DNA of 54,495 nt from Verrucomicrobiota bacterium. GTDB lineage: Bacteria; Verrucomicrobiota; Verrucomicrobiia; Opitutales; Seribacteraceae. The stretch is from positions 1 to 54,495 of the forward strand of contig JAQBYT010000027.1 in assembly GCA_027622665.1 (NCBI GenBank), read 5' to 3'. Below the pieces are notes generated by a model. It was not told where the DNA came from. It saw only the letters and a program-made list of their open reading frames with translations, and did not search any database. The position numbers and the translations under genes were made by a program. The first letter of the stretch is position 1; each line of letters starts with the position of its first letter. This document shows, one piece after another, positions 1-54,495 of this stretch.

Positions 1-3000
1 TTTGCGGTCACCGTAAGTAGAGCCTACGACTACGTTGCGATCGTCGGCAACAGGTCCGGTTCCTTGACCCGCATAAGATCCGCCCGCGCCTCTAAGCTCG
101 AGTTCCCATGGAGTGTTGCTGAAACCGCCTCCGGCATTCACGATCGTGGTGCCACCCAAATTTGTGGGTTCGCCACCGGGACGACCTTGGCCGTTCTGGT
201 CGTAGGATTCTCCACCCGAGCCGCCGCCTACTCTGGCGGTGCCGCCGGGACCGCGTCCACCTACGCCCGATTGGGGCGAGGTTTCGGCACCCGTGCCGTC
301 GCCGCCGGAAGCGTTCAGGTCCACGAGAATCTCGATGTCTCCGTTGCTCTCGGTCTGAAGCGAAATCGGGTTGGTTCCCATGAACAATACCTGAAGGTTA
401 CCCGAGAGCTTGATGCTGTCGAACTTGTACTCCGCCTTCTTGTAGGCGAGGGTGTCTCCGAGAGGGGAGGTCCATGATTTCTCCACCACGGTTCCCGAGC
501 CGGAACGACCCGAACTGTGCGCCCAAGTGGCTGCACCCGTTTCGAAGGTGAGCGTACCGTAGCTGAACTCGAGCTTGTTTTCGGTCACGAAGATGTCGGT
601 GAGGTCGGCCCAGTCGGAACCCTTGGAGTTGGTGCCGAATGCGCGGAAGTGGTAGGTGGTGTTCTTGACCAAGTTCTCCAGTTGCGAGATTTGCTCCTTT
701 TGGGTGGAGATTTTTTTACCGTTGGAAAGGGTGGCGATGGACCAGAGACCGTCTTGGGCTGCATCCTGTGGCTTGGCTATGGTGCGGTTCGTGGGGCCTG
801 CGCCTGCGGGGGTCTTGATCGTCAGTTCCTGATTGGAACCGCTGGCGTGTTCACCGTGGGCGGAGGCAAACATGTAGTCGCCCGCCGTAAGGGTGACGGT
901 CTTGTAATGGTTTCCGCAGCAGTTTTGCCTGTCGGCGAGGCGCTCGTCGCCGTTGGCTCCGGATAGGGAGAAGATGCCGTCCTGATCGAGGTCGAGCCAG
1001 AGGGTGCCTCGATCGTCGTTGCCTTGGATGCCGAATTCGTAGTCGCCGGACACTTTTGCGGTGAAAGTACCCTCGAAGAGGGACATGTATAGGTCGTTAC
1101 GGTTGATGCCGTGGCCGTGGTTCACCCAGTCGCCGTCGCCGTTGAAGTCGTAACCGCGGTTGCCGGGACCTGCCTTGAGCACGCTTTCGCCGGATGGGGA
1201 CATGGCGATTAGACCACCGTTGTCGGAGAAGTCGAAGTAGCCGGCGGCGGGATTGTTCACGAAGCCCTTCACCCGCAGCTGGTTGGTATGCTTGATTACG
1301 GAGTAAATATTACCGATCTCGGCCTTGTTCGACCAAGCCGTGGTGCTCTCGGCCCCGTCGGAGAGACCCCAGTATACGGATACGTCGACCCCGGAGGCCT
1401 GTTCGGAGAAGTCGACCGGCAAGCCGTTGTAGGGATGACTGCCGTTCTGGTAGCTGAGACCCCACTTGTGGGCGAGGTAACCCTCGATCTTCTCGACTTG
1501 GTCCATGGCCAATGCCTTGTCATAGAAGAGAATTTCGGCGATCTTCCATTTGCCGGGCTGGGTGAAGTTGGTGCCGCCGTCATGGCGGGCCCCGAGGGTA
1601 ACGCGTCGATCGGTGGCGGGCATGACGGCACCGGTGTCGTCGATTTCATACTCTTGGCGACCATCGCCGCGCTGAAGGCGCTTGAGACCGTCGTACCGCA
1701 CGGTCCAGAAGTGGTAGCCGTCCTTTTGGTTAACGTAGGGGTTGGCTGCGGGGTCGTCGTCGCCCGTGGTGGCGCGAATGGTCATGCACATGCGATTGTC
1801 GTTGCCGCGCTGGCGGAACTGCCAACCTTGGCCACCGTCGCCGCGCTTGGAGATGATGGGAGACCAGCCGACGTTTCCGGTTGCCCGACCTGCCACGAAA
1901 ATGGTCATGTTTTCGAGGGAGTCGAAGGCGTCGCTGTCGTCATTGGTGAGGGCGAGGTAATCGTCGTCGAAGAAAATGCTCGGCAAACCGTTCTGTTGGT
2001 TCGTCACGTAGGCGGGTTCCCTGTTGGTGGTACCGAGGTTGGTCGAGTTGGCGTGGTTGCCTTTGCCCGATTTATCCCCCCAGAAGAGGACGCTGCCGTT
2101 CTCGGCGGGAAGGTCCGCCACGATCTCGCCGATCACGATGCCGCCGAAGTCGCCGTTGCCTCCGCCGTAGATGGCGGTCACGTCGGCCTGAGTGAGTGCG
2201 TCGCCGTAGATTCTGACGTCGTCCAGATACTCGGCGAATCGCTGGCCACCACCGTCATAGTTGCCCACGGTGTATATGGTTTCACCGGTGGCTCTGTCGG
2301 AGTCGCCCTTGTATACACCGTCGTAGTAAATGAGGGACTTGTTGGTGGAACCGTTGGAGACGAGCACCATGTTGTGCCAAGCTGCGGTGGTGTCCGCGGA
2401 GGCGAGATCGAATTCACCCGAGTCGCGGAAATCGCCGTTGCCGTTGGCATATACCCCTACGTCGTTGTTGCTATTCCTTACAATGAGGTGGTGGTGGTTG
2501 TTCTTGCCTCGGCTGAAGGTTCTCCATGCGCCGGTGCCGTAGAGATTCTTAAACCAGAAGGAGATGGAGAAGGTGGCGGTATGCTGGTCCCCGAGAGAAA
2601 CCCCATCGGGCTCGATTCGCATGCGAGCATTGTTTTTGTCAGTCGGTATCTGGAGAGACGAGTCCCCGAACTTCTTGGTGTCCTTATTGAATTGGGCTCC
2701 GTCGAGAAACTTTCCGTTGTAACCGCCACCCGAAGTATCGACCGCTGCGGCTCCCGTGGACTCGTCGAAGTTCCAGTAGCCGATGAGGTCGTTGTAGCGG
2801 GTGACCGATGGTCCGACGTAGGCGTCGGTCTCCGGGTTCTTGGAGATGGTGGAACTGTCGTTGGCGTCCAGCCAAAGCATAAGACCGGCGAAGGCGCCCT
2901 TGGTGAACTGGGAGGGGGCTCCGTTACCGACCGTGCCGTCTCCGATAAACACCACGTCGCTCTGCAATTCGGCGGAGAACACGGTACCGTCGGTAGCCAT

Positions 3001-6000
3001 GTTGCCGACAGGCTTGTTGCCGACCACGGGTATGACGGTGGTGGTGGTGGTGAAAGTCTTGGATACGTCCGACCATACGCCGCCGGTCGCGGCGGCGTTG
3101 AAGGCCATGAAGCGATAGTAGTAGGCCTTGCCCGGTACGAGATTGGCCAAGATCACGGAGAACTCGCCTTCCTGGTTGCCCGTCTGCTGGACGCTGGTCC
3201 AGGATGCGGCGGTGGTGCCGCCGTCGGTTTGCCCGTAGTATACGTCGATAAGCACGGAGGCGCCGCCGTCGTCGGTAATTTTTCCGTTGGCGATGGCGTT
3301 GGTGGCGGTCACGTTGGCGGGATCCTTTGTCTCGACCACGGGGTTGGTCGCCTCGACCGTGAGCTCAAGAATAATTTCGGCTGCATCGCCCGAAATCGCT
3401 GAACCGAGAGTGGTGCCGTCGGCATAGGAGAACATGAGGGAAATCTCGGCCACGCCGGAACGCTCGGGAGTACCCGTGATATTACCCGTGGAAGGATCCA
3501 TGGAAAGCCCGGCGGGCAAGTTGAATGCGGCAAACCCGTTGGGACCACCCGTGGCCTTCATGTCGTAGGCGTAGCTCTGCTTGGCAGTCGCGGTATCCTT
3601 CAGGTTGCTGGCGATGATCGGGGGTCCGGTCACGGCGGCATAGCCAACGAAGGTGGAGTTCAGCTTCTGGTTGTCGTAGGTTGCCTTCACCCAGTCGGCG
3701 GAGCGGGCCGCAGTGGATACGCGGGCTTCGTCGAAGGATGCCTGCATGGAGGAACTTATGCCGAAGGCGGCGTCTCCCGTATCCAATCCGGCGGAAGCGG
3801 CGGGGAAAGTTGCGGTGCCGTCGAGGGTGCCGTCTATGTAGAGCTTGGCTTGGCCGAGCCCCTTGTTCACGGTTGCCACGGCATGCGACCAAGTGTTTGC
3901 GTTCAATGCCCCGGAAGCCGTTTTGTTCACGGCGATTCCGCCGTCCAGAGCGTGCTTGAAGACGAGCTTGTTGGATCCGTCTATGCCGAAGCCGACGTCT
4001 CCCTTGCTAACTAAGGAAAGAGCGGATACGACCGAACCCCAGGGGCTGCCGGGATCGATATTCCAGAATCCGTCCTGAGCGCCGTCCGCGGGATTGATTA
4101 CGGCCCAATCCATGGAAGGAGTCTTGATCCATGGCTTGATGCGGGAACCGCCGCCACCTTCGGCGTGTATGAAGGCCACGAGGTGCTTGTCCCCGGCCAT
4201 CAGGTTCAAGTTGTTCTTCGTCCAGCTGCCGTTGCCGCCGATCTTCTCGTCGCTGTCGAACTGGTTGTTCTTGTTGAGGTCCATCCAGCCTACGGATTTG
4301 TCATCCGTGTCCGTCATCCTCAGCTCATAGGAACCGTCTTCGGGTACCACGAAGGTGGAGAGGAAGAGCGACATGTAGGTGTCCACTTGGACTATGCCGA
4401 TGCCCGCATCAATGAACTGTTGATCGCCGTCCAGCCAGATGTCCTCGCTGGTCCAGATTTTCTGGCCGTCGTAGTCGGTCCTCTTGGAAAGCAACTGATT
4501 GACGTCGTTAAAGTAAGTGTCGCCGGCGGGCCAAGTGTCCCAACCGCGAGCGAGAAAGGCGTTCTTCAGCATGCCCGCCTCACCCTTGCGCTTCACCCAG
4601 CCTGATAGGGTGTAGTTGTCCATCTGTACGCTGTTTAGGTTGCCCGGAGGAGCCGTCATGGCGCCTGCGGAACCCGAACCCTGGTCGCGGAATGGGCCGA
4701 CCATGGGCGTGGAAACGTTTCCGTCCACGAAGCCCGCTGCGTCCGCGTGGTTGTAGAAGAAGGCGGAGTCCAGCTGTTTGCCTGCGACCGTCTTGTTCAT
4801 GTGCCACACGGCGGCGAAATCATTCGTCCAGGTGGTGCCGTCGTAGGTGTAGGTCTCCATGTCGGTCTCGGCGGGGTTCGCCCATGCGATGGTGAGTTTG
4901 GTGGAGCTGGTGACCTTGGGCGCGTTCACCCAGACCTCAGCCGTGCCCACGGGGTTGTTCCAGTTCTCGATTTCGTACTTGAGCTCTTGTCCGTCGTCGT
5001 CGTATACGCGAAGATCGAAGCCGGTGGAGTCGCCGTCGCCGTTTTGGGCGAGGAAGCTGTAGAAGGAAAAGCCGTCGAGCTTCGAATTGTCGAGGCGTAA
5101 AAGTACGGGGAAGTCAGCCAGTTCCTCGGATCCGGCATAACCGGAGAGGGTGGCTTCCATCTTGTAGACGAAGAGGTCGAGATCCACGATCTTTACGGGC
5201 AATTTCTTGGTCACGGTCACGCCCTTGCCGGTTACGGAGAAAGTAACCTCGGAGGCCCCGCCGCCGACGGGAGTGCCGGAGATTTCGCCCGTGGAAACGT
5301 TCAAGCTCAGTCCCGCGGGAAGACCCACGCCGCTTAGACTGTCGACCGTACCGAAGGTGGGTATAGTGAAGCTCATCGCCTTGCCCTTCTTGCCGTATAC
5401 GGCGGCGACGTCGCCGAAGAACGGAGGTCCTGCCACGTCGCCGAAGCCGAACAAGTCGGCGTCGTACTTCTGGTTTTCGTAGGCGTACTTTATCCATTCC
5501 GCCGAGCGGCGCACGGGGGCGATGCGAAGCTCGTCGATCTTGCCGTCCCACGCATTGTCGTTCATATCGACTTGATTACCGATGCCGATGCCCTTCGAGG
5601 TGTCTCCGGGGGCGGACATGTCGTTGTTGAATTTTTCCACGCCGTCGTTGTAGCCGTACACCTTGCCCGCCACACCGTCGAAGACCATGGTGATGAACTC
5701 CCACTCGGAAGCCTTCCAGTCGTTTACGAGATCCTGGCTATAAGTCGGATTGTCTTGGGCGCCGCGACCGTGAACTTGTTTCTGGTTGTTGTCGCGGACC
5801 ATGAATTCGAAACCGAGCTTCTCGTTCGGGTGGCTCTTGGCGGAAAGTATGCGTTGGTGGTTGATGTCGTTGTTGTTGCCCGAGGATACCGCGCTGCCCT
5901 CGTACTTGAGCCACATGGAGGCAGTGAAGACGGAACCGAGGTTCAGGTTTGCGGAAGCCGGAATTACGGCTCCGCTGCCGTTGCCGGTCTGGAAGTCTTG

Positions 6001-9000
6001 AGCACCGCCCAGGATACCGCTGGCGCTGTAGTCGACCTTGGTCTTGGAGTTGGCATGGTTTCGGTTGGGAGAAGCGTCCAAAATCTGCGTACCCTCGTTG
6101 TCGTCCATGTTCCAGCGTCCCGCGAAGTCGGACCAAGTGGAACCGTTGTTTACGTAGGCGGGGAAGGACCCTGCCTCGGCGGCGTTGCCCCAAAGCATGT
6201 TTATAGTGGCTCCCTGAGCGGCCACGATGGGATCGTTGGCGGGACCGAAGTCGCCGTTGCCGTTGCCGTAGATTGCGGTGATGTCGTCGGAGGTGAGAGC
6301 GGCTTTGTAGAGGCGGACGTCGTCGATCACGCCCTCGAAACGGAAGTCGTTTCCGTTGCCCGTCCAATATCCGATGGACATCTTGTCGTCGTGCAGGTTC
6401 AGGTCGGCCCTGTTCGCATTACCCGAAACGATTTTGACGCCGTTGACGTAGATGCTCCTGTTCTTGCCCGACCATATGGCCGCGACGTGATTCCAAGATC
6501 CGGCGGTCACGGGACGTGTGGTACCTTTCACTCTGTCGGGGTTTCCGTCACCGCCCTTGAAGACGTAGGACTGGCTTCCGTTTCCATTGGCATCCCAGTC
6601 CCACCAGAGGAGAACGGTGTTGGCGTTGTTTACGTTGTTGGAGAAAATGGCGCCGTCTCCCGAATTGTTGGTGCCAAGGGAGTCGAGCTTGGCCCAAGCC
6701 GAAATGGTCACACCGGAAACCTTGCTGTTGGTACTCTTGAAACTGGCATCGGTCTCCATGCGGCCCGCGGAATTGAAGTGGATGCCCTTGCCGAACTTGG
6801 CGTCGACCCAGTTGGGACTGCCGCCGCCCGTCCAAGTTGCGTTGTTGTCCTTGCCGCTGAGATCGCCCGCCTTGGTGCCGGAACCTTCGTTCAGGCTCCA
6901 GTAAGCGCCGAGATCCTCCGGACGAGTGATGCTCACGCCGCTGTAGGTTTTCAGCGTACCTACCTTTGGCACCTTCACCCAGATGCGGGAAGTGCCCCCG
7001 GGGTTCCATTCGTCCACTTGGTAGGGTAGGAGAGTACCGCCCGCAGCATCGGTAAAGCGAAGGTCGCGAGCGTTCGGAGAGGCGACCTGCGAGTACTTGA
7101 AGCCGGGAGCGGAAGCCTCGCTCAACTTGTAGTTGGCGGGGAATTCGTAGAGATTGTCGTCTCCCGTGTAGGCCAAGGTGACGGGCATCGAGTATAGCCA
7201 CTGGTCGAGGTCCACCACGTTCAACGTGATTTCCTTTACGGCCGCCGCATAGGCGGTGAAGGCAGACACTTTAAAGGTGAAGCTGCCCACGGCGGTGGGA
7301 GTGCCCGTAAGAACACCGGTTCCCTTATTTACGCTGAGCCATGCGGGCTCGCCATAGGCATCGAAGTTCAAGGGACCGTTGGAAGCCTTTATCTGATAGC
7401 GGAAGGGCTTGTTCAAGCCGGCGGCAACGATGGTTGCGGAAGTGACGTAGGGGGTGACGTCGATTATGCCGAAACGGAAGACGTCGGCGGTTTTCTCATC
7501 CGCATTGCGAGGCAGAGACCAATTATTGCCGCCCTCGGGATCGTAACCGAATCCGGTGGGCTTTTGGGCGCGTCCGGCGCCGCCTCCTCCGTTGGACATG
7601 CGAACTTCGAAGTCGAACCAGCCGCCTTGGCCATAGTCCTTCGTGGCGGTCGTTTCGCGATTCCAGCCCGAGTCGTTCAGAAGAATCTCGTCGTTCACCT
7701 TTAGCCAAGTCTTGTCGTCGATGTCCTCCTGGAATGAAATTTTGCCGTCGTCGTCGTAGATCTGGCCGGTGTAGACCACGGTCCAGTTGTCCTTCCAAGG
7801 CGGCTTCGTCCTGGATTCGGATACCGTCGGTCCCAGGGGATCGATCCCGTTTACGGCTCCCGAATAGGAAGTGTCGGTATCCAGATTTCCGGGGTTTTCG
7901 GCAAAGCTCATGTTTCCCGTGAGACCACCGGCTATAAGGCCGGGTGAGGAAAGCGGTTCCGCCTTGGCGGTGAAAATTATGCTTTCGGGCGTCCAAGTGG
8001 TACCCGCTGAATTAGTAAACGCCGTACGCACGAAATATACGTTGGGACCGCCGATATCGCCCGGGTTGAGCACGCCGCTGGGTACGCCGGGAAGAACTTG
8101 GCCGAGGTCTATGTTGTTCTGCCACGAACCGGGAGTGGTGCCACCGTCGGTGGTGCCCCAGTAGAACTTACCCGTGGTAGTAGCGCCACCCGTAGCTTCC
8201 ATGCTTGTATTGAATACGGCTGCATCGGAAGTGATGTTGGAAACGATGTTGATGTTTCCGAGCACGGGCTTGACCGCATTCGCGAGCGTGGTGAAAGTCT
8301 TGACCGTGGAACGAACTGTGCCACCGGAATTGACGAACTTGAAGCCGAAGTGATATGTGGTGCTTTTATTCGGAACGTTTGCAGTCAGAATAAAGGGGCC
8401 GACATCCTTGACACCAAGCACACGCTGATTCTGCCATAAATCGAGTCCCGGCACGATGGTGAAACCGTTGGCCGTGCCCCAATAGGCGGTGACAATCGGA
8501 GCTTCTCCACCGGTGTATTGTATGCTCCCGGAAATTTTAGCGCTGTTGGCGTATACGGAAGAAGCGTCGTCGACGCTGATCACCGGAGCGGAGGTCGGCA
8601 GGGTGAGGGTCATGATGGCGATGTTGGTGGCATCGCTCCCATTCACTATCAGGTAAATATTGTACGCGCCACCGACGGTGGGCGTGCCGGATATGACACC
8701 CGTAGTGGTGTTCACGCTAAGCCCCGGGGGCATGCCATAGGCATCCAGCAGGGCGTTCGGTTCATCGGAGGTGATGGTGTAGGAGAAGGCTTGGTTGAGG
8801 TTTGCCGAGACCGCCAGGGAACTGGTGATCTGGGGATCGTCGCCCGAAGGTTGACCATCCCCGCCGTTGTGAATCTCAGACACGTCCGCAGGGGTTAGCT
8901 CCACGTTGTACACGCGGAGATCGTCCACCTTGCCGTACCACCAGTTGCCGTTCCCGTTCCCGTTCGATCCGAGATACCAAGTGTCGGCCGCGCCCCAGTT

Positions 9001-12000
9001 GCGGCCACGGTCAGTCATGGAGGACCACTCGATCCCGTCCATGTATATGCGCATGGCGCGAGGGTTCTTGTTGTTGGTCATCACCCAGTGCGTCCAGCGT
9101 CCTTCGTAGTCTGCGGGAACGCTGTCTTTTTCAACGCGATCGATACCGCCGTCGCCGACGTCCAAGTAGATTCTACCGTTGCCCCACGGGAGGTGCATGT
9201 TGATCACTCGGTTATTTCCGCGCTTGGACTCGATGATGCTGGTGCTGTTGGGAAGCTTGTCCGGGTTTCCGTAGGCCCAGAAGGCGATGGAGAACTGATT
9301 GTCGCTGCTGGGCGGGTGAGCAGCAATCGGCAATTGAATGGATGCTTGGTCGAATTCGAGAGCTTTGCCCACTTTACCCGTGGTCCATGTGGCTGAGCCG
9401 ATATCGCCGATGTTGTTGTTCTTTCCGGACTTGTCTGCCGTCGTGGCGCCCGTGCCTTCGTCGAAGGACCACAAGGCGAGAAGATCCGACTTGCGGGTAA
9501 TCACGATCGTGGGCGTAAACGGAACCGCCAGAGGAGACCATGCGGCGCCGCCGGCGTTGACGGCATAGACGCGGAAATAATAAATGCTGCCGACAGTAAG
9601 GTTGGTCACGTCGGCGGTGAAATCGCCCGTTGCCAAGGTGCCGAAGTCGATCTCGTTGTCCCACTTGGTGTTGTCGAACTTGTCCACGGCGGGGTTCTGG
9701 CCGGCGTCCTCGTTACCCCAGAGGATCTTAACTGTGGGGTATTCGCCCCCGGTTTTGGCTATGTTGCCCTTGAGGGTATGGACGGCGCCGACGGTTGTGG
9801 AATTGCTTTCTCCCAGCTGCGGGGGAGAGAGGCTGGAAAGGGTGTTGAACGACTTTGTGGCGGTCCAAGCCACGGAACCGATTCCGCCTTGGTTGCGGGC
9901 GCCTAGGCGGTAGTAGTATTTCTTGCCGATGAACAGGCCGAGAGCGCGAGCGCGGAAGGTGTTGGTGTTTTCATAGGCGCCGATCTTGATTGCTTTTTCC
10001 CATGCGAGGGGATCGTCCCCGGCGTCGACAAGGCCGTAATAGGCCCAAACATCGACCGTGGTATCGCCTCCGGTGCCGGTGACGGTTCCCGTGAGGTCGG
10101 CCCCGTAGAGGCCTATTTCGGATGCGTCGTCCGCGGTAACGGAGGGAGCGGAGGAAGCCGCCGTCACCCTGATCTTGGTTTTCCAAGTGCCGGTCAAGCC
10201 GTTGGCGGTGGATACGATGAGAGTTACGTTGAAGGAACCTGCGGCGGTGGGGGTTCCGGAGAGTTGCCCCGTGGAGCTGTTGACGGACATCCATGCAGGT
10301 GCTTGGTATATACCAAACCAGTTGGGAGAGAAGCTACCCGAAATCTTGTAGTGGTTTACCTTCAGTCCGACGTTGCCAGCCAATTTGGTCGTAGTGACCT
10401 TCGGCGCGACGGCGTTGGCATAGGGATCGTCTCCCATGTAGGGGTGGGAGGATGGCAGGTTGATACCCCACTTCTGGGCCAAATACCCTTCCACCTTCTT
10501 GCGGTTCTCTTCCAGCAAGATTCCTTTGTACATGATGAACTCGGCCACTTCGCAATTCGAACTCTCGCCGCCGCCTCCGTAGGCGCCGAACATGATTGTT
10601 GTGGGAGCAGGGTTGTTGTCGTGGCTGTTCACACCATCCTTGCGCAGGACGCCGTCCATCCAAATCCAAGCCTTGGGAGTCACGTTTTCGTTGTTTGCCT
10701 TGCTCGGTTCGTTGGAAGCGACGAAAACGTGAAAAGCAGTGTCGCTGCCAATCCCGCCGTGATCAATCCACATGTTGAAATGATGTCGGGATATCTGGTT
10801 GCCATGGTGCCCGAACAACCAGTTGTTGCTGGATGCAATTACTCGTTCGTTGTCACCGCCCGTGTAACGGGATACCCCGAAAGCGGTATAGCCGACCGGA
10901 AGGAGATCGCCTTCGAAGTTCTTGGTCGTGTAGGTGCGGTCGTTCGTGTACTGGACCACTTGGTGTCCGTTGGGTCCTTTCACTAGCTTGGGATCTCCCA
11001 CTACGTTCGACATATGGTTGCCGGCTCCGGATGCATCGGACCAAGTGGTGATCGTCTGGGGTGCGTCGGGATCGACCACTACGTCGGTGATCTCATTGCC
11101 GTCGAGCCAAAGAGCGAGCCCGCCGTGAGAATCGTTGCGAAAACCGGGAAGCTTGAAGGGCAAAGTCGCAGTGGTGGAAATGTTGGCGTAATTGCCGTCG
11201 GCGCTCTCCACGCTGTGTAGCGGGATATTAACCGAAACGTCGCTCGGGTAGGTGGTTGGCGTGAGCGTGAAGGTGTAGGTGGAGCCCGAACCGGTGAAGT
11301 CCGTAACGGCGCCGCCGGTCACGTTCAGGTCTGCCGCGGTGAACCCGGTTACCGAAGTAGCGGTGGTTTCCACCTTGAAGTTCACGGTGACGGTCTGTAT
11401 GCGCTTGCCCGCGTCGTCCGCCGTGATGATCGGATTTAGTTGCGGCCAAAAGTCGCCCGCATATATGTCTTCGACTTCGCTTGCGGCAAGTTCTGCGTCG
11501 TAAATGCGGAGGTCGTCGATCTTGCCGTACCACCGGCTCCCGTTGCCGCCGCTGTTGGAACCGAGAAACCACCTCACGGGCGGGCCTAAGGACTTTGTCT
11601 TGCCCGTGCCAATCCCGATCTGGATCTCGTTCTGATAAATCCTCATGGTGCCCGCTCCTCGATTGTGCGTGACTACGTAGTGGGTCCATTGCCCCCACAA
11701 GGGACCGGGGTTGTCATCGGCATTCGGAGGTTTGATATCTATGCGGTCGTACGATCCATGGCCTGAATCAAAGTACACTTTATTGTTGTTCCAAGGCCAA
11801 TGCAGGTTGATAACCCGACCGCTGGGACCCGCCGATTCCATAATGGAGGTAGCCTTTCCGGGAAGCTTTGCTGTGTCCCCGTTCATCCAGAAGGAGATGG
11901 AGTATGCCGTACCTGAGGCGGGTGGGTGAGCGGAGAGGGGGAGAGCCGTGCTCTTGTCGTCGTAGCTGAACGCATTGCCGAACTTACCCGTTGTCCAGGT

Positions 12001-12492
12001 GGCGCCGCCTATGCCCATGTGGTTTCCCTTTGCACTGGAGTCGAAGGTTTCGGAGCCCGTGCCCTCGTCGAATTTCCAGTGGGCGAGCATGTTGCTCGCA
12101 CGAGTTACGGCACCCTCTATATAATTGATAGTGGAGCTCATCGCGGGGGTATCGACGTTGGCCGAATCCTTGGCCGCCCCTGCGGCTATGCTCAAGGTGG
12201 CTTGGCCGGGCCAAGAGTTGACCTTGACGTCCATGCTGTAGTTACTGGCCGAGATCTGTGTGAAGTTGGAGAGTGTGCCGCCCGTTACGGTTACGTCGGA
12301 AGCATCGAACCCGGTGACGTTTTCCGGTACGCCGGATTTGGCAAACTGGATATTGATGCTCTCTTTGATTCTCGAGGTCTCATTGAGGCCGACCAAGAGT
12401 GCCGTGGTGCCGAATAGATTCGGCGTGACCAGAAAGACGGCGCAGAAGGCGACTAAGTTGAGGAGGATGTGTTTGTGTGTGTTCTTTGTCAT
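1..12492 (-). CDS. Giant secreted multidomain surface protein (>=4164 aa, 3' end beyond window): signal peptide, Ig-like, LamG/ConA-like, putative Ig (He_PIG-like), FN3-like, PA14-like, DUF2341-like domains, Gly-rich region
   Basis: Manual translation from ATG at 12492: MTKNTHKHILLNLVAFCAVFLVTPNLFG (signal peptide). Frame open in all segments translated down to position 1; no track ORF ends in this frame, and long antisense shadow ORFs follow it throughout. Motifs: AHWKFDEGTG...GKIDDLRIY (LamG), GLSVNTTTGVISGTPT (He_PIG), DLRFTD...IWVKVP (DUF2341), YYFRVYAVNAGG (FN3-like), YMSLF...NDDRGTLWLD (PA14-like). Confidence 0.93.
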   Translation of the reverse strand, partial: MTKNTHKHILLNLVAFCAVFLVTPNLFGTTALLVGLNETSRIKESINIQFAKSGVPENVTGFDASDVTVTGGTLSNFTQISASNYSMDVKVNSWPGQATLSIAAGAAKDSANVDTPAMSSTINYIEGAVTRASNMLAHWKFDEGTGSETFDSSAKGNHMGIGGATWTTGKFGNAFSYDDKSTALPLSAHPPASGTAYSISFWMNGDTAKLPGKATSIMESAGPSGRVINLHWPWNNNKVYFDSGHGSYDRIDIKPPNADDNPGPLWGQWTHYVVTHNRGAGTMRIYQNEIQIGIGTGKTKSLGPPVRWFLGSNSGGNGSRWYGKIDDLRIYDAELAASEVEDIYAGDFWPQLNPIITADDAGKRIQTVTVNFKVETTATSVTGFTAADLNVTGGAVTDFTGSGSTYTFTLTPTTYPSDVSVNIPLHSVESADGNYANISTTATLPFKLPGFRNDSHGGLALWLDGNEITDVVVDPDAPQTITTWSDASGAGNHMSNVVGDPKLVKGPNGHQVVQYTNDRTYTTKNFEGDLLPVGYTAFGVSRYTGGDNERVIASSNNWLFGHHGNQISRHHFNMWIDHGGIGSDTAFHVFVASNEPSKANNENVTPKAWIWMDGVLRKDGVNSHDNNPAPTTIMFGAYGGGGESSNCEVAEFIMYKGILLEENRKKVEGYLAQKWGINLPSSHPYMGDDPYANAVAPKVTTTKLAGNVGLKVNHYKISGSFSPNWFGIYQAPAWMSVNSSTGQLSGTPTAAGSFNVTLIVSTANGLTGTWKTKIRVTAASSAPSVTADDASEIGLYGADLTGTVTGTGGDTTVDVWAYYGLVDAGDDPLAWEKAIKIGAYENTNTFRARALGLFIGKKYYYRLGARNQGGIGSVAWTATKSFNTLSSLSPPQLGESNSTTVGAVHTLKGNIAKTGGEYPTVKILWGNEDAGQNPAVDKFDNTKWDNEIDFGTLATGDFTADVTNLTVGSIYYFRVYAVNAGGAAWSPLAVPFTPTIVITRKSDLLALWSFDEGTGATTADKSGKNNNIGDIGSATWTTGKVGKALEFDQASIQLPIAAHPPSSDNQFSIAFWAYGNPDKLPNSTSIIESKRGNNRVINMHLPWGNGRIYLDVGDGGIDRVEKDSVPADYEGRWTHWVMTNNKNPRAMRIYMDGIEWSSMTDRGRNWGAADTWYLGSNGNGNGNWWYGKVDDLRVYNVELTPADVSEIHNGGDGQPSGDDPQITSSLAVSANLNQAFSYTITSDEPNALLDAYGMPPGLSVNTTTGVISGTPTVGGAYNIYLIVNGSDATNIAIMTLTLPTSAPVISVDDASSVYANSAKISGSIQYTGGEAPIVTAYWGTANGFTIVPGLDLWQNQRVLGVKDVGPFILTANVPNKSTTYHFGFKFVNSGGTVRSTVKTFTTLANAVKPVLGNINIVSNITSDAAVFNTSMEATGGATTTGKFYWGTTDGGTTPGSWQNNIDLGQVLPGVPSGVLNPGDIGGPNVYFVRTAFTNSAGTTWTPESIIFTAKAEPLSSPGLIAGGLTGNMSFAENPGNLDTDTSYSGAVNGIDPLGPTVSESRTKPPWKDNWTVVYTGQIYDDDGKISFQEDIDDKTWLKVNDEILLNDSGWNRETTATKDYGQGGWFDFEVRMSNGGGGAGRAQKPTGFGYDPEGGNNWSLPRNADEKTADVFRFGIIDVTPYVTSATIVAAGLNKPFRYQIKASNGPLNFDAYGEPAWLSVNKGTGVLTGTPTAVGSFTFKVSAFTAYAAAVKEITLNVVDLDQWLYSMPVTLAYTGDDNLYEFPANYKLSEASAPGFKYSQVASPNARDLRFTDAAGGTLLPYQVDEWNPGGTSRIWVKVPKVGTLKTYSGVSITRPEDLGAYWSLNEGSGTKAGDLSGKDNNATWTGGGSPNWVDAKFGKGIHFNSAGRMETDASFKSTNSKVSGVTISAWAKLDSLGTNNSGDGAIFSNNVNNANTVLLWWDWDANGNGSQSYVFKGGDGNPDRVKGTTRPVTAGSWNHVAAIWSGKNRSIYVNGVKIVSGNANRADLNLHDDKMSIGYWTGNGNDFRFEGVIDDVRLYKAALTSDDITAIYGNGNGDFGPANDPIVAAQGATINMLWGNAAEAGSFPAYVNNGSTWSDFAGRWNMDDNEGTQILDASPNRNHANSKTKVDYSASGILGGAQDFQTGNGSGAVIPASANLNLGSVFTASMWLKYEGSAVSSGNNNDINHQRILSAKSHPNEKLGFEFMVRDNNQKQVHGRGAQDNPTYSQDLVNDWKASEWEFITMVFDGVAGKVYGYNDGVEKFNNDMSAPGDTSKGIGIGNQVDMNDNAWDGKIDELRIAPVRRSAEWIKYAYENQKYDADLFGFGDVAGPPFFGDVAAVYGKKGKAMSFTIPTFGTVDSLSGVGLPAGLSLNVSTGEISGTPVGGGASEVTFSVTGKGVTVTKKLPVKIVDLDLFVYKMEATLSGYAGSEELADFPVLLRLDNSKLDGFSFYSFLAQNGDGDSTGFDLRVYDDDGQELKYEIENWNNPVGTAEVWVNAPKVTSSTKLTIAWANPAETDMETYTYDGTTWTNDFAAVWHMNKTVAGKQLDSAFFYNHADAAGFVDGNVSTPMVGPFRDQGSGSAGAMTAPPGNLNSVQMDNYTLSGWVKRKGEAGMLKNAFLARGWDTWPAGDTYFNDVNQLLSKRTDYDGQKIWTSEDIWLDGDQQFIDAGIGIVQVDTYMSLFLSTFVVPEDGSYELRMTDTDDKSVGWMDLNKNNQFDSDEKIGGNGSWTKNNLNLMAGDKHLVAFIHAEGGGGSRIKPWIKTPSMDWAVINPADGAQDGFWNIDPGSPWGSVVSALSLVSKGDVGFGIDGSNKLVFKHALDGGIAVNKTASGALNANTWSHAVATVNKGLGQAKLYIDGTLDGTATFPAASAGLDTGDAAFGISSSMQASFDEARVSTAARSADWVKATYDNQKLNSTFVGYAAVTGPPIIASNLKDTATAKQSYAYDMKATGGPNGFAAFNLPAGLSMDPSTGNITGTPERSGVAEISLMFSYADGTTLGSAISGDAAEIILELTVEATNPVVETKDPANVTATNAIANGKITDDGGASVLIDVYYGQTDGGTTAASWTSVQQTGNQEGEFSVILANLVPGKAYYYRFMAFNAAATGGVWSDVSKTFTTTTTVIPVVGNKPVGNMATDGTVFSAELQSDVVFIGDGTVGNGAPSQFTKGAFAGLMLWLDANDSSTISKNPETDAYVGPSVTRYNDLIGYWNFDESTGAAAVDTSGGGYNGKFLDGAQFNKDTKKFGDSSLQIPTDKNNARMRIEPDGVSLGDQHTATFSISFWFKNLYGTGAWRTFSRGKNNHHHLIVRNSNNDVGVYANGNGDFRDSGEFDLASADTTAAWHNMVLVSNGSTNKSLIYYDGVYKGDSDRATGETIYTVGNYDGGGQRFAEYLDDVRIYGDALTQADVTAIYGGGNGDFGGIVIGEIVADLPAENGSVLFWGDKSGKGNHANSTNLGTTNREPAYVTNQQNGLPSIFFDDDYLALTNDDSDAFDSLENMTIFVAGRATGNVGWSPIISKRGDGGQGWQFRQRGNDNRMCMTIRATTGDDDPAANPYVNQKDGYHFWTVRYDGLKRLQRGDGRQEYEIDDTGAVMPATDRRVTLGARHDGGTNFTQPGKWKIAEILFYDKALAMDQVEKIEGYLAHKWGLSYQNGSHPYNGLPVDFSEQASGVDVSVYWGLSDGAESTTAWSNKAEIGNIYSVIKHTNQLRVKGFVNNPAAGYFDFSDNGGLIAMSPSGESVLKAGPGNRGYDFNGDGDWVNHGHGINRNDLYMSLFEGTFTAKVSGDYEFGIQGNDDRGTLWLDLDQDGIFSLSGANGDERLADRQNCCGNHYKTVTLTAGDYMFASAHGEHASGSNQELTIKTPAGAGPTNRTIAKPQDAAQDGLWSIATLSNGKKISTQKEQISQLENLVKNTTYHFRAFGTNSKGSDWADLTDIFVTENKLEFSYGTLTFETGAATWAHSSGRSGSGTVVEKSWTSPLGDTLAYKKAEYKFDSIKLSGNLQVLFMGTNPISLQTESNGDIEILVDLNASGGDGTGAETSPQSGVGGRGPGGTARVGGGSGGESYDQNGQGRPGGEPTNLGGTTIVNAGGGFSNTPWELELRGAGGSYAGQGTGPVADDRNVVVGSTYGDRK

Positions 12493-12569
12493 GACTCGTG
12501 GGCCGCTAAGCGGCGATCGGGTTCATCGTTGTTTTAAAAGGGAAGGTTCGATTGATTTAATAATACTAC

Positions 12570-12627
12570 GGGCACGCGAGTATGTGCGAGGGTACGCGAA
12601 AGACACCCTCAAGAGGGCGTCTCTTTC
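12570..12627 (-). promoter_or_regulatory. Candidate leader elements of the giant gene: hairpin plus 10-bp phased repeats
   Basis: Minus-strand hairpin GACGCCCU-CUUG-AGGGUGUC within 12598-12627; plus-strand units GGGCACGCGA/GTATGTGCGA/GGGTACGCGA at 12570-12599. Confidence 0.35.
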
Positions 12628-13220
12628 AATCGTCTGACTTGAAACGTTAAGAAGTGTAAATTCTTTCAAAATTCGAACTGGTGGAAGTTCTTGTGAAGTA
12701 TTGATTACCTATTATTAGCCAAAGTTTGCCAAATAATGCATGCCAATGGCAACTTTTTTTAATTCATTTCGTAAAACGTTTACTTACAGGTTCTTGTGGG
12801 ATTGTTTTTTGCATTGTTTTTTGCAAGTACACAAAGTTATTTTCTAATCAGCCGATTTTCGCCTTCTGTATTTATGCCTTATTGTGGCTATATATAAAGC
12901 AATAAATACCCATTAGCGCCAATTAGATTTCGAACTGAAACCGTCATGTCCCCGAGGTGTTTTTTTGTAATTTTCGTTCAAAGTTTATCAAGTAGTGAAT
13001 TCAAATATTTTGTTTATCCTTGGCTATCTTCGGATTGTAACCATCAAAATCAAGGATTAATTAAGCTTTGCTTGAGGTATACGATAGACTAATGCGAGAG
13101 GAAAGTGAACTACAGTTGGGGGAAACTTCATGCGATTTAGTTTGCTTGAACCTGCTTTGCCCTACATAAAGTGATGGGTGGTAAATTAGTTTATAAAACC
13201 TAGACTACGGAGTAACACTT

Positions 13221-13925
13221 ATGCAGGAACAAACATTCACACTATCCGCGGCCAATTCACCGGCCGCCGAACGCGCGGCCTTCATCCGCAAGACCTACAC
13301 GCACTTGGCGGGGGCTTTGCTTTTGTTTGCGGGCTTGGAATACTATCTTGTAAACGCACCATTCGCACAAAAGATGGCGATGGCGATGACGAGCGGTTTC
13401 TCTTGGTTGATCGTCTTGGCCGCCTTCATGGGGGTGGGTTACGTATCGGATAGGCTGGCCAGATCGCAGTCTTCCGAGGGCATGCAGTACTTGGGTCTTG
13501 GCCTGTCCGTGGTGGCATGGGCAATAATTTTCGTACCCTTACTCTACATGGCGACGATGTATTCCGATGCGGGGCTGATTCCCACCGCGGGATTGATGAC
13601 CTTGCTGCTGGTGGGAGGCTTGACCGCTACGGTGTTCATAACGAAGAAGGATTTTTCCTTTCTCCGCGGCATATTGTCGATCGGGTCCTTCGTGGCCTTG
13701 GGATTCATCGTCTGTAGCATGATCTTTGGGTTTTCTTTGGGATTGGTGTTCTCTTCCGTGATGATTATTTTTGCGGCCGTCTCGGTGCTGTATACGACCT
13801 CCAACGTCATGCACCACTTCCACCCGAGCCAGCACGTGGCTGCATCCTTGGCCTTGTTTTCGGCCGTGGCCTTGATGTTCTGGTACATTCTTCAGATGCT
13901 GATGGCTCTTACGGGCAGGGACTGA
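13221..13925 (+). CDS. Bax inhibitor-1/YccA family membrane protein
   Basis: About seven hydrophobic segments; ERAAFIRKTYTHLA, TKKDFSFL, LYTTSNVMH, AASLALF motifs; GGAG upstream. Confidence 0.9.
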   Translation: MQEQTFTLSAANSPAAERAAFIRKTYTHLAGALLLFAGLEYYLVNAPFAQKMAMAMTSGFSWLIVLAAFMGVGYVSDRLARSQSSEGMQYLGLGLSVVAWAIIFVPLLYMATMYSDAGLIPTAGLMTLLLVGGLTATVFITKKDFSFLRGILSIGSFVALGFIVCSMIFGFSLGLVFSSVMIIFAAVSVLYTTSNVMHHFHPSQHVAASLALFSAVALMFWYILQMLMALTGRD

Positions 13926-13952
13926 TCCGTACTTGGCGAGATTTTTTTCCAT

Positions 13953-13990
13953 GCCTTCCGGGGGTTCGATCCTCGGGAGGCTTTTTCTTT
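13953..13990 (+). terminator. Rho-independent terminator
   Basis: GCCTTCCGGGGG-TTCGA-TCCTCGGGAGGC stem (G-U pairs) followed by TTTTTCTTT, just after the BI-1 stop. Confidence 0.8.
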
Positions 13991-14053
13991 AAGCGTGACG
14001 ATTGCCCCTGCGGTTTGCTATTTTACAGGCCAATTTTTTAAATCCGAAGACAG

Positions 14054-14800
14054 ATGCACAAGCTAGTACTACTCAGACACGGCGAAAGCGAATGGAACCA
14101 AGAGAACCGATTCACCGGTTGGCACGACGTAGACCTGACCGCCAAGGGCGAGGAAGAGGGCAGGCGCTCGGGCCGATTGCTCAAGGATGAGGGCTTTGCC
14201 TTCGACGTCGTCTACACCTCGCTGCTCAAGCGTGCGATTCGCACGATGTGGTTGGCTCTGGAGGAATTGGATCAAACGTGGGTGCCCGTGCATCGCGAAT
14301 GGCGTTTGAACGAGAGGCACTACGGGGCCCTCCAAGGGCTGAACAAGGCGGAGACCGCGGCCAAGCATGGCGAGGACCAAGTATTGGTCTGGCGCAGAAG
14401 CTACGACGTACCGCCTCCCGCCTTGGATCCCGACGATGAGCGGCATCCGGGTAAGGACAGGCGATACGCCAACCTACCTGCGGAGAATCTTCCCCTTTCG
14501 GAATGCCTGAAGGACACCGTGGAGCGTTTCATGCCCTTGTGGCAGGACACGATTGCTCCCGCGGTGCAAGAGGGGAAAAGCGTGCTGATCGTGGCTCACG
14601 GCAATTCGCTTCGGGCCTTGGTCAAGTATCTGGACGGAGTATCCGAGGAAGATATCGTAGGGCTGAACATTCCCACCGGTATGCCTCTCATATATGATCT
14701 GGATGCCGACCTGAAACCACTAGACCGTCGTTACTTGGGAGATCCCGAAGAAGTGGCCAAGGCGATGGAAGCCGTAGCCAATCAAGGCAAGGCCAAGTAA
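14054..14800 (+). CDS. gpmA: 2,3-bisphosphoglycerate-dependent phosphoglycerate mutase
   Basis: [49 protein letters not shown]. Confidence 0.97.
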
Positions 14801-14839
14801 GTTTGCCTTTTTCCTGAAAATCCAATTGAATTAGCTGAA

Positions 14840-15793
14840 ATGGAACCCGAAGCGCAAAAAGGAAGCAAGATTCGTCGAGAATACGACGAGCAATTCGTGG
14901 TTACTCCCGAGTACCACGCCTCTCTTCCCGACGTCCAAAACAGCGGTGCCTCCGGCATGGAGGGCGCCAACGTGCCCATTCTGCAGGTGGGCATCTCCGG
15001 GTTTCGCCTGCCGCTTCGCTACGTAGGGCCGGACGGCGAGGATCTTTGCCTGGAAACCAAGGTGACGGGGACGGTGAGCTTGGACGCCGACAAGAAGGGG
15101 ATCAACATGTCCCGCATAATGCGAACCTTCTATGATTTCAAGGACGAGACCTTCTCCCCCGAAGTGCTCGGCAAAGTGCTTCGCGTCTACAAGGATCGCC
15201 TCGACTCGCGGGAAGCTCGATTGAAAACCGCCTTTTCCTACCCCATGGAACAGGAAAGCCTGCGCAGCGGGTTGCGCGGAATCCAGTACTACAATTGCTC
15301 TTTCGAGGGCCTCATTGATTTGGCGGACCGCTTTCGTAAAATCGTACATTTCGACTTCGTCTATTCCTCCGCATGTCCCTGCGCATCGGAACTCTCCGAG
15401 CACGCTCGGGAGCACCGCCACCTGCTGGCCATTCCTCATTCCCAGCGCAGCCGAGCTCGAGTGAGCGTGGAAATACATCCGGACAAGGAGCTTTCCCTCC
15501 TTGAACTGAGGGACCTTTGTCTGACAGCTCTTCGCACGGAAACACAGGTGATGGTAAGGCGAGAAGACGAACAAGCCTTCGCCGAACTTAACGGAGCCTA
15601 CGTAAAGTTCGTGGAGGATGCGGCGCGCCTGTTGTACGAACAATTGGCCGATGATTCTCGCATCGTTGATTTTCGCGTGGTCTGTTCTCATTTCGAATCG
15701 CTGCACTCGCACGATGCCGTTGCCGTTCTTTGCCGAGGCGTGGACGGTGGATTCCGGGCCGAGTTTGAGGATTTCGATAACTTCAACGCTTGA
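14840..15793 (+). CDS. folE2: GTP cyclohydrolase I type B (FolE2)
   Basis: [36 protein letters not shown] motifs. Confidence 0.93.
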
Positions 15794-17031
15794 GCGAGGC
15801 GAAACGCCTCCCTTCGCCAGACTATACGAGGTCCCAAGGCGTCGTGGTTGAGGATGGTTCTTCGAACCTTTGCTTTTCAACCGTTCGCGTAGAAGACAAC
15901 TGGGCAGGCTTGGAAGAGGAGATCGAGACTCTCTTCTCCTCTTTGGAAAGCCCCAACCCCTATTTTTCGCCGGAGTGGCTTCGCTGTTGGCTAAAGTGGT
16001 CGAACAAGGAACAAAAACCATTTGCCGCGCTTGTTCGAGATCGCAACGGACGATTAACCGCCTTTTGGCCTTTCGTAGAAAAAAAAGGGATAATTGGAGC
16101 GAAAGGACTCTGGCCCTACCTCAACAACGAGGCGAACTACTTCGACCCTTTGGGATTTCCGGACGCGATTCCGACCTTGGTAAAGGGGGTGCATGGTCTA
16201 CTCGGAGATTATCACTTCATCTGGACCTCGTTGCTGAGGGATTCCTTCTGGAGCAACTATCTGGCTCCGATGTTGGCAGAAAGCAATACCCCGTGCCTTT
16301 TGCGGATTGCCAGAAAAACCTGCCTGTCCGACCTGAACTCATTTTCCAGTTTCGATGCATTTCTGAGCGACAGACTGGGAGCCAAGTCGAAAAAGAGCCT
16401 CCGCTACTCCGAGCGAAGGCTATTGGATCTCGGAGGCGTCACCTTCGAAAGGCATTCGGATCCCGACGGCATTCGGTCGATGCTGCCCGCGACCTGCTTG
16501 GTCGAATTAAACTCGTGGAAAGGAGCTGCAATCGCAGGACTCTACTCAGTTCGCGGGAAAAGAGCCTTCTTCTTCGAGTTGCTGCCTGCTTTGGCGGAAA
16601 AGGGCAGGGCAGTCACCTCCTGCCTGCGCGTCGAGGGTTTTGCCGTAGCATGGGAACTGGGCTTGCTCTGGCAAAACGGAAGTATGTACGGGTTGCACAA
16701 TTTAGCCTACGACGAAGATTGGAAATTGCATTCCCCGGGGAAGCAACTCCTCGTCCACAACTTGGCTGCGTCTCATGCTGCCGGTCGCTCGGTTGACTTC
16801 CTGCCCGGGCATCTCGATTACAAGCAAAAGTTCGCCACGAGAACAGAACCCGTTCGCGAACTGCATTGGTTTCGCCGATCCGCCAGAGGTTTTCTCGCCC
16901 GTAAGTTGATTCTGTTGAATATGAGAATTAGGCGACGATTAATGGCCAAGGCGAAAGGAAGAGCCTATGCCGCCTTTCATCAGAATTTGGACGAATACCT
17001 CGGAGCTTTCCCCGTTGATTCCAAGGAGTAG
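15790..17031 (+). CDS. GNAT-family acetyltransferase (CelD/BcsL-like)
   Basis: [42 protein letters not shown] start overlaps the folE2 stop (start uncertain). Confidence 0.8.
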
Positions 17032-17053
17032 TTTGGATAATTAGGATTTTGCA

Positions 17054-17695
17054 ATGAGTGATGACCTAAGCCAAATGCGTGAGGACTACAGCCTCGGTTC
17101 GTTCCGTCGGACAGACCTTGACGAGTGCCCCTTGGAGCAGTTTTCCAAGTGGATGAACGATGCAAATTCAGCTAAGATCATAGAGCCGAATGCCTGTACT
17201 TTAGTCACCTCAAGTATATCTGCAACACCGTCTACGAGATCGATTTTATTAAAAGGCATTGAGAACGGCCACTTCCTGTTCTTCACCAATTTCGGTAGTC
17301 GGAAGGCCCGAGAGCTGAAGGAAAACCCACAAGGAGTCCTCCACTTTCCTTGGTGGGGCATCCAGCGGCAGGTAACCGTGGAAGGTTCGGTGGATCTGTT
17401 GGATGAGGAAAGCTCGGAAGAGTATTTCCATTCAAGACCGCTGGAAAGCCGGCTTGGCGCATGGGCATCACGCCAAAGCGAGGTCGTCGAGTCACGGGAA
17501 TCTCTGGAAAACGCTTTTGAGGAGATGGCCGCACGTTTCGGGGAGAATCCGCCAAAACCTCCATTTTGGGGTGGTTTTCGTCTGCAGCCCATGACGATGG
17601 AGTTCTGGCAGGGAAGAACGGGGCGTTTGCACGACCGGTTTAGGTACAGCCGAACCACGGAAAACGAGTGGAAGATCGACAGGTTGTCTCCATGA
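17054..17695 (+). CDS. pdxH: Pyridoxamine 5'-phosphate oxidase
   Basis: MREDY, EPNA, FFTNFGSRK, YFHSRP, EFWQGRTGRLHDR, RLSP. Confidence 0.96.
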   Translation: MSDDLSQMREDYSLGSFRRTDLDECPLEQFSKWMNDANSAKIIEPNACTLVTSSISATPSTRSILLKGIENGHFLFFTNFGSRKARELKENPQGVLHFPWWGIQRQVTVEGSVDLLDEESSEEYFHSRPLESRLGAWASRQSEVVESRESLENAFEEMAARFGENPPKPPFWGGFRLQPMTMEFWQGRTGRLHDRFRYSRTTENEWKIDRLSP

Positions 17696-17904
17696 GCAAA
17701 GAACCGGAAGAAGGTGCGAGCAGCGAACGTCCACTGGACAAGTTGCTCTCCATGCGAGGCAAACCCTTTGCCAACTGGAAGGAGGAGCGCGAGTACCTTC
17801 GCCGCAAGTGGGGAGAGCAGGGCAAGCGGGTTGAGCCCGGTCCCGGGATGGGAAAACCCGCCGATGACTTAAACGAAACGGACTCTATCAATAAGGATAC
17901 ATGA
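17692..17904 (+). CDS. Small hypothetical protein (70 aa)
   Basis: ATG at 17692 overlaps the pdxH stop (ATGA); its stop overlaps the menB start (ATGA); fills the gap exactly. Confidence 0.65.
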
Positions 17905-18731
17905 TGAACTGGACTAAGGAAAAGGACTACCAAGACATCGTCTACGAGAAGATCGAAGGTATCGCTAAGGTAACGATCAATAGACCCGAAAAACGAAATG
18001 CCTTTCGCCCACGAACAGTTGCCGAAATGTACGAGGCATTTCTGGATGCGCGTGAGGATTCCTCCATCGGAGTCGTGCTGCTCACCGGGGCGGGCCCGCA
18101 CACCGACGGGAAGTATGCCTTTTGCTCGGGCGGAGACCAAAGCGTACGCGGGAAGGCCGGGTATTTGGACGACAAGGGGGTTCCCCGCTTGAACGTGCTC
18201 GACCTGCAAAGGCTGATCCGATCGATGCCCAAGGTGGTAATCGCCTTAGTCGCGGGATACGCAATCGGCGGGGGGCACGTATTGCACGTCGTGTGCGACC
18301 TTACGATCGCTGCCGACAATGCAGTGTTCGGGCAGACGGGTCCCAAGGTGGGCAGCTTCGACGGTGGTTTCGGGTCCGGTTATCTGGCGCGCATCGTGGG
18401 GCAGAAGAAAGCTCGTGAGATTTGGTATCTTTGCCGACAGTATGATGCTTCCGAAGCTTTCGACATGGGACTGGTGAACAAGGTCGTGCCGATAGACGAC
18501 CTGGAAGCCGAAGGCGTTGTTTGGGCAAATGAGATTTTATGCAAAAGTCCCTTGGCCATTCGATGCTTGAAATCGGCCTTCAACGCTGACTGTGATGGAC
18601 AGGCAGGCATACAAGAACTGGCAGGCAACGCCACTATGCTTTATTATCTTACCGAAGAAGGGGCAGAGGGGAAGCAAGCCTTTCTCGAGAAACGGGAACC
18701 GAACTTCCGCAAGTACCCTTGGCTGCCGTGA
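17901..18731 (+). CDS. menB: 1,4-dihydroxy-2-naphthoyl-CoA synthase
   Basis: [48 protein letters not shown]. Confidence 0.97.
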
Positions 18732-18798
18732 GCGGTGGGGTGAGTAAACTTTATGCTTCTTCTCCTACGGTCCACACCAGACGTTGACTCAAAATCGT

Positions 18799-20181
18799 TC
18801 AGATTATCAAGTCAAATACACGTTGAGCCGACAGGCGTGAGTGGAGCATTGCTCGGGAAGTAGCTTCTTCAAGTATTTGGTTTTTGGCCATTTTAGTCAT
18901 TTCATAGGCCAAATCGACGCTTGAGGCTTGTTCCAACGCGATCGTTTCCTTCTGAGTTTTAGTGCCGAGCACATTCATGCGAGCTTCAAACGCAGCAACT
19001 TCTCCGGCAATCACGCCTATTTGGTATCGAACATTGCCGCGCTCCTCGCTCAGAGCATCTAGTGATGACGCAGCTAGTCTGGAACTTTTGATGGAAAGGT
19101 GCTCGAGATCGGAAAAACCAATCGCATAGAGTTCCATAGTACCTCCCTCCGAATCAATTAAGACGGATCGGTCGGTAAGGTTGCTTTTCTCAATCTCGGC
19201 ATAGTATTCCCAAACGGTGGAACTTCCTGCTTGGCGAGTGTAAGGAAAACCACCCGGCGTGTTCTCGCTTTCATTTACCACGAACTTTATTTCGGTATCG
19301 CCATAGGGAGAACCGGATGTTTTGGGGTAGTCGTCGTTCGTTTTGAACATCTTGTAATCAAGACCGTTGCTCGAGTACCAATCAAGTTCGGCCTGCGAGG
19401 TTTGGGAGGGGAATTCGGTCCCTACGTCTTTGTCGTGCAAGGAAACGCCAGTGTTTCCAGAATCAGTGGTCGAGTTGTTAATGCCCGCACCAAATTCAAG
19501 AGAGAAATAGTCAAAATCCCCATTGAGTTGAGCATTCGCCGAGTCAGGAAAATTCAACCAATGGTTGGATCGATATTCGCCGGAATCAAAAATCATATTT
19601 GAACCGTGATAGACTTTCATACGGTCCGTTTGCCAGGTGGGATTCCACCAAAGATGGATCTTGCCGCGCTTGGCGCCGATATCCACTGTCTGCTCTTGCG
19701 CTTCCCAACCGCCGTCCGACACTCCTAGAACAGGGAATCGCCCTTCGTACTTGGCGGCCAAAGGATCAAACAACTTGGATCCGAATTGCTCCTCAGCGGA
19801 TAATCCGGAAAGACTTTTCTTGAGGGCTAAAAACTCGAACTCCAAATTCTCACGATCGAAATCATCGAGCACGGGATCAGTAGATTGATAGGCAAGTTCC
19901 TCCATTCGTGAAAGAAGCTTAGATGTGCTCTTTAGCCCTTCGGCTTGAGACTGGACGAAGGAAAGAGCGTGCTGAACCGTAATTTTTGCAGCGTTCTGTG
20001 TTTTCAATCTGGCCTGGAGACCCGATGCAAAGCGATGCCCCCCGAAATCATCGGTTTGACCGTTGATTCCTGCGAATCTATTGCCCGAGGAAACGAGACG
20101 GGATGAATGAAGCATTTCTCGTTGGCGAATTCGCGAACGAGCGAGATGCATTGATGAATCGGATGTGGAACCGATGAGCAT
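18799..20181 (-). CDS. Divergent flagellin-like protein with central beta-rich insertion
   Basis: Flagellin N-like helices (SSGNRF...DDFGG...ALSFVQSQ...LSRMEELAYQS...DRENLEFEF) and C-like end (SLDALSEERG...VDLAYEMTKMAKNQILEEA). Confidence 0.8.
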   Translation of the reverse strand: MLIGSTSDSSMHLARSRIRQREMLHSSRLVSSGNRFAGINGQTDDFGGHRFASGLQARLKTQNAAKITVQHALSFVQSQAEGLKSTSKLLSRMEELAYQSTDPVLDDFDRENLEFEFLALKKSLSGLSAEEQFGSKLFDPLAAKYEGRFPVLGVSDGGWEAQEQTVDIGAKRGKIHLWWNPTWQTDRMKVYHGSNMIFDSGEYRSNHWLNFPDSANAQLNGDFDYFSLEFGAGINNSTTDSGNTGVSLHDKDVGTEFPSQTSQAELDWYSSNGLDYKMFKTNDDYPKTSGSPYGDTEIKFVVNESENTPGGFPYTRQAGSSTVWEYYAEIEKSNLTDRSVLIDSEGGTMELYAIGFSDLEHLSIKSSRLAASSLDALSEERGNVRYQIGVIAGEVAAFEARMNVLGTKTQKETIALEQASSVDLAYEMTKMAKNQILEEATSRAMLHSRLSAQRVFDLII

Positions 20182-20317
20182 GAGAAAACTAAAGTTGAGT
20201 CGCCGTAAACGCTTTCCTTAGCGATTCGAAAACAGTAAAGCTCATCGCATCCCTGCGATAAGTTTAATTTATCGCGCATGCTAACCACTTCGTCAAGTCC
20301 TGAAGTGAATTTTACTT

Positions 20318-21391
20318 TTATCGAACCAAGCGAAGCAGTTTTCGTAGTTCCTCTTGCAGTTCCTTGTTGTACTTCCCGGCCTGGGCGGCGTCTTCTTGGA
20401 GAAAGGGAATGCGTGACACGGCTGCAATTCCACTGATTCCTGAACCTAAACCTGCTGCCATACGGATAAGCTTGGTCGCCAAGTCTTTGGCATCAGGATG
20501 TCTCGGATTGCTTTTTATGATGTTTTTCCAATGTTCGATTCCCGCAATGTCTTTCTTTACTTTGTCGAGTATGGCGTCGGCTTTTTTGAATGAACTTAGA
20601 GACACGGGACGCCACTCCACACCGTCGAGACGGACCGCAACTCGTCTTATGTTTGCAAAGCGAGTGCCTTGAGCCCACCATTCCTTGTGTGAACGGGAAA
20701 TATAAGTGGCTACACCCATTACCTGTCCACTCGCAGTGAGAATCGGGCCACCACTGTTCCCGGGAATAAAAGGGCAGGTCACCTCGATTTCCTTGGGGCC
20801 AGCTCCCACCATGTGCCCCGGAAGCGGAGTGAGTACATTCAATCCGCCACTGTTGCCAAGAGCGTAGCATGGTTCGCCAAGTTTCAATTCGGGAGACCTC
20901 ACGAGCCCTCCCGCGACCTCCAACACAGGAAAACGAACGAGGTCGCGGCCATCGATCGCCATTTCCATCTGATCGCGAACCACAATGGGTCTGCCATCGA
21001 TTTGGACAGCCTCGATGCGGGCGGAACCACGAACCACATGAGCGTTAGTCACAAGATGAATACCGCCAAGATGCTGCAGTAGGAAACCCGTACCTTGAGC
21101 ACCACTGTCTCCGCGAATAAGCGCCACTGCTTGCAAGGGCGACAATTTAGGGTGAATGGGCCGTAGGGCTTTGGCCACGTATTGTCGGTCGACTTGGCTG
21201 AGCCGAACCATCGGTAAACGATAACTTTGACCGTCCCCACGAAGGATAAGTACGTCGCCCCCAAAAGCATCCAGCATTTTAGCCTCGATTTGTCTACCGT
21301 CCGAACTGGTCCAGATACGAGAGGCAACCGCACAGAAGGAAGTCGAACAAAAGAAAAGTCCCGAAAGAACAATGACGGTGATGCTTCGCAT
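20318..21391 (-). CDS. Secreted trypsin-like serine protease with N-terminal SHD1-like domain
   Basis: Signal peptide from ATG 21391 (MRSITVIVLSGLFFC); RIWTSSDGRQIEAK...RLSQVDRQYV (SHD1-like); catalytic triad motifs TNAHV, DLVRF, GNSGGP. Confidence 0.85.
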   Translation of the reverse strand: MRSITVIVLSGLFFCSTSFCAVASRIWTSSDGRQIEAKMLDAFGGDVLILRGDGQSYRLPMVRLSQVDRQYVAKALRPIHPKLSPLQAVALIRGDSGAQGTGFLLQHLGGIHLVTNAHVVRGSARIEAVQIDGRPIVVRDQMEMAIDGRDLVRFPVLEVAGGLVRSPELKLGEPCYALGNSGGLNVLTPLPGHMVGAGPKEIEVTCPFIPGNSGGPILTASGQVMGVATYISRSHKEWWAQGTRFANIRRVAVRLDGVEWRPVSLSSFKKADAILDKVKKDIAGIEHWKNIIKSNPRHPDAKDLATKLIRMAAGLGSGISGIAAVSRIPFLQEDAAQAGKYNKELQEELRKLLRLVR

Positions 21392-21551
21392 GTAAGAAAG
21401 CCAATGTTGCGAACGTTTCCGAGGCAAACTAAATTGTCATTGTGCCGTAATCAACGGATTGAAGGCAAAGGGTTTAGTATTGCCCCCATCGTGCTGTAGG
21501 AATTGATTGGGACGACATTTTTAAATATTCAGGAAGAAGACTGCAAGCGGC

Positions 21552-22364
21552 ATGCAAATCTATCTACATTTGAACGGCGAACAAACGGGGCCTCTCACCT
21601 TGCCGAGAGTAAGCTCCAAACTCGTTTCAGGAGAAGTCCCACCCGACACTCTGGCATGGCGAGAAGGTCTGGACAACTGGTACCCGCTGACTCATGAGAC
21701 TTGGGCAGAGGTCGGCATAGTCGCAAGTGTAGCTCCGACTCCCGCACCTGCCCCAGCTCCCCAGCCGCAACCTGTAACCGTCGAACCGGAAACGGTTGTG
21801 CCTGAACCGGAAGATCACGCAACGGCTGAAGGTGAAAACGAATCGCTCGAAGACAGCCCGGAAGGACTGGCGGAGGATACTGCCGAAGCCGTTCCGGAAA
21901 AAGTCGGAAAAGCTTTTTCGGAGTATGCGGAAGAAGATTTCAAGCCCCCATCCTTTGAAGAAATGGATCAAGAGATGACGAGCCTTCGTTCAGATAGGGA
22001 GTCGTTGCCCGCGCTCATAGGTGAGCGAACATTCGACGCAGGTATCGAAGACGAAGAAATCGAAGACGCCAAAGCCGAGGTAGCGAAAGCTCGGCAATCA
22101 GGCGATCAATCGGCTATTCAACTAGCACACAGGAAGCTAGGGCAAGTCGTACTGGCTTGCGGGGTTCACGACGATTCCATTACGGAGCTGCGGGAACGGG
22201 AACAAGAACTCGCCGACCGGATGCTCAACCTTCAGATGCAAGCGCGCCGAATTGGGGGTGGGGCGAGGGTCAAGAAAAACAAGCCTTGGATGAAGTGGGT
22301 TGTTATCTTTTTGGCCATTGCTCTAATTGGCGGAACCATTGCCATCGCGAATTTGTTGAAATAA
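21552..22364 (+). CDS. GYF_2 (DUF4339) domain membrane-anchored protein
   Basis: IYLHLNGEQTGPL...DTLAWREGLDNWYPL; Pro-rich and acidic linker, coiled region, single C-terminal TM helix. Confidence 0.8.
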   Translation: MQIYLHLNGEQTGPLTLPRVSSKLVSGEVPPDTLAWREGLDNWYPLTHETWAEVGIVASVAPTPAPAPAPQPQPVTVEPETVVPEPEDHATAEGENESLEDSPEGLAEDTAEAVPEKVGKAFSEYAEEDFKPPSFEEMDQEMTSLRSDRESLPALIGERTFDAGIEDEEIEDAKAEVAKARQSGDQSAIQLAHRKLGQVVLACGVHDDSITELREREQELADRMLNLQMQARRIGGGARVKKNKPWMKWVVIFLAIALIGGTIAIANLLK

Positions 22365-22407
22365 ACCGTTTGCCACTGCTACCCAAACGGGAAGAGATTC
22401 GATTTAG

Positions 22408-22923
22408 TCAAGCCACCGGAGCTGTTTCGTTGGTAACTTTTCGCGCCCCGAGCTTTTCGTTCAAAAACAAAATGGCGCTGATGTCTTCCTTCGCCATACG
22501 GAGCATAGCGATAATATCCTCAATTGTTTTTTCTTCCTCCACTTGCTCGTCCAGAAACCATTGAAGATGGCTCTTGGTCGCGTAGTCGTGGCACTCAGTC
22601 GCAAGCTCGTACAAGCGGTTGATGGCAATTGTGTTTTCTCGTTCCTGCTCTAGGGCAGCCTCGAACGCATCTACTGTTCCCTTGAAATCAGAACGAGGTT
22701 TCGGAATAGTGGCCAAATCGATCTTGCCTCCTCGATCCAACAAATAACGAAACAGTCGCATGCCGTGCGCCATCTCTTCATTGTGCTGGGTCTGCATCCA
22801 GTGGGCAAAGCCATCGAGTGTATTGGCATCGAAGTATCCGGACATGCCAAGGTAGTTATAGGCAGCCGCGAACTCTTGGTTAATCTGCTTGACTAGGGCT
22901 TCTTCAATTCGTGAATCAATCAT
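22408..22923 (-). CDS. ftnA: Non-heme ferritin
   Basis: QINQEFAAAYNYL, EEMAHGMRLFRY, LEQE, LQWFLDEQVEEE ferroxidase residues. Confidence 0.93.
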   Translation of the reverse strand: MIDSRIEEALVKQINQEFAAAYNYLGMSGYFDANTLDGFAHWMQTQHNEEMAHGMRLFRYLLDRGGKIDLATIPKPRSDFKGTVDAFEAALEQERENTIAINRLYELATECHDYATKSHLQWFLDEQVEEEKTIEDIIAMLRMAKEDISAILFLNEKLGARKVTNETAPVA

Positions 22924-23084
22924 GGTAAAAGGTTAGTTTCTTCTACTCGTTAGCTATGTTCTTCCGATGTCTCAAGTGAATTCATAAATTAGTCTCAATT
23001 CCATTCACGATTAGAAACAACTGGCATGTCCTTGATGGGTTACGAAGGCTTGCCCTTTAACAACGCTTAATCTTCGATGAAATC

Positions 23085-23801
23085 ATGTCAGTTCAAATGA
23101 AAAGTATATTGGTGACCGGAGCCACTCGAGGAGTCGGCGAGGCTTTAACTCTGAAATTCGCAAAAAAGGGGCATGTCGTTTATGCACTGGCCAGAACTCG
23201 AAATCAATTGAACTCACTGGTGGAAAGATGCGGTGCAGACAAGGTGATACCTTTCGAGGTGGATGTCTCGATAAGAGAACAGGTAGAGGAAGCGACTACC
23301 GCCATTCAACGGGAGTATGGGACGCCCGACGTGCTGATAAACAATGCAGGGATCGTGGAGAACATACCGTTTGCAGAGCAAGAGCTTGAAATGATTGATA
23401 GGATCGTAGACGTAAACCTCAAGGGCACGCTCTACGTCACTCGTTGCCTGGTTCCCGGCATGATAGCTCGAGGTAGCGGACGCATCATCAACCTCTCTTC
23501 GGTTGCCGGAACTCGAGGGATTCCGGGGCAGGCCGCCTATTGCGCATCGAAATTCGGCATGAACGGATTCGCCGACGCCTTGGCACAGGAACTTCTGGCA
23601 AAGGGGATATTGGTCACGACTATTTGCCCCGGAGGAATCGATACTCCTCTATGGGATCCCGAAAAAAACCCTTACCCCGGCGATAAGACTCGAATCATGC
23701 AAACGGAGGAGGTCGTCGATCTAATTGAATACCTACTTGATCAACCCGAAGGCACCTTGCACAAAAAAATCGTTATGTTTCCGACAAACGAATGGCACTG
23801 A
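23085..23801 (+). CDS. Short-chain dehydrogenase/reductase
   Basis: TGATRGVG, NNAG, YCASK. Confidence 0.93.
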   Translation: MSVQMKSILVTGATRGVGEALTLKFAKKGHVVYALARTRNQLNSLVERCGADKVIPFEVDVSIREQVEEATTAIQREYGTPDVLINNAGIVENIPFAEQELEMIDRIVDVNLKGTLYVTRCLVPGMIARGSGRIINLSSVAGTRGIPGQAAYCASKFGMNGFADALAQELLAKGILVTTICPGGIDTPLWDPEKNPYPGDKTRIMQTEEVVDLIEYLLDQPEGTLHKKIVMFPTNEWH

Positions 23802-23811
23802 AGAGAGTGCC

Positions 23812-24423
23812 TCAACCTTGGCTTTTGAGTCGTGCTTTCATTATAAGATATAATTCCCGGCTTACCCATGCATCGGTCGCAGCGTAATTCACTTGACCCG
23901 GCGCTAAAGGATTTTTTTCCCAGTTCGAGAGTTGCGCTGATTTGGACAGACGATGGCCAAAGAAAATAGCCGTCAAGCTGCGCAACCCGGTTTGTGCGAT
24001 TTTAAGTTCACCAGCGAGATCCGCGAGTTCCTCAAAGCCTCCGGGTTCAAAATCCTCGATCTCCCTAAGTTTTTTAACATCATCGCGGATCGCGACTCCG
24101 GCTTTAATGATATTTGGATTCGACAAGATTTCTTTGATAAGGCCCAATTTTTTCAGCGGACGAAGTCGAAATAGAAAAGCCTGATCGGCAGTGGCGAGCT
24201 GCAGGAGGGCTGCTGGATTATTTGGTCCTCTTCTAAAAGTGGGCTTCGACTCGACGTCAAAACCAAGAACACGGTGCTTACTTAATCGCTGAACTAAACG
24301 AGCGACACTTTTTGAGTCCTCTCCTATGCGTACTGCACCTTGAAAACGGACGAGGGGGAACTCATTGATTTCCGCCTGGGATAAGCGTTCGGGCAATTCT
24401 TCATTGTGCTTACGGGCAGGCAT
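23812..24423 (-). CDS. 3'-5' exonuclease (DEDDy, WRN/RNase D-like single domain)
   Basis: LGFDVESKP, LLQLAT, GLRSL, SNWE...YAATDAW. Confidence 0.9.
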   Translation of the reverse strand: MPARKHNEELPERLSQAEINEFPLVRFQGAVRIGEDSKSVARLVQRLSKHRVLGFDVESKPTFRRGPNNPAALLQLATADQAFLFRLRPLKKLGLIKEILSNPNIIKAGVAIRDDVKKLREIEDFEPGGFEELADLAGELKIAQTGLRSLTAIFFGHRLSKSAQLSNWEKNPLAPGQVNYAATDAWVSRELYLIMKARLKSQG

Positions 24424-24435
24424 AAGCTATTACAA

Positions 24436-25437
24436 TTAGAGTACCAACTCCAATCCATCGTAAGCGATAAGAACTTCTTCGGGATGGCTACGCGTTGGAG
24501 GAGTTCCTGGGATACCTGTTCGAGTTTCCTTGATTTTCTGTTGAGAAAGGGAAAGGAACTTTTGCGTATGCTTCAGGAAATCGGACATTTGCAAATCCGT
24601 CGCCGAAGGATCGTGATGGAACAATGCTAGTTTTTTCACATGGGCACGGGCGGCCAACTCGACTCCCATGATATTGCTGGAATGCCCCCAGTCCTCTCGA
24701 GCACCTATCGATTGAGATAAAGTGTAGGGGGCATCAAATATGAGAAGATCGGCATTTTTAATAAAGTCGACGTAAGGATAAGTTTTTCCATGGGCGGGGA
24801 TACGGTGCTCGGCGTCGGTAGAATAGACAACGGATTCGGTGCCGTGCTCAACGCGAAAGCCGAAAGATGCTCCGGGGTGATCCTGCTCGTACAGTGTGAT
24901 TTGACAATCCGCCACTTCCACGAGATCGCCCGGGATATGCTTCTCGAAGATTAGCTCAGCACTCATGGTGTCGAGATTGATGGGAAAGTAAGGAGCTTCC
25001 ATATGACGGGAAAGCGACTCCTTGAGGTTCTCGTGACCTCCATGGAAAATTATTTTATTTCCGGGGATATAGGCCGGAGTGAAAAAAGGAATGCCTTGGA
25101 GATGGTCGTAATGCAGGTGTGAAATGAAAATATGTATTGTTTTGCTTCCAGGACCAGCACTCATAATTTCCTGTCCAAGAGAGCGAATCCCCGAACCACC
25201 GTCAAAAACAAGATATTCATCCGATCCCGTTACGATTTGCACGCAGGGAGTATTTCCTCCGTAAGTTCCTGAAACATGAAAGGGGAGTTCCTTTTCGACG
25301 AATTTCCGGATTTGCCCCTCGGAACGAAGTTCCTTGCCTCGCGAAGCAAGTAATGCCGAAGTTACTTTTTCGCGAACGTCTGAAGCCGTTAAGGCGACCG
25401 GGATAGACCCCCTGGTTCCCCTGAAGTGAACAATCAT
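24436..25437 (-). CDS. Metallo-beta-lactamase-fold hydrolase (phosphodiesterase-like)
   Basis: GTRGSIP, YGGNTPC, DGGSG, SHLHYDHLQG, STDAEH, WGHSS, FHHDP. Confidence 0.9.
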   Translation of the reverse strand: MIVHFRGTRGSIPVALTASDVREKVTSALLASRGKELRSEGQIRKFVEKELPFHVSGTYGGNTPCVQIVTGSDEYLVFDGGSGIRSLGQEIMSAGPGSKTIHIFISHLHYDHLQGIPFFTPAYIPGNKIIFHGGHENLKESLSRHMEAPYFPINLDTMSAELIFEKHIPGDLVEVADCQITLYEQDHPGASFGFRVEHGTESVVYSTDAEHRIPAHGKTYPYVDFIKNADLLIFDAPYTLSQSIGAREDWGHSSNIMGVELAARAHVKKLALFHHDPSATDLQMSDFLKHTQKFLSLSQQKIKETRTGIPGTPPTRSHPEEVLIAYDGLELVL

Positions 25438-25625
25438 GGAATGAACATATGGCTTGTCGTGGAAAAGATAATCAAAATGTAAGATTTATTCGTAAAAACC
25501 ATACAACCGATGGCAAACCTATAATTTAATTCTCCCCCTATGGCCCGGATGAAAAGACTTGCGCGAATCGACATGTCGAAGATGCTCTAAACACCGCAAC
25601 TTGAAACACTCAGATTTTCCTAGCG

Positions 25626-26792
25626 ATGACTCAGCAGTTCGATCTCAATCAGCCCATTTACCAAGCAGGCCAATCAGCCATGAGCATGGGCAACTTGCTC
25701 GCTTACTTCGTAGACCCGAATTACCAACGCGGTAACCTTTCGCGAATTTCGGACATGCACGTAAAGGTCGGTCGCCCGGTTAGCTTCCGAATCGACGACG
25801 ACTTGACGGCCGTTCCCGAGGGAGCAGACGTTACGGATGAAGTCATTCGATACATGCTCGGAATAATCCTAAACGAGAAGCATCGGGAAACCCTGGCATC
25901 GGATGAACCCCGTGACATTGATTCCGGTTATGAGTGGGTGGACGGGGGCGTGAACTTTCGCCTGAACGTCTTTCGCGATCGCGACGGTCTTGCATTCGTC
26001 ATGCGGGTATTGTCATCCATTATACCGGATATCGAGACCCTCGGTTTGCCATCCGAGCAGATCTGGCGCGACATCACCTCCTTGAAGCGAGGGTTGGTTT
26101 TGGTTACGGGAGTAACGGGCAGCGGTAAGTCTACCACAATCGCGGCATTGATTAATCATGTTAATCGATTCAGGAAAACAAGGATCATCACCTTGGAAGA
26201 TCCAGTGGAGTTCATATTCAAGAGTGAGAGATCAATGGTTTCCCAACGTCAGATAGGTCAGAACGTGGCAACTTTCTCCGGAGGACTGCGCAGTGCCTTG
26301 CGAGAGAATCCTGACGTTATCTTCGTGGGTGAAATCAGAGACCAAGAAACCGCTACTCTCGCCTTAAGTGCGGCGGAAACCGGACACCTCGTGTTTTCCA
26401 CTCTGCATACCAGAGATGCTAAGGGAGCATTGAGTCGGATAGTGGATATGTTCCCCGCCGAACAGACTAAAAGTCTGTGTCTTCAATTGTCCTTTAGCCT
26501 CTCTTCCGTCCTTAGTCAAAAGCTGGTTCCTCGCGCCGATGGAAGTGGACGCATCTTGGTTATGGAAGTCCTGAAAAACATACCTGCGATCGGCAACCTC
26601 ATTCGCACGGGAAACTGGCAACAAGTCTATTCCACAATGGAAACCCAGCAAAAGGAAGGAATGATGACGATGGAGCAGCACCTCGAACACCTGTACAAAC
26701 ACGGCATTATATCGAAAGAAGACGCGATTACCTACGCCAACGAGGCCAGTCTTATCGAGAGGATTGCCAAACTGGAAGCGGAAGCCAAATAG
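25626..26792 (+). CDS. pilT: Type IV pilus retraction ATPase PilT/PilU family
   Basis: SDMHVKVG, Walker A GVTGSGKST, LEDPVE, ALRENPD, GEIRD, AETGHLVFSTLHT. Confidence 0.9.
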   Translation: MTQQFDLNQPIYQAGQSAMSMGNLLAYFVDPNYQRGNLSRISDMHVKVGRPVSFRIDDDLTAVPEGADVTDEVIRYMLGIILNEKHRETLASDEPRDIDSGYEWVDGGVNFRLNVFRDRDGLAFVMRVLSSIIPDIETLGLPSEQIWRDITSLKRGLVLVTGVTGSGKSTTIAALINHVNRFRKTRIITLEDPVEFIFKSERSMVSQRQIGQNVATFSGGLRSALRENPDVIFVGEIRDQETATLALSAAETGHLVFSTLHTRDAKGALSRIVDMFPAEQTKSLCLQLSFSLSSVLSQKLVPRADGSGRILVMEVLKNIPAIGNLIRTGNWQQVYSTMETQQKEGMMTMEQHLEHLYKHGIISKEDAITYANEASLIERIAKLEAEAK

Positions 26793-26924
26793 ATCGAATT
26801 ACGGACCATTCCGCTTCTCATCCAGATCTCATTCTCTGTAATGCATCGTCCGAGGTTGCAATTTTTGCGGACCGGCTAAATTGTCGTATATTCAAATAAC
26901 CCACTTGAAAAACAACAAAGCATC

Positions 26925-27908
26925 ATGACAAAAGCTCCCTTTGTCCGGATACCTAGACCTTCGGAACTCTCTGAAAGGGAAGTGACCGATGAATCCCTCC
27001 ATCGCAATCGCCGAGACATAATTAAATCCCTAGGTCTTGCCGCCGGAACGAGTTTGCTGGCCATTCCGGGTACTGCCGCCAATGCGGCGACGACCGGCTT
27101 TCCCACAAAACTCAACAAGAAATATATCCCGCCCAAGGGAACGAAGCTCACGGAATATAAATACATTACGGGCTACAATAATTTCTATGAATTCACGACC
27201 GATAAGTACGAGGTGCGCTTTCGGGCAAATCTAGGTTGGAAAACCGAGCCATGGACTATTGAGATCGGCGGGCACGTCGAAAAGCCTCTCAAGCTCGACG
27301 TAAACGATCTGGTCAAGGACGTGGGGATCGAGCAACGCGTCTATCGCTTTCGTTGCGTGGAAGCTTGGTCCATGCTTATTCCTTGGGACGGCTTTCAACT
27401 CAACAAACTGATCGCTAAAGCCAAGCCGACGTCAAAGGCGAAGTACGTCATGTTCAGCACATTCAAGGACGAAAAGACCGCCCTCGGCTTCAAGAATTAC
27501 CCAAACTACGATTGGCCCTATACCGAAGGCTTGCGTATGGACGAGGCAATGCATGACCTTACTTTTCTGGCCACAGGCATATACGGGAAACCAATTCCCC
27601 ATCAAAACGGAGCTCCCATTCGGCTCGTAGTGCCATGGAAGTACGGCTTCAAGAGCATCAAGTCCATCGTTCGCATCGATTTCACGGACAAACAACCCAA
27701 GACTCTCTGGAATACCGCCGGGCCCGACGAATATGGCTTTTATTCAAACGTCAACCCCGAGGTAGATCATCCACGTTGGAGTCAAGCGCGTGAGAGACCG
27801 ATTGGTACCGGTGGTTTTGTGGAACGCATACCCACTCTCAAATTCAACGGATACGAAAAGGAAGTTGCCCACCTCTATAAGGGAATGGATTTGCGGAAAT
27901 TCTTTTAG
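26925..27908 (+). CDS. msrP: Protein-methionine-sulfoxide reductase catalytic subunit
   Basis: Tat motif NRRDII; YNNFYEF, RFRCVEAWSM, PYTEGLRMDEAMH, VPWKYGFKSIK, HPRWSQA. Confidence 0.96.
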   Translation: MTKAPFVRIPRPSELSEREVTDESLHRNRRDIIKSLGLAAGTSLLAIPGTAANAATTGFPTKLNKKYIPPKGTKLTEYKYITGYNNFYEFTTDKYEVRFRANLGWKTEPWTIEIGGHVEKPLKLDVNDLVKDVGIEQRVYRFRCVEAWSMLIPWDGFQLNKLIAKAKPTSKAKYVMFSTFKDEKTALGFKNYPNYDWPYTEGLRMDEAMHDLTFLATGIYGKPIPHQNGAPIRLVVPWKYGFKSIKSIVRIDFTDKQPKTLWNTAGPDEYGFYSNVNPEVDHPRWSQARERPIGTGGFVERIPTLKFNGYEKEVAHLYKGMDLRKFF

Positions 27909-27949
27909 AGCGATTCAACTTTGACGTCCAAATGTAGCTGTAGTCGGGC

Positions 27950-28882
27950 ATGAATAAAATAGCTCGAATAGTTGCCTCCAAATGGTTTGCGGGGCCACTC
28001 TGCGCCTTGCCGTTGTTTTTTTTGGCTTGGGATTACTCTCAAGCTCTAAAGCAATTGGAGCAAGAAGCAGGTGTTTCCATTCGACAGGTTTCAGACGCCA
28101 ACCGCACTTCCGGCAGTCTAGTTGCAATCAGCGAAGAATACGCGGATTTCTCATTTAGCGTTTCCGATGAAGAATTCCACGAATACACGGGGGGGACCTT
28201 TAGGGAAACAGAGGAAAACAGCACGGAGAAAGAAGACGAAGCGGACAGTTTCTCCTTCACTGTGTCCGACGACCAATTCGATGCCGCGACCGAAACACTT
28301 TCGCTGCAGGAAGGCGGAGACCAAGATGCATTCATTGCTCGAAAAATGACTGAATCCGCAAACCCAGTTAAAGCGGGGGCCAATGTAAACGAACGATTCC
28401 TCCACGAAACCGGAAACGTTGCCATCGCCTACTTTCTTATCGTTCTTTGCTTCACACCGCTAAAACGCATCTTTTCGCGAGCCAAATTGGTAAGCGCCTT
28501 GAATCGGCACCGCAGACTTGTCGGGTTGACAGCTTTTTTCTATGCGGTTCTGCATCTTATCCTCTACTTTGACGATGGTCTCAATCGTCTTTTCGACGAG
28601 TGGTACTTGTTTTACATACAATGCGGTATCGCTTCCTTTGTAACCCTGTCTGTCCTTGCCATGACCAGCAATGGGAGAGCTGTCCGCAAACTGGGAGGGA
28701 AACGTTGGAAAAAGCTGCATCGCATCCTTTACCTCGCCATACCGGCTCTGCTTTACCACAAGGGTTGGGCAAGCAAAGCGAGCCCCGATCAGATAAGGGA
28801 AGCACTTGTTTGGTTTGCTCCCATGCTACTTCTTCAAACCGTTCGCCTAACGAAGTTTTTCACCGCAAAGAAAGGAAACTGA
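27950..28882 (+). CDS. msrQ: Heme-binding subunit MsrQ with long acidic insertion
   Basis: Follows msrP; HETG, CFTPL, RRLVGLTAFFYAVLH, AMTSN, WKKLHRILY, terminal His. Confidence 0.85.
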   Translation: MNKIARIVASKWFAGPLCALPLFFLAWDYSQALKQLEQEAGVSIRQVSDANRTSGSLVAISEEYADFSFSVSDEEFHEYTGGTFRETEENSTEKEDEADSFSFTVSDDQFDAATETLSLQEGGDQDAFIARKMTESANPVKAGANVNERFLHETGNVAIAYFLIVLCFTPLKRIFSRAKLVSALNRHRRLVGLTAFFYAVLHLILYFDDGLNRLFDEWYLFYIQCGIASFVTLSVLAMTSNGRAVRKLGGKRWKKLHRILYLAIPALLYHKGWASKASPDQIREALVWFAPMLLLQTVRLTKFFTAKKGN

Positions 28883-28920
28883 TCATACCACGGATTCGAA
28901 GTCGTCTTTGTAGAAATACT

Positions 28921-29325
28921 TTGCTTTTCGTTGCAATTGGAGCTGCCGCTTGGGCGAATCCGGAACACGCTCGTTCCGGAGGAGCTCGAAACGTCGCAGT
29001 CCCCGGTTTCGGCGAGGATGGCCTACGGATATGGGAAATGCGTGCCTCCCAAGCGCTTCCACTTGCCGATGGGATCGTGGATGCGAATGATTTTCTTCTC
29101 ACGACTTTTTCCGGTCCCAAAGTCGAAACCGTTCTAAAAAGCCCACATGCCCGTTTTCGTACTGAGGACGGCAACGCCACCAGTGATTCGCGGATTCAAG
29201 TGAGTGGTCCCGGTTACGAAATTTCCGGCAAAGGATGGGAATGGGATGCAAACCGAAGTCGCATTCAAATAAAAGCAAACGTCAAAGCTGTCTTCAACGA
29301 AGAGTTCGACGACCTATTTAAATAG
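28921..29325 (+). CDS. lptC: LptC-like LPS export protein (start uncertain; could be CTG 28879)
   Basis: Beta-jellyroll-like sequence (ISGKGWEWD...IQIKANVK) directly upstream of lptA/lptB; short hydrophobic N-terminus. Confidence 0.6.
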   Translation: MLFVAIGAAAWANPEHARSGGARNVAVPGFGEDGLRIWEMRASQALPLADGIVDANDFLLTTFSGPKVETVLKSPHARFRTEDGNATSDSRIQVSGPGYEISGKGWEWDANRSRIQIKANVKAVFNEEFDDLFK

Positions 29326-29337
29326 CGGACAAACCAC

Positions 29338-29901
29338 ATGCGACTGCTCATCATACTTCTTATCGTCATACCTTTTGCGGCAAATCTTTCGGCAGCGGAA
29401 GAAAACGCTACGCAACCAACGACAATCGAAAGCGATACTGCGGAATTGGTTACGACCAAGGCCGGTCACCGTTTCTACTTTGCGGGCAAGGTCGTGGTGG
29501 TGGGAACCGAACTCTTGCTCAAGTGCGACGAACTAGAGATTCTTTCCAGACGAGAATCCAACTCGACCAAATCGAGCGCGAAAGTCGGCAAAATATCCCT
29601 AATGGTTGCTCGCGGGAATGTGAGTATTAAGCAAATGGGATCCCGCGGCAGCGGTGACAAGGCCATTATGCAAGCGGCTACAGGCGTATTCACCTTGCTT
29701 GGTTCTCCCGCGGTTCTAATTGACGAAAGAGGAAAACTAGAGGGGAATGAAATCGTCTTCGAAAGAGGGAAGGGGCGGGCCGAACTCCGAGGCGGGGCAG
29801 GAAACCGCCCTCGAGTAGAACTTCCGGCACTTCCTACCTTGCCTAACTTTGGTCGTGGGTCAAAAAAGAAGAAAAGCATCCAAGAAAAACGAAAACCGTG
29901 A
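29338..29901 (+). CDS. lptA: LptA/OstA family LPS transport periplasmic protein
   Basis: Signal peptide; TTIESD, FAGKVVV, LKCDEL, VARGNVSIKQ, LEGNEIVF; upstream of lptB. Confidence 0.8.
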   Translation: MRLLIILLIVIPFAANLSAAEENATQPTTIESDTAELVTTKAGHRFYFAGKVVVVGTELLLKCDELEILSRRESNSTKSSAKVGKISLMVARGNVSIKQMGSRGSGDKAIMQAATGVFTLLGSPAVLIDERGKLEGNEIVFERGKGRAELRGGAGNRPRVELPALPTLPNFGRGSKKKKSIQEKRKP

Positions 29902-30632
29902 CAAGTCCGACTTCCATATTGCAAGCCAAGAACCTCGAAAAACGATACGGTCGGCGTGATGTGGTCAGAGGAGTCGACCTTCACGCCAAAGGAGGTGAGG
30001 TCGTCGGCCTTCTCGGTCCCAACGGCGCAGGAAAAACCACAACCTTCTCAATGGTTGCGGGCCTCGTTCGACCGTCGGGAGGGTCCATCAGCTTGAACGG
30101 CAAGGACATCACAAAGGAACCCACCCACAAGCGAGCCCGACTCGGCATAGGATATCTACCACAGGAAGCCTCGACTTTTCGCAAACTCACCGTAGAAGAG
30201 AACATACGAGCCATCGCCGAGACCTTGCCTCTGGAAAGAAAAGAATTGGACGATCTCGTCAAGGAACGTCTCGCCGAGTTGAAACTTGAAAAGCTCGCTC
30301 ACCAAAAGGCCTACACCCTCAGCGGTGGCGAGCGTAGACGTTTGGAGATTACTCGAGCTCTCGTCCTTTCACCGAAATTCCTACTCTTGGACGAACCATT
30401 CAGTGGAGTGGATCCGATAAGCGTAAGCGAAGTTCGAAAAATCATTCGAACTCTACGAGATAAGGGCATCGGCATATTCCTGACCGACCACAATGTGCGC
30501 GAAACTCTTTTGTCGGTAGATCGGGCTTACCTTTTGCATGACGGTCGCGTGCTTGCCTCGGGCGATGCAGATACTCTATTGAACGACCCAAAGAGCCGAG
30601 AACTTTATTTAGGAAAAGATTTCAAAGTTTGA
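29898..30632 (+). CDS. lptB: LPS export ABC transporter ATP-binding protein
   Basis: GPNGAGKTT, GYLPQEAS, LSGGERRRLEI, DEPFSGVDP, TDHNVRETL, YLGKDF. Confidence 0.96.
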   Translation: MTSPTSILQAKNLEKRYGRRDVVRGVDLHAKGGEVVGLLGPNGAGKTTTFSMVAGLVRPSGGSISLNGKDITKEPTHKRARLGIGYLPQEASTFRKLTVEENIRAIAETLPLERKELDDLVKERLAELKLEKLAHQKAYTLSGGERRRLEITRALVLSPKFLLLDEPFSGVDPISVSEVRKIIRTLRDKGIGIFLTDHNVRETLLSVDRAYLLHDGRVLASGDADTLLNDPKSRELYLGKDFKV

Positions 30633-30667
30633 TTCACCTCGTAATCGATCATTAAAACCCAATTCCC

Positions 30668-31651
30668 ATGGCCAATTCGTCAAAGTCTTCCCATCAAGTT
30701 CCAAAGATTACCGAGAGCATCGCGGTAAAGGATTTCTACGAGTCATTTGGCGAGCAACTTCACCTACGACTCATAACCAGTGAGAAAACCTTGAAGAACA
30801 GTACTGTTCGCGAACGCAGTGTAAATCGTCCCGCACTCGCGGTCACGGGATACTTCAAGTATTTCGCACACAAGCGGATTCAGCTTTTCGGAGCCGGCGA
30901 AATGGGGTTTTTTCGTGAACAGAACTCCACGCAGCGCCAAAAGGTCTTGGAGACTATGGTGTCAAAGAAAATTCCATGCATAGTGGTTTCGCGTAATCTT
31001 GCCCCGCCTCCGGAAATGTCTCAGATTCTGGAAAAGGCGGGCGTTCCGCTCTTTCGTACTAATCTCACGTCCAAAGACTTCACTACCGAGGTTACGGTAT
31101 TGCTGGAAGAACGCTTTGCCCCTCGTTCCAGTTTGCACGGAACCCTTTTGGACATACGCGGGATTGGAACCCTGGTCCGTGGCGATAGCGGTTCAGGGAA
31201 AAGTGAGGCCGCCCTTGCGTTGATTGAACGTGGACACAGCTTGGTCGCAGACGATGTAGTGCGGGTTAAGCTACTTAGCGACCACACGCCAGTCGGATTT
31301 TGCGACGAACTGAACCGCGGGTACATGGAGTGTCGGGGAATCGGCATCATCAATGTGGAAGAATTGTTCGGCACAAGGTTCATCCGGTTAGAAAAACGAA
31401 TCGATTTGGTTGTCACTTTCATTGAAGACCACGAAGGCGTGGAGGCAGATAGGACGGGCTTGGAGAGAAGAACTTTCGACATCCTAGACTTTCCCGTCCC
31501 GCACATGCAGATACCGCTTCGCCCAGGACGCGACATGGCTCGGCTAGTCGAAGTGGCGGCGATGGTTCAAGCAGGGCGATACCTTGGGCACGACTCCGCC
31601 CAAGACTTCAATCGAAAGCTCCTCAATAAGATGAACCCGTCAAAGGCATAA
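30668..31651 (+). CDS. hprK: HPr kinase/phosphorylase
   Basis: NRPALAVTGYF, HGTLLDI, GDSGSGKSEAALALIERGHSLVADD, ECRGIGIINV, RPGRD. Confidence 0.95.
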   Translation: MANSSKSSHQVPKITESIAVKDFYESFGEQLHLRLITSEKTLKNSTVRERSVNRPALAVTGYFKYFAHKRIQLFGAGEMGFFREQNSTQRQKVLETMVSKKIPCIVVSRNLAPPPEMSQILEKAGVPLFRTNLTSKDFTTEVTVLLEERFAPRSSLHGTLLDIRGIGTLVRGDSGSGKSEAALALIERGHSLVADDVVRVKLLSDHTPVGFCDELNRGYMECRGIGIINVEELFGTRFIRLEKRIDLVVTFIEDHEGVEADRTGLERRTFDILDFPVPHMQIPLRPGRDMARLVEVAAMVQAGRYLGHDSAQDFNRKLLNKMNPSKA

Positions 31652-32079
31652 ATTAATCTTTTGGCCTTCCTGACCTCTCTCGAACCCATTAATTTAAAGG
31701 GTTTCGCTGGTGGAGAGTATTTCGAAAAACCCGCAACGAAAAACGTTCAAAAACTTACGGACGAGGTGGTGTGAACAACTTGTGAGAAACTTATCTCAAT
31801 TAAAAGTTTTTTTTCTTGGTAAGTTCAGGATGTTCGTACAAAAGTTGTGTCAGTTTAGTAATCCCCTTTCCCCTCTCCACCTTCCGGAAAAATAATCGTA
31901 AACATCACAAACCACTAGACACAAGTGGTTTGCGACTCAAACAAACTCCGATCAATCCCTTCGGCTTTTAACCCAAACACTAGCATCAAGATTCCAGACA
32001 GGATTCGCGTAATCTCCACCACTGTAGAAACTTGCGAAACCTGTGAATAAATTCTCAAAAAGTTCCTAACTTCCTTCCA
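31652..32079. promoter_or_regulatory. AT-rich dnaA upstream region with DnaA-box-like sites
   Basis: TGTGAATAA at 32042-32050 (reverse complement TTATTCACA), TGTGAACAA at 31770-31778, weaker TGTGAGAAA at 31781-31789; inverted repeat CAAACCACT-N7-AGTGGTTTG at 31908-31932. Confidence 0.5.
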
Positions 32080-33471
32080 ATGACCAATACAGACAATGAA
32101 CCCAATGTACTTTGGGACTCCCTTAAAAACAACCTTTGCGAAGCCATCCCGGCAGATACTTACAAGGTTTGGTTCAACAATGTTCGTCTCGGTAGATTCG
32201 AACGGGATTCTCTGGAGATTGTAGCGCCAAACGAATTCTCAGCCATATGGATTCGAGATAATTACATGGATGTCATCCGCCGCGAGGCAAAGCGCGTGGC
32301 CGGTCGGACAATAAACGTCAATTTATATGGAGAACCAGAATTGGAAGAAGAGTCCGATTCCATTTCGGAAAACCGTAGCACTTCTCACTCAACCCGTAAA
32401 AGCAAGCGTCAAGGTAAGAACCTAGACCAGATAGCCCGTTCTCTCGGACTCAATCCCAAAAACACCTTCAGTAATTTCGTTGTCGGGGCTGGAAGTGAAC
32501 TTGCCCATGCTGCCTGCATTGCCGTTTCCAACGCTCCGGCGCATGCTTACAACCCTCTATTTATCTACGGCGAAACAGGTTTAGGAAAAACTCACCTCAT
32601 GCACGCCGTGGCTCATCATGCTCTGGAGCGTGATCCCGAAGCAAAAATATGCTATTTATCATGTGAGAAATTCACCAACGAGTTTATTCGCGGCATTCAA
32701 GAAAACACCCTCACAAAGTTTCGGGCAAGATATCGCAGCGTTGATTTTCTGCTGATCGACGATGTCCAGTTTCTGGCGGGCAAGGAACGGATTCAGGAAG
32801 AGTTTTTCCACACTTTCAACGAAATCTTTGAATCCCAGAATCAAATCGTACTTACCAGCGATCGCCCATCGGGAGAGATCGACAAACTTGAAAGTCGGTT
32901 GCTTTCTAGGTTTCAGTGGGGATTAGTCGCCGACATTCAAGCCCCTGACTTGGAAACCCGAGTGGCGATTTTGTCGAGCAAGGCGGAGGCTATGGGCATC
33001 TCGGTTGAACCCGAAATCATGAATTTCCTGGCCAAAAGCATCGCCCGCAATGTTCGTCGAATGGAAGGTGCCCTCACTCGCGTTGCGGGCTATGTCGGAC
33101 TCACGCGCAAACAAGTAGACCTTCCCACCGTGGAACGATTGCTGCGAGATATTCTGAGGGAAGAAACTCTCAGTCGCATCACGATTGAGAACATCCAGAA
33201 AAAAGTTACCGACTACTATCATCTTCGTATGGCAGACATGCTTTCTCGTAGACGCCCTGCCAATATCGCCTTTCCGCGACAAGTGGCCATGTACTTGAGT
33301 CGAATTCTGACCGATCATTCGCTGCAGGAAATTGGAAACAACTTTGGTGGTCGCGATCACGGCACTGTCATTCACGCCTGCAAAACTGTCGAGAACATGA
33401 TGGATCAAGACGAAGGTATAAAACGGGCCGTAGAGCACCTCAACGAGCACCTTTCCCACTCCATGGAGTAG
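32080..33471 (+). CDS. dnaA: Chromosomal replication initiator DnaA
   Basis: NPKNTFSNFVVG, YNPLFIYGETGLGKTHL, LIDDVQF, QEEFFHTFN, PRQVAMYL, FGGRDHGTVIHA. Confidence 0.98.
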   Translation: MTNTDNEPNVLWDSLKNNLCEAIPADTYKVWFNNVRLGRFERDSLEIVAPNEFSAIWIRDNYMDVIRREAKRVAGRTINVNLYGEPELEEESDSISENRSTSHSTRKSKRQGKNLDQIARSLGLNPKNTFSNFVVGAGSELAHAACIAVSNAPAHAYNPLFIYGETGLGKTHLMHAVAHHALERDPEAKICYLSCEKFTNEFIRGIQENTLTKFRARYRSVDFLLIDDVQFLAGKERIQEEFFHTFNEIFESQNQIVLTSDRPSGEIDKLESRLLSRFQWGLVADIQAPDLETRVAILSSKAEAMGISVEPEIMNFLAKSIARNVRRMEGALTRVAGYVGLTRKQVDLPTVERLLRDILREETLSRITIENIQKKVTDYYHLRMADMLSRRRPANIAFPRQVAMYLSRILTDHSLQEIGNNFGGRDHGTVIHACKTVENMMDQDEGIKRAVEHLNEHLSHSME

Positions 33472-33592
33472 TTATCGCTATCCGACTTCACCTAAAAGGG
33501 ACTTGCACGTGCAGGTAATCCATTCCCTCGAAAATCGTCCAAAGGCTTGCCACTTTGCCTAAGTTCCTGTTATTAGATATTACAAAACAGTT

Positions 33593-34162
33593 ATGAATAC
33601 AATGGAACCCGAAGAAGAATACCCTATCCAAGAAAACCTTGACGACTCGACCCCTGAAGCAGGGGAATCCGATGCTGCAGGGGAGAATCCCGAGGCAGTC
33701 GACAAACCCGCTGCCGCTTCGAATGAACCCACGGATGAGCAGAAGCGAGATGTCGCCCGTTGGATCAACGAGGGTGTCGGCCTGTCCGACATCCAGAAAA
33801 GACTTTCCGAAGAGTTCGGCGTCACCTTGACCTACATGGGCGTTCGCTTTCTTATAGATGACCTAGATCTGACAATTCAGGACGAGGAGGAACCCGAACC
33901 TGAAGTCGAAGTACCTGAGGCGGTTCCATTGGATGCAGATTTGCTTGGTTCAGTTTCCGTAACTGTAGACAAGGTCACGCGACCGGGCGTAATGGCCAGC
34001 GGCACGGCCACCTTTTCGGACGGTGTTAACTGCCCTTGGTACCTCGACCAGGTTGGGCGACTGGGTTTAACGCCCAAAGATGAAGCTTACAAACCCAGTG
34101 ACGACGATCTGGCCGAGTTTCAAAAGCAACTGCAAACCGAACTTCAAAAGTCCGGCATGTAG
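33593..34162 (+). CDS. Acidic hypothetical protein (two small domains)
   Basis: Clean ORF; helical domain (VARWINEG...LTYMGVRFLIDDL) and beta domain (VTVDKVTRPG...TFSDG...WYLDQVGRLG); recalled as resembling a Verrucomicrobia-conserved hypothetical (not checked). Confidence 0.8.
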   Translation: MNTMEPEEEYPIQENLDDSTPEAGESDAAGENPEAVDKPAAASNEPTDEQKRDVARWINEGVGLSDIQKRLSEEFGVTLTYMGVRFLIDDLDLTIQDEEEPEPEVEVPEAVPLDADLLGSVSVTVDKVTRPGVMASGTATFSDGVNCPWYLDQVGRLGLTPKDEAYKPSDDDLAEFQKQLQTELQKSGM

Positions 34163-34179
34163 CCCCAAGTTTACTGCGA

Positions 34180-35910
34180 TCAAGCTTCCGGCGGTATTGC
34201 CTTAAGGGTGCCGGCTTCCAGTTCGCAGAGCTCTTTGTAGTGCGTTAAGGTTTTCTTATCCGCGACAAGAGGCAAATTCGCTTCCAGCACGATGTTTTCC
34301 AGCACTCGCTGGAAACGCATGCACTTCACCTTCTTTCGCTCCAGCTCGAAGCGCTTTTTCTCCAGTCCGGCACTTTCGCTTTTGGCCTTCTTGTACTTTC
34401 CCCACTCACCGTCTTTTCTTACCATCTCGAGCAATTCTTTGCTTTCCTTGGAGCGTAAGAGTTTACGAACCGCTGGATGGTAAGGATTCCCCACTTCGGG
34501 CCAACGTTTACGAATTTGGCCCGAAAGCTTGGTCTTGATCCGTTTGCGTTCCTCATCGGATTTCTTTTTCTTTACCGCAAAGGCCTTTCGCCCATCCTCC
34601 AGCTTCTTTGTCAGATCGCGGACTGACTTCGCTCGATTCTCCGCCTTGAGTCCCAACTGCTTGGAAAGTCCTTCCAGTACCGCTCGGTCAGTGGGGGAGG
34701 CCATTTTCAATATCTTGTCAAAATTGGATTCCAGTGTAAGCCAATCTTCTTTCGACTCCTTCTCGTCTTCCTTTTTCGCCTCCGCCTCTTCTTTTGGTTT
34801 CTCTCCTTCCTCACTTTTGGCCTCTTCTTCGCAAGCCTTTGTAACCGTGGCATTCGCATCGGACTTCTTCTCCGGTTTTTCCGCTTTCGGCTGAGAACTC
34901 TTGGAAAACTTTCGCAGAAAGGCGCCCGAGGTTTTTATCGGCACGTCTATAGTGTCCGAGGTCAAGATGACATGGGCATGAGCCTCGGCATAGCTTGTGC
35001 GACCGTCACCGTCGAAGTCCGGATTCTCGACTGGATCTCCGATTCGACTTTCCCCGCAGAGGGCTTCCCAGAAACTGGTGCTGTATTCCTTGTAGTTTTT
35101 CTCCTGAATATCCGGTGTGCAACCTGCCGCCACTCGATCCTGAACCGTAGCGAAGAATCCTGCGCGCGCATGGTCCGACATTCCTTTCTTTGGGTCGCCG
35201 TCCTTGAATATCACATTGGCGAAACCCCCGCTGTAGCATTGCACCATGACCAGGGTCACGGGCATATCCTTGGGCAACTTGTCCAAGCGCTTCACGAAAT
35301 CCCTGACCTTTATTTTTTGGCCATTCCATAAATGGGCGGTCGTATTGTCGGGAGTCTTATTGTCGCCTTTGCCGCCGTGCCCGGTGAAGTAAAGCAAGGC
35401 TTCCTTGCCCGGATTCGTGGATGTTGCATCGAACCATTTGTCGAACTCTGCCAAGAGTGCAGGACCGTCGGCATTCAGTTCGTTGCTTCGATATTGATGT
35501 CCAAGTCCACGCGTCGATCCCACTAACTCGGCCAGTATTCCGTTCATTTCGGGAATACGAAAGGCTGGGTCGGCGTACTGGAGGTCGCGCCCCTTGTCGC
35601 GACCATCGGCAAACAAGGTACGGGTTTCGGCCTTCTCTAAATCCAACATCTCCATCACTCGCCGAAAATACTTCACGTTGCTTTCCAGCGAAAGTTGGTT
35701 GCCGCTCGGAGAATATCCACCACCGGCGATGAGGATACGGAGTCCGTTCAACTTCTCAGGCTTCTTGGTAGATTCGGCAATCTTTTCCTTTTTTTCCACC
35801 TTATCGGGCGGGGCCACTTTGTCGACAGCTTCCCCATCCGGAGGGCAAGCCAAGGCGGGAGAAGCGAAGGTCGCTACTCCAACGACCAAGGCAAAGTTTG
35901 CAAACTTCAT
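34180..35910 (-). CDS. Secreted clan CD (caspase/legumain-like) cysteine peptidase with EF-hand-like loop and C-terminal helical region
   Basis: Signal peptide; LLYFTGHGG and VMVQCYSGGF His/Cys dyad motifs; DFDGDGRTSYAE loop. Confidence 0.75.
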   Translation of the reverse strand: MKFANFALVVGVATFASPALACPPDGEAVDKVAPPDKVEKKEKIAESTKKPEKLNGLRILIAGGGYSPSGNQLSLESNVKYFRRVMEMLDLEKAETRTLFADGRDKGRDLQYADPAFRIPEMNGILAELVGSTRGLGHQYRSNELNADGPALLAEFDKWFDATSTNPGKEALLYFTGHGGKGDNKTPDNTTAHLWNGQKIKVRDFVKRLDKLPKDMPVTLVMVQCYSGGFANVIFKDGDPKKGMSDHARAGFFATVQDRVAAGCTPDIQEKNYKEYSTSFWEALCGESRIGDPVENPDFDGDGRTSYAEAHAHVILTSDTIDVPIKTSGAFLRKFSKSSQPKAEKPEKKSDANATVTKACEEEAKSEEGEKPKEEAEAKKEDEKESKEDWLTLESNFDKILKMASPTDRAVLEGLSKQLGLKAENRAKSVRDLTKKLEDGRKAFAVKKKKSDEERKRIKTKLSGQIRKRWPEVGNPYHPAVRKLLRSKESKELLEMVRKDGEWGKYKKAKSESAGLEKKRFELERKKVKCMRFQRVLENIVLEANLPLVADKKTLTHYKELCELEAGTLKAIPPEA

Positions 35911-35991
35911 GCAACTATCTCAACTCCATCCAAGTTCCAATGCAAAGTTAAAACCGCAGAGAAACGATCTTATTCTCTTCGCTTTTTTAGT

Positions 35992-37008
35992 TTAGGTAGC
36001 CTCTTGAGGCATTCCCCCTCTGATCGAACCGGCCTCCACGGAACCATAATTGGCTTTGAATGCCTCATCCAAAGGTCGACTATTCGGGACGGACAACCAT
36101 ACCCGCAGCAAATGCCTTCGCCTTTCGAGCTCGGGCCAATCGTCAAAAGCTGTCCGGCGATGAAAAGTCACCCAGTTGTTAAGAAAGAGAATATCGCCTG
36201 GTTTCTGCCTGAAACGGACACGCAAATCCTCTCGTTCCGCCGTATCTTCGAGAAAGTCGAGAGCCTCTCTTTGTTCATCCGTCAAACTCGGACAGTCAGG
36301 AGCGGCATCCGCCCGATCAATCAACACCCGCAAAAAGCTTCCCGCGAAATGCCCATCGCAAAAGGAGAAGATCGGCTGTTCACAGAAGGGTAGGGCGTTT
36401 CCCGTATCCACTATGTGCCTGTTGTAGGGAAAGGGTTGCATCAGAACTTTCAACAGGTCGGGACGTTCCTCTCTTATCACTTCATACAGCGCAGGACTGC
36501 TCACCAGTTCGTTCTCCCCGCCCTCCATTGCCTGCCTCAGGCAAAGAAAAGCGATTACGTCGCAACGATCGGTATGAAAGCTCAGCTTACGATTCGTATT
36601 GGGGCCTCGCGTTCTGGTGTCATCCTTCCCGAAAGCCTCATTGCGAACGTTTAACATCAAGTCGCCTGTAGCATTCTGCGATACAGGAGTTCCCAATTGC
36701 GAGGCCAGCCAAAGAAAAAGCTCGGAGATTTCCCCCATGCCGAATTCCAATTCAAAGCTATCCAAAGGAAAGCCGCGCAACATGACTGCACCCGAACCAT
36801 TCTCCAATGAATATTGAATGGAACTCAGCTTTTTCTTCAGCAACACAGAGCCAAGAGGCTCATGGACCTGTTTATTCAAGGCACATAGAATTTTCAGCTC
36901 TTCCAACTCCTCGTCGACGAAGCGCCACTCCCAGTCATCACCGGCAAAGAGTTCCTCTCCGCGCCATGAGGAGGGCTTATTTATAGAACTGAGGCTAGGA
37001 AAGTTCAA
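35992..37008 (-). CDS. TauD/TfdA family Fe(II)/2-oxoglutarate dioxygenase
   Basis: FHTDRCD (HxD), FLNNWVTFHRR, RRHLLRVWL. Confidence 0.9.
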   Translation of the reverse strand: MNFPSLSSINKPSSWRGEELFAGDDWEWRFVDEELEELKILCALNKQVHEPLGSVLLKKKLSSIQYSLENGSGAVMLRGFPLDSFELEFGMGEISELFLWLASQLGTPVSQNATGDLMLNVRNEAFGKDDTRTRGPNTNRKLSFHTDRCDVIAFLCLRQAMEGGENELVSSPALYEVIREERPDLLKVLMQPFPYNRHIVDTGNALPFCEQPIFSFCDGHFAGSFLRVLIDRADAAPDCPSLTDEQREALDFLEDTAEREDLRVRFRQKPGDILFLNNWVTFHRRTAFDDWPELERRRHLLRVWLSVPNSRPLDEAFKANYGSVEAGSIRGGMPQEAT

Positions 37009-37016
37009 TAAACGCC

Positions 37017-38729
37017 TTACTTGGTGAAGGAATCCATGAACGAAGCGATCAAGCCCATGAAGGATGTGAAATCGAATTCTTCTCGTTTCTCGACGGGGAG
37101 GTCAGGCCAGGCCGGGGAGTTTGCAAGCAGGGAGTTCGAGCCGTACCGAATGGAGTGCAAGTTCCATTTGCCGAAACCAATAGTGCGAAGTTTCCCGTCA
37201 GAAGAAACTCCTATGGAAATAAATTTTTCCTTCGGGTCGTCGGAATAGGCAAGGCGGATAATGTGCTTGGTTATGCCTTTCGCCGAACTGGCTGGCGGAA
37301 GCCATGCCCCTTTTTGAGTCAAGGTGTATCGCAATAGGGTTTCCAATCCCGCAGACGTTGCGAGATAGGGGTTGTCTAGAATTCGTTCCCCTTGATCGGC
37401 CACTTGCTCGACGGTTGTACCCATCCCGGCGCTGAGATTGAAATTGAATGTTCCATCCTCGGCATCTCGTTTCAACCCCAGGCGAGGCATCGGAACAGCT
37501 CCGGGGGATGCAAATTGGAGGATGCTTTTTCGGTCATTAGAATAGATAGCGCTGGAATGGGCATCCGTCCGATAAGCGAGAACAAGAGCGTCACCACGAC
37601 GAACTTGCAATTCGAAGAGGTTCACACTCGTAGAGATGCCAAGATAGAGCTTGGCTATGTCATCCTGTTGCTCTTCGCCTTCTTCCGGCTGCAAGTTTGC
37701 CTCGATCCTAATTGCCTCGACGTCCTTGGAGAAGGTTTTTACGGCTGCGAGGATAGCCTTGCTCAGGGCGTTTCTGCGATCTTCGGAATGCTGTAATCCG
37801 TCCTCAAGGGAACGCGCCGCTTGCGACCAAGGATCAACACCGCTTGTTTTCGCCAGTACTTTTTTTGCCTCGTCGCCGCGTTCGATACCGATGAGGGCGA
37901 TAGCTCTCCAAAAGGATAACCTTGGAATGCTTTGCATTTTGGGCGGCAGGTTTTCCAGATGAGCGATTCCTGCCTGAAAGTCCTTGTCCCGGCCGAAAAT
38001 CGCTCGTTCGGCCAGCAGTTCGGTCACTTGAGGATTTTTGCGTTGCTCCTTGTCCAGACTGGACAAGTAGAAACTTTCCGTAAAAAGAGCGTCAGAACCA
38101 TTTAAGTGGTGAACGGCGGCAAGCTTTTCAAGGATCGATTTTGTGGAAAGAACTGCGGTCACAACCTCTGCTTGTTCTCCATTTTCTTCGGCCAACTCTT
38201 GCAAGGGCTCTATTGCTGCTTGTCGGAGATTGGTAACACCCGCTGCTTCGGCCAGCAAAAGAACGCGAAGGCGCAGGGAGTTGTCGGCAAGCAGTTTTGC
38301 CCCGTGAGTTCTAAGCGCAAGTAGGATGCATCGGCAAAAACGAGCGGGAAAACCTGGTTCCGATTGCAATACTCTGTCGGCCTCTTCGATTAGGATTTCG
38401 CGAAGTTTCTTCTCGTCCGAACTCAACGAGCTTAACAGGTAATTCGTTTGCAGGCTGCTTGGATAGTCAAAGAGCAGAGCACGACGAGCTTCTTTAGCCA
38501 CTTGCTCGTTCCCGGTTATGGTAGCTACCATGAACAAGTCATGTGCCAGGCGTGGGCTTAGGGGGGCCTTCGGGTTTTGCTCGAGGTAGGCTCTTGCGTC
38601 CTTCTGATAGGCGGTGATGCGTCCCCCGGACAAGTATTCCTCCGCCATCGGTATCGGGGATTCACCTAGGAGGACATGCTCGGGGCACAAACCGAGCAAG
38701 ACCCCTAGATATGCAAATCGTAATTTCAT
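37017..38729 (-). CDS. Secreted hypothetical protein, TPR-like helical N-terminal half and beta-rich C-terminal half
   Basis: 570-aa ORF with hydrophobic N-terminus, helical-repeat character (YLEQNPKAP, LLFDYPSS), tightly packed in a minus-strand run. Confidence 0.7.
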   Translation of the reverse strand: MKLRFAYLGVLLGLCPEHVLLGESPIPMAEEYLSGGRITAYQKDARAYLEQNPKAPLSPRLAHDLFMVATITGNEQVAKEARRALLFDYPSSLQTNYLLSSLSSDEKKLREILIEEADRVLQSEPGFPARFCRCILLALRTHGAKLLADNSLRLRVLLLAEAAGVTNLRQAAIEPLQELAEENGEQAEVVTAVLSTKSILEKLAAVHHLNGSDALFTESFYLSSLDKEQRKNPQVTELLAERAIFGRDKDFQAGIAHLENLPPKMQSIPRLSFWRAIALIGIERGDEAKKVLAKTSGVDPWSQAARSLEDGLQHSEDRRNALSKAILAAVKTFSKDVEAIRIEANLQPEEGEEQQDDIAKLYLGISTSVNLFELQVRRGDALVLAYRTDAHSSAIYSNDRKSILQFASPGAVPMPRLGLKRDAEDGTFNFNLSAGMGTTVEQVADQGERILDNPYLATSAGLETLLRYTLTQKGAWLPPASSAKGITKHIIRLAYSDDPKEKFISIGVSSDGKLRTIGFGKWNLHSIRYGSNSLLANSPAWPDLPVEKREEFDFTSFMGLIASFMDSFTK

Positions 38730-38776
38730 AGATTTTTTGAATGGAAGGAATTCGAATTCATTGCGAAAAAAAGGAT

Positions 38777-39268
38777 TCAGGCGACCTTTTTTCTTTTCCA
38801 GTAGTCCAACTGGCGAAGGAATTCGCCGGGGCGGAGAATGGGTACGGTAGATTCACCCGCGAGGTCAAGCAGATGGTGGTCGTTACCTATGAGGGCGTCC
38901 ACCTTCCCTGCGACCGCAGTGGCGAGCACCTTGGCGTCGTCGGGATCAGCGGGCACCTCGATGCCCATTTCGCGGGCGTTGCACTCGATGACTTCCGCCG
39001 AATCGATCAAGCGTTGCAGGGACTTTCGATACTTCGACTTTCTTGCCGCGCGGTTTATAATAAATTCATACTCACGCCGCAGGGCCGGACTACTCACGGC
39101 CCGCAGTGTTTTGCCTTCGAGACACGCATCCACTATTAGACGACTGGCCGAACCTTTGTTCCACGCGGCTGCGATCAACACGTTGGTATCGAGTACCACG
39201 CGCGTCGCCCGGGGATACCCCAGCAGACGAGCAAGAACGCGAAACGGGAAACAAAGCACCTTCAGCAT
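38777..39268 (-). CDS. PIN-domain protein (PIN_3-type putative toxin)
   Basis: RVVLDTNVLIAA, REYE, DPDDAKVLATAV, LIGNDHHLLDL. Confidence 0.88.
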   Translation of the reverse strand: MLKVLCFPFRVLARLLGYPRATRVVLDTNVLIAAAWNKGSASRLIVDACLEGKTLRAVSSPALRREYEFIINRAARKSKYRKSLQRLIDSAEVIECNAREMGIEVPADPDDAKVLATAVAGKVDALIGNDHHLLDLAGESTVPILRPGEFLRQLDYWKRKKVA

Positions 39269-39344
39269 GGAAAAACTACTTCCCTTCAGCGAACTGCACT
39301 TCTTGGTCGTCTGCCCTTCGCCATGACGGGGGGGGAAGCAAAGA

Positions 39345-40622
39345 CTACAATTTCCGTATCCCGGCCGCGATCACTTCGATCGTTCGGTCGATTTCGGCAT
39401 CGCCGTGGGCGGTGCTCAGGAAACAGGTCTCAAAGGCCGAGGGCGGAAGGTAAATTCCTTCTTCCAAGGCATGGCTGAACAAGGTCTTGAAGTGGGTCGT
39501 ATTCGTTTCCACGGCTTGCTCGTAGTTCATCACGGGATCTTCCGAGAAGAACAGGCACAGCATCGAGCCGACCTGTGGAACTTGCAGGGGAATCCCGGCG
39601 CTTGAGGCAGCTTCTCTAATTCCGTCGGCCAACTTCTCGCCCAGCTCGGCGAGGCGAGGGTAGGGGTCTTCTTCCTCCAATATCCGCAACGCCGTAATTC
39701 CAGCGGCCATGGCGAGCGGATTGCCGCTCAGGGTACCAGCTTGATAAACGGGACCGTCGGGAGCCAAATAGTCCATCACTTCGGCCCGACCGCCAAAGGC
39801 GCCAACGGGGAGACCGCCACCGATGATTTTTCCCATCGCGGTCAAGTCGGGAGTAACACCCTCCCGTTGCTGCACGCCACCCAAGGCCACGCGAAACCCG
39901 GTCATCACCTCGTCGAAGATGAGGAGAGTCTCGTACACGTCGCAGATAGCGCGAAGGAACGGAAGAAAGGTAGGCTCGGGCAGGATCAGTCCGCAATTCG
40001 CGGGATAAGGCTCCAGAATTACGGCGGCTATTTCTTCTCCCGCTTCATCGAAGGCGGCTCGAATGGCCTCCTCGTCGTTGTAAGGCAGGACGATTGTTTC
40101 GCGGGCGAAACTTTCCGGGATGCCTGCGCTATCGGGGTTTCCAAAGGTCAAGGCGCCTGATCCCGCCTTCACGAGCAAGCTATCGACGTGCCCATGGTAA
40201 CAACCAGAGAATTTGATGATCTTCGATCTCCCCGTAAATCCACGGGCTAGGCGGATGGTCGACATCGTGGCCTCGGTTCCGCTGTTACACATCCGCACCT
40301 TCTCGACGGATGGCACGATCCGCACGATCCGTTCTGCCATATCAACCTCGGCGGGACCGGGCGTCCCGAAACTGGTTCCCTTGGCCAAGGCTTCTCCCAC
40401 CGCATCGCGGATGGCGGGATTATTATGTCCGAGGATGGAAGGCCCCCAGGTGCAAACATAGTCGATCAGCTCGCGATCGTCGACCGTAGTCAATCGGCAA
40501 CCACTCGCCTCCTTGGTGAAAAATGGGGTGCCGCCCACGGATCGAAAGGCCCGCACGGGAGAATTCACGCCGCCTGGAATCAATTCCTTGGCTCGTTCGA
40601 AAAGTTCCTTGGATATGTTCAT
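39345..40622 (-). CDS. hemL: Glutamate-1-semialdehyde 2,1-aminomutase
   Basis: [53 protein letters not shown]. Confidence 0.98.
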
Positions 40623-40633
40623 AAAAAAAAGGG

Positions 40634-42256
40634 TTAGCCGATATATTTTTGGACAATGGGTATGCGTCGCCCAACGCCGAATGCCAGCGGGGTCGTCTTC
40701 AAGCCGGGCGCCGCCTGCTTGCGCTTGTACTCGTTCCGGTCGACCTTGCGGACGACATCCGCCACCACGGCTTTCCCGAAGCCTGCCGCCACGATCTCTT
40801 CCGTCGATTCGAGCCTCTCCACATAACGTTCCAGGATAGCGTCCAGCACCTCGTAGTCGGGGAGAGAATCACTATCCTTTTGGTCGGGTCGCAGTTCAGC
40901 CGAAGGTGGCTTTTCGATCGTTGAAACGGGGATCACCTCGCCGTCAACATTCATATGGCGGGCAAGGGCGAACACCTGCGTCTTCGGAACGTCGGATATC
41001 ACGGCCAGCCCGCCGCACATGTCCCCGTACAGGGTACAGTACCCCACTGCCAACTCGCTCTTGTTGCCCGTCGTGAGCAACAGCGCCCCCAGTTTATTGG
41101 AGACGGCCATCAGCAGAAGACCCCGTACTCGAGCCTGCAGGTTTTCCTCCGTCACGTCGGCGGCAAGCCCTACAAAAAGGGGGTCCAGTTCGTTGGCGGC
41201 CGCATCGACGATCGATTGAATGGCCAGCGTCGAGTATTCGATGCCTAGGTTGGCGGCCAGGGCGGCCGCATCGTCCTTGCTGTGCCCACTTGAAATGGCG
41301 GAAGGAAGACTGATGCCTATAATGTTTTCCGCACCCAACGCCTCGGCGGCAATGGCAGCGGTCACGGCAGAGTCGATTCCACCGCTCAGACCTATCAACC
41401 CTTTTGCGAACCCGCTTTTGTGGGCGTAGTCCCGAAGCCCAAGCACGAGGGCTTTGCGGAGGTTTCCCAACGAGGTGACCTCGGGATTTTGCTCTATGGC
41501 AACCTCGGAAAAGTCCACCACTCGGATCGCTTCCTCGAACGCAGGCAGGTTGGCGATGAGCTCGCCATCAGCGTTCACCGCCATCGAGGCTCCGTCGAAG
41601 ACAAGCTCGTCGTTGCCACCCACCAAGTTGACGTAGGCCACGGGACAGGCGCAATTGCTCGCCACCTTGGCCAACACCTCTCGGCGAACGGCCTGCTTGC
41701 CTTGGTGCCACGGACTCGCGGAAAGATTCAGGAGGAAATCGGGAGAATCCTCTCGCACCTCCTTCAATGGGTCGGCGGCATAAAGTTCACCCGACTCGTT
41801 CCAGACATCCTCGCAAATCGTAACAGCTATTCGTTTCCCCTTGTGCTCCAAAATCAGGGAATCCTCTCCCGGCTCGAAGTAGCGGGCCTCGTCGAACACG
41901 TCGTAGGTCGGCAGCAAGCGCTTGCGAGCTATGTTGGCCACCTTGCCCGCCACGCACCATGCGGCCGAATTGTAGAAAGGTCGTCCGGCCGCCTTGCCCG
42001 ATTTCTCCACGTACCCGATCACCGCCGGCGTGGAACCCGTCTGTTCAGCGAATGCGAGGAGGCGTTCCGCAAGATCGCTCACGAAACGCGTTTTCAGCAG
42101 CAGATCGCGCGGCGGATAACCGCAAAGAAACAACTCGGGATACGCCACCAGGTCCACGCCCTGTCCCACCAGTTGCTCGTAGGCGTCTATGGCTAGAGCC
42201 AGATTGCCGTCGAGGTCGCCGACCGTCGCGTTCAATTGGGCGACGCCAATCCTCAT
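40634..42256 (-). CDS. nadE: Glutamine-dependent NAD+ synthetase
   Basis: Nitrilase domain ([25 protein letters not shown]) plus [34 protein letters not shown]. Confidence 0.97.
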
Positions 42257-42307
42257 CTCGTTGCAATTCTTTCAAAATAGTTCATATAGGCGTTGATTAT
42301 ACAGAAC

Positions 42308-42907
42308 ATGAGTAACAAAAAAGCGAACCCAAAGGAATACGCATCCTTCATCTTGGCATCCGGATCACCCCGTAGACGCGAGTTGCTGGTGGACTTGGTG
42401 GAAACTTTCGACGTGATAACCACAGAGGCCGAGGAACTTGTTTTCCACGACGACGGCCCTGCCGCTCTCGTCATGGAGAACGCCCGTCGCAAGGCCCGGC
42501 CCGTAGCCGATTTTCGCACTGGAGCGTGGGTGCTCGGAGCCGACACAATAGTGTCGATCGGCGAGAAGATGCTGGGCAAGCCCACAGACATCGCCGAGGC
42601 CTCCGAAATGCTTCGCCTCCTCTCCGGAAGAACCCATTGCGTACGCACTGGATTGTGCCTTACCCACAAAGACTCCAGCTACGAGGAAGTCCGCGTGGAA
42701 ACGAGCAAAGTCTCATTCCGAAGCTTGACCGATGCCACCATCAACGCCTACTTCACCGAGGTCGACCCACTAGACAAGGCCGGGGCCTACGCCATCCAGA
42801 CCCGTTCCGACCTCATCATCCAACGTTTTTCCGGTTCCCATTCCAACGTCATCGGTCTCCCGCTCGAAATGCTCGGCGACTGGCTTCGGGAAGTCAAAGT
42901 CCTTTGA
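42308..42907 (+). CDS. maf: Maf family nucleoside triphosphate pyrophosphatase
   Basis: ILASGSPRRRELL, LGADTIV, LGKP, LSGRTH, DKAGAYAIQ, NVIGLP; ATG at 42308 chosen. Confidence 0.94.
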   Translation: MSNKKANPKEYASFILASGSPRRRELLVDLVETFDVITTEAEELVFHDDGPAALVMENARRKARPVADFRTGAWVLGADTIVSIGEKMLGKPTDIAEASEMLRLLSGRTHCVRTGLCLTHKDSSYEEVRVETSKVSFRSLTDATINAYFTEVDPLDKAGAYAIQTRSDLIIQRFSGSHSNVIGLPLEMLGDWLREVKVL

Positions 42908-43004
42908 TCAATCCTGATGACCGCGTGCTTCAGTTCACTTTTACTCACTAGCAAGTAAAGCTTGGGCGAATCCGAACACTGATAACCCGGAAAGAATCCG
43001 AACA

Positions 43005-43037
43005 AAGAAAAAGCCGAACCCTAGGGTCCGGCTTTCT
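43005..43037 (-). terminator. Rho-independent terminator between convergent maf and lectin genes
   Basis: AAAGCCGAACC-CTAG-GGTCCGGCTTT stem with A-run on the left (U-tract on minus strand). Confidence 0.7.
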
Positions 43038-43063
43038 CGGTAAAGTTGTTTGTTTAATGGACG

Positions 43064-43615
43064 CTACTTGCCACCCTTGACCTTTATGGAGACGCTTCCT
43101 TTTACCGTTGCAGGTGGCTTGAGGTCGGCATCTTTGGGGCCAGCATCCTTGGGGGCAGTACCTTTCCATTCGCAGACATAGCCCTTGACCTTGCCGGAGA
43201 AATCGGTGGCGTCCTTCCACTTGCCGTTTACGCCGTTAAGAACGAGAAAGTTGTAGCCGGTGGTAGCACTGGGCTGTTTTGCATCCCAGTTCTTGTAGAC
43301 GAATTTCTCCGCATTGTCCCAAGTCCATTTGCCTTCCTCAAACTCGTCGGTTCCTCCGAGCCAGATGAGATTGTCCTTGGCTTGTCGTCTTATGAATTCG
43401 TTTTCCTGGTCTGTGCTTACTGCTACGAGAGCTCCACCAATGTCTTCGCAGGCAAACTTGGCTTCCCACCAAGTACTGTTGGTATCGAGGAAGGCCTTGT
43501 AGTGGTTGCCCCGAAAAGGCACGGAGTCCTTGGGGGGTTCGACGTTGACGGCATGGACGGAAGCCGCAATGGAGAGCAGAACGGATCCGATGAGTACAGG
43601 TAACTTACTATTCAT
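43064..43615 (-). CDS. Secreted C-type lectin domain protein
   Basis: Signal peptide; TWWEAKFAC...GGALV...ENEFI, IWLGGTD...EGKWTW, NWDAKQP, WKD, GYVCE. Confidence 0.88.
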   Translation of the reverse strand: MNSKLPVLIGSVLLSIAASVHAVNVEPPKDSVPFRGNHYKAFLDTNSTWWEAKFACEDIGGALVAVSTDQENEFIRRQAKDNLIWLGGTDEFEEGKWTWDNAEKFVYKNWDAKQPSATTGYNFLVLNGVNGKWKDATDFSGKVKGYVCEWKGTAPKDAGPKDADLKPPATVKGSVSIKVKGGK

Positions 43616-43730
43616 ATAATAATACCAATTACTTGCTGATCAATGGTCGCGCAATGCATTTTTTCGCAAAAAAGAGAAGTTTCCCTGATACCCGCCCTGG
43701 GGTTACGGTTGACTTCGCTTGCGATAAATA

Positions 43731-43775
43731 GGATGAATTGAACTTTCGGAAGGGCGAGATTCATCCGTGTTTTTT
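43731..43775 (+). terminator. Hairpin with U-tract (terminator-like), no obvious upstream gene
   Basis: GGATGAAT...ATTCATCC arms with inner CTTT/AAGG stem, followed by GTGTTTTTT. Confidence 0.4.
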
Positions 43776-44340
43776 CACAGATGTAAACCCAGTCTTACTC
43801 CTGTGAGGATAAGGTCAATAAAAGGTCAGAAAATCTCGCAGAACTCCACTTTCGGCTATTCGATATACGGATTCTTCGTTGCCCATATTGCCCTTGCAGA
43901 AGTGGTGAGAAAAAGAGAGGGCGGTCCTACTGGAACTAGGTATTTTCTAAAGGATTAAGACCAGTCTGGTGATTGACGCCGAATCGTTCTCCAATAAATT
44001 CCAGGCTGTCCCGAAAATGTAAATCGGGTTCACGATGATCAACCCGAACGGAGGGAGTTCGCCATTCTCGATTCCAAAATCGCAATCATCGAGTCTAGAT
44101 CGAGATTAGGCTGTCTGGCCAAGTTCCACAGGAATAAGATGTCAGGCACTCGATCCAAGCCCTACGCAAAAGCCGTATGTATCAAACGAGCCTGAGAAAC
44201 GTCCTGTCTAAGTTCTAGATCGATTATCAAGACATTACTCTTTCAAGTGCTCCGGCCAAGAAAAGGAATGCCGGCACTAATACAAAGTGCCATTTGAAAC
44301 TGGATGACTGATTTACCTTTTTTGGCCGCCGCGCCGATTA

Positions 44341-44935
44341 TCAGAATATCGTTAACGGAAAGAAAGCCTTCCACCAGTTCGGGTCTTTTATGGATGTCGT
44401 ACCCTGCGGGAAGTCTCCTTCGCTTACTATCGGCGGAGACTCACCGATCACACCCGATGAAATGCTGACCTGTGCGGGAACCGCCTCCCGCTTTTGGGCC
44501 TGAGAAGGCATATCTTTCGGGTAGTGATCGGGGTTGGCTAAATAAGCGAAGAAATGGGCTGAGTCGTCGGGGGATTTATTCATCAATGAAAAATAGTACT
44601 TTCTGGTTTTCCCGTTGTCTTCACTTTTGCCCAAAGGGAATCTGATTCGCTGTGAAGCCTTTAAGGACATCGAGTCGGCTTCCGACCCTGACAACAGGTA
44701 ACTGAGAAGTTCTGCAGCTTGTCCTTGTGTGTTGTCCGGGCATCGAAGAATCCATGAAGAGACTTGTTCGCAGACCAGACTATCATTCTTAAGCGGAAGT
44801 AAGGTGGAAAGGTATTCTAGTATGCCTGCCTGTAGATCGGATTATCCTTCTGCTCGATGGTCTTCCCGATCTTTACCCGGCGGTTGCCTGGCTTCAGCAA
44901 CTCGCACAAGCACTTTAAAGGCAATTTTCGGTTAT
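44341..44935 (-). pseudogene. 5'-truncated hypothetical gene remnant with in-frame stop
   Basis: Frame of ORF 44341-44694 continues upstream (LEYLSTLLPLKNDSLVCEQVSSWILRC...AAELLSYLL) with one TAA near 44842 and no start before the DUF1501 fragment. Confidence 0.4.
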
Positions 44936-44937
44936 TA

Positions 44938-45379
44938 CTGCGTGAGCCTTTCGCTCGGTGACTTTGATACGCACGAAGCAAATTTCCCGAGAATCCGTTA
45001 CCTCGGGCCATTGCTGGATCACGCGCTGGACACGCTCGTCACTGATTTGGAAGAGCGCGGAATGCTCGACGATGTGATGATTATCGTGTGGGGAGAATTT
45101 GGACGCTCGCCTAAAATCAGCAACAATGGCGGACGCGAGCACTGGCCGCAAGTTTCGATGGGCATCATGGCCGGCGGCGGTCTCAACACTGGCCAAGTCA
45201 TCGGCAGCACTGATCGCTACGCCGGAGAAGTGGCCTCCCAGCCGGTTCATTATCAGGACGTCTTCGCCACGCTGTATCGTCATCTCGGAATCGACGGGCA
45301 GGCCACGACTCTGATGGACACGATCGGACGGCCGCATAATCTTTTGGATGTGGGCCGACCGATCGAAGAATTAATCTGA
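44938..45379 (+). pseudogene. DUF1501 family protein, C-terminal fragment only
   Basis: FDTHEANF, LVTDLEERGMLDD, WGEFGRSP, GREHWP, AGGG...GQVIGSTD, ATLYRHLGID; N-terminal region and Tat signal absent. Confidence 0.8.
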
Positions 45380-45529
45380 CCGGACTTGATTGGATCGTCG
45401 GCCGCAGGGAGGCGACGGCACAAAAGTCAATGATATCGGCATTTTTATTAAACCTGATGGGCTATTTAATTGAGCAGAGTATTCTAGTCGTTTCTGCCCG
45501 AGTGGTTCCAGTATACTTGAGAAGTAATA

Positions 45530-45892
45530 TTGCAGGGCGTCCAAACAAGTTATCCTCTTGGGTCTGTTGAGCGAATGGAGTCGTGGCGCCGGGCAAAAAG
45601 CCAAACTGGGGACCCTGGCGCTATCGTTGCCATCACCATCGTGAGCGGCCTCAATCACCTTCACTCGGACTACGGGCAACTCGCCTACGCCAACGCCCTC
45701 AGCGCGGCCAAAGAGTCGGGCACGATTACCGAGGGTATCAAAAGCTTTGCCGACTTCGAGAAAGCCGTGAAGGCCAAGAAGATCAATTACAAACTAATGG
45801 CGAAGATTCGGGATAAGGCTGAAGCTGCTACGTTGCCCCTCGGACAGGAGCAAAGGAGCTTGAGTCAAAAACTCTCGAATCAGGGCGGGTAG
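45530..45892 (+). pseudogene. Probable gene fragment, unknown family
   Basis: Protein-like helical stretch from about 45610 (AIVAITIVSGLNHLHSDYGQLAYANAL...), no convincing start. Confidence 0.35.
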
Positions 45893-45901
45893 GGCGGGAA
45901 C

Positions 45902-46531
45902 CTACTTTTCCTTCATCAGCGCGTTGTAGCGCTTGGTCCACTGGTGATGAGCGTTGAACCTTAGGTCGGCATCAGCCGCTCTTTTGATCACCCGATCTAT
46001 GTCTCTCAGTTTCTTGTCCTTCAACGTGGCCTCGTACCTGATGTTTGACTCCAAGTAATCGAGGATGAATTTGTCGAGATGCTCTTCAAGGAAATCGAGA
46101 ATGAATTTTTTATTCCGGATGTGTATCAATAAAGAACTGTAAGTACCTTGGCCGGGGGCAAAAACACTTCCCGTTCCTCTGTCATTAGGGATTCCGAAAT
46201 GGGCCGCGAGTTTCTCGAATCGAACAGAAATGGAAACCGCTTCACCGATATTGTTTACTACTACGTAAAGATAACTCCCCGTAGGCGAGTCATCACCTGT
46301 CGGAACTACCTTGAAGCCTCGGGTCAGCAACTTCAGCTTAACCGTCCTTTCAATGTCCTCTCTGGTCAGACCGATTTTTTTGGCTTCTTCTCCGGGGTCT
46401 TCCACAACCACATCCATCTCCCGAAAGGTAAATCCGACCTCCAAGCCCGGATAGGCTTTCCCAAAAGCCTGCGAACCCACCCCGATGGCGGCGATTGCGA
46501 TAAGAGTTTGAATTACCTTCATAGCCGCCAT
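45902..46531 (-). CDS. Secreted hypothetical protein
   Basis: Signal peptide MKVIQTLIAIAAIGVGSQAFG; 209-aa alpha/beta ORF. Confidence 0.75.
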   Translation of the reverse strand: MAAMKVIQTLIAIAAIGVGSQAFGKAYPGLEVGFTFREMDVVVEDPGEEAKKIGLTREDIERTVKLKLLTRGFKVVPTGDDSPTGSYLYVVVNNIGEAVSISVRFEKLAAHFGIPNDRGTGSVFAPGQGTYSSLLIHIRNKKFILDFLEEHLDKFILDYLESNIRYEATLKDKKLRDIDRVIKRAADADLRFNAHHQWTKRYNALMKEK

Positions 46532-46576
46532 CCTAGTCGCCGCCGCATTGGCGAGTCAAGGGCGGGTGGGGCAGCT

Positions 46577-46932
46577 TCAATTTGACTCGTCGGAGCCGCC
46601 ATCGTCGGATGGCGGCATGACAGCCCAATACTTTTTCGCATCAGCATCTGTAACCAGACCGTCGTAGTGAGCATTGAAAACCTTGGGAGCCAAGGCATCT
46701 CTCTCTTGTTCGTTGGAAATGTGGCTGACCCTTTCGATCATGTCGGACTTCATGTTAACTCCGACTCTACAATCCTCGGCAAATTCCTGAGCGTCGAGTC
46801 GATTATAGAATCGTTGACGTATGCGCTTACCGTTTGGTAGGGTGACATCAACATTACTAGCTTACCTTTTCCTTATCCCTTAATCTTACGAACTTTTATG
46901 TTTCTCTTGGAGCAGTTTCTTACATCAGTCAT
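46577..46932 (-). pseudogene. Tyrosine integrase relic (N-terminal arm fused to C-terminal tail, catalytic core deleted)
   Basis: Manual translation: MTDVRNCSKRNIKVRKIKG*GKGK, frameshift, then VDVTLPNGKRIRQRFYNRLDAQEFAE...ISNEQERDALA joined to PKVFNAHYDGLVTDADAKKYWAVMP; next to a tRNA gene. Confidence 0.7.
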
Positions 46933-47047
46933 GGAACTTTCCTCATCTGTTAATTTCAAAAGCGTTGACGCCCCTTTTCGTCAAAGCTTCCAAAATCCGT
47001 CAAGGGCGAAGACGAAAACATCGCTAAACACTAGATAGAATCTAGAG

Positions 47048-47126
<79 letters not shown>

Positions 47127-47151
47127 TTTTTTTTTCACTTATTGGGGTAAA

Positions 47152-48012
47152 TCAGACTCCACCTTGTTCCCATTTGAATAGGCGTGGTTCGTATTCCGCA
47201 ACTACTTCTAGATTTCCTCGCTTGCGAGCACCTTCAATGAGAATACGGAATTTCCTGATCAGGGTTTCCTTGGTAAGGAGCTGGTCTTCCGGCGATAGGT
47301 TTTTTTCGGACAGGATTTGCTCCAGAGCTCGAGTTCGGTAGCGATCCATACCCCAAGTAGTGGTAGAAAGCTGGTCCTCGTGACCGCCGTACTTTCGGAC
47401 GAGAGCTTCGTCAAGAAAGTGAACGGGTTCGCGGGCGGTTATCCGGAGCCAGAGATCGTAGTCCTCGCAAACGGGAAAAGTTTCGTCGAAACCGCCGACC
47501 TCATCGAACAGGTCTCGACGAATAAGAACGGAGGAAGGGCAAATGGAACAGAGGGGCAGGCACCGGCGGTAGATATAACCACCCGACTTGGCGTATTCCT
47601 TGGGCTGATTGACTCGCCTGCCATTTCGGATCCAAATCTCGTCGGTGTGGCTGAGCCGGAGCTCAGGCTCCTTGGCTAGATGAGAAAGTTGCCGCTCAAG
47701 TTTTTCGGGTAACCATGCATCATCTGAGTCGAGAAACGCGATCCATGCTCCCGAAGCCAAGGCGACCCCTGAATTCCGGGCGGAGCTGACACCTGCGTTT
47801 TCTTGGCGATGGAACCGGACGGCGGGATAATCCCGGAGGATCATTTCGTCGGTGCCGTCGGTCGAACCATCGTCCACCACGATCAGCTCCCAATCATAAA
47901 AGGTCTGGTTAATTACTGAATCCAAGGAGCGAGGGAGAGTGTCAATGCGATCGTAGGTAGGAATAACGACCGAGACCTTGGGTGTTAGTAATTCCTTTCG
48001 CTCTTTCAACAT
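47152..48012 (-). CDS. Glycosyltransferase family 2
   Basis: VSVVIPTY, VVDDGSTD, GVSSARN, AFLDSDD, EDYDLWLR. Confidence 0.94.
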   Translation of the reverse strand: MLKERKELLTPKVSVVIPTYDRIDTLPRSLDSVINQTFYDWELIVVDDGSTDGTDEMILRDYPAVRFHRQENAGVSSARNSGVALASGAWIAFLDSDDAWLPEKLERQLSHLAKEPELRLSHTDEIWIRNGRRVNQPKEYAKSGGYIYRRCLPLCSICPSSVLIRRDLFDEVGGFDETFPVCEDYDLWLRITAREPVHFLDEALVRKYGGHEDQLSTTTWGMDRYRTRALEQILSEKNLSPEDQLLTKETLIRKFRILIEGARKRGNLEVVAEYEPRLFKWEQGGV

Positions 48013-48144
48013 ACCAATCTTGAATAAAGATATAAGCGAGAGCTCAGCTTATCGACGGAAGGTGAACATCATAGCTCACTTCGACTTCAAAGTTCCGCCA
48101 ATTTGCTTTTTGCCATTTTGCAGAGAGTATTTATCAACAGCTCC

Positions 48145-49029
48145 ATGAGCAAGGCGATAGGATGGATCGGAACGGGTGTAATGGGAGCTTCGATGGCGGG
48201 ACATCTGCTGGATGCAGGTTATGATCTTCGAGTACACAATCGGACCAAGGACAAGGCTCTCTCTTTGATACAGCAAGGAGCGATGTGGTGCGAATCTGCC
48301 GCAGATGCTGCGGAAGGTGCCGACGTCGTATTTTCCATCGTGGGCTTCCCCAAAGACGTCGCAGAAACCTTTCTCGGCGAGAGAGGGATCTTGGCCACGG
48401 CAAAGAGAGATGCGGTGGTCGTAGACATGACGACTTCGGAACCGAGCTTGGCGGAACGGATATACGAGACGGCCAAAGAGAAGGGCATTATGGCTCTGGA
48501 CGCACCTGTAAGCGGAGGAGACCTCGGTGCCCGCAACGGGACGCTCTCCATTATGGTGGGAGGAGAAGAAGAAGCCTTCAGGCAAACTAAGCCACTGCTT
48601 GAGGTGATGGGCGAAAACATTTCTTGGTTCGGGCCTGCAGGCTCAGGTCAGCGAGTGAAGATGAGTAACCAAATCCTCATTGCCACGACCATGATCGGCA
48701 CAGTGGAGTCCATTCTATATGCGGTGCGTTCGGGTTTGGAACCGAATGCCGTCATTGATTTAATCGGGAGCGGAGCCGCAGGCTGCTGGTCAATCAACAA
48801 TTTGGGTCGGCGGATCGTAAAAGCTGATTACGATCCCGGTTTTTTCATCAAGCATTTCGTTAAGGACATGACTATCGCTCTGCAGGATGCCGAACGTCTG
48901 GGCCTGAAACTTCCCGGACTGGCTTTGGCAAAAAAGTTTTACGACCAGGCAGTCGAGTCAGGTCAGGAAAACGAAGGCACTCAGGCATTGTACAAAGTGT
49001 TCGAGAGTATGAGCTCGGCCAAAAATTGA
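48145..49029 (+). CDS. 3-hydroxyisobutyrate dehydrogenase-family NAD(P)-dependent oxidoreductase
   Basis: IGWIGTGVMGASMA, DMTTSEP, LDAPVSGGD, KMSNQI, PGFFIKHFVKD; ATG at 48145. Confidence 0.92.
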   Translation: MSKAIGWIGTGVMGASMAGHLLDAGYDLRVHNRTKDKALSLIQQGAMWCESAADAAEGADVVFSIVGFPKDVAETFLGERGILATAKRDAVVVDMTTSEPSLAERIYETAKEKGIMALDAPVSGGDLGARNGTLSIMVGGEEEAFRQTKPLLEVMGENISWFGPAGSGQRVKMSNQILIATTMIGTVESILYAVRSGLEPNAVIDLIGSGAAGCWSINNLGRRIVKADYDPGFFIKHFVKDMTIALQDAERLGLKLPGLALAKKFYDQAVESGQENEGTQALYKVFESMSSAKN

Positions 49030-49098
49030 AGGAGCATTTGTGCAAAAGAACGTTTCCAACGCAAACAAAAGCCTGTAAAAGGATTCGTTTATACATTT

Positions 49099-50031
49099 GT
49101 GAGAATCTTAATTACCGGAGGCGCAGGCTTCCTCGGCAGTCACCTTTGCGAGCGTTTGCTCGACCAAGACCACGACGTACTATGCTTGGACAACTTCTTC
49201 ACCGGGCGCAGGCGCAACGTGGAACACTTGCTGGAGAAGAGGAGGTTTGAGCTCATCAGGCACGACGTGGTGGATCCGTTTAAGGCGGAGGTCGACAGAA
49301 TCTTCAACCTCGCTTGCCCGGCTTCGCCCGTCCATTACCAGTACAATCCCATCAAGACGACAAAGACTTCGGTCATGGGAGCCATCAATTGCTTGGGTCT
49401 AGCCAAACGAGTGCAGGCTCGTATCCTTCAAGCTTCTACCTCTGAAGTGTACGGAGACCCGGACATACACCCACAACCCGAGTCCTACCGAGGGAACGTC
49501 AATCCGATTGGTCCCAGAGCCTGCTACGACGAGGGGAAGCGATGTGCGGAAACTCTCTTTTTCGACTACCATCGTGAAAACGGAGTGGATATTCGCGTCA
49601 TTCGGATTTTCAACACCTATGGCCCCCGCATGTGTCCCGATGATGGGCGAGTGGTTTCGAACTTTATCGTGCAGGCCCTCAAGGGAGAAGCCATCACCCT
49701 GTACGGCGATGGCTCCCAGACCCGCTCCTTTTGCTACGTCGACGACTTGGTGGAAGGCATGATCAGGGTGATGGAGCAAGAAGAGTCCGTGGGGCCAATC
49801 AACTTGGGAAACCCGTCGGAATTCACTATTAGGCAACTAGCCGAAAAAGTTCTGGAGAAGACTGGTTCCGCCTCGCGACTTATAGAGAAACCACTCCCCG
49901 AAGACGATCCCACCCAGCGCCGACCCGACATATCCCTGGTCCACTCGCTTACGGAATGGACCCCACAAATCGAACTGGACGAAGGTCTCGACAAGACCAT
50001 CGCCTACTTCAAGAAAACCTTGTCTCTTTGA
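49099..50031 (+). CDS. UDP-glucuronate decarboxylase (UXS-like extended SDR)
   Basis: [55 protein letters not shown]. Confidence 0.93.
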
Positions 50032-50076
50032 CATAAAGGTTGCCGTCGCAACCTCTGTCGGACCGAAACAGAATAA

Positions 50077-53000
50077 ATGAATCCACTCGCTCCTTTCAAA
50101 ACAATCTTAAGCAGCCTCAAGGGACGTAGTTACCGCAAGTATATCAAGCGGTGTGTTCCAATCGTTAAGGAGATCAACTCCTTGGAGGTGCAGTACCAAA
50201 ATCTTTCCGACGACGAACTTCGCGCCAAGACCCCGGAGTTCATGGAACGATTTAAAAAGGGAGAAACTCTGGAGCAACTTCTCCCAGAGGCGTTTGCCGT
50301 AGTGAAGAATTGCGCTCGTCGCTTGTGCGGAAGTTCGATCATGGTTTGCGACCAACCGTTGGACTGGGAAATGATCCACTACGACGTACAGCTGATTGGC
50401 GGAATGGCTCTTCACGATCGCCATATCGCGGAAATGGCAACGGGTGAGGGGAAGACTCTCGTGTCCACCTGCCCACTTTACCTGAATGCCCTGTCGGGTC
50501 GGAATTGCCAACTCGTGACGGTGAACGATTATCTGGCTCGTAGAGATTCCCTCTGGATGGGAGCCCTGTTCGAGTGGTTGGGTCTAACCGTGGGTTGCAT
50601 CCAGAACGGCATGGAACCTGCCATGCGTCACAACATGTATTCTCGTCACATCACCTACGGTACTGCCTCCGAGTTCGGTTTCGACTACTTGCGGGACAAC
50701 GGAATGGCCACTTGCCAGGAGGATCAAGTGCAGACCGATTATTACTTCTGCATCATTGATGAGGCCGATTCCATTCTTGTGGATGAGGCGCGAACTCCCT
50801 TGATCATTTCCGGGCCCATGCGTGAAGATCACCCACTGCCCTTCATGGAAATGAAGCCGTTGGTGGTGAAACTATTCGATACCCAAATCAGTGATTGCAA
50901 CAATCTGGTATCCGAAGCAAAGCGAGCCTTGGAAGACGAAAACCTAGCTGAGGAAGAAGCAGACGAGCAGATAGCCAAACTCTACAAAGTAAAAAAAGGT
51001 ATGCCTTCCAACAAGCATTTCCTTCGCATGATGGAGGTCGCCCACATTCGTAAGAAGTTCGAGAAGTTCGACCTTGAGATGAATTCGGATTACAACAAGG
51101 AGCGAGCTCATGGACTGAAAGAAGAGCTTTTCTACGTAATCGATGAGAAAAATCAGCAGTCCGACCTCACGGAAAAAGGGCGCAACCTAATCAACCCAAC
51201 GGATCCCGATGGATTCGTGATACCCGATTTGGCTACCCTCTATGTCGAAATCGACCGCGACTCCGATGCCGACGACGACGAAAAACGCCGGCGAAAAGAA
51301 GAGATTGAGGGTGACTTTCAGTTCAAGAGTGAACGAATCCACACACTCTCTCAACTTCTGAAAGCCTACGGTCTCTACGAGAAGAACAAGGAGTACGTGG
51401 TTCAAGGGGGAAAGGTAATGATCGTCGACGAGAATACGGGACGGCTCATGCCCGGCAGAAGGTGGAGTAACGGTCTCCACCAAGCCGTAGAGGCAAAGGA
51501 AGGCGTGATGATCGAGAAGGAGACCAAGACCTACGCCACCATTACCATACAGAATTACTTTAGGATGTATGAAAAGCTCGCCGGGATGACGGGGACCGCA
51601 GAAACCGAGGCCGGAGAATTTCACGATATTTATCGCCTTGGAGTCATGGTCATCCCAACCCACAGACCCTGCGTTAGGGACGACTTGAACGACCTCATGT
51701 TCAAGGGGCGCCGGCAAAAATACAACCAAGTCATCGAGGACATCAAGGAAGCCCACGAAAAAGAACAACCTATATTGGTGGGAACGGCTTCGGTCGAATC
51801 CTCCGAAGTACTCAGCCGCATGCTCAAGCGGGCCAACGTCAGGCACACCGTGCTCAACGCAAAGTTTCACGAAAGGGAAGCCGAAATTGTTGCCGAGGCA
51901 GGGCAAAGAGGGTCGGTCACAATCGCCACCAACATGGCTGGACGCGGCACCGACATCAAGCTGGGAAATGGAATAAAAGAACTGGGCGGACTCCTCGTCC
52001 TAGGCACCGAAAGACATGAATCTCGTCGTACCGATAGGCAGTTACGCGGAAGATGCGCCCGTCAGGGAGATCCCGGAATGTCTCGTTTTTACGTATCACT
52101 GGAAGATGACCTCATGCGCCTATTTGCCAATCAGGGCGCCTTGTCGAAAATGCTAGAAAAAAGCTTTGGAGACGACGAAATGCTCGAGCACGGCACTCTC
52201 GACTGGTCCATCCAGAACGCCCAGAAGAAAGTGGAGCAGCAAAACTACTCTATTCGCAAACGTCTATTACAGTACGACGACGTGCTCAACCGTCAGCGGG
52301 AAATCGTATATTCCATCCGAAACGACGTAATTAAGGAGGAAGAACCAAGCAAGATCCTGTTTGAGCTCGTGGAAGAGGAAATCGATACCAGGCTCGATGC
52401 CGTTTCCCCTAACGAGTTCAAGGCGAGTAGCCAAGACGAGGCTCCCGAACTGGAATCATTTCTCGCCACTTGGGTAAACGTCACATTCCCTCTCTCAGTT
52501 AAACTGGATGACATTCTCGGCAAGGAGCACGAGGAGATAAAGGATCTCATCCTCGAAAAAATCAACGCTGCCTACGATGCCAAGCGGGCTCTGGAAAACC
52601 CCGATTCCGTGGTCGGACTTGAACGGTACGTTGTCGTAAACGCCACCGACGTTCACTGGCAGGATCACCTCACCGAAATGGAAGAGCTTCGCCGGAGCGT
52701 TGGTCTCCGAGGTTACGGGCAAAAGGATCCGCTCAGCGAGTACAAGAACGAAGCATTTCGCGCATTCGATGAAATGATGGGCGCGATGCGTTCCGACGTC
52801 TGTTCGGGCATTTTTCGTTCTTCGACGAATGTCGCTGCCTTTGAAAACATGCTCGCCACCCTCAGTAGCGTGGCCAAGACCACCGGTCCAGCAAGCACCG
52901 GCGAGGGAAGTTTTTCGGGCAGCGCTTCAACTGGCGCGGCAAAAGGAGCACTAGGTGGAGATGCGCCCGAATTGCCTTCCGAATCGGAAATGCTTCGCGT

Positions 53001-53109
53001 ACCCGTGCCGGTCGTACGCGACGCCCCAAAAGTAGGTCGCAACGACCCATGCCCATGCGGTAGCGGAAAGAAATACAAGAAGTGCTGCGGAGTTGGCGTG
53101 AGCGTCTAG
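50077..53109 (+). CDS. secA: Preprotein translocase subunit SecA
   Basis: [59 protein letters not shown]-terminal [18 protein letters not shown]. Confidence 0.99.
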
Positions 53110-53131
53110 GGGCGATCGGCAGAAACTAAAA

Positions 53132-53152
53132 GAAGACGGAGACGTCGTCTTC
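53132..53152. terminator. Hairpin between convergent secA and flagellin-like gene
   Basis: GAAGACG-N7-CGTCTTC with A-rich left flank. Confidence 0.45.
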
Positions 53153-53164
53153 GGGAGGGAGGAT

Positions 53165-54493
53165 TTACATGCCCCCGCTCAGTCCCATCAGCGTGCGATC
53201 GACGTCTACGCTAAGCCGATTGTGCTTGGTAAGGGAATCCGTAGCAGCTCTAAGCAGAATCTGGCTCTTGGCCACTTCCACCATTTCCGCAGCCATGTCG
53301 GCATCCACGATGCGACCGCCAGCCAACTCCAAATTCTGAATATTTGTCTCCAACCGAGACTCGCTGAAGGCCAGACTGTTCGTGGTGGCACCGTTGACGG
53401 CTCTGACATCGGTCAATGTCTGAATGAAGTTATTAAAGTCGGCGTGAGAAAAATCCCACAAATCCTTTCCGGTGTCGTCCAGTCCCTGTTGCACTCCGGA
53501 AACCGTTCCGCCTGTCGCGTTAACCGTGTATGTACCTGCAGCTGTAGCGGCAACACCCGCAAGGTTTACGTCAATTGTACCGTTGGCATTTATGCTTGCT
53601 GTGGCTCCCGCGAGAGTGGCGGAAACTGGATCCGTCACTGTGACTACAGGAGCGGGTTCAGCCTGAGAATAACCCGATCCGATCCCATTCAACGCCGTGG
53701 GTATGGAAGCTATGGTACCGTTAGAAGTGGCGATTGTGTATGTTCCTGTCGGCGAGGCTGCGGTTAGGCTTACGCCGGTGAGGTCAACATTGAGCGTCCC
53801 ATCGACGTTAATGCCGGTGACGGAAGCAGTGCCGGTGACGTTGGTACTACCGGGGTCGGTCACGATTATCGTCGGCACGGGTTCCGCAGGATTATATCCT
53901 GATCCTACATTCGAAAGGCTAGTCTGTGCTAGGCTTGGAGATCCCGTGGCGGGTGCTATCAGTATGTCGTTGGCAGAAGTGGTACTATTCGTAAAGGTAA
54001 TCTGGAGCGAGCCGCCTACTTGCCCGATGCCTGATGCGGTCAAACCTCCTGCGGGCGTGAGGCCCGTACCGACGTCAGTGAGGGTAACGGCCACGATTTC
54101 ACCATTTCCATAACTACCCGAATCTGCCGCTATGGTTTCGTTTGAAAGTTGAAACATTGTTCCCGGATTTGCTTGCACTTGGTATGTACCCGGAGGGGTG
54201 CCCGCAGGCACGGCGCTCAACGTAAGGTTGAGAGTGCCATCGTTGTTGTTGGTTGCCGTGGCGGACATTCCTGCGACTCCGGTCACATTTGCCGTAACCG
54301 CTTCGCCCGTCGCGTAACCAGTGCCTACGCCTGTGAGTGAGCCCGGTGTTGTCGGAGCGGCCGTCAAGTTCCCCGGAGCGACGTTGACGGTGATTGGATT
54401 GGCAGAAGTGGGTGTGCCAGAAAAAGCGATTAAGACGGAACCGTCCGGTTGGCCTGTACCTGTCGCGGTGATGGGTGTCGCGGTGGCATCGAC
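53165..54493 (-). CDS. Flagellin-like protein with tandem ~70-aa beta-rich repeats (5' end beyond window)
   Basis: Flagellin C-terminal domain (LTDVRAVNGA...NIQNLELAGGRIVDADMAAEMVEVAKSQIL); frame stays open from the track TTG at 54367 to the window edge (VDATATPITATGTGQPDG...). Confidence 0.88.
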   Translation of the reverse strand, partial: VDATATPITATGTGQPDGSVLIAFSGTPTSANPITVNVAPGNLTAAPTTPGSLTGVGTGYATGEAVTANVTGVAGMSATATNNNDGTLNLTLSAVPAGTPPGTYQVQANPGTMFQLSNETIAADSGSYGNGEIVAVTLTDVGTGLTPAGGLTASGIGQVGGSLQITFTNSTTSANDILIAPATGSPSLAQTSLSNVGSGYNPAEPVPTIIVTDPGSTNVTGTASVTGINVDGTLNVDLTGVSLTAASPTGTYTIATSNGTIASIPTALNGIGSGYSQAEPAPVVTVTDPVSATLAGATASINANGTIDVNLAGVAATAAGTYTVNATGGTVSGVQQGLDDTGKDLWDFSHADFNNFIQTLTDVRAVNGATTNSLAFSESRLETNIQNLELAGGRIVDADMAAEMVEVAKSQILLRAATDSLTKHNRLSVDVDRTLMGLSGGM

Positions 54494-54495
54494 CG

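Follow-up and report, generated by a model that had tools for sequence, protein, structure and literature searches.

The giant protein and its locus

The window analysed here is a 54,495-nt stretch of contig JAQBYT010000027.1 from a marine Opitutales bacterium (Verrucomicrobiota, Seribacteraceae; GCA_027622665.1). A single ORF on the minus strand (12492..1), open at the contig end, encodes the N-terminal 4164 aa of a giant multidomain protein. The contig end overlaps contig C28 by 157 bases at 98.7% identity with the reading frame kept, and the protein probably continues there to about 8,500 aa in total. Its N-terminus is hydrophobic and by eye resembles a Sec signal, from which a secreted surface protein is predicted. 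The last 293 aa on C28 had no NCBIfam match and contained no recognised anchor or secretion family, and the scanned parts of the protein held no catalytic family. No GC or GC3 step was detected between modules, and in the 20 largest of the 23 repeat families no direct repeats were seen to flank the junctions; nothing points to a mobile element or to recent foreign cargo. Contigs from RNA libraries span the stretch, a coverage that is not evidence of transcription.

An FN3 domain in three pieces

Profiles were built from intact domain copies in this genome, and the split region was kept out of them. Just before the split unit lies an intact FN3 unit (3046..3342, minus strand; profile 1-98, 96 bits), the AF2 model of which has seven strands at a pLDDT of 97.9. 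Compared with FN3-type chains, its top rows reached Z scores up to 11.7 (rmsd 2.0, 91 residues aligned); by its model the host domain is a true FN3 fold (seven-strand sandwich, ABE + C'CFG).

In the following unit (3030-583, minus strand) the FN3 domain is laid out in three pieces, with a ConA-like domain in the BC loop and a PA14 domain in the C'E loop. All FN3, ConA-like, LamG and PA14 pieces are encoded within the single ORF and on the minus strand. Piece A (2947..3030; strands A and B) scores 1.6 bits alone and is weak by sequence, so its assignment rests on ortholog pieces and the model. Piece B (1303..1401; strands C and C') matches FN3 profile positions 31-57 at 1386-1306, and piece C (583..702; strands E, F and G) matches positions 59-98. 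Once rejoined, the pieces reach 59.2 bits and cover all 98 positions (34.6-107.6 bits for intact copies left out one at a time), and the true order gave the top score among the 6 possible orders. Piece A contributes only about 5 bits on rejoining, B and C together reaching 54.1 bits, and hhalign of the intact against the split alignments reported piece C only (99%).

The inserted domains

The BC-loop insert opens with the first strand of the ConA-like host (2827..2883, minus strand; profile 1-27, 11.4 bits alone) and resumes with its C-part (1426..2106, minus strand; profile 21-221, 114 bits; PF13385 E 3e-7). Between the two, at the second level, lies a complete LamG (2146..2790, minus strand; profile 1-213, 115.6 bits, matched at 2790-2146; Pfam PF13385 E 3e-14). 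Both domains are above the Pfam PF13385 cut-off and belong to the jelly-roll ConA-like/LamG clan. The intact reference copy that seeded the ConA-like profile (10435..11118, minus strand) has 19 residues at the insert site against about 260 in the split copy, in keeping with the roughly 20 counted by the sequence-only reading. Rejoining raised the host score from 122.2 bits for the C-part alone to 140.8 bits (+18.6; intact leave-one-out 110-187), and so in the splice-out check which that reading had proposed both rejoined hosts, FN3 and ConA-like, fall within the ranges of their intact copies. Blind excision of the inner LamG gained 16.4 bits, and its fold matches domain 4 of AbnA (Z 19.8). Individual chains with a ConA fold span the LamG insert, aligning over model residues 41-525 (1wd3 against the ConA-like host: Z 19.2, rmsd 3.2, 231 aligned), as do CBM40 chains over 45-527. 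ConA and LamG folds serve protein binding and catalysis as well.

A clostridial neurotoxin identity was rejected: the jelly-roll fold alone is shared, at 10-21% identity and with Pfam under its cut-off in the window. The protease, translocation and binding-domain set of these toxins was not found, and other toxin families were absent from the family scans.

The C'E-loop insert (739..1284, minus strand; profile 2-171, 79 bits) has the PA14 fold according to its model, with Cea1A (Z 15.2) and the RTX-adhesin PA14 6m8m (Z 14.1) among its fold matches and an excision gain of 20.9 bits. Pfam PA14 returned E 6e-5 with a score of 23.3 against a cut-off of 24 (0.7 bit under), and a search of solved structures by sequence gave nothing significant. 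Two consecutive aspartates at the PA14 calcium site are a described motif (bioRxiv 2020.11.18.389155), and twin aspartates occupy this position in the window copy and in 18/19 rows of the alignment. The insert thus resembles the PA14 lectins MpPA14, MhPA14, Cea1A and Flo5A in fold (Z 12.8-15.2) and in the twin aspartates at the Pfam-aligned site, but shares only 10-13% identity with them.

Predicted structure of the split region

The 816-residue AlphaFold (AF2) model of the split region (protein residues 3155-3970) has a pLDDT of 83.1 and a pTM of 0.56, the relative placement of domains being unsure. Its FN3 pieces form seven strands that correspond one-for-one with those of the intact unit: 2-12 and 18-28 in piece A (block pLDDT 89/70/90), 544-555 and 568-576 in piece B (block pLDDT 85-95), and 781-787, 792-801 and 804-815 in piece C. 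Structure prediction had been proposed as a check of a single sandwich, and the seven matching strands agree with it; in FN3 topology strand E (781-787) would neighbour only strand B of piece A, and this B-E pairing is one that we infer. The layout claimed, an FN3 domain split by inserted domains two levels deep, is upheld by ordered profile matches, rejoining gains and model strands. Foldseek of the whole model found jelly-roll matches only, with rmsd near 20, and the best 50 VIA matches were ConA and PA14 folds with no FN3 chain. This absence is uninformative because the intact unit itself (Z 11.7) lies below the 50th row (Z 12.3).

Relatives and family-wide census

The nested layout recurs, within a single reading frame, in L002 (87%) and L003 (63%). 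Homologs with and without each insert, which the sequence-only reading had suggested looking for, do exist: the inner LamG is absent from 13 rows, L070 and L071 are also without PA14, and the PA14 loop of L069, L100 and L101 is occupied by a ConA-like domain. Against L028 the inner LamG is 34% identical, whereas host parts are 52-76% identical; against LamGs elsewhere it is 50-58% identical. Sequence comparison indicates that the inner LamG was exchanged in one lineage, and PA14 appears to have been lost in another (quick tree, L028 left out). Growth by insertion of lectin-type domains, as first proposed, is supported by these intermediates and by the excision gains, but cargo has also been lost or exchanged and not solely gained.

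Further insertions occur in the giant protein (both on the minus strand). A DUF2341-type domain (6154..7182), of which Pfam recognises the N-part only, is split by a LamG (about 6951-6211; excision gain 16.0 bits), and a LamG (3664..4818) is split by a PA14 (4566-4060; gain 11.2 bits) flanked by LamG profile positions 2-106 and 70-210. Across the family, blind excision called 153 insertions in 53/62 ORFs from 27/28 genomes, with 1/300 shuffled controls passing; a stricter earlier pass called 104 events with 0/1278 controls and found one event in the giant protein. FN3 profile matches look split in 142 of 261 cases and doubly split in 36, these family counts not being independent, as loci were chosen by likeness to the query and the genomes are kin. 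One relative is nested three levels deep. Family proteins have multiple thousands of residues and carry other CBM-like cargo (F5/8 type C, GH115_C).

Comparison with known systems

In the accessible parts of the sources, RTX adhesins are described with Ig-like domains that are split, and with beta-roll, vWFA and CBM hosts that are likewise split and carry further domains (PMC12077191, bioRxiv 2025.09.30.679566). As far as those parts go, AhLap, FrhA and MpIBP are alike in having a small beta-sandwich interrupted by a projected lectin-type domain, PA14 included (PMC12077191, PMC10865825, bioRxiv 10.1101/2025.09.30.679566), in using ligand-binding domains as split hosts (beta-roll > vWFA > CBM) and in swapping single domains among relatives. 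On the same partial sources, the Opitutales host is FN3 and not BIg; it accepts two inserts (BC and C'E), whereas RTX hosts accept one, which follows the first strand or precedes the final two; its cargo, unlike theirs, is mostly ConA/LamG; and split nodes occur along the entire chain and not in the distal region only. The giant protein has the split-domain adhesin design, in which a discontinuous beta-sandwich buds a ligand-binding-type domain. Placement in the RTX class was not supported: the calcium-binding RTX nonapeptide (beta-roll) pattern had 0 matches in 4 checked proteins of the genome, both gene halves included, and 1 match among the 39 ORFs >3000 aa listed, and, unlike RTX adhesins, the protein has a putative N-terminal hydrophobic signal. 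Doubly split cases may be described in the main split-domain paper, Graham et al. 2024 (Proteins 92:933).

Nested domain insertion in general was compared with PMC13114784 (an ECOD survey) and PMC2662426. The survey describes A1-B1-C-B2-A2 nesting, several inserts per host and six levels in cyanobacterial RNA polymerase, and RTX adhesins nest too, which overturns the suggestion that this depth of nesting is undescribed. Inserts were smaller than hosts in 77% of its events (PMC13114784), in contrast to the 98-residue FN3 host here, which bears about 700 cargo residues; the words fibronectin, concanavalin and PA14 are absent from its main text. Very long extracellular proteins of PVC phyla are alike, and LamG is common in huge archaeal ones, the portions available treating neither insertion, nesting nor Opitutales (PMC11573180; bioRxiv 10.1101/2023.11.21.568195). 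Two-level nesting is itself already known, as are lectins projected on split domains in RTX adhesins. A literature search covering the text of largely open-access papers found neither the Opitutales family nor an FN3 host split twice described; what sets the present case apart is a giant non-RTX family in which most FN3 matches look split, cargo is exchanged at fixed loops and one relative nests three levels deep.

Proposed architecture and alternatives

We consider it probable that the locus encodes a split FN3 scaffold with ConA-like(+LamG) and PA14 heads in a giant surface glycan-binding adhesin; the projection of lectins by split domains in RTX adhesins, as far as the sources describe it, counted towards this explanation. 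Strands A-B, C-C' and E-F-G would assemble as a single sandwich and so preserve the chain axis. The BC loop would project the ConA-like domain, with LamG on the ConA-like loop after the first strand, and the C'E loop would project PA14. Each cargo would exit and re-enter at one spot via a short two-stranded stalk, so that three lectin-type heads would branch from one 100-residue node. The branched shape first proposed is supported by profiles, relatives, the model, ConA-fold chains and excision. The heads may be glycan binders, with PA14 using calcium held at its twin aspartates, and the protein may serve to attach its cell to particles, to algal cells or to polysaccharide. Cargo may move through recombination between the numerous paralogous domain copies that these genes contain. 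The giant protein is most likely a branched, multivalent glycan-binding adhesin.

The heads may instead be spacers, protein-binding modules or CBMs of a glycan-foraging scaffold or capsule-like layer, which we regard as unlikely. Among the top fold matches are accessory domains from glycoside hydrolases (AbnA domain 4, arabinofuranosidase, sialidase CBM40), and the CBM-like cargo of relatives points the same way, whereas the lack of a catalytic family in the scanned parts, the conserved PA14 twin aspartates and the cargo exchange, which would fit a search for new ligands, argue against this.

Far less probable is nesting of one level only. On that reading PA14-in-FN3 and LamG-in-ConA would be the sole genuine insertions, piece A would be a decayed linker, and B+C would make up a truncated domain of five strands located behind the ConA-like domain. 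Piece A reaches 3.2 bits alone in a second scoring, a value attained by 94/1377 background windows, 11/500 random replacements scored equally high, and blind excision left the ConA-in-FN3 step of the 3030-583 copy uncalled. The best 8 of those 11 replacements were themselves starts of intact FN3 copies, and blind excision did call the step in a paralog on C34 (gain 16.6 bits). Moreover, ortholog pieces aligned to piece A reach as much as 28.7 bits when scored as FN3 starts, conservation is 93% in L002 and 76% in L028, both its model strands have pLDDT of about 90, and it begins six residues past the preceding FN3, as in tandem pairs. An assembly chimera of repeated domains, conceivable in a metagenome assembly with a gene broken at the contig end and many paralogous domains, is refuted by diverged genomes (63-87%) that share the layout and by a contig from the independent DNA run X12 that spans 400-3381 with all junctions. 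The gene also holds no long near-identical DNA repeats.

Implications for the family

If the split FN3 scaffold is correct, the split-domain principle also holds outside RTX adhesins, in giant proteins of marine Verrucomicrobiota that form an unrelated and undescribed family and whose FN3 host accepts two inserts. Linear domain annotation misses split hosts, and branched proteins are therefore taken for beads on a string. With the natural series of states (empty, one cargo, two, nested and swapped), the folding of a 98-residue domain around 700 inserted residues could be tested directly, and the series may provide natural templates for FN3 scaffolds with several arms. The BC, C'E and FG loops are those of FN3 that engineers vary in monobodies. 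With slightly less than even confidence, we propose a plug-in system of FN3 sockets (BC, C'E and FG) and ConA/LamG sockets. Whole lectin cassettes would be gained, lost and swapped among these sockets by recombination at conserved domain ends. This may build adhesins that branch like trees and reach 16,000 residues, the glycan specificity of which would be reshuffled node by node.

Recovery of the split FN3 domain

The split FN3 is encoded in a 4164-codon ORF on the reverse strand (window 12492..1), which runs off contig C14. The sequence-only reading had divided this FN3 into three pieces, separated by a ConA-like host with an inner LamG and by a PA14 domain. Profiles built from intact copies in this genome (21 FN3-like, 19 ConA-like, 45 LamG and 7 PA14), with the split region left out, recovered the same positions; FN3 pieces A, B and C are here delimited as 3030-2947, 1401-1303 and 702-583, LamG as 2790-2146 and PA14 as 1284-739. 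Rejoining in script raised the ConA-like host 18.6 bits over its C-part alone. Pieces B and C scored 54.1 bits together (23.7 and 27.0 separately), and A+B+C reached 59.2 bits across the full 98 positions, the top of six orders; the join points were the best of 2,880 combinations.

Piece A was the weakest, scoring 1.6 bits alone; random replacements were equally good in 11/500 cases, and 94/1377 background windows scored as high on a two-strand profile. It begins six residues after an intact FN3, and ortholog pieces aligned to it scored 2.8-28.7 bits (22 rows); this position and the ortholog scores argue, at the sequence level, that piece A is the FN3 start. An assembly chimera was excluded, given that a single contig from an independent DNA run covers window 400-3381 (100 differences).

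Structure models

The intact FN3 neighbour was modelled with high confidence (pLDDT 97.9; strands 2-9, 16-24, 30-37, 50-57, 60-65, 73-82 and 85-98) and matched FN3 chains (Z 11.7, rmsd 2.0, 91 aligned). The 816-residue model of the split region (34-row alignment; pLDDT 83.1, pTM 0.56) has FN3 strands at 2-12 and 18-28, at 544-555 and 568-576, and at 781-787, 792-801 and 804-815, which places the inserts in the BC and C'E loops. From this strand pattern and the model confidence, we infer that the three pieces assemble into one FN3. Single ConA-fold chains span the inner LamG in alignment (1wd3, model 41-525, Z 19.2; CBM40 chains, model 45-527); thus, in the model, the ConA-like host assembles as one domain around LamG. 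The inner LamG (model 76-289) matched AbnA domain 4 (Z 19.8), and the PA14 insert matched Cea1A (Z 15.2) and an RTX-adhesin PA14 (Z 14.1).

Intermediates and cargo exchange in relatives

The full layout was found in the relatives' loci L002 and L003, and partly in L004, L006, L024 and L028. Thirteen rows, including a paralog on contig C34 of this genome, have the layout without the inner LamG, and L070 and L071 lack both the inner LamG and PA14. The PA14 loop holds a ConA-like domain in L069, L100 and L101, and an F5/8 type C domain in 17 events across 17 genomes. A quick tree built from host columns only (26 rows) unites the six rows that carry LamG in one branch (SH-aLRT 100). It nests the two rows without PA14 in the PA14-bearing group (82, 91), which suggests that PA14 was lost in those two rows. 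The inner LamG of the window shares 34% identity with that at the same site in L028 (host parts 52-76%) and 50-58% with seven LamGs at other sites, which indicates an exchange of this cargo. In run X3, a diverged patch of equal length within the inner LamG (window 2623-2703) is possibly an allelic mosaic.

Insertion across the family

Blind excision, in which an insert is removed in silico and the gain of the rejoined host is scored, was applied to 62 ORF stretches from 28 genomes, picked via matches to this query rather than sampled at random. It called 153 insertions in 53/62 ORFs and 27/28 genomes, with gains of at least 12 bits in 131; 18 insertions lie at depth 2 and one at depth 3. Shuffled-flank controls passed in 1/300 cases; LamG-in-LamG calls of low gain might instead be tandem look-alikes, a class outside this control. 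The window protein itself also contains a LamG within a DUF2341-type domain (window 6154-7182, reverse strand) and a PA14 within a LamG (3664-4818, reverse strand), both called blind.

By coverage alone, 261 FN3 profile matches comprise 111 intact units, 43 starting past the BC loop, 36 whose B and C pieces are separated (19 genomes), 60 without the last strand, 3 split mid-way and 8 partial. A LamG or ConA-like domain follows within 25 residues in 51/60 matches lacking the last strand, and after 26/101 intact units. The missing strand was found again past the cargo in five cases read by eye, so FN3 has a third socket in its FG loop.

Further nests were seen in individual proteins. Depth-3 nests (FN3 > ConA-like > ConA-like > further domain) occur in a long ORF of L092 (residues 3430-4340) and, by eye only, in L095 (4275-5524). 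The 13,430-aa ORF on contig C2 holds FN3 FG loop > LamG > LamG > PA14 (residues 10461-11105; two inner steps called blind, FG step by eye). In L061, L063 and L078, the FN3 ahead of the doubly split FN3 carries in its FG loop an unnamed 150-residue domain, itself split by LamG, whose C-part had no Pfam match; L070 has a GH115_C-like domain in its place.

Gene, genome and distribution

Window 1-157 overlaps positions 1-157 of contig C28 at 98.7% identity and the translations overlap, so the giant gene probably continues there for ~4,300 further residues (~8,500 aa in all). Its probable end on C28 encodes a C-terminal domain common to complete proteins of the family, for which no NCBIfam name was found. 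Paralogs in the same genome have 13,430 and 8,761 aa. The ~850 residues past the split FN3 (window 583-1 and C28 residues 1-670) are partly glycine-rich and recur in relatives; a Pfam/NCBIfam scan of their C28 part gave no match. Adjoining genes are housekeeping, and ~730 bases of AT-rich non-coding DNA lie upstream of the giant gene (12493-13220). Elsewhere in the window, all on the reverse strand, an ORF at 18799-20181 has a weak flagellin match (N-terminal helix only), a separate ORF at 53165-54493 (400 aa scanned) has weak matches to the flagellin C-terminal helix and MG2, and a small protein at 43064-43615, among several unannotated ORFs, has a C-type lectin domain (E 5e-15).

Among named relatives, the nearest carry the labels uncultured Opitutales, Puniceicoccaceae or Opitutia. 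Of 36 further family genomes, 34 matched the region; of 24 genomes of the same order outside the family, 3 did so weakly (E about 1e-5). The stretch is present in 20 runs from aquatic, seawater or ice metagenomes.

Proposed mechanism and known systems

Sequence and model together support the order, folds, insertion sites, intermediates and cargo exchange. Split hosts are described as holding out from the axis the domains that bind ligands (PMC10865825, PMC12077191), and PA14 as binding sugars via calcium at twin aspartates (bioRxiv 2020.11.18.389155); these aspartates are kept in 18/19 rows. The giant protein is probably an adhesin that would bind glycans multivalently, through three heads borne by this FN3 node. 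It would resemble RTX adhesins in its way of working, with split hosts projecting domains, but it is not an RTX adhesin: no nonapeptides were found in either half of the gene. Cargo may be exchanged by recombination, and the domain ends could serve as handles because their DNA resembles other copies in the genome (74-79% identity at the LamG end; 85-92% over 32-41 bases where the ConA-like domain ends). At the latter, a short stretch (window 1456-1492) has matches in numerous other contigs of all four runs compared and in other genome copies, and is a possible recombination handle. Neither junction repeats nor a composition step between modules was found.

The nested layout reported from sequence alone is confirmed by profiles, model, relatives and the independent contig. 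Its structural interpretation holds, but its depth is not new. A survey (PMC13114784) describes depth-2 nesting in ndhH (A1-B1-C-B2-A2) and a cyanobacterial RNA polymerase with six levels, and inserts within inserts are described for polymerases (PMC2662426). Insertion is not treated in the available parts of two giant-protein papers (PMC11573180; bioRxiv 10.1101/2023.11.21.568195), and our literature searches found no description of this protein family or of doubly split FN3 hosts. The part worth following is the family-wide socket system, with its exchange of cargo.
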